Notes under the pieces: generated by a model | Seen by the model: the letters and a program-made list of their open reading frames with translations, nothing else | Told to the model about the DNA's origin: nothing | The model's database searches: none | Translations under genes and position numbers: made by a program | Source: Promethearchaeota archaeon | GTDB taxonomy: Archaea; Asgardarchaeota; Lokiarchaeia; Sigyniarchaeales; SOKP01 | Length of the DNA stretch: 41,633 nt | Direction: 5' to 3' | NCBI GenBank assembly: GCA_048940925.1 | Contig: JBHLOC010000038.1 | Span: forward strand, 4,602-46,234 | In this document: positions 1-41,633 of the stretch, piece by piece | How the letters are laid out: every line of letters starts with the position of its first letter | Numbering within the stretch: the first letter of the stretch is position 1

Positions 1-770
1 AACAATACTTTTTCTAAACCTGCGTAGTCTATTAAATCCCGTAATTCTCTACAGAATAATCTATATTTGCCAAATGCGTAAGCTTGCCACATTGCCATAT
101 CCCCATATAAATTTGGATAAAATGCTGCAAGTGCTGCCCATTCTCTCCATTTGGGTGCACTCCCCATATGAGCTGCGATGATCTTTAATTTAGGGAGTTT
201 ATTTGAGGTTTCTGAGAGTAGAATTGGTTCGGTATATTTACACTTGGCAGGTGGACCTAATGGTCCGGTATGTGTAAGTAATATTCCTCCCTTCTTTTCT
301 AAATATTTCAAAATTTTGATTGATTCTGGACTATTTGGATTATATCCGCTATCGCAGTGATATTTTAACCCTTTCATCCCATATTCCTTAAAACATTGCT
401 TTAACATCTCTAAAGCGTTTTCCCTTCTTGGATCGACTCCTGCAAAAGCCATTAAACGATCGGGATATTTATTAGCTATATCTGCGATCCTCTTATTAAT
501 CATCTGAGCGATTTCCTCTGTCATCCCCTCATTATCCATATTATCCACAGTATTGACACATGTGAAATCAATTCCTGTTTCATTCATCCATTTAATTATT
601 CTCTCTCCAGTCTTATCAGGATATCGTTCAGCAGCTCTACGGGCTAATGTTACCTTATCAATTTTAATTCCCACTACTTTAGCCACTCTAGATTGCTCTC
701 CCATACGATTCAATAAATTTTCATATTTTATAGAAAATGGACTTAGGTGATAATGTACGTCAATGATCAT
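1..770 (-). CDS. Amidohydrolase_2 family metal-dependent hydrolase, 3' end outside window (not in ORF track)
   Basis: Manual translation from ATG at 770: MIIDVHYHL...KYPDRLMAFAGVDPR...GMKGLKYH...LLTHTG...KIIAAHMG...YPNLYGDMA...GLEKVL. Open to the window edge, with typical Amidohydro_2 motifs. Confidence 0.88.
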   Translation of the reverse strand, partial: MIIDVHYHLSPFSIKYENLLNRMGEQSRVAKVVGIKIDKVTLARRAAERYPDKTGERIIKWMNETGIDFTCVNTVDNMDNEGMTEEIAQMINKRIADIANKYPDRLMAFAGVDPRRENALEMLKQCFKEYGMKGLKYHCDSGYNPNSPESIKILKYLEKKGGILLTHTGPLGPPAKCKYTEPILLSETSNKLPKLKIIAAHMGSAPKWREWAALAAFYPNLYGDMAMWQAYAFGKYRLFCRELRDLIDYAGLEKVL

Positions 771-1020
771 CTTTTATAACCTTACTTTAAAATTAATTTC
801 ATGAATTAATTTCATACAGTGATTTTAATAAAAATAATTTTATGAAATAAGTTTAATTCTCATATCGTTAACGCTTGATCCTTATTACATTCGTCCTATT
901 CTCATTTCAATTATATTTCATACATTTTTAAATTGATTTGCTATTATTCATTACTTTTACGTAAAAGATTAAAATAATGTTTTAATTGAATAATATATTT
1001 GATGTTTGTAAGGTGGTATT

Positions 1021-2463
1021 TTGAATCAAATTGACTTTTTCGAGAAATTGTTTTATCCAAAAACGCTCGCTTTTATAGGTGCAAATCCAAGAAGGATATG
1101 GCATTTGGAAGGATACATAAAGAGATTTCCAAAAGATTCTCTCTATATTGTTTCGGACTATTATGATGAACTTATAGAAAAACACGAAGAATTAATAAAA
1201 GATGTGAAGTTATATAGAGACATTTCGGAGATTCCCGATGGAATTGACCACAGTGTAATTTCAGTTAGCAGAAATAGATTAATAAAAACAATAAAGAAAT
1301 GTTTAGAAAAAAAATTTTATACGATTCATGTATTTTCAGCAGGAACCGGTGAATTCGATGAGAAAGGATATGAAATTGAAGCAGAATTATACGAACTATT
1401 CAAAAACAACGAAAATAGCCGACTTGTGGGTCCAAACTGTATGGGAATATACAGTCCAAGGGGAAAATTCTCATATAACGAACGTTTTAGTGAACAAGCC
1501 GGTAATTTTGCATTAGTTTCACAAAGTGGGGATCTTACTAATCGGATTGTTTCTAGTCTAAATGATAGAGGTGTGTATCTTTCTTATGCGGCGAGTGTAG
1601 GAAACTCCATTTCTCTTAGATCTTCAGATTTGATAGATTACTTTAATAAAGATGACTATACAGATGTAATCTTATCATATATGGAAGGGTTTTCTCAATT
1701 TCGAACATCAGAATTTGAGGGCAGAATTTTTTTCGATTCGTTGAAGAATAATAAAAAACCATTACTTCTATTAAAAGGGGGAACTTCAGAGTTAGGAAAG
1801 AGAGCAGCAAGTAGTCATACGGGATCATTAGCATCACCAAATGAAATTTGGAATTGCTTATACAAGCAAACAAATGCTATCCCAATAGAATCATATGAAG
1901 AATTAATTAATACTGCTGCATTGTTTAGATTCTGTTCCAATTGTGAACCCAAACATAACAGCTTACTAATGATAACTTTTAGTGGAGGATCTTCAGTGCT
2001 AGGTGTAGATGCAATTTCTCGCTTGAATGCTGGAATAGATGTTCCTGCAATACGAGAACCTACTCAATCCAAAATGAAAGAATTAATAAGGGTAGGCTCT
2101 ATAACAAATCCTTTGGATCTTCCAGATCTTAGAGACGAAGAAATCCGATTTGAATTATTCAAACTAGCTATCAGTGAAGATTATATATCAGGTGCTGTTC
2201 AGCTTAGCCCTAATCCTAGATTCAGAAGAAGAAATCTAAATGGAGACGAATTAGAAAAATTTTATGCAGAGTTATTAAGATACAAAGAAACTTGCAATAA
2301 TTTGGGAAAACCCTTTATGTTAAATATTCGTAGTCAAGCCGACACAGATTACAAAAAAAAGCTAATAGAATTGGAAATACCTGCTTTCTCGAGCTTTCCA
2401 AGAGCAGCTAAAGCTTTTTCGAATTTATACAGGTATAAGAATACTAAACATTCAGAGACATAA
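1021..2463 (+). CDS. Acyl-CoA synthetase (NDP-forming) alpha subunit / CoA-binding protein
   Basis: N-terminal CoA-binding fold (LFYPKTLAFIGA), GPNCMG, SQSG, SVGN and phospho-His motif AASSHTGSLA. TTG start preceded by AAGGTGG. No ATP-grasp domain. Confidence 0.88.
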   Translation: MNQIDFFEKLFYPKTLAFIGANPRRIWHLEGYIKRFPKDSLYIVSDYYDELIEKHEELIKDVKLYRDISEIPDGIDHSVISVSRNRLIKTIKKCLEKKFYTIHVFSAGTGEFDEKGYEIEAELYELFKNNENSRLVGPNCMGIYSPRGKFSYNERFSEQAGNFALVSQSGDLTNRIVSSLNDRGVYLSYAASVGNSISLRSSDLIDYFNKDDYTDVILSYMEGFSQFRTSEFEGRIFFDSLKNNKKPLLLLKGGTSELGKRAASSHTGSLASPNEIWNCLYKQTNAIPIESYEELINTAALFRFCSNCEPKHNSLLMITFSGGSSVLGVDAISRLNAGIDVPAIREPTQSKMKELIRVGSITNPLDLPDLRDEEIRFELFKLAISEDYISGAVQLSPNPRFRRRNLNGDELEKFYAELLRYKETCNNLGKPFMLNIRSQADTDYKKKLIELEIPAFSSFPRAAKAFSNLYRYKNTKHSET

Positions 2464-2740
2464 GACTTACTAGTAATAATAATATCCTTTTTAGAATGAA
2501 AATGATTACAACCAAAATGTTTTTTGAATTTTGCTTTTTATAAACTTTTTGTTAAGGTTACTGTATTTTGGGAATAAACTTGGAAATATTTGCGATGATC
2601 TAAAAATACCATTGTTAAGCAACACTTCATTTCCAACATTATATTTAAAATCATAAGTGGCTTACTATTATATTGTTGTAATCCTAATTTTACAATTATA
2701 TCTTATTAAGATATATAAAACCTAAAGTTGTGATAAAAAA

Positions 2741-3277
2741 ATGGAGCAAAAAATGGTGGATATTGATTCTAGATTTGAGGAAGAACTTGCACGCCTAAAA
2801 GAATCTTTGCCTAAAGAAATGCCTGCTGGTTGTGCTGAAGCAACATTGAGATATATTTTCAATATACTAGGAATAGAAGATCAACTAATCAATAATATTA
2901 TGATCTCCTTATCCGGAGGATTCGGTGGCTATAAGTCAGAGAAAGGATGGTCTGGACCATGTGGAGCCGTGGTTGGAGGGTGTGCTGCAGTAGGAGCAAT
3001 ATTAGGTGGAAAAGAAAAAGAACCGTTATCGATGAATATAATTCCTGTCGCCTATATGAAATCCGCACAATTTGCGAAAGAATTTGAGAATGAGTTCGGA
3101 TCAGTAATTTGTCCTAATCTATCAGGATTTGATTTCAGTAAATATGATGGAGTAACCGAAGCTTTGATGGACTATATAAAGGAGGGAGTTTGGGGAAAAA
3201 CCTGTCATAAATATGTTCTATGGGCGATTGATAATATTCGAAAGTTGATGAAGGAAGAATTGAAAGAAAAATGGTAA
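2741..3277 (+). CDS. C_GCAxxG_C_C family putative redox protein
   Basis: GCAE...SGGFGG...GPCGAVVGG...FGSVICPNL...TCHKY gives the family four-Cys pattern. All Cys, no in-frame UGA. Confidence 0.85.
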   Translation: MEQKMVDIDSRFEEELARLKESLPKEMPAGCAEATLRYIFNILGIEDQLINNIMISLSGGFGGYKSEKGWSGPCGAVVGGCAAVGAILGGKEKEPLSMNIIPVAYMKSAQFAKEFENEFGSVICPNLSGFDFSKYDGVTEALMDYIKEGVWGKTCHKYVLWAIDNIRKLMKEELKEKW

Positions 3278-3319
3278 TTCCTGATAAAATTTTTCAACAT
3301 TAAATTAATCTATTTTTTT

Positions 3320-4441
3320 TTATTTTCTTTCTAAATTTTTTTTGGTTACGCAATATACTGGCCCTTTTCTCATTACTTCTAAGCAAGAATTACAACTTAT
3401 GCATTTTGCTGGAGAAATATCGCCACTTTTCCAACGATTAGGTAAATCAGGTTCATATATCAAAGGACGACACATCGAAATGAAATCTGCGTGGTTGGCT
3501 TGAAGAATTTTTTCAGCAGAGAGGGGATTTTTAATACCTCCCACCAAAATTAATTTTGTCTTATTTAATAGCGGTTTTATTGCCTTAGCTGTGGATAAAA
3601 AATAGTTTTCATCGTCAGATGATTTAATGATTTTAGAAGGATAAGGATTTTTATGAAATAATTGACTTTCATAAATCCCTCCACTCGGTTCAATTGCATC
3701 ATACCCGATATCAGCAAGAATCTTTGCGATTTTTAAGCTCGTGTCTAATGTGAGTCCTCCAGGCACTGAATCATAAGTCTGCAGTTTAATTGTTATTGGG
3801 AATTTTTTTCCAAGCTCATCTCTAATTTGATTGAAGATTTCTACTAGAATTTTAGCCATATTTTCAATGTTACCCCCAAATTCATCCTTACGTCTGTTTG
3901 TATAAGGTGAAATGAAATTACTTAAAAGATACCCATGACATGCATGTAGCTGAACCATATCATATCCGCATTCATAAGCACGAATAGCTGTTTCTTTAAA
4001 TTTTTTTATTAATTCATGAATCTCTTCAATACTTAACTCTTTTGGTGTTAGACCTGTTGTCTTATCTGGAATCGGAGAAGGAGCGATAGGAGGAAATTTT
4101 GGATGCTCAACTTGCCGTCCCATATGAACAATCTGTATAGCGAGCTTAACGTTGGGTTGATCATGCACTATTTTTACTAATTTTTTTTGTCCTGGAATGT
4201 AAGAGTCATTGTCTAATCGAAGCTGATATGGACTTCCTGTAGCACTCGGATCTATTCCCGTAAATCCAGTAATAATTAAACCTGTTCCACCGCGTGCTAA
4301 TTCATCATAAAAATCAATTATTCTTTGACCAACAAATCCATATTTTTCAGCTCTATGCTCAAAAGTAGCTGACCTAACAATTCTATTCATAATTTCTATA
4401 TTTCCAATTTTTCCGGGGTTGAAAAGTTTTTTTAACTCCAT
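3320..4441 (-). CDS. NADH:flavin oxidoreductase (Old Yellow Enzyme family)
   Basis: NRIVRSAT, GGTGLIITG, QIVHMGRQ, VQLHACHGYLLSNFISPYTNRRKDEFGG, CRPLIYEPDL, and C-terminal CISCNSC (probable Fe-S). Confidence 0.92.
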   Translation of the reverse strand: MELKKLFNPGKIGNIEIMNRIVRSATFEHRAEKYGFVGQRIIDFYDELARGGTGLIITGFTGIDPSATGSPYQLRLDNDSYIPGQKKLVKIVHDQPNVKLAIQIVHMGRQVEHPKFPPIAPSPIPDKTTGLTPKELSIEEIHELIKKFKETAIRAYECGYDMVQLHACHGYLLSNFISPYTNRRKDEFGGNIENMAKILVEIFNQIRDELGKKFPITIKLQTYDSVPGGLTLDTSLKIAKILADIGYDAIEPSGGIYESQLFHKNPYPSKIIKSSDDENYFLSTAKAIKPLLNKTKLILVGGIKNPLSAEKILQANHADFISMCRPLIYEPDLPNRWKSGDISPAKCISCNSCLEVMRKGPVYCVTKKNLERK

Positions 4442-4601
4442 GTTACTGTCAATAATTTCGTTCTTTTTTTATTTTAATCATTTCTGAATATTAATTTTGA
4501 TTTATGAGGTTAGAAATTGTTTAATAAAATTAAAATCTATGAGTATATGCTAATTATAAAATTCATAAAAAATAAGTTTTGAAAAAAATGAAATTATTTT
4601 A

Positions 4602-4642
4602 AGTGTATAATGGTGAAATCGGAAGGCTTCACCATATACACT
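4602..4642. repeat. Inverted repeat / GNRA-capped hairpin between divergent genes
   Basis: AGTGTATAATGGTGAA-ATCGGAAGGC-TTCACCATATACACT: 15-bp stem with a single bulged base. The loop can close as UC-GGAA-GG. Confidence 0.7.
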
Positions 4643-4654
4643 GAATGTAAAGTC

Positions 4655-5275
4655 ATGGACCAGATAAAAAAATTCTATGATTTAGCAGCTGAAGAAACAG
4701 CAGAGAAATGGTATCCAAATGAAATTTTAATGCCAACAATTAGAGATTTTTTATCTAATTTTAAATTAAAACCGAGAATCTTGGATTTAGGATGCGGTAC
4801 AGGACATGAAAGTATGAGACTACATTCTTTAGGCGCAGAGGTAGTAGGAGTAGATTTTAGCTCAGAGTCACTTAAAATAGCTCGAAAAAGAAATCCTGAA
4901 TGCACATTTATCCTAAAGGATTATTTTGAACTTGATAAAAGTATAGGGTTATTCGATGGGATTTTTTCAAGTGGCTCTATAATACATATATCTTATGAAA
5001 AGCTACCCAAATTATTTGAAATATTATTTCATATAGTTAAAAACAATGGATTTTTAGAATTAATTATACAGAAAGGAGAGGGGCAAAGAATTAGAGAACA
5101 CATAATTAAGAATGAGAAAATTGAAAGAATAATTTATTTTTTCACTCTTCAACAATTAAAACCTATTTTACGTCAATTTTCATTTGATTTTTATCGAAAA
5201 GGATATTTAGATACCAAGCTAAAGGAAATGAATTGGCGATGTTATATTTTTCAAAAAATCAATGATCCAGTATAA
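4655..5275 (+). CDS. Class I SAM-dependent methyltransferase
   Basis: ILDLGCGTG motif I, VVGVDFS, FDGIF. ATG 4655 (MDQIKKFYD) preferred to ORF-track ATG 4610, which lies inside the hairpin; start uncertain. Confidence 0.85.
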   Translation: MDQIKKFYDLAAEETAEKWYPNEILMPTIRDFLSNFKLKPRILDLGCGTGHESMRLHSLGAEVVGVDFSSESLKIARKRNPECTFILKDYFELDKSIGLFDGIFSSGSIIHISYEKLPKLFEILFHIVKNNGFLELIIQKGEGQRIREHIIKNEKIERIIYFFTLQQLKPILRQFSFDFYRKGYLDTKLKEMNWRCYIFQKINDPV

Positions 5276-5450
5276 AAGATTTGAAAAATATGATGTCTTA
5301 TAGATAAAGTATTTGCTGAGAAACTACTAATAAAATTTTAAAAACAAAAAGAATTCATATAATGAAATTAATAATGAGTTTGTAGGAATCCTCTTTTTTA
5401 AATTATATTTATTTTAAGGAATTATTTTATTCATTCGAAGATGGTTATTT

Positions 5451-6362
5451 ATGAGTAAGATAAGGTTTGGAGTCACTATTAATGCTGCACCAGAAATGCA
5501 ATACAGGTCTGATTACAATTCAGTTAAAAAAATAGCACAGGATTGTGAAAGATTAGGCTACGACTCGCTTTGGGCTATGGATCATCTTATGTGGGGTGAT
5601 AATAATGAGGGAGGCGTGTTCGAAGCTTGGACATTGCTTTCTGCCTTAGCTGTGGAAACTAAATCCATCAAACTTGGACCATTGGTAGTGTGCAATTCTT
5701 TTAGAAACCCTACATTAACAGCTAAAATTGCATCCACATTTGACATTATCTCCAAGGGAAGATTGATATTTGGCTATGGTGCAGGTTGGAAGGAGGAAGA
5801 ATACAAAGCTTACGGTTATCGATTCGGAGATCCCGCTACTAGAGTAAATCAAATGAGAGAAGGAATATTACTAATAAAGAAGCTCTGGACTGAAGAAAAA
5901 ACAACTTTTCAAGGTAATTTTTATGAAGCAAAAAATGCAATCTGCAAACCAAAACCAATGCAAAAACCACATCCTCCCATCTTGATTGGCGGGGGCGGAG
6001 AAAAGTACACATTAAGGGTAGCAGCCGAAATCGGAAATATATGGAATGTTTGGGGTCCTAGCATTGAAGAATATAAAAAAAAGGTAAATATTCTACAAAA
6101 ACACTGCGATGAATTCGGAAGAAAAATGGATAATATTGATCTTTCCTGGAGTGGTAACATTTTGATTGGAAAAAATGAAAAACAATTGAATGAGAAAATT
6201 AGTAGATATGGAAAAGACATTAGCCTTAGGTGTACATATAACAACTGTATAAAAAAATTACAAGACTATATTGATGTGGGTTGTAGAGAATTCCTTTTTT
6301 CTTTATTTACTTTTAATGAGGAAAAGGAGTCCTTTATGGAGGAGATTGTTTCATCATTTTAG
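5451..6362 (+). CDS. LLM-class (luciferase-like, probably F420-dependent) oxidoreductase, copy 1
   Basis: GYDSLWAMDH, EAWTLLSALA, FRNPTLTAKIASTFDIISKGRL, GAGW, PKPMQKPHPPILIGGGGEK. Confidence 0.9.
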   Translation: MSKIRFGVTINAAPEMQYRSDYNSVKKIAQDCERLGYDSLWAMDHLMWGDNNEGGVFEAWTLLSALAVETKSIKLGPLVVCNSFRNPTLTAKIASTFDIISKGRLIFGYGAGWKEEEYKAYGYRFGDPATRVNQMREGILLIKKLWTEEKTTFQGNFYEAKNAICKPKPMQKPHPPILIGGGGEKYTLRVAAEIGNIWNVWGPSIEEYKKKVNILQKHCDEFGRKMDNIDLSWSGNILIGKNEKQLNEKISRYGKDISLRCTYNNCIKKLQDYIDVGCREFLFSLFTFNEEKESFMEEIVSSF

Positions 6363-6612
6363 AATAAGATATAAAAAACATTAATAGAAAAATTGGAAAC
6401 CTTTTTAACTTGAAGAAATTTAGATCTTTTTTTTTTTATCTAATTCCATTTTTACTTATTAACTTTAGGTATATGTTTTGTCACCTTTTGGTTTTCATTT
6501 GTTATTTTATTATCAGAAGCTTAGATTAAACAGGGATAATTCCAATTAAAATCATCAAAAACTTTTCCTAGTTTCCCTAAGAATTTTTATGTGATAAAAA
6601 GAAAATAATAAT

Positions 6613-7818
6613 ATGGAGTCCAAAAACAAATCTATTTTAGGAGTAATTTTTTTCATAGTAGTAATAGCTGCGGGTATTACCATTCCCTGCTTTTTTTATT
6701 TAAGCCAAATACCCCTTAACAAAACGAATGATGGAACGCAATTAGATGATCCGATAACAACTTCAGCTTATACACCTTCAGGTATTTACGATTTAACACC
6801 CGGAATAATATTTCAATGTGGATGTATCCCTCCTTGTTTAGTAAATTTAGATTATACACAATTCACATTTGTAGATGATGGAACAACATTGACAGTTCAA
6901 CCAGCTATGAATAGTGGCTGTTTTATGACAGGATCTTCGGCGTCTAATGGTCAAATATATGTTTCGTGTATATATCCTGGAGATTGTGATGAAACATACA
7001 CATTAGTAGGCATTTTCACAGATAATAATACTTGGGATGCAACATTCACAGCAACTTTTTCTGGTTCTTGTATGGATTGTACTACATATGTTTTGAGTAT
7101 TACCGGAACAAGGGTTGATTTAGAAGATCCATTAATAACAGATGCTCCAAGCAATTTTACCGTCGAGTATGGTTATACTGGGGTAAGTATTTCGTGGACC
7201 GCAACAGATCTCTATCCATGTAATTACACGATTGAATTACAGGATTTTGGTCTAGTAGCAGGTCCGAGTACATGGTTCAGTGGCACAGCAGTTTCATATA
7301 ATATTCCAGATGGTTTAGAACTAGGGGAATATTTTTATACAGTCAATTTTACGGATGTGTATGGTCATTTTATCACAGATACTGTTAAAATGACTGTAAT
7401 AGAAGATACTTCAGATCCAATAATAACCAATGCTCCGAGCGATTTTATAATTGATCTTAACTACAAAAAGGTAAATATATCATGGACAGCAACAGATACG
7501 AATCCAAACACTTACACGATTGAATTGCAGGGATCCGGTTTGGTAGCAGGTCCAGGTGCATGGTCAAACGGCACAGCAATTATCTATAATGTTCCTGACG
7601 GTTTAGCTGTAGGCGACTATATCTATACTATCAATTTTACAGATGATTTTGATAATTTTGTTACTGATTCAATTACGTTGACTGTTGAAGAAGTAACCAC
7701 AAACGGTAATGGAAATGGTGGTGAAACGAAGGGAATATATGGATACAATTTACTAATAGCTCTAAGTTGTATCGCTATTATCAACTTAATTTTAATTAGA
7801 AAATTGAAGCAAAAATAA
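6613..7818 (+). CDS. Cell-surface protein: N-terminal TM/signal, Cys-rich domain, two Ig-like repeats, Loki-CTERM-like tail
   Basis: Hydrophobic N-terminus; two 96-aa repeats (DPxITxAPSxF...ISWTATD...YTIEL...GLxxGxYxYTxNFTD); Gly/Asn linker, then IYGY, a hydrophobic helix and basic RKLKQK. Confidence 0.8.
   Translation: MESKNKSILGVIFFIVVIAAGITIPCFFYLSQIPLNKTNDGTQLDDPITTSAYTPSGIYDLTPGIIFQCGCIPPCLVNLDYTQFTFVDDGTTLTVQPAMNSGCFMTGSSASNGQIYVSCIYPGDCDETYTLVGIFTDNNTWDATFTATFSGSCMDCTTYVLSITGTRVDLEDPLITDAPSNFTVEYGYTGVSISWTATDLYPCNYTIELQDFGLVAGPSTWFSGTAVSYNIPDGLELGEYFYTVNFTDVYGHFITDTVKMTVIEDTSDPIITNAPSDFIIDLNYKKVNISWTATDTNPNTYTIELQGSGLVAGPGAWSNGTAIIYNVPDGLAVGDYIYTINFTDDFDNFVTDSITLTVEEVTTNGNGNGGETKGIYGYNLLIALSCIAIINLILIRKLKQK
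7126..7690 (+). repeat. Intragenic tandem duplication, 288-nt period (two Ig-like domains)
   Basis: Units start at GATCCA 7126 and 7414; shared DNA such as TACACGATTGAATT and TAGCAGGTCC. Confidence 0.85.
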
Positions 7819-7928
7819 ATTTATTTTTCCTTATAAGTTACCTTTCTGAATAAATTAAGATTCTTCTCTCAAGGAATTGAGGATTTAATAAGACTAATAA
7901 AGGAATATTATTATATTAATTCAGATTT

Positions 7929-8873
7929 TTAAATGAGCTGATAAGTCTTTTGTGTTAAGTTCTTTTTCAAGTAAAAGCCAAATTTTTCGTACATTCTTAA
8001 AGCATTTTCATTTTTTGCATCAACTGCAAGATTAATTATTTTACATCCTTTATCTCGAAGAAATTCAACTCTCGAAGCGAATAAAGCACTTCCGATTCCT
8101 CGGTGATGATAACTAGGAAGAACACTTAAAGTATTAATTACACCAATTTCTCCTGGATCAGGATTAAAATAACTGTTGCAAAACCCTACGATTTTCTCGC
8201 TCTCGTAAGCAATAGCATACTCCATGGTATGATTTTTCTTTACTGCTTCGAGATTCTTTTTCCATTTTCTAGGCTTTAGGTCTACAAACATAAAAGAATC
8301 TTTAAACGCTTCGTTAACTACGAAAACGATACTTTTTAATTGTTCTGAGTCCTTAAACTCATCTTGATCACGAATAATGATTCCTTCTGGGATATCTGGT
8401 GGTGAGAATAGATCAAAATTATCTAAGTCCATAAAGAAATAATAATGTTTAGGTTTGAATCCTAAATTCTCTAATTTATCATCAAAAGGTTTTGATAATT
8501 CTCCTGCTGTCTGTATATAGAGTTCTGGTATACTTTTATTCACACCAAGATTCAAGATGGCATCAATTATCTCCCCAGGTAACTCTGATTCAAGATATTC
8601 TGGTATCAAACCATATATTACCATCTTATCATTCGCAGAGAATGGAAGTTTTATAATACCTGCAAAACCAATAATTTCATTTTCCATGGTCTCAAAGATC
8701 AATAAATTATCCAAAAAATCAGGATCATTATTTAAAATCACTAAGGCATATGCATCATTAACTTCTATAGCAGCAGGATTTAGATATCTATTAAATTTAT
8801 TGTACAACTCTAACAAAGCTGAAAATTCGAAAGAATCATCATATTTTCTAATGTTAAATAATTTCGCACTCAT
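7929..8873 (-). CDS. GNAT family N-acetyltransferase (tandem GNAT domains)
   Basis: C-terminal LSVLPSYHHRGIGSAL and NENALRMYEKFGF; degenerate N-terminal GNAT (IIGFAG...LIPEY...LENLGF). Confidence 0.88.
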   Translation of the reverse strand: MSAKLFNIRKYDDSFEFSALLELYNKFNRYLNPAAIEVNDAYALVILNNDPDFLDNLLIFETMENEIIGFAGIIKLPFSANDKMVIYGLIPEYLESELPGEIIDAILNLGVNKSIPELYIQTAGELSKPFDDKLENLGFKPKHYYFFMDLDNFDLFSPPDIPEGIIIRDQDEFKDSEQLKSIVFVVNEAFKDSFMFVDLKPRKWKKNLEAVKKNHTMEYAIAYESEKIVGFCNSYFNPDPGEIGVINTLSVLPSYHHRGIGSALFASRVEFLRDKGCKIINLAVDAKNENALRMYEKFGFYLKKNLTQKTYQLI

Positions 8874-8962
8874 GAGTATTATAAATCATAGGCAATTATT
8901 TAATAATTAATATAATATATATCTAAGAAAGTCAATTCCTATTCCTCTGAGAATGGTTACTT

Positions 8963-9874
8963 ATGAGTAAAATAAAGTTTGGAATGACTATAAATTCTAC
9001 CCCAGAAATGCTAATCCAATCCGATTACGATTCGATTAAAAAGATAGCACAGGAGTGTGAGAGTTTGGGTTATGACTCCATTTGGGCTATGGATCACCTT
9101 ACATGGGGGATTTTAGAAGAAGGAAACGTGTTCGAAGCGTGGACACTGCTTTCTGCTTTAGCGAGAGACACCAAATCAATCAAGCTTGGACCTTTGGTTG
9201 CTTGCAATGCTTTTAGAAATCCTACTCTGACAGCCAAAATAGCAGCCACTCTTGATATTATTTCCAATGGAAGATTAATATTTGGTTATGGAGCTGGTTG
9301 GAAAGAGGAAGAACACAATTCGTATGGATTTAAGTTCAACGATCGAGTAATAAGGGTGAAGCAGATGAGAGAAGGGATAACTTTAATAAAGAAGCTATGG
9401 ACTGAAAAAAGAACAAGGTTTCAAGGAGATTTTTATGAAGCAAAAGACGCAGTCTGCAATCCAAAACCATTGCAAAAACCACATCCTCCCATCATGATTG
9501 GAGGAGGTGGTGAAAAGTATACACTAAAGATTGCAGCTGAAATTGGAAATATTTGGGACCGTTGGGGTGCTTCTATAGAAGAATATAGAAGAAAGGTAAA
9601 TATATTACATGAATACTGTGAAGAACTTGGAAGAAAATTTGATGATATAGAACTCTCATGGAGTGGTCCTTTTTTGATTGAAAAAGATGAAACACAATTG
9701 AATAAAAAAATTAGAATTTCTGGAAGAGAAAAGGGCATCTTTTGTACTTATAACAACGGTATAGAAATATTACAAGAATATGTTGACTTGGGTTGCTCTC
9801 AATTCATTTTTACATTAGATACTTTCAATGAAGAAAAGGAGACCTTTATGGAAGAGATAGCCTCCTCATTTTAG
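8963..9874 (+). CDS. LLM-class oxidoreductase, copy 2
   Basis: Same length (303 aa) and motifs as copy 1; aligns with it without gaps. Confidence 0.9.
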   Translation: MSKIKFGMTINSTPEMLIQSDYDSIKKIAQECESLGYDSIWAMDHLTWGILEEGNVFEAWTLLSALARDTKSIKLGPLVACNAFRNPTLTAKIAATLDIISNGRLIFGYGAGWKEEEHNSYGFKFNDRVIRVKQMREGITLIKKLWTEKRTRFQGDFYEAKDAVCNPKPLQKPHPPIMIGGGGEKYTLKIAAEIGNIWDRWGASIEEYRRKVNILHEYCEELGRKFDDIELSWSGPFLIEKDETQLNKKIRISGREKGIFCTYNNGIEILQEYVDLGCSQFIFTLDTFNEEKETFMEEIASSF

Positions 9875-9950
9875 AAAAAAATAAGAAAAATTATATCTTC
9901 TTGGCATTTTTTTTTGAAATAAGGAATTTTAGTCTTACTCTTCAGAGATT

Positions 9951-10418
9951 TTAACCCAAAAAGAAGTAAATCAAACATCCAATCAATATACCAAATGTTA
10001 CCAGCAGTACAAATCCCATTTTTCTGTTTTTTTCGAAGGTAACGCCTAACATGCTAAAGGTAGCAGCGTAAAATACTATAATATAGGGGATATGAAGTAC
10101 CAGTATATCTCTGAATGGAATTATGAGGATAAAGTCTAATAATAATTCTAAAAAGAGATAGAATAGGATAATAACACAAGATATTATAATCTTTTTTTGC
10201 TCCTTTACCATAATATATCCTATTAAGGTGATGGCGAAGGGAATTATCAGGAGAATGACCACAAATCCAAAAGCTCGTAAGAGTTCCATATTTTCCAGTT
10301 TCGTCGAAATGTACACAAAACTTACTGAAATGTTGAATATAATAGAGGATATAATGAAAATAATATCTATTGCTTTACCTAAATTTGATGAATTTGATTT
10401 GCTCATAAATACATTCAA
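9951..10418 (-). CDS. Hypothetical integral membrane protein (about 5 TM)
   Basis: Repeated hydrophobic segments. Start could be the second Met (MSKSN, 10406). Confidence 0.7.
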   Translation of the reverse strand: MNVFMSKSNSSNLGKAIDIIFIISSIIFNISVSFVYISTKLENMELLRAFGFVVILLIIPFAITLIGYIMVKEQKKIIISCVIILFYLFLELLLDFILIIPFRDILVLHIPYIIVFYAATFSMLGVTFEKNRKMGFVLLVTFGILIGCLIYFFLG

Positions 10419-10590
10419 TAAATTCTAACTTATAATAATAAAAAGATTATCACCGAGAATTAATAAATCGAATGGATTTTAATATTAATCATGAATTTTA
10501 GTAATTATCAACTTGTAAAGGAAAAATTCAATATCCAATTAAAAAGAAAACTTAAAGACTATAATAATTTGAAATTCTTGTGTTAAAAAT

Positions 10591-12462
10591 ATGCGCTGGA
10601 GCTACGTTTTAATTGGCATAGGGGTCGGTATTATCTTAACTTCACTATTTATTTTGGAATTTATTATTTTTAATTCGATCTTTTGGAGTTTCTTAATTAC
10701 AATTGCGGTGATATTGAATTCTGCTCATATTCTTACGCATAAATTTAATTGGGAATTAGATGCTAAAAAAGTGCTTTCTATATATTTCACTCTCACCACA
10801 ACCTCGATGATTATAGAATTTGTATTGACAGGAAGTTTTCTTTGGAGCTTTTCTTTAACAGTTATTTCGCTTTTTTTTGTAGGACATTATTTAACGAAAG
10901 GATTTAATATTCTTTTCAGACAGTTTCATATAAAAGAAATATATCGGGGTTTAATCAGCTTTTATTTAACGTTTGTATACTTTTTCATACTATTTTACAT
11001 ACTTTTTCAAAGTGTTAATCAATCCTTTCTTTTAATCGAATTTACTTTTATATTTTATATATCCTTAATTTGTATGATTTTACTAACAATAAATTCTTTA
11101 ATTAGAATAGTAGCAGTTGGTTTTCATAGAAGGAAATATGAAATTTTTCCTATTAACATGATAGAATATGCTGCTTTATACTACTTAAGAAAGACAGATG
11201 ATAATCGTTTAGACTTTTTGGAATTAAAAAAGCAGATTATTGGAATTTTAAATGTTTTTACAGAAAATGTTTATTTTGACGATAAAACAGCAAAGTCCAG
11301 CATCTATTTTCTTTGCGCTCGTGGACTTGCAGATATCAAAAACAATGATGTTTATCTAAACGATCTGGGTAAACAAAAGGGAAATCTATGGGAGGAGACA
11401 TTACATAACCAAATGGGTAACTTTAATAAAATTTTAAATAGGAATAGTGTATTAATAAGATCTTTTTTAGGATTATTTATTCTAAGTCTTCTTAAAATTT
11501 TTATAGGATTTTTCAATTCAGAATCATTATTTGCAGAAGGATTCGAAAATCTACTGGATTGTATTGCAGTAATTTTAATTGTAATAGGCATCAAAATTAA
11601 AAAAGAAAAATTAGTAAACATAATCATTATCAGCTTAATGGCATTTACAGGGGGTTCAATTTTACTAAATTCAATTCAATCTTTAATTTATGGCCCTAAA
11701 CCCATTTCTAATGTAATATATATTGTGATAATTGCGCTAGTATCAATAATTTTAAATAACTACTTACGAATATTGAAAAATTTTGTAGGGAAAAAAAATA
11801 GGAACTCTTCACTAATCGCAAGTGCAATAGATTCGAAAGTTAATATTATAATATCAATCAGCATTATTGCAGGCGCCCTTTTATCAAATCTTGGAACCTC
11901 TTTAGGGATTCCTGTATTTCATTACGGGGATCCAATTATCGCAATTTTTGTATGTGTTCTCATTTTTAAAGAAGTTTTTGAAATATTTCGCGATTTAATC
12001 ACCTCAAAAGAAGAAGAAATTGAATTTGAAAAATTCCAGATGAAATATGAGAAAAATTTTGAAGAATACATAACCAAGTGGATACTCACGGTCTATTATG
12101 ATGATTTAAATCTAGAATTCACACCTGAACAATTATCAGAGTATTTTCAAAAATCTTTGAAGCAAGGTGAAGAGGTTTACACTGAGTTTGCTTACTTTGG
12201 TTTATATATTTTTAAAGAAAAAGGTATAATCCCAGTAATAAATGACTTACTTAATGAGAAACTCTTATCCTTATCAGAAAACGGATTTCTCAACTTAACC
12301 AAAAGAGGTGGATATTTTTTTGAACATCTCTATTCCAAAGAATTACTGACCGATCTCAAAGATCCTTTTGATTTCTTTTTTGAACAACAAATTAGTTTTG
12401 ATAGTATTCAATCCAGAAAGCTTGAAATAATCGAAAATTTCCAACTAATTGAAAATAAATGA
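10591..12462 (+). CDS. Cation diffusion facilitator (CDF)-like transporter with extra N-terminal TM bundle and two winged-helix-like domains
   Basis: CDF signatures NSESLFAEGFENLLD (TM2), NSSLIASAIDSKVN (TM5), YGDPIIAI (TM6). wHTH-like segments end in YFLCARGLADIKNNDVYLNDLG and DLLNEKLLSLSENGFLNLTKRG. Confidence 0.72.
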   Translation: MRWSYVLIGIGVGIILTSLFILEFIIFNSIFWSFLITIAVILNSAHILTHKFNWELDAKKVLSIYFTLTTTSMIIEFVLTGSFLWSFSLTVISLFFVGHYLTKGFNILFRQFHIKEIYRGLISFYLTFVYFFILFYILFQSVNQSFLLIEFTFIFYISLICMILLTINSLIRIVAVGFHRRKYEIFPINMIEYAALYYLRKTDDNRLDFLELKKQIIGILNVFTENVYFDDKTAKSSIYFLCARGLADIKNNDVYLNDLGKQKGNLWEETLHNQMGNFNKILNRNSVLIRSFLGLFILSLLKIFIGFFNSESLFAEGFENLLDCIAVILIVIGIKIKKEKLVNIIIISLMAFTGGSILLNSIQSLIYGPKPISNVIYIVIIALVSIILNNYLRILKNFVGKKNRNSSLIASAIDSKVNIIISISIIAGALLSNLGTSLGIPVFHYGDPIIAIFVCVLIFKEVFEIFRDLITSKEEEIEFEKFQMKYEKNFEEYITKWILTVYYDDLNLEFTPEQLSEYFQKSLKQGEEVYTEFAYFGLYIFKEKGIIPVINDLLNEKLLSLSENGFLNLTKRGGYFFEHLYSKELLTDLKDPFDFFFEQQISFDSIQSRKLEIIENFQLIENK

Positions 12463-12523
12463 AGAAGAACATACTCAGTTTTGTGGAAAAAAAATAAAAA
12501 AGTAATATTTTCTTTCGTCTATT

Positions 12524-12790
12524 TTACTTTAAATCAAAATAATCATTTACAAGGGTATAAAATTTTTTCAATACTTCTTCACCTCGGTTTGTAGTCTGAT
12601 ATTTTATACCTTTTTCATTGTTTAATTTTTCAATTAAATTTCGAGAAAGGAGAAACTGAAGTGTTTCTTTTATCGCACTCGTTTTTAGACGTGTTTTTCG
12701 TAATAGCCATGTTTGAGTTCTTCTTGCCCTTAAACAATATTCTAATACTTCAGCCCAAATTTCGAATTTGCTACGTCTTGAAGAGCTCAT
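12524..12790 (-). CDS. Archaeal winged helix-turn-helix regulator (HTH_45-like)
   Basis: MSSSRRSKFEIWAEVL...TQTWLLRKTRL...LQFLLSRNLI...YQTTNRG. ATG 12790 has GGTGAGA upstream and avoids overlap with the upstream gene. Confidence 0.85.
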   Translation of the reverse strand: MSSSRRSKFEIWAEVLEYCLRARRTQTWLLRKTRLKTSAIKETLQFLLSRNLIEKLNNEKGIKYQTTNRGEEVLKKFYTLVNDYFDLK

Positions 12791-12812
12791 TAATATCTCA
12801 CCAAAATTACAA

Positions 12813-13544
12813 TTATGGGGGCTTCTCCTCATCAAAAGAGATTGAATTATTTAAAGGGAATTGATCTAAATCTTGAGCCCATTCTTCTAACTTAGGGAAA
12901 AGATTCTCCCATTTAACGATTTCATTTCTAATTTTAATTGATGTTATCAGATTCATTAACCAAAAGAATAGAATTGATAGAAACATTATTACATTACTGA
13001 TATTTATTAAAATACTTACATTTCCAGGATCTAAAAGACGTGTAAATAATAAAACAACAAAGAAACCAGAAAAGAAATTAAGGAATAAGAAAGTACTCAC
13101 TAATTTAACTAACGTTGTTTTTTCTTTTGAATAGCGATTGAAAAACGCATAAAAATTAGCAATATAAGGGACAATTCCGTCGTAGAGCTTAGATTGTGAT
13201 TTTTTATCACTTTTAACTTGTTTAAGAGATTGATTTCCTCTGATTATGAATAAGCTGTAAAAGATTATCTGAAATCCTATTTGAAAAATTAGTAAGTAAA
13301 GCACTGTAATTATAATTATAGTCACTATGGTTCCAAATAAGCCATATCTTTCAGATATATCAGTTGTAGTTTGTCCTGTAATGAATAAATATGTCCATAG
13401 AATAATAAATCCTATTGAAAATAGAAATAACAGGATTAGCGATGAGAAGTGAATTTTAAATAGCTGATTTATTCTTTTAAATTTTGTATATAATGATTTT
13501 TGGCTTTGAATTAATCCATTTTTTTCATTTTTGATTTTTTCCAC
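12813..13544 (-). CDS. Hypothetical 4-TM membrane protein, probably co-transcribed with the wHTH regulator
   Basis: Two pairs of TM helices. GTG start with AAGGTGAG RBS; 22 nt to the downstream ATG. Confidence 0.75.
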   Translation of the reverse strand: MEKIKNEKNGLIQSQKSLYTKFKRINQLFKIHFSSLILLFLFSIGFIILWTYLFITGQTTTDISERYGLFGTIVTIIIITVLYLLIFQIGFQIIFYSLFIIRGNQSLKQVKSDKKSQSKLYDGIVPYIANFYAFFNRYSKEKTTLVKLVSTFLFLNFFSGFFVVLLFTRLLDPGNVSILINISNVIMFLSILFFWLMNLITSIKIRNEIVKWENLFPKLEEWAQDLDQFPLNNSISFDEEKPP

Positions 13545-13837
13545 AATCTCACCTTAAAAGATATTATGATATACAAGGGAGCAATAATATTTAAGTATGT
13601 AAGGGCAAATTGTAGCTAGGGACCGATAGTCCTCATTTTTATAATTTTTTAGATGATAAATATAAGAAAAAATTGATATTTTTCATGTTTTTAGAAAAAG
13701 TCCTTATAGTAGAAAATAAAATAGACTGTATAATTCTTAATTGCCTATAGAGGGAATTTAAAAATCAAAATAATATTTATTTAAAAGTTCATAGATTAAA
13801 TGTGTATCTACATTCAAAATACCCTTGAAAAAAAATA

Positions 13838-13904
13838 TTATAGATTTGTGAAAGGAGTAATACATAAACAGATTAATCTAATCCTTTCCTTTCACATTCT
13901 ATAA
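13838..13904 (-). terminator. Long imperfect inverted repeat followed by a T-tract on the minus strand
   Basis: TTATAGATTTGTGAAAGGA (13838-13856) pairs with TCCTTTCACATTCTATAA (13887-13904). On the minus strand it lies about 50 nt past the 13958 stop and is followed by TATTTTTTTT. Confidence 0.5.
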
Positions 13905-13957
13905 GTTTTATTAGAAATAACATTAATACCTATGGTTATTTAAATAACTTTTCTGAT

Positions 13958-15055
13958 TTATGGTGGAACAGTTCTTACACTATCTTCGGCATGTATTGTG
14001 TTTCCATCCCAAAAATTAGCAATGAGGAAGCCCATTGTATCTCCTTTTATGAATCCTGCTTCCTGAGTCCTGAAATGAAATATTATATCAATATCTCCGT
14101 CATTGTCTACATCTTCATAAGCCCAATGTACTGGCGATGCTTCAGTCCCAGAAGGTCCAAAAGTTACTGTCTCAGGATTTACCCATTCAGGATCGAAATA
14201 GTTTTCGTTAAGGATAGCTACTGGTATAATTCCCTTACCCCTAGGATTAATTGAATTGGGGTAACTGCCTGGCTTGATATCAATTGGAACATCAAATATT
14301 AATACATATGCAAGATCATCATCTGTTAGACCTCCATCATCCCAGACCCATAAACTTATAAGACTTGCATAAGGGTCATCCCAAGAATAAGATATATATG
14401 GAGTTGAACCTTCTAATGAGAATTCTACGTTCCATGGTGGTTCTGTACCAAGAAAGTACCAAGCATACCAAACTATAGTACCATCTGGATCATATGAGCC
14501 TGATCCATCAAATACTACAGTGTTACCTTCAAAGGCTATATAGAAGCCAAATGGATAAGGTTCTCCTGTCGCTGGATCTATAAGAGTAAATGGTCCATTA
14601 GACTCAGCAATGGGAAAGTAATTATAAGAGAGATCATAATACCATCCTGATGGACCAACACCACTAATAGTGTTTTTGAATTCAATAGTGTGATCCCCTT
14701 GGCTAAGATCAATTGTAAGATATTCCCATTCATGAGTGCCATCTGGGCCACCGCGAGAATCTACAGTACCAATATAATTCCCATCAACGCTTACTTCAAC
14801 CACATCATCACGGATACAACAATCACGTAAGCCAATAGTTAAACGTTCTGGATAGGCTGCAAAATGAGACACATATTTGTATGCGGGTAAATCTGCTCCA
14901 AAATTGAAATAAACAGAATTTTCAATCGGATTTTCCAATATATCATCTTCTGATTCTTGTTCTTCAGCTCTAACTATATTTTGCGTGAAACATATCATCA
15001 ATGTAAGTAGCAATGCAGTAAATAGAAAAATATTTCTTTTTTTTATAATTATCAC
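13958..15055 (-). CDS. Secreted PKD-domain protein with C-terminal DIKPGS-type domain
   Basis: Signal peptide (KKRN + hydrophobic + VRA); PKD motif VFDGSGSYDPDGTIVWYAW...VWDDGG; C-terminal IDIKPGSYPNSINP...IPVAIL...EDVDNDGDID. Confidence 0.8.
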   Translation of the reverse strand: MIIIKKRNIFLFTALLLTLMICFTQNIVRAEEQESEDDILENPIENSVYFNFGADLPAYKYVSHFAAYPERLTIGLRDCCIRDDVVEVSVDGNYIGTVDSRGGPDGTHEWEYLTIDLSQGDHTIEFKNTISGVGPSGWYYDLSYNYFPIAESNGPFTLIDPATGEPYPFGFYIAFEGNTVVFDGSGSYDPDGTIVWYAWYFLGTEPPWNVEFSLEGSTPYISYSWDDPYASLISLWVWDDGGLTDDDLAYVLIFDVPIDIKPGSYPNSINPRGKGIIPVAILNENYFDPEWVNPETVTFGPSGTEASPVHWAYEDVDNDGDIDIIFHFRTQEAGFIKGDTMGFLIANFWDGNTIHAEDSVRTVPP

Positions 15056-15459
15056 ATCCTTTTATTACATATTATTAACTTTTTTTGAGATTTCGTATCA
15101 TGTAATTTTTAACTATAGAGTCAAATAATTACCAATCCATTTAATGTCAAAATGTTATTTAAGTTTTTCTTAATCATTATTAGATATAGAATATTTTGGG
15201 TAAAATTTGTATGAAATCAAAGGCTGGGTCACTTTTGATAATTATAGCAATCCTTTTCACTTTATTCTCAATAATTAACCCTTTTATTACCTTTATTATG
15301 GATAATAAAAAAAAAGTTTACACTTAGTATTAGATTAACTTTAGATAAAGATTCTTTAAAAGTCTCAGCTGTATTGTGAAAAATTAGTAGAAATATCGAA
15401 ATTGATAGAAGTATATCTTTTGCTCCAAATACTTTTTTATGAATTTATAGAAATTATTT

Positions 15460-16698
15460 TTACATGCGGTAGGCATGAAATAGACTTGGAATTAACCGCA
15501 AACTATTTGAAATTCCCATATGCTTTATAAGTTTCCCTTTATGGGACATCATCACCTTCCAAATTTGTTTTCTAGATTGACTTCTTGAAAACATCGCAAT
15601 CATAGCTTGCATCATCTCAGGATCTTCTTGGGCAATTGAATATGCAGCATCAATGATTTTTTCTAATAATCTACTATGATACAATAGAGTATGGATTTTA
15701 TAAGAATATCTCAACTCATCTTCAAAAAGTTGTTTTAGGAGAAGATTATGATACTGCGCAAGACTTGTTTCACTAAAATCTGCCTCTTCATAAGCTTCAC
15801 AAAAGATTTCTGCTGCTAATTTTCCAGATAACCGTGCTTGGTAGATTCCTTCATATAAAATAGGATCTGCGGTCCCACAAGCATCTCCAATAACCATAAC
15901 ACGGTCACGATAGGGTTTAGCAATTATTTTATCGGGGATAGGCGCTGCCCAAATCTTACGCCCTTCAAATACTCTCATATTCCTTCCGGACAGTTTCTCC
16001 TTTATAAGGGGATATTGAAGGAAGGATTCAAAATGTTGTATCTTAATACCTGGTCCTAAAATACCAACACTTATTGTATCTCGCTTAGGAAATGCCCACG
16101 CGACACCATGTCTACTTAGCCTACAATCGAAGAATTCCCAGATTCGATTTCCGAAGTGTGCTGTAATTTCAGATTCAGGCATCGCAAATTCGGCTTGTAT
16201 TCCATTGATCATTGGAGGAACATCAATCCCTAGATGTCTCTGGAGATGGGCACCCCCAAGACCAGTTGCTAGAATTACGCACCTACCTCTGAGTTCTTGA
16301 GGTCCTATTATGACCACTTCTCCGCTTTTGATCTCAACATTTTTAACTCGAAAACTATAAGTAACCTCAGCACCTGCATTATGAGCTATATCAACAAGAT
16401 ATTTATCGAAATCCGTACGAAACATGCAGTAACCCTTATCTTTTTCTCCTGTTGCATCGAAGTCTTTAAGTCCACCCTTAGGAGTAACTAAAACTCCTCC
16501 AGTAATTTCTCGTTCGTCAACGCCGGTTGGAATTGGAGTGAACTCCTCATTACTTACTGGAATACCACCAGCACAGCACTTATATCGCCCTTCTTTCCCA
16601 GCTTCAAGTAATAAAACTTTTATCCCTTTTTCTGCTGCTATTTTTGCAGCAGTAGCCCCTCCGGGTCCTCCCCCTACAATTATCAACTCATAAATCAT
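15460..16698 (-). CDS. Geranylgeranyl reductase family FAD-dependent reductase (DGGGPL reductase-like)
   Basis: IIVGGGPGGATAA, KCCAGG, RTDFDKYL, AWAFPK, IGDACGTADPILYEGI. Start MIYELII at 16698 preferred to 16734. Confidence 0.88.
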   Translation of the reverse strand: MIYELIIVGGGPGGATAAKIAAEKGIKVLLLEAGKEGRYKCCAGGIPVSNEEFTPIPTGVDEREITGGVLVTPKGGLKDFDATGEKDKGYCMFRTDFDKYLVDIAHNAGAEVTYSFRVKNVEIKSGEVVIIGPQELRGRCVILATGLGGAHLQRHLGIDVPPMINGIQAEFAMPESEITAHFGNRIWEFFDCRLSRHGVAWAFPKRDTISVGILGPGIKIQHFESFLQYPLIKEKLSGRNMRVFEGRKIWAAPIPDKIIAKPYRDRVMVIGDACGTADPILYEGIYQARLSGKLAAEIFCEAYEEADFSETSLAQYHNLLLKQLFEDELRYSYKIHTLLYHSRLLEKIIDAAYSIAQEDPEMMQAMIAMFSRSQSRKQIWKVMMSHKGKLIKHMGISNSLRLIPSLFHAYRM

Positions 16699-16813
16699 GA
16701 ATAGTCTATAGGAAAAATATTTTTTTATGTTCAAAAATCACTTAAATTTTAATAAAACTATTTAGTTCTTTAGTAATAGAGCATATTTTTATAAAAATTT
16801 TTAGAGGTAAATA

Positions 16814-19800
16814 TTGTTGAGATTTTTAGTTTTAAGTCATCGTAACCCCATTATTCCTCCATATATCTATTTAAAGATGCCAGAAATGATTCAAAGAGAT
16901 GATATTGAACAAATCCCTTTATTGATCGATCTCTATGAAGACGGTTTTTTTAAACATACGTTTGGAAATTTTAAAACAGCCAATTTAATCTTTGAGATTC
17001 CCAGTGAATATTCAAAAACAAAAATTGAGCGTCTTTTAATTTCATTAGTTATTGACAGTAAATCTGAAATAAACACTGCTTTAGCTCAGGAATTTTTAGA
17101 GAGGTTGGTTGAAGATTTCAAAAAAATCGAAGATGTGTTCAAGGCTTTTTATATAAGCTCTGAAATTTATAAAGGAGATCCTTCAAAACTAGAGGAAATT
17201 AGAGTACTTCTAAATACTTATAACATTTCTTTTCCAGAAGAGGAAGTCATCTTTGAACAAAAAGAAGCAAAAATCTTAATTTTTGGGCTTTCAATGGCGG
17301 GGAAAACAACTATAATTCGAACGAGAAGAAAATCAGTTTCAAAAGCAATATTTCCAACTATAAATGTAGATGTTTCTAGAATTTTAGTTAATAATGTATC
17401 TTTATTGACTTATGATATCCCGGGAAAATATAATGTTAAGGAACTATGGAAACCATATCTAAAAAACCAAGATGGATTGATATTCGTGTTAGATGTTACG
17501 GATAAAATAAAATTCCCATATGCTCGTGAGTTACTTCATGAAATTGCGGGAAAACCAGAGTTAAGTGAATTACCACTTCTTATCCTTTTTAATAAGATTG
17601 ATTTAAAACAACCAGATATAAAAGATCTAGAAGATTCTATGGAACTGAAGAAATTTGAAAAGAGACCAGTAAAATCATTTTTAACAAGTGGAATTAAAAA
17701 TATAAATATTGATGAGGCATTTAACTGGCTTTCCATTAAAATTGCAGAGAGAGTAGATCAATTTACTCCAAGAAGCGAAGTTGGGATAATTCTATGTCGA
17801 TGGGATGAAAACCTTGGTGTTAAAGTCGAAGCAGTATATCCTAATGAAGCTTTTGAAAATCCAGAATTAATATCTATTAAGAGTTTTTCAATATCGCAAT
17901 TTGTTTTGAAAGGTGATGAATTTAAACCAACGTCAGTAATCCTTCCATTTCCTCACCTAAATTCAAATGCTGCAATCTATTTTGACTTTATTGAAAATGA
18001 GAGTATTAGAGGTGGTTTATTACCCTTATCATTAATTATTTATTACAGTGAAAAAATTCCAAAAAATATCATTAACCAATTTAGTTCATTCATTATTAAG
18101 CAATTTAATGATATAAAAAAGAATTATCTCGACAAAAATCTAGTAGAAGATATTCTTCACTCTATTCATAGTACAATAATTAATCAGATAACTTTATTTC
18201 AGCCTTCAATTGAAGCACTAAAATTAGCTGAATTACGGTATGAGGCTTTATTTAAAGCTGCTCGTGATGCTATTCTAATTATTGATAAAACATCAGGAAT
18301 AATAATAGATGTGAATAAAAAAGCGGAGGAGTTATTTCAACGACCATTTGAGGATTTTATTGGTTTACATTCAAGTCAGGTATTAAGTGGTATTATTGAT
18401 ATAGATTTTAATGAAGCTATATTTGATCCCCTTGATTATCCCTTTCCTTTAAGATTAGAGGTTATTGATAATTCTGGTAATCTTATTCCGGTTGAAATTA
18501 GTGTAAGCGAAATTCAGATGGGGGGGCAAATCTTTGCCCAATATATTATTCGAGATATTACTATGAGAATAGAAGCAGAAATTAAATTAAAACATTCTGA
18601 AATAAAATATCGTCACCTCTTCCAAGATTCACCTTTTTCCATTCTTTTAATTAATCCTAAAGGTTTTTTAGTCGATATTAATCCCGCTTTAGAAAAAACT
18701 TTAGGATATAAAAGAGAGGAATTAATAGGAAAAAGATTTGTAGATCTTTCGCTAATCCATCAAGATTATATAGTGGAAGTTCTAAAAAGATTTAAAAAAG
18801 AAGAAAGAGGTAAAATTTTTCCTTCAATAGAAATTCAACTTTATCAGAAAAATGGTAACCTCATTTGGGTAAATATGCAATCATCTTTAGTTGATATTGG
18901 TGAAGATACATTTTACCAAATAATTTGTCAGAATATAACAGACCAGAAAAAAATAGAACAGGAATTAAAGAAAATATCAAGATTAAAAGCTATTATTACC
19001 GAAATAGTATCAAGATTTGTTGGAGTAAAAGATTTTACTGACGCAATCATTCTTTCACTTCGAGATATTGGTGAATTTGTTCATGCGACAGGAGCTTATC
19101 TTTACATTTTTAATAATATTTACGATTTCACAAAAAGAAATTATGTATGGTATAGTAAGTTGATGTATCCCAAAATTGGTTTGCCTAAAAACATAGTAAT
19201 TAATGATTTTCCATGGGTAATTGAGAAATTAAAACATTCTGATTATTTTTACATTAAAAATGTAAATAATCTTCCTGAACACGCAGTAAAATTGAAAAAT
19301 TTTCTTAAAATTCATACAGTTAAAAATCTTTTAACATTTTCAGTAAAAATTGATGGAAACTTAGAAGGATTAGTTTGTTTTGATAATATTACAGAGGAGG
19401 ATTATTGGATCGAAGAAAATCTAGAATTATTAAGCATTATTTCAGACATCCTTAATAACGTGATACTCCGTAAAATAGCTGAAGAGAATTTACGTCTAAG
19501 TAAAGAAACTATTCATCAAGAATTTGATAGAGAGTATTTTTATAAGGAGTTATTTGTAAATGATATAAATACTATAATAAAGAACATTCAATCCCTATTA
19601 GACGAATGTATTGAAGAAGATAATCAACTTATATTAGAATCTAGAAGTGAACTATTAGACTCTATTAAAGATCAATGTATAAACGGTAAACTTTTAATAC
19701 ACATAATAAGAAGGTTGACCCTGCTTAATGAAGCAAAAATAATTATTGAACCAGTAAATTTAATTAATGTAATGCAGAATGTTATAGAATTTGTTACAAA

Positions 19801-20188
19801 TAATTATTCTAATAAAAAAATTGATATAATAGTTGATCATCCCAATGAGGCTCTATATGTAAAAGCTGATAAGTTTCTAATAGATATTTTTGTCAATATC
19901 ATTATTAGTTCAATTAGATATAATAAAAACCCCAGAATAGAGATCAAAATCATTATCTCTAAAGGTCAAAAAGAGAACCAAAATTATATAAAAGTAAAAT
20001 TTATTGATTATCAGAAAGAAATTTTAAACATCGATAAAGAAATGATATTCAATAAAGAAAGAGAAAAAGATGATAAGATCAAAGAAATAATTTTAGGGTT
20101 TCTTTTGGTAGAGCGAGTTTTAAATAATTATAGCGGAAAAATATGGGTTGAAGGAGATTCTTTTGTAATTTTATTACCTGAAGCTTAA
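16814..20188 (+). CDS. Multidomain signalling protein: longin-like / Arf-family GTPase / longin(uDENN)-like / PAS / PAS / GAF / degenerate HisKA-HATPase
   Basis: G1 GLSMAGKTT, G2 PTI, G3 DIPG, LWKPY, G4 NKID, G5 TSG, EAFNWL. PAS starts RYEALFKAARDAILIID and KYRHLFQDSPFSILLIN. GAF ends EENLELLSIISDIL. Kinase-like tail ends GKIWVEGDSFVILLP. TTG start after GAGGT. Confidence 0.85.
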   Translation: MLRFLVLSHRNPIIPPYIYLKMPEMIQRDDIEQIPLLIDLYEDGFFKHTFGNFKTANLIFEIPSEYSKTKIERLLISLVIDSKSEINTALAQEFLERLVEDFKKIEDVFKAFYISSEIYKGDPSKLEEIRVLLNTYNISFPEEEVIFEQKEAKILIFGLSMAGKTTIIRTRRKSVSKAIFPTINVDVSRILVNNVSLLTYDIPGKYNVKELWKPYLKNQDGLIFVLDVTDKIKFPYARELLHEIAGKPELSELPLLILFNKIDLKQPDIKDLEDSMELKKFEKRPVKSFLTSGIKNINIDEAFNWLSIKIAERVDQFTPRSEVGIILCRWDENLGVKVEAVYPNEAFENPELISIKSFSISQFVLKGDEFKPTSVILPFPHLNSNAAIYFDFIENESIRGGLLPLSLIIYYSEKIPKNIINQFSSFIIKQFNDIKKNYLDKNLVEDILHSIHSTIINQITLFQPSIEALKLAELRYEALFKAARDAILIIDKTSGIIIDVNKKAEELFQRPFEDFIGLHSSQVLSGIIDIDFNEAIFDPLDYPFPLRLEVIDNSGNLIPVEISVSEIQMGGQIFAQYIIRDITMRIEAEIKLKHSEIKYRHLFQDSPFSILLINPKGFLVDINPALEKTLGYKREELIGKRFVDLSLIHQDYIVEVLKRFKKEERGKIFPSIEIQLYQKNGNLIWVNMQSSLVDIGEDTFYQIICQNITDQKKIEQELKKISRLKAIITEIVSRFVGVKDFTDAIILSLRDIGEFVHATGAYLYIFNNIYDFTKRNYVWYSKLMYPKIGLPKNIVINDFPWVIEKLKHSDYFYIKNVNNLPEHAVKLKNFLKIHTVKNLLTFSVKIDGNLEGLVCFDNITEEDYWIEENLELLSIISDILNNVILRKIAEENLRLSKETIHQEFDREYFYKELFVNDINTIIKNIQSLLDECIEEDNQLILESRSELLDSIKDQCINGKLLIHIIRRLTLLNEAKIIIEPVNLINVMQNVIEFVTNNYSNKKIDIIVDHPNEALYVKADKFLIDIFVNIIISSIRYNKNPRIEIKIIISKGQKENQNYIKVKFIDYQKEILNIDKEMIFNKEREKDDKIKEIILGFLLVERVLNNYSGKIWVEGDSFVILLPEA

Positions 20189-20427
20189 AAATTGAGAACT
20201 ATACAGTATCCCATTAAATGATTAGTAGTAATTTTGCATAAACAATTTCTTGATTTTTTATTACCTTTCTCCTTTTCAGTTGAAAAATCTATCATTTTAT
20301 CTTTCTTTAATACACCATTAAAGGTAAAAGAGGTGATATTATTCGTCATTTTTCATCATTATTTTTCAATTCACTCTGAACATGAATTTATATCAAGATG
20401 AAATTTAACAATAGCTTGTGATTTAAA

Positions 20428-21102
20428 ATGAATGAATTGAGTCTTGAAGATATAAAAGAGAATATAAATCAACGAAACGTATATCAACAATCGAAAGAAA
20501 AAAGTAAGAGATTAGCGGGAATTATTGTACCTCCACTTTTGATGCTGACTATGTTTCTTATTTATACCTTATTCGGCATAATTTTTGGAAATGAGCTTGG
20601 TTGGTATTTGGGATTGTTTGTGTATTGGATATTATGTGGACTTTTGTTTTCAGCGTGGCTTATTGGATTTGATAAGATTAAAGAATTGAGTACCCCTAAA
20701 AGATTGAAACTGAAATTAGTTCCTTTAATTATATTTCCTGTAGTAATGGCATTTACTTTTAGGGTCTTATCAGGAACAGAATATAACAAAACAAGTATTT
20801 GGGTTGTAATATTACTTGTGATAACCGCGTTTGGAAATGGAATCTTTGAAGAGATATTATGGCGGGGAACTTATATGGTATTATATCCAAATAATAATTT
20901 CATAAGAATTATCTATTCCACCATTTGGTATGCGTTGTTTCACTTTGCATCCGGAAGTCTCTCTTCAAATTCTAATACATTGGGTTTAGTTATTGGATCG
21001 GCATTTTTTGGAATATACCTAGCTTCTTTAGCTAAATGGACCAATACAATTTGGTGGAGCATTCTTTGTCATATCTTAGGGGGATTTGTCTTAGTTGTAT
21101 GA
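20428..21102 (+). CDS. CPBP (CAAX protease/Abi) family intramembrane glutamic endopeptidase
   Basis: FEEILWRG, WYALFH, ILCH motifs within a multi-TM protein. Confidence 0.88.
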   Translation: MNELSLEDIKENINQRNVYQQSKEKSKRLAGIIVPPLLMLTMFLIYTLFGIIFGNELGWYLGLFVYWILCGLLFSAWLIGFDKIKELSTPKRLKLKLVPLIIFPVVMAFTFRVLSGTEYNKTSIWVVILLVITAFGNGIFEEILWRGTYMVLYPNNNFIRIIYSTIWYALFHFASGSLSSNSNTLGLVIGSAFFGIYLASLAKWTNTIWWSILCHILGGFVLVV

Positions 21103-21132
21103 ATTAAATAAAATTAAAAATAAAGAAAGAAA

Positions 21133-22860
21133 TTACACTTCGATTGGAGTTATTTCTTTTAATTTTTTTATCTTTTTAACCTTTGGACTTTTAATAAGAT
21201 GTCCTTGAATAATTACTTTTATAACTTTTCCTAAGTAATCTATTTCTTCTAAAGGATTACCAGGAACTACAATAAGGTCAGCATATTTTCCCTTTTCAAT
21301 ACTTCCCGTAATATCATCTATACCGATATTTTCAGCGTTGCCTTTCGTAGCATAATAGATTGCTTCTTGTGAAGTCATTTCAGTATATTTTAGGTAATAT
21401 TTTAATTCTTTCCAGAATTCATATTGTAAGGAATAGGGAACAGATGCATCAGTACCACATGATAATCTCAACTTTTCTTTATAGGCTTTTTGTAGTGCTG
21501 AGATCATACCTTTTTCAATAAGCTTTGCATTTTCAAAACTTTCTGCTGTAATTTTAGTCTCCTCTTTGGGTAAAGTAGCCATTCCCATGCCTGCAGTAAC
21601 AGTAGGCACAATAACCGTATATCCCCTTAAGGCTTTAGGATTATTCCGTATTAATGGAACTAAGTCATCAGGTATTTCAGCAGCATGTTCTATACTGTCA
21701 ACACCTCCCTTTAAAGCTTCTCTCATCCCTTCTGTGGATTCACAATGGGTTGCAACTAGTAATCCACCTCTATGAGCTTCAAAGCACGCTGTTTCAATCT
21801 CTTTTATAGTCATTTGAGGTCGTCCCGCTTCTCCTACCTTTCTGGCATCCATAACCCCTCCCGTAGAAAGTATTTTTATATGATCCACTTTCATTCTTAA
21901 ATTCCATCTAACAGCTTTTCTAATTTCAGTGACAGAATCAGCTACAAACGCATTTACCCATCCATGTCCCCCTGTAACACAAATACCTTTACCTGCGCAC
22001 AATAATCTTGGTCCGACTATTTTACCCTTGTTAATCTTAGCTCTTACTTTTAAATCAACATACAACGGATCAGACATAGATCGCATTGTTGTGACTCCGC
22101 TGTTAAGAGCATTTAAAACATTTTTTCTCATAAGTTTAAACAAAATTATTTTTCCTATTGGCGTGGCAAGGAATTTAAATAATTTTTTCATACTATTATC
22201 GCTTAATTTCATCAATTTAGTAGGTTTGCCGCTCCCTATTAAATGACAATGTGAGTTAATTAAACCAGGTAGTACATAAGTTCCTTTTAAATCGATTTTT
22301 TTATAATCATTGGGAATTTCAATTTCTTTTTCAGGCCCAACTCCTATGATTTTGCCCGGAGTTTCCTCTTTATCTGTAAGATTTTTGATTAGGATAACTC
22401 CATTAGCAATTATTTTGCTATCCTTATTACCATCAATAATACTACAATTTACTAAAGCTATATTAGCTTTTGGCTCCTTTTTCTTGTATTTTAACCCAAA
22501 TAACCACGATATTATAAGATACATTAAGAAAATATCAATTAAACTACCAATAATAGAAATAATCCAAAACCAAGTAACAGGTAACCAACTGGAATTCAAA
22601 TGAGCAATGTTTAAAGTTAAATTATACATTTTAAAACCAAAGAGGCCTAACACATCCAATATACCTAAGGGAATGCCTACAAATGGAATAATCCATGGGA
22701 AGAAATTTAAAATCCCAACGATTAGATAAGCTAAAGTCCCAAAAATACCTTCATATGTACCATAGGTTATCCATGCTAATAAGGCTATGAAAATTAAAAA
22801 AATTAATATCGACAATAAGCCTGTTAACTTAAACCTTGAATTCTTATTATTTTCACTCAT
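21133..22860 (-). CDS. Metal-dependent amidohydrolase (subgroup A, prolidase-like) with N-terminal TM extension
   Basis: PGLINSHCH, GVTTMR, TGGHG, HIKILSTGG, ATHCE, SIEH, GTDA, GSIEKGKYADL. First ~125 aa hydrophobic. Confidence 0.88.
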   Translation of the reverse strand: MSENNKNSRFKLTGLLSILIFLIFIALLAWITYGTYEGIFGTLAYLIVGILNFFPWIIPFVGIPLGILDVLGLFGFKMYNLTLNIAHLNSSWLPVTWFWIISIIGSLIDIFLMYLIISWLFGLKYKKKEPKANIALVNCSIIDGNKDSKIIANGVILIKNLTDKEETPGKIIGVGPEKEIEIPNDYKKIDLKGTYVLPGLINSHCHLIGSGKPTKLMKLSDNSMKKLFKFLATPIGKIILFKLMRKNVLNALNSGVTTMRSMSDPLYVDLKVRAKINKGKIVGPRLLCAGKGICVTGGHGWVNAFVADSVTEIRKAVRWNLRMKVDHIKILSTGGVMDARKVGEAGRPQMTIKEIETACFEAHRGGLLVATHCESTEGMREALKGGVDSIEHAAEIPDDLVPLIRNNPKALRGYTVIVPTVTAGMGMATLPKEETKITAESFENAKLIEKGMISALQKAYKEKLRLSCGTDASVPYSLQYEFWKELKYYLKYTEMTSQEAIYYATKGNAENIGIDDITGSIEKGKYADLIVVPGNPLEEIDYLGKVIKVIIQGHLIKSPKVKKIKKLKEITPIEV

Positions 22861-22894
22861 GATATATCACGAAAGATTAAAAGAGAAATAAAAA

Positions 22895-24112
22895 TTATAA
22901 CTTTTTAATACACTTAAAAAGCGTATCTGATAATATTTTTTCACGAGGATCTCCAAGTAAATAAAAACCAGATTTGTTCATAGCATAACAAAAGCCTACT
23001 TGACTGCTAGGATCTGCGTATGCAAAAGATCCACCAGCTCCAGGTGTGCCAAACGCTTTTTCATCTGAACCGAATAAAAAGTCTGGTGAGGGTTTTAAGA
23101 AACCAAGAGAGAATCGTGTTTTAAGATGTAGTACTTGATCGAAAGATCCCAATTCTGGAACTGATGCAGGTTCCATTAAAGCATTCAATGTTTCTTGTTT
23201 AATATTTAATTCCTTTCCACCACTTGCAAAAAAGCTATATAATTTTGCTACGTCTCGTACTTGCACAATTCCATTTGCTGCTGGTAATTCTATTTTACGC
23301 AATTCTCGTTTATTATAATTTTTAACAGTTTGTAATAATTTAGGATTTGAAAAGGTTCTATTTGTAATAGTACCTTTTTTAAGGAATGCTTTTACAAAAG
23401 CTTTTGGAAGTTTTTTAGTATTAAAAATCATTCGAAATCTATATAATGGAGCATACATATTCGCTATTCGAGAATCTGGCACTTCATCAGGCAACCCTAT
23501 ATAAATCTCTAAATCTAAAGGCTTTGCAATCTCATCGCGAAAGAATTGACCAATAGTTCGATGTTGTGGATCAGTTTTTCTAATTAATTCGCTTTCATAC
23601 CAACCCAATGTAATGCCATGATACCCATGTAAGGTTCCAGGCGTCCATAATGGTTTTTGTTTGGCAATTGCAGACTCCATCTTATCAGGATCTCCTAGAG
23701 TTTTTAAGTCTAGTGGTTCATCTATTGCACACAACCCTGCTTTATGTGAAAGTAACTGCCTTATAGTAATATCTTCTTTTCCATTCTGTGCAAAATTAGG
23801 CCAGTATCTTGAAACCTTTTCATCATATTCAAAATATCCCCTCGAATGTGCAAGGGCACAAGCCAATCCAGATATACCTTTAGTTGTAGAAAAAACAAGA
23901 ACTAAAGTATCTTCTTTCCAAGGATCACGCGTTTTTGCATCACGGTATCCGCCCCATAAATCTACAACTTTCTTTCCTTTATAATAGGCAGCACAGGTTG
24001 CACCAACTTCTTCTCCTTCCTCAAAATTATTAATAAATACTTCTTTCACTTCTTCAAATCCAGGTTCGATAAAACCGTGGATCAAAGACTCAATGAACTT
24101 AAATTTAGCCAT
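22895..24112 (-). CDS. Serine hydrolase, beta-lactamase/EstA (family VIII esterase) type
   Basis: VVDLWGG, FSTTK (SxxK), LLSHKAGL, PGTLHGYH, AFGTPGAGGS. Confidence 0.9.
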   Translation of the reverse strand: MAKFKFIESLIHGFIEPGFEEVKEVFINNFEEGEEVGATCAAYYKGKKVVDLWGGYRDAKTRDPWKEDTLVLVFSTTKGISGLACALAHSRGYFEYDEKVSRYWPNFAQNGKEDITIRQLLSHKAGLCAIDEPLDLKTLGDPDKMESAIAKQKPLWTPGTLHGYHGITLGWYESELIRKTDPQHRTIGQFFRDEIAKPLDLEIYIGLPDEVPDSRIANMYAPLYRFRMIFNTKKLPKAFVKAFLKKGTITNRTFSNPKLLQTVKNYNKRELRKIELPAANGIVQVRDVAKLYSFFASGGKELNIKQETLNALMEPASVPELGSFDQVLHLKTRFSLGFLKPSPDFLFGSDEKAFGTPGAGGSFAYADPSSQVGFCYAMNKSGFYLLGDPREKILSDTLFKCIKKL

Positions 24113-24393
24113 TTCTAATCATTTAGTTTTGCTAAAAGAAAATTAATAATTAATATGTAAGTTAAATTATAGAATTCCTTACCATTAAATTTAATCCTTA
24201 GTGTTCCATTATCTTTTTAAATTCATTTTAATAAGGATTTCTCTTGAGTTATTAAGTATATTATATATTCTTTTTCTTTTTTCTCATAAATTTTGATTAT
24301 TTCTGCTTTTAGAGCAGAAGTTATTTCTTTAGCTAATTTCCAAGAAAAAGAATAAAAAATTAGAATATATAAAGGTAAATAATAGCATAGATT

Positions 24394-25902
24394 TTAAAAA
24401 ATTCCATCCCACACCATTCTCTCCGTCTTGAAAGGATCATCCACTAATTTTACCTCAGTGCCAAAGATCATTGTAGATCTATTTCTAAGGTCATAAGGAT
24501 TCCATTTAGGGATACCCTCATGATTAGGATTTCCGTTTTGTGCAAATGAAATCCAAGAGTTCATCATCTTTTCACTGAGAATATCGGTTTCATTACTTTT
24601 TTTTGGGGTAATTCCTCTTGCTTTTTCACCTAATCTTCCAAAAACAAAAGCTATTTCAAGTGCATGGCACGCACCCAATTTTCCTCCGAATTCAGGTGAT
24701 TTATAGGTAAAAAGATAAGAGAAAACGTTAGGTTGGTGTTTGCATTGAGCCTCTACTAATCTTATACCCGAGACTCTGAATCTGAAATCGGTTAATATTG
24801 CTTCTAAAATGTCCTGTGGATCTGTAGGAAGCGTACCCTCTCGTGCTTTTTTATATGTATCAATGATTTTCTGAGTTACACCTTCATCTTCATTAAAAAC
24901 TTGTATCAGCCTGTGAGTTCTTCTAAATAAACCCTCTTCATCGAGTATTTTATTTGGGGGGGATATAACTGAATATAGTTTCATTTCATCTTGATTTGTC
25001 CCCACTATAAGTTCCAGATCGGACGCAAATCCATCTCTAATCGCTTCAAGAGGATGTTTCGGTAATGATTTACTATCGATATAAACTCCATAAGGAAAAT
25101 TTCTACCTTTTGCTCGTGCTTCCAATTCCAATTTAGTTTGGACATCCACAATTTTTTGTGGAGATATCTTTTTTAATGCTTCAATGTCAAATCCTTTTAT
25201 ACCCAGCTCAGTCATGATGCGCTCAGCGCCATTAATTCCAACCTTAGGATGGAAACTGCGCGGATGAGCAGCTCCACTTTGAGAAATTACCCTATTAATC
25301 AATCCTTTTGCAGCAGGCATAGCCATTAAAGTAGAAACCGCTACTCCCCCTGCAGATTCACCAAAAATAGTCACATTGTTCGGATCTCCCCCAAAAAGAC
25401 TGATGTTATCTCGAACCCATTGAAGTGCTGTGATTTGATCCAATTGCCCTAGATTTGCAATTTCGTCTTGAATGAAAATATAGCCAAATATACCAAGACG
25501 GTAATTTATTGAAACGATAACTGCATTACCAATTTTTGCCATTACCGTTCCATCTGTTCTTGAACCACTACCAAAAGAAAATCCCCCTCCATGTATCCAA
25601 AATAAAACGGGACGCTTGGTATCGTCTACTTCTGGCGTCCATACATTTAAGCTTAAACATTTCTCTTCATCTTGTAATGGATGTGGCTGAGGAGTAAAAA
25701 AAGATTCTCTTTGGGGTACATCAGGACCGAATTTTGTACAATCAAGTACACCGCTCCACGGTTCTTTTCGGATGGAGGGTTTGAACCTCAAATTTCCGAC
25801 AGGTGGTTCTGCATATGGAATTCCTTTGAATTTCTTTACACCTTCTCTTTCATATCCTTTAATTTTGCCCTGTTTGGTTTCAATAATTATTTCTTTCTCC
25901 AA
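24394..25902 (-). CDS. Type-B carboxylesterase (para-nitrobenzyl esterase-like)
   Basis: FKGIPYAEPPVGNLRF, EKCLSLNVWTP, WIHGGG, GESAG, GTNQDE, ACHALEI. TTG start. Confidence 0.93.
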   Translation of the reverse strand: MEKEIIIETKQGKIKGYEREGVKKFKGIPYAEPPVGNLRFKPSIRKEPWSGVLDCTKFGPDVPQRESFFTPQPHPLQDEEKCLSLNVWTPEVDDTKRPVLFWIHGGGFSFGSGSRTDGTVMAKIGNAVIVSINYRLGIFGYIFIQDEIANLGQLDQITALQWVRDNISLFGGDPNNVTIFGESAGGVAVSTLMAMPAAKGLINRVISQSGAAHPRSFHPKVGINGAERIMTELGIKGFDIEALKKISPQKIVDVQTKLELEARAKGRNFPYGVYIDSKSLPKHPLEAIRDGFASDLELIVGTNQDEMKLYSVISPPNKILDEEGLFRRTHRLIQVFNEDEGVTQKIIDTYKKAREGTLPTDPQDILEAILTDFRFRVSGIRLVEAQCKHQPNVFSYLFTYKSPEFGGKLGACHALEIAFVFGRLGEKARGITPKKSNETDILSEKMMNSWISFAQNGNPNHEGIPKWNPYDLRNRSTMIFGTEVKLVDDPFKTERMVWDGIF

Positions 25903-26156
25903 TATTAGACCATCTCTTTAGATTGTCTTATAATTCTATTATATAAAGTCATTTATTTTACAACTTAAAATCTTTAATATCAAAAAAGTAGTTCGTTTCT
26001 TAAACATATTCCTATTTAAAGTTACAAATTAATTTTAAAGATTTACGAGCTGAATATTCTTTTTAACACAAATTGAAAATTGAAGAAATTAAAAATAATA
26101 AAATAAAAAATGGACCTCACATTTTTATGATGTATATTCTGAATAGATGAGATTTT

Positions 26157-26819
26157 ATGGATAAGGAAAAATTAATAACCATTATTGGAATGGGACCTGG
26201 TAATGGAATGGGAATTGCAAGACGGTTTGGTAAAGAAGGTTTTTCAGTTGCTATGATTTCACGAAATGAAGAAAAGTTACAAAAACTCCAAGGAGAATTA
26301 AAAAAAGAAGATATAAATGCTCATTATTTTGTAGGGGATGCAAGCAAGCAAGAATCCTTAAAGAATTCGTTTCAACAAATAAAGGAAGAACTAGGGAGCA
26401 CGGATGTGTTGATCTATAATGCTGCCCGATTAAAGATGAGAAATATTCTTGAAGAACGCTTCGAATCTTTAGTTACTGATTTCAAGGTGAATGTAGCAGG
26501 AGTTTTAGTCGCTGTTCAGGAGGTGCTTCCATCAATGCTAGCAAACAAGGAAGGTACCATTCTTGTTACCGGAGGACATCTAGGTATTGAACCTCATAAA
26601 GAATTTGCTTCGCTTTCTATAGGAAAGGGGGCCCTTATTAATTTGGTGAAAGTATTAGCAGCAGAATTATCCACAAAGAATATCCATGTCGGTTCGGTTA
26701 TTATTTGTGGAATTGTAAATCCAAAAGATGAGAAATACAATCCCACGGCAATTGCAGAACAATTTTGGAGATTGCATACTCAGAAAAAGGAAAGATTTGA
26801 AGTAGAAATATTATATTAG
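26157..26819 (+). CDS. Short-chain dehydrogenase/reductase (SDR), atypical
   Basis: IIGMGPGNG, DVLIYNA, VNV, ILVTG. The YxxxK position reads LSIGK. Confidence 0.85.
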   Translation: MDKEKLITIIGMGPGNGMGIARRFGKEGFSVAMISRNEEKLQKLQGELKKEDINAHYFVGDASKQESLKNSFQQIKEELGSTDVLIYNAARLKMRNILEERFESLVTDFKVNVAGVLVAVQEVLPSMLANKEGTILVTGGHLGIEPHKEFASLSIGKGALINLVKVLAAELSTKNIHVGSVIICGIVNPKDEKYNPTAIAEQFWRLHTQKKERFEVEILY

Positions 26820-27036
26820 ACTGAAATATATTTCTATATATATTTATTATTTATTGATGTGAACTTTCTCGTTGTTTTTACTTTCAAACTATAATAAAGA
26901 GGTTTATATTAGTAGAGATTCTTCTGCATCATGAACTCCTTATTTTGCCCTTTCATAATAAGATATTTATAAACTATTATGTATCTTACTATTAATTGGG
27001 CAAAAATATATTAAAAATCAATTAAAAAGCAATGAA

Positions 27037-27043
27037 GAGGTGA
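27037..27043 (+). promoter_or_regulatory. Shine-Dalgarno GAGGTGA upstream of wrbA
   Basis: GAGGTGA lies 5 nt before the in-frame ATA at 27049. Confidence 0.7.
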
Positions 27044-27048
27044 ACTAA

Positions 27049-27714
27049 ATAAATAATTCTAGACCAAAGATTTTAATTCTCTTCTATTCTACTTATGGTC
27101 ATATCTATAAAATGGCGAAAGCGGTAGCAGAAGGTGTTAAGGAAGCAGGAGGGACGCCAATCATTAAAACAGTTGAAGAATTAATGCCAGAAAAATATTG
27201 GGATGAAAATGTGAGAAAAGCAAAAGATCTTATGAAAGATATACCAATCGCTGATCCTCGTCAAGATCTTAAAGATATTCAAGGCATAATTGTTGGAACA
27301 CCTACTCGCTTTGGAAATATGACTGCTCAAATGAGAAACTTCTGGGATCAGACAGGAGAGGATTGGTTAAATGGAACATTAGTGGGAAAACCAGCCTCAG
27401 TATTTTCGAGTACTGCAACGCAGCATGGAGGGCAAGAAGCAACTATTCTTTCAACAATGATAACTTTACTACATCAAGGATTAGTCTTGGTAGGTTTACC
27501 ATATTCTTTTCGAGAACAAATGAGAGTGGACGAAATAACAGGTGGAACGCCGTATGGTGCTTCAACAATTGCTGGTCCTAATGGCGAGAGAATGCCGAGT
27601 GAAAATGAGTTACAATTAGCAAGAGATCTGGGACGGCATCATACTGAGATTGCAATCAAACTGATGACAAAAATTCCAGTATTAGAGAAAGAAAGTATTG
27701 CTTTAGAAGCTTAA
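27049..27714 (+). CDS. wrbA: NAD(P)H:quinone oxidoreductase type IV (WrbA)
   Basis: The frame extends upstream of ATG 27112 through [19 protein letters not shown]. Also [48 protein letters not shown]. Confidence 0.9.
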
Positions 27715-27937
27715 TCCATTATTGTCTATATTAATGATCTGATAAATAGAAGGGAAATAAAATTTACATTTTTTCTTTTTTTTTTATATATGATTAGGCA
27801 AATTAAACACACATACCAATATATTCTATTTAAAATTCTAATGTTGACTAGATATGAATATTTAATTACTAATACTTGATCAGAATTCACACATAATGGG
27901 TATGAAGAAATTAACTGAAAGATGCATTCAGTCTAAT

Positions 27938-28603
27938 CTATTTTATTGATAAAATTATCTGAAAAAAGCTGAGGAATTCTTTCACTGGAATTATTTTTTG
28001 TATCTTAAAGCCAACATTTTTTAGTTCTTTTAATATATTTTTTTGCATTTCGAATGAGTGAGAAGTAATTTTTTCAATAAATCCCAGATAAAAGTTATAT
28101 AGAATTCGAAGTGAAGTTTTTGAAGGTTCATGATGTTCAAAAATTAAAAGAATACCGCCTTTTTTTAGTACCCTATGGATTTCAGAAAGGACATTTAATC
28201 TTTGATTTTTATCCATCTCATGTATTGCTGCAGAAATCACAACATGATTGAAATAATTATTTGAAAATTTCATTTCATTAGCATCCATTACTGTAAATTT
28301 TAGATTAGGATATTTATTCTTTTTTTGCGCTTGGGCGATCTGACCAAGAGATAAGTCGACTCCTATAAGATTGCAATCTTTATAAAGCAACTTTGTAAGT
28401 AAGATCGTTAGTGTACCAGTTCCACAGCATAAATCTAATATTCGATCACCTCTTCTGATATATGGAGATAAAGTCTTAAAGACGCTAACTCGAAGTATCT
28501 TTTCTCCCACTGGAGTCAATCCTATCTTCAATCCGATATCATATACCCTAGAAATAAAAATATCATATATTTGCGTATATCTTTTTGATTGATAACTGGT
28601 CAT
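27938..28603 (-). CDS. Class I SAM-dependent methyltransferase (UbiE/MenG-like)
   Basis: ILDLCCGTG, GVDLS, ISAAIHEM, EIHRVLKKGG. Confidence 0.87.
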   Translation of the reverse strand: MTSYQSKRYTQIYDIFISRVYDIGLKIGLTPVGEKILRVSVFKTLSPYIRRGDRILDLCCGTGTLTILLTKLLYKDCNLIGVDLSLGQIAQAQKKNKYPNLKFTVMDANEMKFSNNYFNHVVISAAIHEMDKNQRLNVLSEIHRVLKKGGILLIFEHHEPSKTSLRILYNFYLGFIEKITSHSFEMQKNILKELKNVGFKIQKIIPVKEFLSFFQIILSIK

Positions 28604-28782
28604 CTAACATTAGAATATTATTTAATCTCAAACTATCTAATATTAAATAAAAAGCAGAAATAAATATAGAAAAAAACTCTGTTTATTTATTATTAATAAA
28701 AAATACAAAAACTGGTAATAGACTCAAAACCTAGTGGGAGATATAAAATCTTAAAAAAATCTTTTTATTATGTGATGGAAAA

Positions 28783-29538
28783 ATGAGTGAAGAAAAGCCA
28801 GAACCCGCACCACCAAAACAAAATAAACTTGTAGGAGCTGGTCTAGGTTTAATTATCATGGGCTTAGCTTATCTTGTGTGGTGGTTATCATTTATTGAAA
28901 ATGCAATAATAGATCCCCGATGGACTCATAATATTGCATATGCGATTATAATTTTAAATGTAGGTGTAGCCTGGTATTATAAAACTCCATTATCAAGAAC
29001 GGTTGTGATGATTCAATCCTTTATGCTACCCATAACGGGCAGCGGATCATTTGATACAGTAATTTGCACTATTATCACTTCAATAATACTTGTTCTCTGG
29101 ATTTTTATAGTACTATTTGAAAAGAATAGAGGAAAGGAGTTTTTTAAAGAGAAAATAAGTACTAGAGGTAAGAATTGGATTAATATGCACACGCTGATTG
29201 TTGCATGGATCTTAATAGGGCATATGGGTTTAATGTTCTTTATTGTCAGATTGCCCCTAGAAGCTCAACTCTATGGTTATGGTGAAAGAGCTGGATATCT
29301 CATGAATTTACCACCTGAGAGTTATGAATTTGCTACCTGGACATTTAATATTGGGTTATTTTTGCTAATTTCGGTAATTTTATGGGAACAATACAAAATG
29401 GGATACAATTTACAGAATAATCCTTGGCCGAGAAAAAGTTTTTGGGTTGTTCTTATCATAATGGGAGCTTCTCTAGTTGCTTTAGCAATTCAAAGTATTA
29501 CTGTGGGTATGGATTGGGTGGAAGTAGTTTATAGCTAA
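28783..29538 (+). CDS. Hypothetical multi-pass membrane protein (about 7 TM)
   Basis: Multiple hydrophobic helices with His-containing motifs RWTHN, WINMH and GHMG. Confidence 0.75.
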   Translation: MSEEKPEPAPPKQNKLVGAGLGLIIMGLAYLVWWLSFIENAIIDPRWTHNIAYAIIILNVGVAWYYKTPLSRTVVMIQSFMLPITGSGSFDTVICTIITSIILVLWIFIVLFEKNRGKEFFKEKISTRGKNWINMHTLIVAWILIGHMGLMFFIVRLPLEAQLYGYGERAGYLMNLPPESYEFATWTFNIGLFLLISVILWEQYKMGYNLQNNPWPRKSFWVVLIIMGASLVALAIQSITVGMDWVEVVYS

Positions 29539-29616
29539 AATATTTTTAAGTACTTTTAAAATGTAACAAATTGATTTAATTCAATATAAATATTTCAGAA
29601 TATTAGTGAATTATAT

Positions 29617-30705
29617 ATGAAAGAAGAGGATGTGTCATTAGCCCACGCAGGGATGACTTCTGAATTTGAGCTTCAAAAGGAATATTATGACAAGGGAAAA
29701 ATATTTATAGTTCAAATTGAATCTACATTAAGATGTTCCCAGTTATGTAATTACTGTTATGCAGGAAGTACACCAGATAGTCCAGAAGGTATGAATTCTG
29801 AAAAGATAAAAGAATTATTAGATACATCGTATAAATTGGGAGTCTATATGATTGATTGGTTGGGAGGAGATCCACTTCTAAGGAAGGATTGGCATGAATT
29901 ATGCAGTTATGCTTCAGAGTTAGGGTTAATTAATAATATATGGACTAGTGGTATTCCCTTAGCAAATCCAGAGGTAGCAAAAAAAGCTGTCAAAGTAACT
30001 AAGAGAGGTTTTATTTCAACGCATCTAGATACTCTAAATCCAGAATTATATTCTATTTTACATGGAGGTGAAAGACACAAGGGTGTTGTTAAAAATATAG
30101 AATTAATTATAAAAGGAATTAAAAATATTTTGTCTGTTGGGAAAGATCCAGGTGCAATAGTAAATTGTATTACCTATACTTCCCCTTTAGCTGATGGAGA
30201 TGCAAAGAGTATGATTTCTTATATGCAAGAGGTATTTGGTATAAAAACTTGTCTAACTTTATTCAATCCTGTGATATACCGTAATGCTAATGCATCCTGG
30301 GAACCTAATATTACTCAAATTGAGGATGCATTTACTCATAGAGACATGGTAAATTATCCTGACTATCCTTCATGCGGAGTTATGGATGTATCAAAGTTTT
30401 ACTGTGGAACAGTTATTTGTATAACTAGTAATGGATGGTTAACGCCTTGTTCGGTTATTAGAACACAAGAATTTGGTAATGTGTATGATGAGAAACTTGA
30501 AGTGTTAATTGAGAAAAATAAAAGGAGACTTCTCTTTTTAGACTTTAGAGATCCTTTTAAACTTCCAGGGAATTGTAGTGATTGTGCCAACAACTCATTT
30601 TGTTTTGGATGCAGAAGTAGTGCTTATTATTATGAAGGAGATATATTGTCAGTGGATCCTAAGTGTTATCAATTCACACCGAAAATTCTTAAGGAGGAAG
30701 ACTAA
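29617..30705 (+). CDS. Radical SAM protein with SPASM domain
   Basis: CSQLCNYC (CxxxCxxC) and GGDPL. C-terminal YCGTVICITSNGWLTPC and CSDC...CFGCR...DPKC. Confidence 0.92.
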   Translation: MKEEDVSLAHAGMTSEFELQKEYYDKGKIFIVQIESTLRCSQLCNYCYAGSTPDSPEGMNSEKIKELLDTSYKLGVYMIDWLGGDPLLRKDWHELCSYASELGLINNIWTSGIPLANPEVAKKAVKVTKRGFISTHLDTLNPELYSILHGGERHKGVVKNIELIIKGIKNILSVGKDPGAIVNCITYTSPLADGDAKSMISYMQEVFGIKTCLTLFNPVIYRNANASWEPNITQIEDAFTHRDMVNYPDYPSCGVMDVSKFYCGTVICITSNGWLTPCSVIRTQEFGNVYDEKLEVLIEKNKRRLLFLDFRDPFKLPGNCSDCANNSFCFGCRSSAYYYEGDILSVDPKCYQFTPKILKEED

Positions 30706-30809
30706 TATTTTTATTTTCAGCTTAAAATCTCTTTTTAATGATTTATCTAATTTAATTTTAAATATATTAATTTTATAATATATCATGGCTATTTGAAACC
30801 GTTATTTAT

Positions 30810-31613
30810 ATGCATAGAAAAAAGTATGATTTCTCAGTCTGGGATGTAAGTGAAGTATATGCCGGTCCAGGAGGTAAGCTTTGGGAACTACTTATGGGTG
30901 ATCAAATTCACGTTGGAGGAGCAGATCAAACAGATGTTTTGGCAAAAAAGATAGGTCTTGATAAAAAAAAAGATATCTATTTATTAGATGTTTGTTCGGC
31001 TCTAGGTGGCCCGGCAAGACACTTAGCAGAAAAATATAGTGTTAACGTCCTGGGATTAGATATTACTCCTGAAATAATAGAAGAAGCTAAAAAACGGACA
31101 ATAGGAAAGTCTTATGCAGATAAAATCGAATACAGACTTGGATCAGCTCTAGATATACCAGCTCATAAAAATACTTTTGATGTTGTTTGGGGTCAAGATG
31201 CATGGTGTTATATTAGAGACAAACCCAGACTTATAAATGAAATTAATAGAGTTTTAAAATCTGGAGGTATCTTAGGATTTACAGATTGGATTTGGGGGTC
31301 TATTGATGCACCTGAAACCGAAGCCGATTATCTGATGGAATTTATGGTATTTCCCGATATGCAAACTTATGAGGGATATATAAGACTTATTGAAATAGTC
31401 GGAATGAATCTTGAAGAAAAGGAAAATCTTAATCATGATTTCGCAATTCATATGGATCACTATGTTTCAATTCTACAAAAAAATAAAGATAATATTATCA
31501 ATGGATTCGGAAAGGAATTATATGAAGAAGCAGAAAAAGGATTACTGGCTTGGCAGCGTGCTGCTCATAATAAATGGGTAAGTAGAGGTTTATGGATTGC
31601 GAAAAAACCTTAA
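30810..31613 (+). CDS. SAM-dependent methyltransferase, sarcosine/dimethylglycine- or phosphoethanolamine-N-methyltransferase-like
   Basis: QIHVGG, LLDVCSALGGPARHLA, LGLDIT, FDVVWGQDAW, EINRVLKSGGILGFTD. Confidence 0.8.
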   Translation: MHRKKYDFSVWDVSEVYAGPGGKLWELLMGDQIHVGGADQTDVLAKKIGLDKKKDIYLLDVCSALGGPARHLAEKYSVNVLGLDITPEIIEEAKKRTIGKSYADKIEYRLGSALDIPAHKNTFDVVWGQDAWCYIRDKPRLINEINRVLKSGGILGFTDWIWGSIDAPETEADYLMEFMVFPDMQTYEGYIRLIEIVGMNLEEKENLNHDFAIHMDHYVSILQKNKDNIINGFGKELYEEAEKGLLAWQRAAHNKWVSRGLWIAKKP

Positions 31614-31652
31614 CTTTTTTTCAAAATTTTAATTAATTATTTGTTTTTTAAT

Positions 31653-32447
31653 ATGGATTCAGTAATAATTATCTTTACAAAAGTACCAATCCCAGGGTCT
31701 GTAAAAACCCGTTTGACCCAAAATACATGTTTAACAGAATTAGATTCCGCTAAAATTGCTGAAGCGATGCTCAAAGACACGATTAGTTTAGCTTCCAAGA
31801 CTGATGTGAATAGAATTCAAATTGGATATTATCCTAAGGAAGCAATAAAAACACTTAATAAAATTATTGATTCGGTCAGAGCTGATGGTTGCTTAAAAAA
31901 ACCAGTGGAGTTAATTCTTCAAATTGGGTCAAATTTTGATCAGCGGTTTGGATCAGTTATAAAGGAATCTTTTAAAGAAAATGTGAACTTTTTAATTGTT
32001 TTAGGTGCAGATTTACCATTTTTAGATCCAAAGATAATAAACAAAGCTTTAGAAAACTTAATTGAAAAAATCGATGAGAAACCAGTCATTATAGGTCCTT
32101 CTAGTGGCGGAGGTATATATCTTGTTGGAGTCACTAATGATTTTAACCCAAGTTGGTTTTCAGATTATAAGTTGTTTAGAGGAGGATCAGAGTTATCTAA
32201 ATTTGCTGCTTTCTGTGGAGAAAATAAATTTCCGTTAATAACTCTCCCTCCGTATGGTGATATAGATATCGAAGAAGATTTAGTTTCATTAATTTCCTAT
32301 ATTAAAATACTTAAAAATTCAGAAAAAACCATTGGTTTCTATTTTCCTCATTATACTAACAAAATCATAGAAAAATTAGATATTTATATTCTCGAAAAAC
32401 AAGATCAAACGCGTAGGCGAAAAATAGCGAAAAGAAACTGTAAATAA
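31653..32447 (+). CDS. DUF2064 / TIGR04282-like transferase (CofC-related fold)
   Basis: IIFTKVPIPGSVKTRL, Q-G-NFDQR, VLGADLP, IGPSSGGGIYLVG, DIDIEEDL. ATG 31653 preferred to TTG 31641. Confidence 0.85.
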   Translation: MDSVIIIFTKVPIPGSVKTRLTQNTCLTELDSAKIAEAMLKDTISLASKTDVNRIQIGYYPKEAIKTLNKIIDSVRADGCLKKPVELILQIGSNFDQRFGSVIKESFKENVNFLIVLGADLPFLDPKIINKALENLIEKIDEKPVIIGPSSGGGIYLVGVTNDFNPSWFSDYKLFRGGSELSKFAAFCGENKFPLITLPPYGDIDIEEDLVSLISYIKILKNSEKTIGFYFPHYTNKIIEKLDIYILEKQDQTRRRKIAKRNCK

Positions 32448-32452
32448 AAATC

Positions 32453-33226
32453 ATGCAGGTAAGTATAATAATTATAACGTTGAATGAAGAAGAAAATATC
32501 GAAAAAACTGTAAAGAATGCTCGTTTAGCAGCACGTTTTCCTTCGGGAAGTGGAGTTCCTATTGAAATCATTGTTAGCGATGGAGGATCTACGGATTGCA
32601 CTACTGAAATTGCACAAAACATAGCAGATAAAGTGATTATTGGACCAAAGGGAAGATATTTGCAGTTAAATGCTGGTGCTAAACAAGCAAAAGGAGATAT
32701 TTTACTTTTTTTACATGCTGATACAATTTTACCAGAAGGTGCTATTATAAGAATCCTTTATAGATTAAAAAATCCTAAGGTTATCGGAGGAGCTTTTAAG
32801 AAAGATTGGAATTGGAATCCTAGTGTTAAACGATCATCATTCCTTAAATTTGCGAGTTTCTGGTGGCAAGGATTAGGTAACTGGCTTGTGAGATTACTAA
32901 GAACTTTTCCTGGAGATAATGCTATTTTTGTTCGTAAATCAATTTTTGAAGAAATTAAAGGATTTCGACCTTTATGGATATGTGAAGATTTTGATTTTTC
33001 TCACAGATTAAGAAAATATGGGAAGAAGAGATTTATATATATACACTCAACAGTACTTACATCAACAAGGCGATATGAAAAATATGGATTCCTTTATATA
33101 AATATAATGTGGATTTTAATATATTTTCGATGGCGTTTTGGTATGTCTCAGAAACGTCTAGAAGATAAATTTAATAAATATTCTACAATTCCAGAGAAAG
33201 GAAATAAAAATTATCTAAAATTTTAA
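32453..33226 (+). CDS. GT2 glycosyltransferase, TIGR04283-like
   Basis: SIIIITLNEE, VSDGGSTD, GRYLQLNAGA, LLFLHADT, GDNAIFVRKSIF, CEDFDF, TSTRRY. Confidence 0.88.
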   Translation: MQVSIIIITLNEEENIEKTVKNARLAARFPSGSGVPIEIIVSDGGSTDCTTEIAQNIADKVIIGPKGRYLQLNAGAKQAKGDILLFLHADTILPEGAIIRILYRLKNPKVIGGAFKKDWNWNPSVKRSSFLKFASFWWQGLGNWLVRLLRTFPGDNAIFVRKSIFEEIKGFRPLWICEDFDFSHRLRKYGKKRFIYIHSTVLTSTRRYEKYGFLYINIMWILIYFRWRFGMSQKRLEDKFNKYSTIPEKGNKNYLKF

Positions 33227-33264
33227 CAAAGTCTGATGTAAGTCTTATTGGTTTGATTTTAGTT

Positions 33265-34668
33265 TCACTCATCTTTCTTTTTACTCTCTAAATATTTTAA
33301 ATATTCGAGCTCCTTTTTCTCATGTATTTTAATTATTTCTGCTTTTTGAGAAGTCCATTCAGGACCATCCAGCTGGTAAAAAAACATTACTAGTGCGCCT
33401 AAGATCAAAAATAAGGACGGAATCAGTGCAAATCCAATCATGATTCCCAATTGCGCAGAGAAATTTTGAGTTTGTTGGTCTGAATTGAATCCAAAAAGTG
33501 TGATAATAATTAAAAATAACCAATTTGCCAAGGAAATTGCTGGTTTTGTAATCAATGCGTTTATTCCAGAATAAGTTGTTTCCCTGCGCTTTCCTGTTCG
33601 TACTTCGTCGTAATCAACAATATCAGCTACAACCACTTGGTTTGTAAGCATATACCCAGAAATCCCGATACCTATTAAGATACATCCAATTATAGCAAGC
33701 TCAAATGTCCATCCAATAAAAAAACTTAAAAGGAAACTCAATCCTGTCCACATCATTGCGAAAATGAAGGTTTTTTTAACCCCATATTTCCCAATTAGTT
33801 TATTAAAAATAACTAAGAACGCAAATATCATTATGAAGACTATTAATAATGGAAACGTAGTGGCGATGCCGGACAAGATCAAGACATAATTAACATAATA
33901 AAAAATTGCGGTAGTAAGGATTGTCTGGGCAATTGTAAAAGAAAAGTTAGATACTTCAAAAATTAAAAAAGGTGTATTTTTAAATGTTTCTTTTATTCCT
34001 TTGATGATTGGAAGTGTTTCTTCCATTTGTGTATATTTATTTTCTTTTAAGTGAAAACTACTCATGTATATCATTATAGCGGAAATAATACCCACAATTA
34101 TCATAGTAATGAGAAATGGAGTAATCACATGAGGTGATTCAATTCCAGTTAATAAAAATATTGGTAAGATAAAAGAAATTAAAAGTGAGATAGAAGTTAT
34201 TATATTACTATATATCATCAAATTACCTCTTTCTTGTGAAGTTAATGTCATTTCTGCTGGAAGGGTATAATTTATAAGCCCTAGTATTGTGAATAGGGTA
34301 TCAAAGACGAATAAAACGACAATTAAATTAAAAAAGAGGGCAACTTGGTTATTTACATCAACAAATGGAAACCAACATAAAATGAACACTATGCCATATA
34401 TCGGAGCGCCGAATCGAATATAGGGGATTCTCCTGCCATATTTTTCTGATTTAGTATGATCTTCTATGAAACCAAATATAGGATCATTGATCGCATTCCA
34501 AAATGAAAAGATTAACCATGCGATTCCAATCAATTGAGCGTTCAACCCTAAAACTACGTTATAAAAGAATGTAATAGCTGAAAATGCTATTTGAGACGGC
34601 AAGTTAATACCCGCTCCAAAAATTCCATATGCTAATTTCGATTTTAATGATAATTCTTCAATTGACAT
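33265..34668 (-). CDS. MFS transporter, glycoside-pentoside-hexuronide (GPH/MelB) family
   Basis: WNAINDPIFG, GRRIPY, ADIVDYDEVRTGKRRE; about 12 TM. Confidence 0.9.
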   Translation of the reverse strand: MSIEELSLKSKLAYGIFGAGINLPSQIAFSAITFFYNVVLGLNAQLIGIAWLIFSFWNAINDPIFGFIEDHTKSEKYGRRIPYIRFGAPIYGIVFILCWFPFVDVNNQVALFFNLIVVLFVFDTLFTILGLINYTLPAEMTLTSQERGNLMIYSNIITSISLLISFILPIFLLTGIESPHVITPFLITMIIVGIISAIMIYMSSFHLKENKYTQMEETLPIIKGIKETFKNTPFLIFEVSNFSFTIAQTILTTAIFYYVNYVLILSGIATTFPLLIVFIMIFAFLVIFNKLIGKYGVKKTFIFAMMWTGLSFLLSFFIGWTFELAIIGCILIGIGISGYMLTNQVVVADIVDYDEVRTGKRRETTYSGINALITKPAISLANWLFLIIITLFGFNSDQQTQNFSAQLGIMIGFALIPSLFLILGALVMFFYQLDGPEWTSQKAEIIKIHEKKELEYLKYLESKKKDE

Positions 34669-34783
34669 TAATTTATCAAGTTTAATATGGATCTCAAGAT
34701 ATAATTAAATCTTTAGGCAACTTAAAAACTAAAATTAAATTAAATAAATCAATTTACTTTAATACTATATTATAATATTCAAG

Positions 34784-35275
34784 ATGGAATTTATGGTAAA
34801 ATTCAATATATCAACAATTATTAACCAAAATCCAGAAATTGTATGGAAAGCTTTTATAGATCCACAGAATATGATACATTGGACACGATTTTTAGAAAAG
34901 GTGGAAATTATCAAGGGGAAATTAGGAGAAATAGGAGCAATTTCTCATTTACATTACTTAGAGAAAGGTCGTTCCTATATCTTAGAAGATAAGTTACTTT
35001 CTTATGAGGAAGGGAAGAGAATAGAATCTCAGGTCTCTGGACAGGGGTTGAATATTATTGTTGAAACGATTTTAGAATCACATCCGAAGGGAACAAAAAT
35101 TTCGATGACGTGGAATGGAACAAGTAAATCCTTTTTTACCAGGATTATCCTAAAATTAATGCAAGGTAAAATTAGCAAAAATGCAAAGTCTGAATTAGAT
35201 ACTTTTAAAAGTTTGGTTGAGAAATACGGAGTTAGTTTCTCTGATCATGATTTAGGTCGGAAATTAATTCCCTAA
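34784..35275 (+). CDS. SRPBCC (START/polyketide cyclase) family protein
   Basis: INQNPEIVWKAFIDPQNMIHW...GTKISMT...ELDTFKSLVE pattern. Confidence 0.82.
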   Translation: MEFMVKFNISTIINQNPEIVWKAFIDPQNMIHWTRFLEKVEIIKGKLGEIGAISHLHYLEKGRSYILEDKLLSYEEGKRIESQVSGQGLNIIVETILESHPKGTKISMTWNGTSKSFFTRIILKLMQGKISKNAKSELDTFKSLVEKYGVSFSDHDLGRKLIP

Positions 35276-38200
35276 TCTCTTCTACACGTTCAGTATTACC
35301 CATCCCTCGATATGTATTCATTAAATATTCCAAATTTTTCAAATCTTTAGGATCTAATTCTAAAGCTTTTTTGTAATAAATTTCAGATTTAGCATAACTG
35401 CCTGCGTTATAATATAATCCTGCAAGATTTTGAAGTGCGTCCTTATCTTTTGGGTTTAATAAAAGCATTCTTTTAAGTATCCATTCTCCTTTGACTGTTT
35501 GTCTTGTGTTAAAATAAATGCGTGCAAGCATGTTTAAAGTGTATTTATCGTTTATATCCAACTCTAATAGGCTCTTAAAGATTTCCTCTGCTTTTTCATA
35601 ATGTTGTTGATTTAAATAAATAAATCCAAGATTAGAATATGGTTTAAGATACTTTTGGTTAAGGTTTAGAGACTCTTGCCAATATTCATTTGCTTTTTTA
35701 AAATCATTCTTATAATAATAAATCGTCCCAAGGATGTTTAATACAGGGAGAAAGTTAGGCTTAATTTCTAAAACTCTTCTGGCATACTCTTCCGCATTTT
35801 GAAAGTCCTTCATTCTTAAATGAGAAAAAGCAAGAAGGTATAAAATCAAATAATTACCAGTAGATTCAAATTTTTTCAGTAAATTTAAAGCTTGATCAAA
35901 TTCTGGTTTATTTATTAAACATAAAGCTTTTCCCGCAGTGGCATTCACTGAACCGGGATTAATAGCTAATGCTTTTTCAAAGTAAATTAATGCTTCCTCA
36001 AATCTTTTTAAAAATGCTAGTAGAAAACCTTTAGCATTTAATATTGGTTCTTCTTCATTTTTCATTTGAAGTAATTCTAAAATTTTTTCTAAATAGGGTT
36101 TTCCTTTTTCTTTTTCCCACTGATATCCTTCTAATAGATATGGATTTTCATTAACATTTTTTACAAGATCCTCCAATTTTATTTCATTTAATAGCATTTG
36201 AATTTGAGGTAATCTAAATTCTCTCCAATTCTTGAAGATTTCTTCTAAATCTGCCACACTGTTTAGTTTTTGTTTTAACTGAGCAAGACCATAGTTAAAA
36301 TCCTGAACTTCTGGAGTCGATCCAAATCCCCCTTGAGTTGCGAGATCTATCGCTTCTTCAAGTGTTTCAATAGCTTTTGTGATTCTTCCTTGATTATAAT
36401 ATACCATGGCAATATCATTGTATGTACCTGCGATACCTCCTAAATCATCAACTTTTTCATAATAATCAAGAGCTTCTTCATAGTTCCTCAGAGCATTTTG
36501 ATAATCACCAATGTCTTTAGAGAAATTACCCGCTTTTTTAAGATCGAATAAGACCCGATTCATATCATTCAACATTTTATCTATTGGTAAAGCTTTTTCT
36601 AATAATTTTACTGCTTTATCTTTAGAATTAAGTTCACTATGTAATAAAGCCATGTTCGTTAAATAAATAGCTTTTTTTGCGAGATCTCCCAATATTTCTA
36701 CCTTTTCTAATGCCTTTTCATAATTTGCTAATGCTAACTTCTTTTTCCCTTGTTGCGCATAAATTGATGCAATATTGTTTAAGCGCACCGTTATGCCATT
36801 TAAATCTCCTAGTTCTTCAGAAATTTGAAGAGCTTCTTGAAATTTCTCCAATGCGTTTTCATACTCGTTTTTAGAAAAATATACGGAACCGATATTACTA
36901 AGAAGACGCGATTTAACACCTAGATCTCCTAAATCTTTATTTATTTCTAATGCTTTTTGATAATACTCAAATGCTTCTTGGTATTTCCTGTCTGAGAAGT
37001 AAGTTAGACCAATATTATTTAGAATTGTGATTTTTTCTATAATAATTGGAGAATTTTCTGCAATTGCAAGAGCCTTTTTTAGCCACACTATTGCTTCTTG
37101 ATACTTTCTTTGAGACTTAAATACCATACCAATGTTATTAAGGGTCATAGAACTGCCTTCAAGCGCTCCAAGATCTAACGCTCTTTCATAACACTCTAAT
37201 GCTTTTTCAGGATCTCCTTTATCTAGATATATTAGGCCATTATTGTTAAGAAATGATGATTCTACATCGACATTTCCTAGTTCTTTCGCTAAACTCAATC
37301 CCATTTCTCCTATCCTCAGAGCATTATCAGGTTGTGCTAATCTATAATACAATTCCCAAGTAAATAATAACTTTCTAATCTCATCAATCGGGTGTAAAAC
37401 TTTCTGAAACCAATTTTCATAATCGAATTCAATTAAAGAGGTTTTAGCAAAATTAGGTTGACGTTTTTCATTTAATAATAGTTTCCAAAGGAAATCTCTG
37501 ACAAAAATGGCTGTATTTACATTAATTTTAAATATTTTAATCGGATGGTCAAGATGGATTGAAATCTGTCCTAATTCTCTTAAAAGTGAAGTGATTCTAT
37601 CTGTATTTCCTGCATTATTCTCAGAAACTGCTTCAATCCTAAAAATCTCTGGAACTTCAGCAGATGTATGGTCCACCCAAATAATTTTAGAAATATTTTG
37701 TAATTCTTTCAAGGTAGGACTTATATCGAAATCATCATTGCCTGAATATCCCATTACAAATAGAGTTCTACCCTCTAACAAGTTAACCAACGCTGGCTTC
37801 TTGTAATCTTCAATCGCAAAAGTCTTTTCATCTCGATCCCTTCCTAAAGCCGATATCGTGGTTACTAAAGTATCTCTCGTATCCTCATTAGTTATAATAT
37901 TTTTTTTTGATCCATGTATTTTGTAAATCGGAAATCTACCTTCTTTTGCCAGAATATCTGGATCAGCATAATTCATGAAATCTATACGAGTAATTATTGG
38001 TAAAATTTTTGATTTATCTTCAATGATATTTATTAAAGCAAATTCTATAAGATAATCAAAATTAGTAGTAATTACGTGGTGTCCCTTTATAACGCTATGT
38101 GCTAATAAATAATGGAGTATATTTGGCTGAGTGTAATTATCAAAAAAATCCATTATCCTTAATTTTGGATCAAAATGCTTTTGAATAAATTCTACAACTG

Positions 38201-38393
38201 TTTCATATCTTAATCCTTGTAAGGATAAGATTTTACTGATTTCCTTATCTGTAGCACACAATTTCACGAGAGTGTTGACAATTTGAACTGCTGATTTGAG
38301 ACCTGAAGGTGGCTCCATTGAAATCCCAGCACCAACTAGAAATGTGAATTTCTCATTCGGAAGGATAATTTCTTCTAATTCGTGGAAAATCAT
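35232..38393 (-). CDS. SIR2-like (SIR2_2) domain protein with two TPR arrays
   Basis: FLVGAGIS, ITTNFD, YKIHGS, MGYSGNDDFDI. Then ~40-aa LxNIGxxY...ALxI repeats and C-terminal 34-aa TPRs (ALxLDP-type). Confidence 0.9.
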   Translation of the reverse strand: MIFHELEEIILPNEKFTFLVGAGISMEPPSGLKSAVQIVNTLVKLCATDKEISKILSLQGLRYETVVEFIQKHFDPKLRIMDFFDNYTQPNILHYLLAHSVIKGHHVITTNFDYLIEFALINIIEDKSKILPIITRIDFMNYADPDILAKEGRFPIYKIHGSKKNIITNEDTRDTLVTTISALGRDRDEKTFAIEDYKKPALVNLLEGRTLFVMGYSGNDDFDISPTLKELQNISKIIWVDHTSAEVPEIFRIEAVSENNAGNTDRITSLLRELGQISIHLDHPIKIFKINVNTAIFVRDFLWKLLLNEKRQPNFAKTSLIEFDYENWFQKVLHPIDEIRKLLFTWELYYRLAQPDNALRIGEMGLSLAKELGNVDVESSFLNNNGLIYLDKGDPEKALECYERALDLGALEGSSMTLNNIGMVFKSQRKYQEAIVWLKKALAIAENSPIIIEKITILNNIGLTYFSDRKYQEAFEYYQKALEINKDLGDLGVKSRLLSNIGSVYFSKNEYENALEKFQEALQISEELGDLNGITVRLNNIASIYAQQGKKKLALANYEKALEKVEILGDLAKKAIYLTNMALLHSELNSKDKAVKLLEKALPIDKMLNDMNRVLFDLKKAGNFSKDIGDYQNALRNYEEALDYYEKVDDLGGIAGTYNDIAMVYYNQGRITKAIETLEEAIDLATQGGFGSTPEVQDFNYGLAQLKQKLNSVADLEEIFKNWREFRLPQIQMLLNEIKLEDLVKNVNENPYLLEGYQWEKEKGKPYLEKILELLQMKNEEEPILNAKGFLLAFLKRFEEALIYFEKALAINPGSVNATAGKALCLINKPEFDQALNLLKKFESTGNYLILYLLAFSHLRMKDFQNAEEYARRVLEIKPNFLPVLNILGTIYYYKNDFKKANEYWQESLNLNQKYLKPYSNLGFIYLNQQHYEKAEEIFKSLLELDINDKYTLNMLARIYFNTRQTVKGEWILKRMLLLNPKDKDALQNLAGLYYNAGSYAKSEIYYKKALELDPKDLKNLEYLMNTYRGMGNTERVEEIRELISDLNHDQRN

Positions 38394-38563
38394 ACTTTTT
38401 CACTGAAAGATTTTTATTTAATAAAATAGACTGACTAAATTCAATAGTTATAAAATAAAGATCATAATTTCAACCATAAAAATAATATTACTATAAATTA
38501 AATGCTTATTAAGGAATATGATAAATTTTTAAAAAAGTAAGTAGAAAGAAAGTACTGATAATT

Positions 38564-39559
38564 TTGAGTAAAGGAGAATTTCTATGGGTTATTGGTGGAA
38601 AACTTGAAAATAAATATACTGTTGGAGATACAACTGTTTATAATATTGGTGCCGATGAATGGTATAGTAGTGTAAATTGTCAAATATCTCCGATGCTTGT
38701 GCCCGTCCAAGGTGCTGGTTGGACTTTATTTGACAATAAAATCTTTTGTTTCGGGGGGAAAACTAAACCTCATTCTGGATGCTGTGATCATGTTCAAGTT
38801 TATAAAATAGAAGATGACACATGGGAATTCTATCATAAGATGCCAGAACCACGTAGTAAATTAGGTAAATTTTATCCTGTTGTAAATAACCAATATATTT
38901 ACCTTTTTGGAGGTGATAATGCTCAGGGACGATTTAATCGCGTGAATTGGAATTGGAGGTATAACTTATTAAATGATGTATGGAAGGAAGATGTTGCGGA
39001 TGCTCCTTTTTCGCAATCATTTCCTATTCCCACCTATCATAATGGATGGTTATATTATTCAACGGGAAATACAGGAAATAAATCTGAACAAAATTCTTAT
39101 GAGGGATCTTTAAATCAGCGATATAATCCTAAAAAAGATATATGGGAAGTGATGGAACCATGTCCAATTCCTACTACCGATGGATCAGGAGATAAATGGC
39201 GAAATGAATTACACATAATAGGTGGATGGAATATAAATGAAGATTTTTATAACCCAAACGTAGAAAATTATAAAGGTCCTGTTAAAAAGCAGCACTTAGT
39301 CTATAATTACAATTTCGATACTTGGAAATTCGAATCTGCATTACCAGGACATTGGCATCACGGGGGCACCCGTGCTAGTAAAAACTTCCTTTGGCGATTT
39401 TTAGGAACTATAGATGAAGACATTAACATTAGGTCGTCCAATCCGCATTCAAATAAAATTTTTAAATGGGATGGACAAAATTGGGATGAAATGAAAGAAG
39501 CTCCTGTTCGAAAAATGAATTTTGGGACAATTTATACAAATATCGGACCACCATTCTAA
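38564..39559 (+). CDS. Kelch-repeat beta-propeller protein
   Basis: Repeated hydrophobic-GG...Y...W...P units (IFCFGG, IYLFGG, LHIIGG, RYNPKKDIW). TTG start. Confidence 0.82.
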   Translation: MSKGEFLWVIGGKLENKYTVGDTTVYNIGADEWYSSVNCQISPMLVPVQGAGWTLFDNKIFCFGGKTKPHSGCCDHVQVYKIEDDTWEFYHKMPEPRSKLGKFYPVVNNQYIYLFGGDNAQGRFNRVNWNWRYNLLNDVWKEDVADAPFSQSFPIPTYHNGWLYYSTGNTGNKSEQNSYEGSLNQRYNPKKDIWEVMEPCPIPTTDGSGDKWRNELHIIGGWNINEDFYNPNVENYKGPVKKQHLVYNYNFDTWKFESALPGHWHHGGTRASKNFLWRFLGTIDEDINIRSSNPHSNKIFKWDGQNWDEMKEAPVRKMNFGTIYTNIGPPF

Positions 39560-39629
39560 ACCTTATAAATTTAGTTTAGTTTCACTATTTTTAACTAGAC
39601 TTTAAACAGATAGTAATCCTCTAGGATAT

Positions 39630-40523
39630 ATGAATGAAGATTCCGCATTAACATTGAAAAAGGCGTATGAAAACGGAGAAACCATAACCTTGAATGAAGC
39701 TCAGAAAATGCTTGAGCAATCAGAACTAGTAGAAAAGCTTTTAGAGCCCCCAAAAAGGAGTCCAGAGACTTTCGTTGGTATCCGAGCTTATGAATGGCGT
39801 CTACTAGAGCTCTCAGAAATACCCTTTACGAATACATTAGGAAAAGTTCAGAATTGGATTGAACTTCTTGTTGATAAATCTTATATTAAAGAAGGATTCT
39901 CTTTAGAAGGAAATGTAGACAATTTACTTGCCTGTCACAATGCCATGATCACTAATATCCTTCTAAGGATGGAATATGAAGATAAAGAGAAGATAGACGC
40001 TGGAATAGACTGGATTTTAAAGTATCAATCTGTTGAGAGAGGAAAAGAATGTAATTGGCCTGGTAAAGATCTCTATACGAGGTTTGGAGGTTGTATGAGA
40101 AAAACTCCGTGTTATTATAGCGTTGTAAAATCGATGGTAACACTTACAGAGTATAAGAAAAGATTTGGCGAGTCAAAAGAGCTCAATAATAAACTAAAGC
40201 AAGGATTAGAATATATTCTCCAACACAGAGTGTTTAAGAAACTATCTACAGATAAACCCATTGAGGATTCGATAATCTTAAACTTTTACCCGTATACATA
40301 TAGATCGAATATTATAGAAATTTTATTGTTATTGAAAGTGAATGGTTTAATGGAAGATAAACGATGTAAAGATGCCATAGAAATATTAAAAAAGAAACAA
40401 AGATCTGATGGATACTGGCAAGCTGACACCTCATATATGAAAAGTGCGTGGATAGATTTTGATATACCTAAAAAACCTGGTTTATGGATAAGTTATATAA
40501 TTGGAGAATTACTGAATAACTAA
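39630..40523 (+). CDS. Hypothetical alpha/alpha-barrel-like protein (prenyltransferase/squalene-cyclase-like repeats)
   Basis: AGIDWILKYQ, GLEYILQH, AIEILKKKQRSDGYW, KPGLWIS. Confidence 0.6.
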   Translation: MNEDSALTLKKAYENGETITLNEAQKMLEQSELVEKLLEPPKRSPETFVGIRAYEWRLLELSEIPFTNTLGKVQNWIELLVDKSYIKEGFSLEGNVDNLLACHNAMITNILLRMEYEDKEKIDAGIDWILKYQSVERGKECNWPGKDLYTRFGGCMRKTPCYYSVVKSMVTLTEYKKRFGESKELNNKLKQGLEYILQHRVFKKLSTDKPIEDSIILNFYPYTYRSNIIEILLLLKVNGLMEDKRCKDAIEILKKKQRSDGYWQADTSYMKSAWIDFDIPKKPGLWISYIIGELLNN

Positions 40524-40643
40524 ATTCAAGATTATTATATCAATTCCAAATAATAATTTCATCCAGAACTGACACTTTCTTATTAAAATCAAATGTTTTA
40601 TTACTAATCTGTTTAATGACTTTTAGGATTATGTTTGTAGAAT

Positions 40644-40835
40644 TTCAGCTTCAATGGCGATATCGCGTTTACCATCGCAATCAGAACTCTATTTGGAAGA
40701 AACAACACGTATTTTGCCCAAGCTGGAGGCGGTATTATTGCCGATTGTCAACCTCAGGAAGAATACATGGAGACATATAACAAACTCTATAGTGTATTGA
40801 AATCAATAAAAATCGCGGAGGCAAGAGAAAAATGA
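40644..40835 (+). pseudogene. trpE: C-terminal remnant of anthranilate synthase component I (TrpE/PabB family)
   Basis: FSFNGDIAFTIAIRTL...AQAGGGIIADCQPQEEYMETYNK. In-frame TAG at 40638 and no upstream gene body. The stop overlaps the next ATG (ATGA). Confidence 0.85.
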
Positions 40836-41419
40836 AAATCCTATTTATTAATAATTATGATAGTTTTGTATATAATCTGGTCAATTATGCCAATTACAAC
40901 CAGACGCTGAAATAAATGTTGGGGATAACCATATTGCAGTAGATAAGGTAAAAGAAATGAATGCTGATAAAATAATTATCTCATCTGGTCGGACATCCTA
41001 AATATGATACGGGCACAGTAATTCCAATCATTAAGGAATTATACACCAAAATACCGATATTGGGAATCTGCTTAGGTCATCAAGCAATTGTCGAAGCGTT
41101 TGGAGAAGATGGAGATATTGAATACGTGGGCAGAGCTAAAGTGGGTCCCATGCACGGCAAGGAATCTAAAGTATTCCATGACCAAGAAACAATTCTAAAA
41201 AACGTTCCTAATCCCTTACAGGTTATTAGATACCATTCATTAGCTGTTAAATCCGATATCTTGCCACAAGACCTAAAGATCAGCGCCATTGCGGATGATG
41301 GTACCATAATGGGTGTTCGTCATAAGCAATATGCTATAGAAGGATTACAATTCCACCTCGAATTCATCAAGGTGAAGCCTCACGGCATTCAAATCTTAAA
41401 AAATTTCTTAGAACTTTAA
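40832..41419 (+). pseudogene. trpG: Frameshifted anthranilate synthase component II (TrpG/PabA glutamine amidotransferase)
   Basis: MKILFINNYDSFVYNLV, shift near 40890, QLQPD...KIIISSG, shift near 40990, GHPK...PILGICLGHQ...MHGK...RYHSL...GLQFHLE. Confidence 0.88.
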
Positions 41420-41449
41420 TTTTAATCTAAAAAAAAATAAAAAAAAAGA

Positions 41450-41633
41450 TTAAATAGGATTAGTGTCTTGATCATCTGCAAAGAGAAATACCTCATCGAT
41501 TTTAGAGTTTAATGCTTTTGAGATTTTATGAGCTAGAACAAGAGAAGGATTATATTTTCCTTTTTCAATATAAAGGATCGTTTCGCGCCGGACATTAACC
41601 ATTTTAGCTAAATCACTCTGAGTCAGATTATAT
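41450..41633 (-). CDS. XRE-family helix-turn-helix regulator, 5' end outside window (not in ORF track)
   Basis: Manual translation: YNLTQSDLAKMVNVRRETILYIEKGKYNPSLVLAHKISKALNSKIDEVF...stop. Confidence 0.9.
   Translation of the reverse strand, partial: YNLTQSDLAKMVNVRRETILYIEKGKYNPSLVLAHKISKALNSKIDEVFLFADDQDTNPI

Follow-up and report, generated by a model that had tools for sequence, protein, structure and literature searches.

A conserved Asgard archaeal protein linking a Longin–Arf-like GTPase–Longin module to PAS/GAF sensors and a degenerate histidine-kinase core

When an Arf-type G domain, PAS and GAF domains and a kinase-like tail are encoded as one chain, which of these parts carries the signal, and what do the others contribute? 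The question arises from a gene of a Promethearchaeota archaeon located at 16814–20188 of the window (the whole stretch of DNA analysed here, 41,633 nucleotides of contig JBHLOC010000038.1; all features named below lie on its forward strand).

A single-chain gene conserved in one archaeal family

The gene is a single intact ORF of 1123 or 1124 codons plus a stop. Profile matches and orthologues bore out what an earlier, sequence-only reading had listed—an uninterrupted frame with an Arf-type G domain, two PAS domains, a GAF domain and a kinase-like scaffold—but that list had missed two FLCN/NPRL2-type longin domains flanking the G domain, which are the most informative parts for mechanism. The full order is Longin–Arf-like G domain–Longin–helical linker–PAS–PAS–GAF–DHp–CA. 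A Kyte-Doolittle scan of the whole protein found no transmembrane segment (the highest 19-residue mean, 1.48, falls in the N-box helix), in keeping with the cytoplasmic single polypeptide that had been proposed. Translation likely starts at TTG 16817 (or 16814), and a Shine-Dalgarno-like GAGGT, read from the sequence at 16804–16808 and preceding the TTG-TTG pair by 5 to 8 nt, is a putative ribosome-binding site. ATG 16877 was rejected as the start: the AF2 model has strand beta1 at residues 3–10, and orthologue N-termini read M/L-R-[IF]-L-x-L-S-H. The adjoining genes encode an FAD oxidoreductase and an Rce1-like protease, and no conserved gene neighbourhood was found across the compared loci.

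A protein search recovered about 80 full-length orthologues (39–82% identity) with identical domain order, and ORFs of 1123–1153 aa occurred in about 45 genomes of one family. In these searches the protein proved Asgard-specific. Contigs of three independent studies tiled every domain junction; the tiling gave no supported joints in X2/X3, and 'skip' joints in X6 and X11 came from a single contig each, at 90–95% likeness. With orthologues, genomes and independent contigs in agreement, the suspicion of a chimeric join did not hold up; the support goes far beyond what would be expected by chance, and the gene is real and conserved in one Asgard (Lokiarchaeia-type) archaeal family. Among 400 sampled genomes of the phylum, sensor-bearing long forms were found in that one family, and a neighbouring family had shorter Longin-G-Longin forms in a single genome. 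These forms were not seen in the sampled lineages usually placed nearest eukaryotes, and their bearing on eukaryogenesis is therefore limited.

The Arf-like G domain and its two longin neighbours

The G domain (aa 148–311; 17255–17746) matches Pfam Arf (PF00025) at aa 148–308 with E 1.4e-34 and 119.6 bits, above the curated cut-off of 22.3 and ahead of other small-GTPase profiles (Ras 41.7, Roc 26.2 bits). Its top PDB matches are Arf1, Arl8 and Sar1 (E 2e-22 and weaker), its Arf-HMM score is the highest of 98 matches within its own genome, and its dN/dS (~0.08) is the lowest of all segments. Among 78 orthologues, the G1 P-loop (GLSMAGKT, aa 158–165; 17285–17308) has G158, G163 and K164 invariant, as are the Thr of switch I and the three G3 residues D, P and G; the guanine-specificity motif G4 (NKID, aa 260–263; 17591–17602) keeps N260 and K261 in all 78 and D263 in 73. 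These motifs suggest that the domain binds a guanine nucleotide.

The defining mark of the Arf family is an amphipathic helix at the N-terminus whose toggling is coupled to the interswitch (Vargova et al. 2024). As the sequence-only reading had noted, no such free helix is present; a 147-aa longin precedes the G domain and occupies its place. In G3/switch II (DIPGK, aa 201–205; 17414–17428), alignment pairs the DVGGQ of Arf1 with DIPGK, which gives Y-D-I-P-G-K in place of the Arf motif w-D-x-G-G-Q and sets K205 against the catalytic Gln, Q71. Column 205 reads K in 45, Q in 26, Y in 4 and H in 3 of the orthologues, and Q in all 24 GAF-less relatives. The earlier label 'Arf-family' stands as far as the Pfam and PDB matches go, but with a longin instead of the amphipathic helix and Lys for Gln, 'Arf-like' is the safer name. 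The Lys also weighs against the mechanism proposed below: a GAP-stimulated cycle may fail in the K205 subclade, and as a switch this protein might be slow or locked.

A Rag/Gtr identity was rejected: Gtr1_RagA (PF04670) gave no Pfam match to this protein at E up to 1, and the domain C-terminal to the G domain has the longin topology b-b-a-b-b-b-a-a and is no roadblock. BLASTP against the genome's own RagA-like protein gave E 1.3, and some relatives have weak PF04670 matches (E 1e-6 to 1e-10). A search for stand-alone GTPases with this G domain returned fragments only.

AF2 modelled the N-terminal longin (aa 2–147; 16817–17254) at pLDDT 94.4, with topology b-b-a-b-b-b-a-a-a, and the middle longin (aa 312–440; 17747–18133) at pLDDT 84. 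The best Foldseek matches of the former were longin subunits of GATOR1/SEAC (E 3e-4); the latter matched the Lokiarchaeota longin 8yqg first (E 1e-4), then NPRL2/3, Lst4 and FLCN/FNIP. By VIA Z, the N-terminal model scored 13.3 with 8yqg_B, 13.1 with the FLCN GAP complex and 12.2–12.8 with GATOR1. The middle model reached Z values of 15.8, 12.8 and 12.1 in its own matches, against ~8.3 for roadblocks. Both models have the longin fold, with VIA Z of 12–16 to the Loki longin, Lst4, FLCN/FNIP and GATOR1, and for both the longins of FLCN, FNIP, NPRL and SMCR8-C9orf72 (Z 10–13) outrank SNARE longins and roadblocks. In the N-terminal longin, P15-P16 takes the position of a G-P that is invariant in the GAF-less relatives (22 of 22), and K68 that of an R invariant in these relatives.

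Two motifs of the middle longin are highly conserved. The beta1-beta2 turn, W330-D331-E-N-L-G335 (17801–17818), keeps D331, the E and G335 in all 78 orthologues and W330 in 77; W and G recur in 24/24 and D in 23/24 GAF-less relatives. Its W-D..G spacing equals that of C9orf72 W33-D34..G38-P39 (positions from PMC12290439). In the beta4-beta5 loop, R399-G400-G401 (18008–18016) is present in all 24 GAF-less relatives, and among the 78 orthologues R399 and G400 each occur in 77 and G401 in 74. R399 is a candidate in-cis arginine finger and may be equivalent to the fingers of FLCN, NPRL2 and SMCR8; longin topology would place its loop beside the beta1-beta2 turn. The invariant G335 is followed by V, I or L where GAP longins have G-P, a pair characteristic of them at the start of strand beta2 (PMC12290439); like K205, this G-V/I in place of G-P counts against the mechanism set out below.

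Sensor domains and a degenerate kinase core

A long helical linker (aa 441–474; 18134–18235), one helix in the AF2 model (A2 residues 130–160) and the segment with the highest dN/dS (0.40), runs into PAS1 (aa 475–590; 18236–18583), which was recognised by Pfam PAS_8, PAS_9 and Diguanyl_cycl_sensor. PAS2 (aa 591–715; 18584–18958) matches Pfam PAS_9 at 608–710 and TIGR00229 at 594–718. Pfam places the two PAS domains at aa 475–570 and 598–710, with PAS_9 reaching 95.9 bits and TIGR00229 127 bits (E 3e-37). The GAF domain (aa 716–890; 18959–19483) was recognised by the orthologue profile A4 and by Pfam matches of orthologues: the single sequence matches weakly, under the Pfam cut-off (E 0.019), the orthologue profile reaches E 8e-5 against the cyanobacteriochrome GAF 6bhn, and Pfam GAF is matched by 19 of 30 orthologues (best 3e-10).

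The tail that the sequence-only reading had called 'kinase-like' is indeed homologous to kinases, but the wording was too modest: it is a degenerate member of the histidine-kinase family found in the genome itself. It comprises a DHp-like helical hairpin (aa 891–985; 19484–19768) with the H-box ELFVNDIN, and a CA (HATPase_c-like) domain (aa 986–1124; 19769–20185) identified by HK853 profile match and paralogue alignment. The C-terminal profile matches HK853 (2c2a, 3dge, 4jas) at E 2e-12 across DHp and CA, and direct alignment gives 34–37% identity to four canonical histidine kinases of the same genome. The fold of both domains is retained, but the phospho-acceptor His and the N, G1 and G2 boxes are not. 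Asn916 (19559–19561) replaces the His where in-genome paralogues read DLFAHDIN; the N-box NIIISSIRY has Ser1032 for its second Asn; the G1 and G2 boxes read D-YQKE and EIILGF; and the last strand lacks the 9-aa loop that otherwise precedes it. Where the four canonical paralogues have AHD, NA/NG, DNGIG and GMGLGL, the protein has VND, SS, DYQKE and EIILGF; HK853 agrees with the paralogues in the N, G1 and G2 boxes. Column 916 holds N in 60, H in 8, Q in 4, S in 3, K in 2 and T in 1 of the orthologues, and on the tree the His was replaced at least 8 times, by N, Q, S, T or K. HATPase_c matches the single sequence weakly (E 1.2e-4, below the Pfam cut-off). With dN/dS of ~0.14 for CA and 0.29 for DHp, the degenerate core is under purifying selection. 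Judged by these residues, it is a catalytically dead homologue of real histidine kinases; since the catalytic residues are lost, signalling probably proceeds via the GTPase rather than by phosphotransfer.

Longin-G-Longin-PAS is kept in nearly all relatives and the kinase is intact, degenerate or absent, and the conserved coupling is therefore that of sensor to GTPase. Of ten sampled Longin-G-Longin relatives, seven lack a HATPase_c match at E 1e-4, and PAS follows the module in six of these seven; across the ten, PAS follows at ~aa 470–490 in nine. The kinase is dispensable in the wider family. Deeper relatives retain the H-box His, and probably are, or were, real kinases with the G module upstream. 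The same genome also encodes a split counterpart, a Longin-PAS-GAF-PAS protein beside genes for an Arf-like and a RagA-like GTPase.

Proposed mechanism, alternatives and known systems

With somewhat better than even confidence, we take the signalling core to be the sensor-linked Longin–Arf-like GTPase–Longin–PAS, with the dead kinase as a scaffold. The product would be a soluble, probably dimeric signalling protein with this as its conserved working core. Two FLCN/NPRL2-class longins would hold between them a G domain that, to go by its motifs, binds a guanine nucleotide, and R399, in its R-G-G loop near the W-D..G turn, could serve as a GAP-type finger or as a clamp on the nucleotide state, in cis or across the dimer. 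PAS1, PAS2 and GAF may sense small-molecule or redox signals and relay them via the long helical linker; the relayed signal would alter the way in which the two longins engage the G domain, and with it the GTP/GDP state and the choice of partner. We infer this coupling of sensing to a GTP switch, and likewise its direction. The histidine-kinase core, descended from a real kinase, would be kept as a non-enzymatic dimerisation or docking scaffold.

Signalling might also run the other way. The N-terminal domains of sensor kinases are normally inputs, so that the G module, too, may serve as input rather than output. The pseudo-kinase would then be the output, its DHp-CA docking a response regulator or heterodimerising with an active related histidine kinase in the manner known from DivL and RetS-GacS, while the nucleotide state of Longin-G-Longin and the ligands of PAS/GAF would tune it. 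Such a role fits the purifying selection on a catalytically dead DHp and CA, the many in-genome histidine kinases that are 31–37% identical across the whole DHp-CA, the reach of the C-terminal profile to RetS (6dk7, E 0.017) and the His-bearing deeper relatives. However, many relatives are Longin-G-Longin-PAS without any kinase core, and the module must therefore function without the kinase; the His has been lost repeatedly, and no response-regulator gene linked to the locus was found in the gene neighbourhoods inspected. We consider an output through the pseudo-kinase rather unlikely.

Alternatively, the G domain itself might be a pseudo-GTPase, using its nucleotide as a structural cofactor or for sensing GTP/GDP levels without a hydrolytic cycle, with the longins as non-catalytic dimerisation or platform domains. 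Its catalytic Gln has become Lys in its own subclade and Tyr or His in others, and G3 reads D-I-P-G against the D-x-G-G of Arf; yet Sar1 is active with a His at this position, and Q205 persists in all GAF-less relatives and in 26 of the 78 orthologues. Longin domains are mostly platforms or parts of GEFs and seldom GAPs (PMC12290439), but the near-invariance of R399-G-G and W-D..G exceeds what a simple platform would predict, and we regard a pseudo-GTPase as improbable. That the tail is a working histidine kinase with a non-canonical acceptor residue or nucleotide-binding mode is very improbable: its fold is retained and constrained, but the H, N, G1 and G2 signatures are all altered together where same-genome paralogues keep them, and HATPase_c stays under the Pfam cut-off.

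Alongside the favoured reading of a sensor-linked GTPase core on a kinase scaffold, the decay or loss of the kinase, repeated in the family, points to a move away from phosphotransfer and towards the GTPase as output. Small GTPases, longins and roadblocks are numerous in Asgard genomes, and how regulators, GTPases and controlling signals pair up is the gap addressed here; operons are no help in pairing Asgard GTPases with regulators (Tran et al. 2024, PMC10933270). A conserved fusion is a 'Rosetta stone' in this respect, with one Arf-like G domain, two FLCN/NPRL2-type longins and PAS/GAF sensors on one chain, and it offers a defined soluble construct for testing the proposed Asgard longin GAP function, the conserved Arg and W-D..G turn, and ligand control of the GTPase. 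Tentatively, and with low confidence, the family may be a single-chain archaeal prototype of eukaryotic FLCN/GATOR1-Rag (or C9orf72-SMCR8-Arf) logic, in which a metabolite or redox signal at PAS/GAF directly gates an in-cis longin arginine-finger GAP on an Arf/Rag-like GTPase and evolution is replacing the two-component kinase output by the GTPase; if so, it would stand as a living intermediate, with prokaryotic His-Asp signalling on one side and GTPase nutrient signalling in the eukaryotic style on the other.

Pseudo-histidine kinases of the DivL and RetS type keep a DHp-CA fold but have neither a usable phospho-acceptor nor a usable ATP site, and they dock or modulate other signalling proteins. 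The tail described here resembles them in that retained fold without a usable acceptor/ATP site; to our knowledge, proteins of that type carry no GTPase or longin module. Actinobacterial conservons consist of the histidine-kinase-like CvnA, the roadblock CvnB, CvnC (DUF742) and the small GTPase CvnD (PMC4316618, PMC12236503), and are alike in that a sensor resembling a histidine kinase cooperates, in a prokaryote, with a roadblock/longin-superfamily protein and a small GTPase of the Ras superfamily. Unlike our protein—one soluble chain that combines an Arf-like G domain with a dead kinase—they are four separate operon proteins with an MglA-type GTPase, a membrane-bound and autophosphorylating CvnA, and no PAS-GAF array. 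Conservon (AGPS) membership was rejected, as this is one fused gene and no four-gene operon, with a G domain that is Arf-like and not MglA-like; the likeness is analogy only, and the systems are not homologous.

Asgard GTPases described as 'Rag-like, close to Arf', either joined to longin and roadblock domains or placed between them and accompanied by '?' domains that go unexplained, were reported by Tran et al. 2024 (PMC10933270), and Asgard Arfs bearing longins by Zhu et al. 2025 (PMC11914678). The present protein likewise has an Arf-annotated small GTPase fused to or between longin-type domains in Lokiarchaeia, and the Lokiarchaeota longin 8yqg is the best structural match of both its longins; unlike in those fusions, both flanks are longins and a C-terminal PAS-PAS-GAF-pseudo-kinase chassis follows. 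Neither PAS nor kinase is mentioned in the two papers, just '?' domains. Liu et al. 2020/2021 (bioRxiv 10.1101/2020.10.19.343400, Fig. 5c) noted NPRL2-like longins fused to two-component domains in Asgard archaea and proposed growth regulation via two-component systems with 'eukaryotic' sensors. NPRL2-type longins joined to prokaryotic two-component signalling domains are common to both cases; theirs is a one-paragraph comparative-genomic note, compared here by its text, and that text holds no analysis of the G domain, the Arg and WD motifs, kinase degeneracy or the Longin-G-Longin-PAS core. The sequence-only reading, which knew of no characterisation of the full architecture, was right in that none of this family was found in the literature searched, but the class had been noted by Liu et al. 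and Tran et al. 2024.

From the eukaryotic longin GAP complexes FLCN-FNIP, GATOR1 (NPRL2-NPRL3) and C9orf72-SMCR8 (PMC12290439), the protein differs in carrying GTPase and longins on one chain without DENN or other C-terminal parts, in the G-V/I of its middle longin, in an N-terminal longin without the G-P and Arg of its relatives, and in a GAP role that is putative. It resembles them in two longins facing an Arf- or Rag-type GTPase, in a conserved Arg on one longin, in a W-D..G turn of C9orf72 spacing and in the high rank of these complexes among its structural matches.

Gene integrity, start codon, and neighborhood

The gene is one uninterrupted reading frame that begins at a TTG-TTG pair and runs for 1124 codons (window 16814–20188, +). 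A protein search recovered, among the best 120 of 189 proteins, at least 78 full-length orthologues (1079–1131 aa; 39–82% identity) from NCBI, JGI, ENA, and Logan assemblies, all Promethearchaeota/Lokiarchaeia-type MAGs, where they are labeled 'PAS domain S-box protein' or 'ADP-ribosylation factor-like protein'. ORFs of 1123–1153 aa spanning aa 2–472 were present in about 45 of 400 genomes of the phylum, all of them in the taxonomic family of the source genome. Every domain boundary was spanned by contigs from independent sediment and mangrove study runs. Pairwise dN/dS among 14 orthologues stayed below 0.45 in every segment (G domain, 0.08; CA, middle longin, and PAS1, 0.14 each; DHp, 0.29; GAF, 0.31; linker, 0.40), these being rough values with synonymous sites near saturation. 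Orthologues, family-wide ORFs, dN/dS, and contig tiling together ruled out a chimeric assembly or a pseudogene, and the uninterrupted frame proposed by the sequence-only reading is thus no artificial join.

Three observations bear on the start codon: strand β1 covers residues 3–10 in the AF2 model of aa 1–147; the residues ahead of Met22 are conserved, with orthologue frames opening M/L-R-[IF]-L-x-L-S-H; and a GAGGT lies 5–8 nt upstream of the TTG pair. The gene therefore likely starts at TTG 16814/16817. Many deposited orthologues (P0004, P0005, P0008, and others; 1103 aa) are 20 residues short and begin at the internal Met22. Since this start would remove β1–β2 of the N-terminal longin, these entries are probably miscalls at a TTG start.

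The neighborhood is not conserved, as neighbors vary between the orthologues examined. Directly downstream lies a gene for an Rce1-like CAAX-type intramembrane protease (window 20428–21102, +; PF02517, E = 8e-12), which is absent beside the three relatives examined; the window protein has no CAAX end at its C-terminus. Upstream of the orthologue P0025 by 446 bp, a divergent gene encodes a 129-aa Robl_LC7 (roadblock) protein (L067:5166–5555, −), for which tblastn found no counterpart in the window or in 11 other orthologue loci with 1.5-kb flanks. The GAF-less relative P0111 has, at this position, a gene for a 323-aa Arf/RagA-type protein (L070:4683–5654), likewise not conserved across orthologues. 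Elsewhere in the window, a 1053-aa protein (35232–38393, −) has a SIR2_2 domain (aa 106–233) ahead of very long TPR arrays and no NTPase domain by Pfam, and a 623-aa protein (10591–12462, +) has a Cation_efflux domain restricted to aa 288–470, leaving about 290 N-terminal and 150 C-terminal residues without a domain match.

Two longin domains around an Arf-like G domain

Pfam/NCBIfam profiles located an Arf domain (aa 148–308; E = 1.4e-34) and two PAS domains (aa 475–570 and 598–710) and returned, from the single sequence, a weak GAF match (E = 0.019) and a weak, sub-threshold HATPase_c match (E = 1.2e-4). The C-terminus alone gave only chance-level matches (TetR, FtsA) in a single-sequence search of the PDB. 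Orthologue profiles matched cyanobacteriochrome GAF structures and the HK853 DHp–CA core (E = 2e-12), making both weak assignments solid; 19 of 30 orthologues passed the Pfam GAF model. Pfam/NCBIfam and orthologue profiles thereby bore out the early view of one ORF with an Arf G domain, two PAS domains, a GAF domain, and a kinase-like tail. Its claim that no transmembrane segment is present also stood, with whole-protein hydrophobicity over 19 residues peaking at 1.48. We rejected bilin- or LOV-type chromophore cysteines: PAS1 lacks Cys, and C705 (PAS2) and C855 (GAF) are lone residues, the latter conserved in only ~60% of the orthologue alignment.

Neither aa 1–147 nor aa 312–472 had a significant match in PDB profile searches or Pfam, and their fold was recognized only through structure prediction. 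The middle region (modeled as aa 312–472; AF2 pLDDT 84; β-β-α-β-β-β-α-α) is a longin whose top Foldseek match was the Lokiarchaeota longin 8yqg (E = 1e-4), followed by GATOR1 NPRL2/3, Lst4, and FLCN/FNIP; its VIA-align Z scores were 15.8, 12.8, and 12.1, with C9orf72–SMCR8 at 10.9, SNARE longins at 8.5–10, and roadblocks at ~8.3. The N-terminal region (aa 1–147; pLDDT 94; β-β-α-β-β-β-α-α-α) returned Foldseek matches of the same class, with VIA-align Z scores of 13.3 for 8yqg, 13.1 for the FLCN GAP complex, and 12.2–12.8 for GATOR1. The two longins have this fold in common, with no sequence kinship detectable by hhalign of their profiles (probability 2%). With these models, the domain order of the protein becomes Longin–G–Longin–helix–PAS–PAS–GAF–DHp–CA.

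GAP-type longins (FLCN, NPRL2, SMCR8, C9orf72) have in common a G-P motif where β2 begins, beside the arginine finger, and C9orf72 additionally requires W33-D34, five residues ahead of G38-P39 (PMC12290439). The middle longin has W330-D331-E-N-L-G335 with the spacing of C9orf72 (W in 77/78 orthologues; D, E, and G in 78/78), G335 preceding V/I/L instead of P. Its β4–β5 loop carries R399-G-G (77/78, 77/78, and 74/78), making R399 a candidate arginine finger; by longin topology, this loop and the W-D..G turn would lie on one sheet edge. The N-terminal longin of the window protein has P15-P16 and K68, positions at which 24 GAF-less relatives carry G-P (22/22) and R-G (24/24 and 22/24). On these motifs, the protein contains one longin that is an intact candidate for catalysis and another that is degenerate.

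Within the G domain, G1 (GxxxxGK[TS]), the switch-I Thr182, D201, P203, and G204 (G3), N260 and K261 (G4), and Trp212 were invariant in 78/78 orthologues, and D263 of G4 was conserved in 73/78. The invariant G1–G4 residues argue for guanine-nucleotide binding. The position of the Arf1 catalytic Q71 is occupied by K205; this column contains K in 45 orthologues, Q in 26, Y in four, and H in three, with K restricted to a crown clade that includes the window protein. The Arf-family assignment of the sequence-only reading accordingly holds for the profile match, but the catalytic Gln and the N-terminal amphipathic helix are absent. The latter is the defining feature of the Arf family (Vargova et al.), and a longin domain occupies its place, as that reading's denial of an Arf-type helix would have it; we therefore term the domain Arf-like, be it of the ArfR or the ArfL type.

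A scan of all contigs of the source genome (4.8 Mb) yielded 98 Arf-HMM matches of all small-GTPase types (E ≤ 1e-5), many in ORFs of 300–700 aa, so fused GTPases are common in this organism. The window G domain had the highest score among the 98 and showed no detectable similarity to the same genome's RagA-like protein. Among proteins of 92–294 aa, no close stand-alone GTPase emerged; at that sensitivity, only fragments of the window protein's family were returned.

The degenerate kinase core and the wider family

The DHp–CA region aligned over the full length of the core, at 34–37% identity, with four canonical histidine kinases of the same genome. Compared with these paralogues, the H-box reads F-Y-K-E-L-F-V-N-D (canonical, F-Y-K-D-L-F-A-H-D), the N-box N-I-I-I-S-S (N-I-L-I-N-A/G), G1 F-I-D-Y-Q-K-E-I (F-I-D-N-G-I-G-I), and G2 E-I-I-L-G-F (G-M-G-L-G-L), and a nine-residue loop ahead of the last strand is missing. 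Judged by these motifs, the kinase core is dead: of the proposed histidine-kinase scaffold, the DHp–CA homology to HK853 survives, but the catalytic boxes are lost. The H-box His is retained in only 8/78 orthologues, all deep-branching, and a few preserve the N-box Asn or some of the G1 box. In a FastTree phylogeny of 102 sequences with uncertain rooting, the His column required at least eight changes, to five different residues, and the GAF-less forms did not come out as one clade.

An exhaustive HMMER search with aa 1–472 gave 59 representative clusters at E ≤ 1e-30. About 25 clusters contain the whole Longin–G–Longin triad (proteins of 473–2317 aa), and about 40 are Longin–G proteins of ~305–335 aa. 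PAS immediately followed the triad in nine of ten longer triad proteins scanned, a HATPase_c match at E = 1e-4 occurred in only two, and six were Longin–G–Longin–PAS(1–4) without a kinase match. Of those scanned, the five of ~700–740 aa are too short to hold a kinase core; triads of ~475–500 aa also stand alone. The conserved unit is therefore Longin–G–Longin–PAS, the kinase being optional—intact, degenerate, or absent. The giant relatives P0128 (2317 aa), P0121 (1772 aa), and P0134 (1383 aa) join a Longin–G–Longin head to four to seven PAS domains; GAF matches occur in P0128 and P0121, and HATPase_c was matched in P0128 and not seen in P0121 or P0134.

The source genome further encodes a 552-aa Longin–PAS–GAF–PAS protein without a kinase, which shares homology with the window protein in the N-terminal longin and in PAS1 (longin 35% identical to aa 2–135). 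Its gene lies tail to tail with two GTPase genes, one Arf-like (349 aa) and one Gtr1/RagA-like (304 aa), at a locus on contig C45 (L023:2376–6047), an arrangement that looks like a split counterpart of the fused system, and ~555-aa ORFs bearing the same longin recur across many genomes of the genus.

Possible signaling roles and related systems

We favor, with some reserve, a sensor-controlled GTPase switch. PAS/GAF signals would travel via the helical linker and change the contact that the two longins, R399 included, make with the Arf-like G domain, whose nucleotide state would determine partner binding; the pseudo-kinase would serve as a dimerization or docking scaffold. The main weak points of this reading are K205, the occurrence of G-V in place of G-P, and the fact that no partner was found. 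Less probable, if a serious competitor, is a reversed flow in which the G module would be the input and the output would come from the pseudo-kinase, which would titrate genuine two-component proteins or dock onto them. That the G domain is a non-cycling nucleotide-binding module seems unlikely. With its boxes altered, a cryptically active kinase is very hard to credit.

Asgard longin/roadblock-fused GTPases have been classed as Rag-like but close to Arf, with '?' domains left unexplained (Tran et al. 2024, PMC10933270), and some Asgard Arfs bear N-terminal longins (Zhu et al. 2025, PMC11914678). A preprint names two-component domains as frequent fusion partners of NPRL2-like longins and proposes that Asgard growth control runs via such systems (Liu et al. 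2020, bioRxiv 10.1101/2020.10.19.343400). Literature on Asgard/Lokiarchaeota histidine kinases, PAS domains, and GTPases yielded no paper describing the window protein's family. As far as we searched, the class had thus already been noted, and of the supposedly uncharacterized architecture, it is the family and its features that no study had analyzed. The nearest bacterial analogue is the conservon, yet its parts are unfused and it is not homologous as a system (PMC4316618, PMC12236503). The putative pairing of an intact with a degenerate longin, in turn, recalls the catalytic/non-catalytic longin pairs of eukaryotic complexes.

Follow-up and report, generated by a model that had tools for sequence, protein, structure and literature searches.

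What does a gene cluster make when it joins a radical SAM enzyme and a SAM methyltransferase to two transferases of the kind that NCBI labels "arsenosugar biosynthesis glycosyltransferases"? The window (the whole 41,633-nt stretch of DNA analysed here) raises this question at positions 28783-33226, where the ORF list gives five intact ORFs, all on the + strand and separated by gaps of 78, 104, 27, and 5 nt. The sequence-only reading had described the same five co-oriented genes. Gene 1 (28783..29538, +) encodes a 7-helix integral membrane protein of 251 aa. Gene 2 (29617..30705, +) encodes a radical SAM enzyme with a full SPASM domain, and gene 3 (30810..31613, +) a class I SAM methyltransferase of the PMT/SDMT lineage (Pfam Methyltransf_11). 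Gene 4 (31641..32447, +; start codon TTG, first ATG at 31653) encodes a DUF2064/CofC-like nucleotidyltransferase that resembles TIGR04282, and gene 5 (32453..33226, +) a GT2 glycosyltransferase that resembles TIGR04283, both below the family cut-offs. Promethearchaeota, Hermodarchaeota, and Thorarchaeota MAGs supply the closest homologues (70-85% identity), in agreement with the Asgard origin proposed from the sequence. No published characterisation of the cassette was found.

The five genes form one accessory biosynthetic module, which has seven genes in close relatives. A UbiE/CpaM-like class I methyltransferase gene (27938..28603, -; Pfam Methyltransf_25/Ubie_methyltran) is transcribed divergently from the cassette. 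Its best NCBIfam matches are UbiE (90 bits) and CpaM (78.6 bits), both below cut-off, and its orthologues, at 58-81% identity, adjoin the cassette in 11 related loci. In loci of the Lokiarchaeia type it is a conserved sixth neighbour. Related loci also have a gene for a QueG/RdhA-like Fe-S protein, which is present in sister-genus loci and has been lost from the window cassette. The five genes first delimited are all there, but the linked methyltransferase gene and the loss of the QueG-like gene had been overlooked.

In the nearest same-genus genome (L090), blastn aligns positions 11366-12145 with window positions 26055-26834, and positions 12186-13629 with window positions 33274-34717. The flanks that enclose a 6.4-kb block in the window (26835..33273, no strand assigned) are only 40 bp apart there, and the block itself is absent. 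It includes a wrbA-like gene, the divergent methyltransferase gene, and genes 1-5. A search of 22 other species in this genus did not turn up the radical SAM gene. This patchy spread and the position within an indel constitute accessory behaviour, and the module arrived, or uniquely survived, in the host genome as part of the 6.4-kb block.

Genes 2 and 3 make up a core of two enzymes, with gene 3 as the obligate partner of gene 2. They stand side by side in nearly all of 59 loci (about 55) and are fused in two lineages (P0147 and L032). Hosts of the pair include Asgard archaea, cultured Methanoculleus, Methanoperedens, Bog-type methanogens, Thermoplasmatota, and bacteria. Transferases of the gene 4 and gene 5 types usually accompany the pair, at times in a changed order: one bacterial locus reads DUF2064-GT2-TM-rSAM-MT, and in Methanoculleus the GT2 gene is divergent. 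Since the grouping recurs in dozens of unrelated genomes, it is far beyond chance; the check on neighbourhood conservation that the earlier reading had called for thus comes out strongly positive. When all flanking ORFs were clustered, no further broadly shared family was found. As judged from its genes, the cassette is a real, widely shared module, distinct from the known arsenic-sugar pathway.

The evidence for this distinction begins with gene 2. It matches Pfam Radical_SAM with 52.7 bits and has the CxxxCxxC motif (C40/C44/C47) together with the seven-Cys SPASM motif, the two marks of a radical SAM/SPASM enzyme. The SPASM pattern is C263...G273xxxxC278, C320xxC323x5C329xxC332, C350, and C263, C268, C278, C320, C323, C329, C332, and C350 are kept in at least 93% of 58 homologues. 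Pfam assigns Radical_SAM alone to gene 2 itself and records SPASM for several of its homologues, which occur at 40-85% identity in more than 55 loci. Gene 2 is the core enzyme of the cassette and would be expected to carry three Fe-S clusters, two of them auxiliary. As a candidate ArsS (TIGR04167) it fails with 30.1 bits against a cut-off of 300, over residues 27-102 only, and its C-terminal half has the SPASM Cys pattern and not a DUF3641-type domain. The full SPASM Cys set and the non-ArsS character claimed earlier are therefore both correct.

Gene 2 passes no NCBIfam family. Its top matches are enzymes of heme synthesis: NirJ2 (81.6 bits against 500), AhbD (76.2), NirJ1 (65.3), AhbC (61.1), and NirJ (59.1). 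These matches could be read as a sign that genes 2 and 3 are a tetrapyrrole tailoring pair related to AhbC/AhbD/NirJ. However, the curated cut-offs of these families are 500-650 bits (AhbC 650, AhbD 500), the matches lie mainly in the generic radical SAM core, no tetrapyrrole genes are nearby, and the constant partners are sugar-type transferases. We consider the chance of such a pathway close to negligible. Gene 2 is also rejected as a heme-pathway enzyme on these scores.

The SPASM enzyme also invites comparison with mycofactocin and PQQ. In a pathway of this type the SPASM enzyme would modify a precursor, which would then be glycosylated by a GT2 enzyme and methylated, as with MftC, MftF, and MftM. 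Mycofactocin clusters, like the cassette, combine a radical SAM enzyme of SPASM type with a GT2 and a methyltransferase. PqqE (64.9 bits) and MftC (47.1 bits) match the N-terminal half of gene 2, MftF weakly matches gene 5, and TIGR04283 itself bears the name "glyco_like_mftF". Redox partners are found in related loci, namely the QueG/RdhA-like Fe-S protein and ferritin-like fusions of gene 1 relatives. All the family scores are far below cut-offs, however, and no equivalents of the precursor peptide, RRE, MftD, or MftE were found at the cassette. The approximately 30 residues ahead of the gene 2 cluster motif are too few for an RRE domain, and neither a conserved small ORF nor a PqqD-like gene is found among the shared neighbours, the gaps between genes being 5-104 nt. 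A cofactor pathway of this kind is very unlikely, though a precursor peptide might be encoded elsewhere.

Gene 3 is a methyltransferase of another kind than ArsM. As ArsM (NF008823) it scores 38.7 bits against 263, and it does not have the ArsM cysteine set; its only two Cys are C62 and C133. The scores of genes 2 and 3 together show no grouping with ArsS, ArsM, AhbC, or AhbD, the grouping that had been named as a reason to give up an undescribed pathway. The best NCBIfam match of gene 3 is sarcosine/dimethylglycine N-methyltransferase (NF041675; 80.2 bits against 550, which rejects it as a strict SDMT), and its best solved relatives, aligned over the full length, are plant and Plasmodium phosphoethanolamine N-methyltransferases (PMTs) and an SDMT (PDB 5wp4, 4mwz, 2o57). 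In the phosphoethanolamine methyltransferase of Plasmodium, a Tyr/His pair and an Asp are catalytic, and Arg, Tyr, and Lys bind the phosphate. Aligned to 4mwz and 5wp4, gene 3 keeps the Tyr (Y17) and the Asp (D130). It differs from these enzymes in having Tyr134 in place of the catalytic His, with the conserved Cys133 alongside, and no Arg at the phosphate-binding position, so it is rejected as a phosphoethanolamine methyltransferase. At least 93% of homologues keep the motif W127-G-Q-D130-A-W-C133-Y134, and aromatic residues abound in the conserved set. It seems that a cationic or strongly polarised group would fit the pocket. Because the PMT His and the phosphate-binding Arg are missing, gene 3 is not strictly a betaine-pathway or phosphobase enzyme. 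The earlier description of it as N-methyltransferase-like and not ArsM stands.

These relatives are an argument for a soluble osmolyte or methylated amine, in which gene 3 would make a betaine- or choline-like compound that is then glycosylated. The conserved aromatics fit such a product, but the residue losses and the SDMT score do not. A dedicated membrane protein, a GT2, and the GT-C of variant loci would be unexpected in such a pathway, and the cassette-bearing MAGs come from peat, freshwater, and marine sources with no obvious link to salinity. We regard this as very improbable.

Gene 4 matches TIGR04282 over the full model length with 98.4 bits (cut-off 134), CofC with 33.5 bits, and Pfam DUF2064. 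Among solved structures its sole relative is 3cgx (putative nucleotide-diphospho-sugar transferase), and its conserved K18, R20, and D120 correspond to the nucleotidyltransferase Lys/Arg/Asp signature. Counterparts in the same cassette of Methanoculleus (190.5 bits) and of bacterial locus L009 (197.4 bits) pass the TIGR04282 cut-off and gene 4 does not; it is therefore a divergent relative of that family. Gene 5 is 6 bits short of TIGR04283 (175.9 bits against 182, model positions 1-219 of 221; Pfam Glycos_transf_2), and its counterparts in Methanoculleus (197 bits) and L009 (222 bits) pass. The TIGR04282/TIGR04283-like transferases of the sequence-only reading are thus related to these families, but both fall below the curated cut-offs. 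The best solved match of gene 5 is the archaeal dolichol-phosphate mannose synthase (DPMS) 5mlz (E 5e-6), and there are weak matches to ArnC and AglJ. Polyprenyl-phosphate glycosyltransferases of this type (DPMS, GtrB, ArnC, AglJ) combine a GT-A catalytic domain, which has an acidic metal-binding motif, with membrane-interface helices, and use a lipid phosphate as acceptor. Residues D43, D90, and E178-D179 are conserved, and the C-terminal helix is aromatic and hydrophobic (stretch 211-229). Note that gene 5 is without a full transmembrane segment and that the DPMS alignment is limited to the N-terminal residues 1-111, two features that count against a membrane-linked sugar.

Since true TIGR04282 and TIGR04283 members partner the rSAM-MT pair in Methanoculleus and in L009, the cassette architecture parallels that of ArsS/ArsM clusters (TIGR04167, ArsM, TIGR04282, and TIGR04283). 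Both have one radical SAM enzyme, one SAM methyltransferase, and DUF2064 and GT2 transferases. They differ in that the cassette radical SAM enzyme is SPASM-type with two auxiliary clusters, while ArsS has a DUF3641 domain; the cassette methyltransferase is of the PMT/SDMT lineage and not ArsM, the window transferases are below cut-offs, and there is an extra 7-TM protein. An undescribed variant of TIGR04282/TIGR04283-associated radical SAM clusters, as first proposed, is what these comparisons bear out. The product proposed with it was an organo-arsenic, -selenium, or -sulfur compound made without ArsS, or an osmolyte. In the organo-As/Se/S pathway gene 3 would methylate the heteroatom and gene 2 would form a carbon-heteroatom bond or a 5'-deoxyadenosyl adduct, which the transferases would turn into a riboside or a lipid head group, like arsenosugar (phospho)lipids. 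Besides the names of the transferases, a heteroatom product is favoured over a sugar by sulfur-anion transporter genes (TauE/SafE downstream of gene 5 in one Loki sub-clade, YeeE/YedE at the head of Heimdall loci) and by one gene 2 homologue fused to a zinc-type homocysteine/selenocysteine S-methyltransferase domain with the GGCC motif intact. The conserved C133 of gene 3 and the use of selenium by the host genome, which has two selD genes with in-frame TGA, also agree with it. However, the fusion is a single MAG contig, and its stand-alone relatives do not adjoin rSAM genes; the transporter neighbours are confined to particular lineages, and the "arsenosugar" naming of the two families comes from genome context only. 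Neither gene 2 nor gene 3 is the arsenosugar enzyme, no ArsS is found in the whole genome (best TIGR04167 match 41.9 bits against 300), and a canonical ArsM is encoded elsewhere, unlinked to the cassette (G000:C20, 324 bits). No link of the cassette with arsenic, with selenium, or with an osmolyte was found. We consider the organo-As/Se/S pathway rather unlikely. With similarly low probability, the cassette may represent a second, ArsS-independent route to an S-, Se-, or As-bearing methylated sugar lipid, widespread in anaerobic archaea including Asgard, in which a SPASM rSAM and an onium-type methyltransferase replace ArsS/ArsM and a new 7-TM family acts at the membrane step.

The membrane step brings in gene 1, for which family scans gave no Pfam or NCBIfam match. 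Its family is mostly encoded beside the cassette and is small: when 1.84 billion proteins are clustered at 50%, just 24 representatives belong to it. In Asgard, "Halobacteriota", Methanoperedens, and one bacterial locus, the radical SAM gene follows directly after gene 1. R46, W47, H49, N50, E113, H136, R156, and E202 are nearly invariant polar residues. The AF2 model (35-sequence alignment; pLDDT 84.7, pTM 0.83) has no solved-structure match above noise, and gene 1 represents a small membrane protein family without a known fold relative.

The reading that we favour, tentatively and at somewhat less than an even chance, is a lipid-carrier or membrane-linked tailored-sugar pathway. It rests on the adjacency and fusion of the rSAM-MT core, whose partners (a CofC-like nucleotidyltransferase, a DPMS-like GT2, and in many lineages a gene 1-type membrane protein) are kept despite rearrangement. 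It also rests on the DPMS, ArnC, and AglJ matches of gene 5, the Lys/Arg/Asp signature of gene 4, the gene 1 family beside the cassette, and the accessory behaviour. Another line of evidence comes from Heimdall/Hodarchaeota and Actinomycetota loci, where an AglJ-type GT2 (TIGR04182 108-130 bits, below the cut-off of 325) is found nearby, accompanied by a GT87-like GT-C membrane glycosyltransferase. Lipid-carrier sugar modification systems such as Gtr, Arn, and MtxS/MtxT are arranged in this way. In mycobacterial methylthioxylose (MTX) biosynthesis, the lipid-linked MTX donor comes from MtxS, and its transfer is the task of MtxT (PMC12088412, PMC8780516). The cassette is like the lipid-carrier systems GtrA/B/C, ArnC/ArnT, and MtxS/MtxT in having a DPMS-like GT2 with membrane partners, which in the Heimdall and Actinomycetota variants include the GT-C. 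Those systems differ in having neither a radical SAM enzyme nor DUF2064. In gene 1, which is much smaller than a GT-C enzyme, no similarity to flippases could be detected, and the acceptor in the cassette is putative. Among SPASM enzymes generally, peptides or cofactors are commoner substrates than sugars, which counts against a sugar.

In the proposed sugar pathway, gene 4 would use a nucleoside triphosphate to activate a phosphorylated sugar or polyol. Gene 2 would then make a radical-mediated C-H change on the activated unit, and gene 3 would add a methyl group to the same unit. Gene 5 would pass the unit to a membrane acceptor, e.g., polyprenyl (dolichyl) phosphate or a lipid, and the membrane role of gene 1 may be that of a flippase, of a partner to a transferase, or of a conduit for electrons or ions. 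The result would be a lipid or cell surface that bears an unusual methylated glycosyl unit.

If the product is a surface or lipid glycan, the cassette would bring a radical-enzyme step that is new to archaeal envelope chemistry and would give Asgard archaea a surface trait that varies between strains. If it carries sulfur, selenium, or arsenic, it would represent a new route in element cycling. Because the transferases partner a quite different rSAM and methyltransferase core here, the NCBI "arsenosugar" label probably misleads in many archaeal genomes. The cassette is present in cultured Methanoculleus species, and its product is therefore open to direct search.

The cassette consists of five intact ORFs on the forward strand. 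Gene 1 (28783-29538; 251 aa) encodes a membrane protein, gene 2 (29617-30705; 362 aa) a radical SAM enzyme, and gene 3 (30810-31613; 267 aa) a class I methyltransferase. They are followed by gene 4 (31641-32447; TTG start, first ATG at 31653), which is DUF2064/TIGR04282-like, and gene 5 (32453-33226; 257 aa), which is GT2/TIGR04283-like. The genes are separated by 78, 104, 27, and 5 nt, in this order. The ORF list, the gaps, the family scans, and the cysteines of gene 2 agree in every respect with how the sequence-only reading had described the five genes.

A scan with one genome per GTDB species gave 59 homologous loci, which were then searched by tblastn. Gene 2 is highly conserved, sharing 60-85% identity with its homologues in MAGs of Promethearchaeota and of Thor-, Hermod- and Odinarchaeota, and 40-55% with those in other archaea and bacteria. 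Genes 2 and 3 (rSAM-MT) lie side by side in essentially every sufficiently long locus, and the complete order 1-2-3-4-5 is found in about 20 Asgard loci. Methanogen-related MAGs from peat and tar biofilm carry genes 2-3-4 in this order, some with gene 1 and some lacking it, and in cultured Methanoculleus a GT2 gene in divergent orientation precedes 2-3-4. Methanoculleus species with the cassette include M. sediminis, M. frigidifontis, and M. nereidis (loci L051, L052, L054). One bacterial locus is arranged as DUF2064-GT2-TM-rSAM-MT. Heimdall/Hodarchaeota loci have gene 3 ahead of gene 2, and their DUF2064 gene lies some 6 kb upstream. When every ORF flanking the cassette was clustered, no further family proved common across clades. 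The rSAM-MT pair also exists as a single protein: P0147 (636 aa, six member sequences), in which the C-terminal part shares 46% identity with gene 3, including the VWGQDAWCY motif, and a 639-aa ORF in locus L032. Given this adjacency, the recurring partners, and the fusions, there is no reasonable doubt that the cassette genes are functionally linked. The sequence-only reading would have fallen had the genes not been conserved together elsewhere; their joint conservation is strong. Several Heimdall/Hodarchaeota genomes have a second, more distant radical SAM/SPASM paralogue (37-41% identity) at another locus (e.g., G004:C1:2988675-2989667).

Genes 4 and 5 score below the curated cut-offs of the two transferase families named for arsenosugar clusters (98.4 bits against 134 for TIGR04282; 175.9 against 182 for TIGR04283). 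Gene 4 retains the Lys/Arg/Asp signature of CofC/MobA-type nucleotidyltransferases, and its sole solved relative is 3cgx. The nearest solved relative of gene 5 is archaeal dolichol-phosphate mannose synthase (DPMS). A single helix of gene 5, at 211-229, is hydrophobic and aromatic, and the protein has no transmembrane segment. The DUF2064 and GT2 proteins encoded beside rSAM-MT in Methanoculleus (TIGR04282, 190 bits; TIGR04283, 197 bits) and in the bacterial locus L009 (197 and 222 bits) pass both cut-offs, implying that true members of these "arsenosugar" transferase families have a second partner module, independent of ArsS. The Asgard genes 4 and 5 are divergent relatives of the true members.

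Gene 2 has the CxxxCxxC cluster (C40/C44/C47) and a SPASM cysteine pattern (C263, C278, C320, C323, C329, C332, and C350, plus C268), with the cluster and SPASM cysteines each kept in at least 93% of 58 homologues. A mycofactocin-like cofactor as the product of such a SPASM enzyme and its partners is given little credence. The ArsS model gives gene 2 a score of 30 bits (cut-off 300), and the ArsM model gives gene 3, which has only two cysteines, 38.7 bits (cut-off 263). No ArsS was found in the 4.8-Mb genome (top match 41.9 bits). Against the AhbC, AhbD, and NirJ models gene 2 reaches 59-82 bits (cut-offs 500-650), and tetrapyrrole tailoring is left with hardly any probability. Every score is far under its cut-off, so the radical SAM enzyme and the methyltransferase group neither with ArsS/ArsM nor with AhbC/AhbD, a grouping that the sequence-only reading had named as fatal to its proposal of an arsenosugar-like variant. 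A canonical arsenite methyltransferase gene exists on another contig, unlinked to the cassette (G000:C20:12851-13570; NF008823, 324 bits, above cut-off). The genome also has a tandem pair of selD (selenophosphate synthetase) genes (G000:C72:3553-6078), and the one in-frame TGA in each of them indicates selenocysteine use in this Asgard archaeon.

An organo-arsenic, -selenium, or -sulfur compound made independently of ArsS is an unlikely product, yet one to be taken seriously. Genes for sulfur-anion transporters accompany some loci: one Loki sub-clade has TauE/SafE after gene 5, and the Heimdall loci begin with YeeE/YedE. In protein P0146 (L089:2612-4651), from one proteobacterial MAG contig, a gene 2 homologue with 42% identity forms a fusion with a complete homocysteine S-methyltransferase domain of the zinc-type homocysteine/selenocysteine class with an intact GGCC motif. 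With these transporter genes and the fusion, a product containing sulfur, selenium, or arsenic stays a live option but is not established. No DUF2064 or GT2 gene is found near P0146, and the fusion was dropped as a clue to function, being confined to a single contig and having stand-alone domain relatives with unrelated neighbours. The TauE/SafE exporter gene is immediately downstream of the GT2 gene in L019, L024, and L026; in the same Lokiarchaeia-type sub-clade (L019, L023, L024, L026) arylsulfatase-family genes flank the cassette.

The top NCBIfam model for gene 3 is sarcosine/dimethylglycine N-methyltransferase (80 bits, cut-off 550), and a soluble methylated osmolyte as the product seems quite improbable. 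Gene 3 aligns from end to end with phosphoethanolamine N-methyltransferases of plants and Plasmodium and with an SDMT. It retains the catalytic Tyr (Y17) and Asp (D130) of the phosphoethanolamine enzymes; however, it has Tyr134 at the position of their catalytic His and lacks their phosphate-binding Arg. The residue roles are those described for PfPMT. The motif W127-G-Q-D-A-W-C133-Y134 is found across the gene 3 family. Many of the conserved residues are aromatic (W25, W132, W160, F178, F181, and W248), and together these may line a pocket that accepts a cationic or strongly polarised group.

Gene 1 matched no family in the family scans and belongs to a very small family of its own (24 representatives among 1.84 billion proteins). 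Its single-sequence model is poor (pLDDT 52), and an alignment-based prediction gives a confident 7-helix bundle (pLDDT 84.7). This model has no Foldseek match in the PDB at E <= 0.001, and in a wide VIA-align search the top Z of 6.5 is inside the helical-bundle noise. R46, W47, H49, N50, E113, H136, R156, and E202 are nearly invariant polar residues. A predicted complex of genes 1 and 2 scored 0.00 and gave no verdict. A TauE/SafE identity was rejected, as the faint match of one homologue (E 8e-4) was not repeated in others. Distant relatives P0131 and P0135 (L083-L086), found only on contigs under 2 kb, have an N-terminal ferritin-like domain (Pfam Ferritin, E 1e-15 to 1e-19), which hints at a possible metal or redox role for gene 1.

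In Heimdall/Hodarchaeota and Actinomycetota loci, the TIGR04283-type GT2 is replaced by an AglJ-type GT2 (108-130 bits against the AglJ model, under the 325 cut-off), and a GT87-like GT-C membrane glycosyltransferase is added. Lipid-carrier sugar modification systems have just this pairing: a GT2 loads polyprenyl phosphate and a GT-C delivers the sugar outside, e.g., mycobacterial MtxS/MtxT for methylthioxylose (PMC12088412, PMC8780516). For the cassette, gene 4 would make a nucleotide-activated sugar or polyol unit, the radical SAM/methyltransferase pair would tailor the activated unit, and the DPMS-like GT2 of gene 5 would hand it to an acceptor in the membrane, where gene 1 would also act. 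This reading is the best supported, at somewhat less than an even chance as a whole. The data demonstrate that the genes are linked and which families they belong to; the sequence of steps, the substrate, and the acceptor are inferred.

Aminopentanetetrol head groups were considered as the product, given the N-methyltransferase-like gene and the Methanoculleus matches. These lipids are reported for the order Methanomicrobiales generally (PMC6581649), whereas the radical SAM gene is present in just 20 of the 151 genomes sampled from this order, and the named matches are all Methanoculleus; the idea was therefore rejected. The MMPE, DMPE, and pentose head groups of Methanoperedens were set aside, as the link is circumstantial. 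Full-text literature searches found no characterisation of the cassette, of DUF2064/TIGR04282/TIGR04283 function, or of the Methanoculleus radical SAM/SPASM enzyme. New here are the pass/fail comparison of the transferase families and the fused rSAM-MT proteins; for the gene 1 family, its size, structure, and fusions; the methyltransferase active-site comparison; and the indel and gene-loss history of this genome.

As to that history, 22 other species of the genus gave no match for the radical SAM gene, which is present in 10 of 27 species of a sister genus. The SDR and MFS genes that flank the cassette are 6.4 kb apart here (26835-33273) and 40 bp apart in the closest same-genus genome (G465, locus L090). 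The 6.4-kb block contains a wrbA-like gene, a divergent UbiE/CpaM-like methyltransferase gene, and genes 1-5, and is 78-81% identical in nucleotides to sister-genus loci. A search around it for boundary repeats or mobility genes gave only short AT-rich chance repeats. Thus, with its patchy species distribution and this indel, the cassette behaves like an accessory module that is gained or lost in one piece. About 0.7 kb of the sister-genus loci (L015:6420-7127) is missing at 28604-28782, between the divergent methyltransferase gene and gene 1. In those loci it encodes a 228-aa QueG/RdhA-like (reductive-dehalogenase-like) protein with two [4Fe-4S] motifs. A paralogue with 57% identity exists in the genome under study (G000:C62:25793-26446), with no cassette genes near it. 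The wrbA-like frame (27037-27714) has one stop codon when translated from 27037; the ORF from the first ATG (27112) is without the N-terminal part of the FMN_red profile and begins at profile position 19. A second indel relative to G465, of about 0.5 kb (34718-35256), carries a SRPBCC/polyketide-cyclase-like gene (34784-35275).
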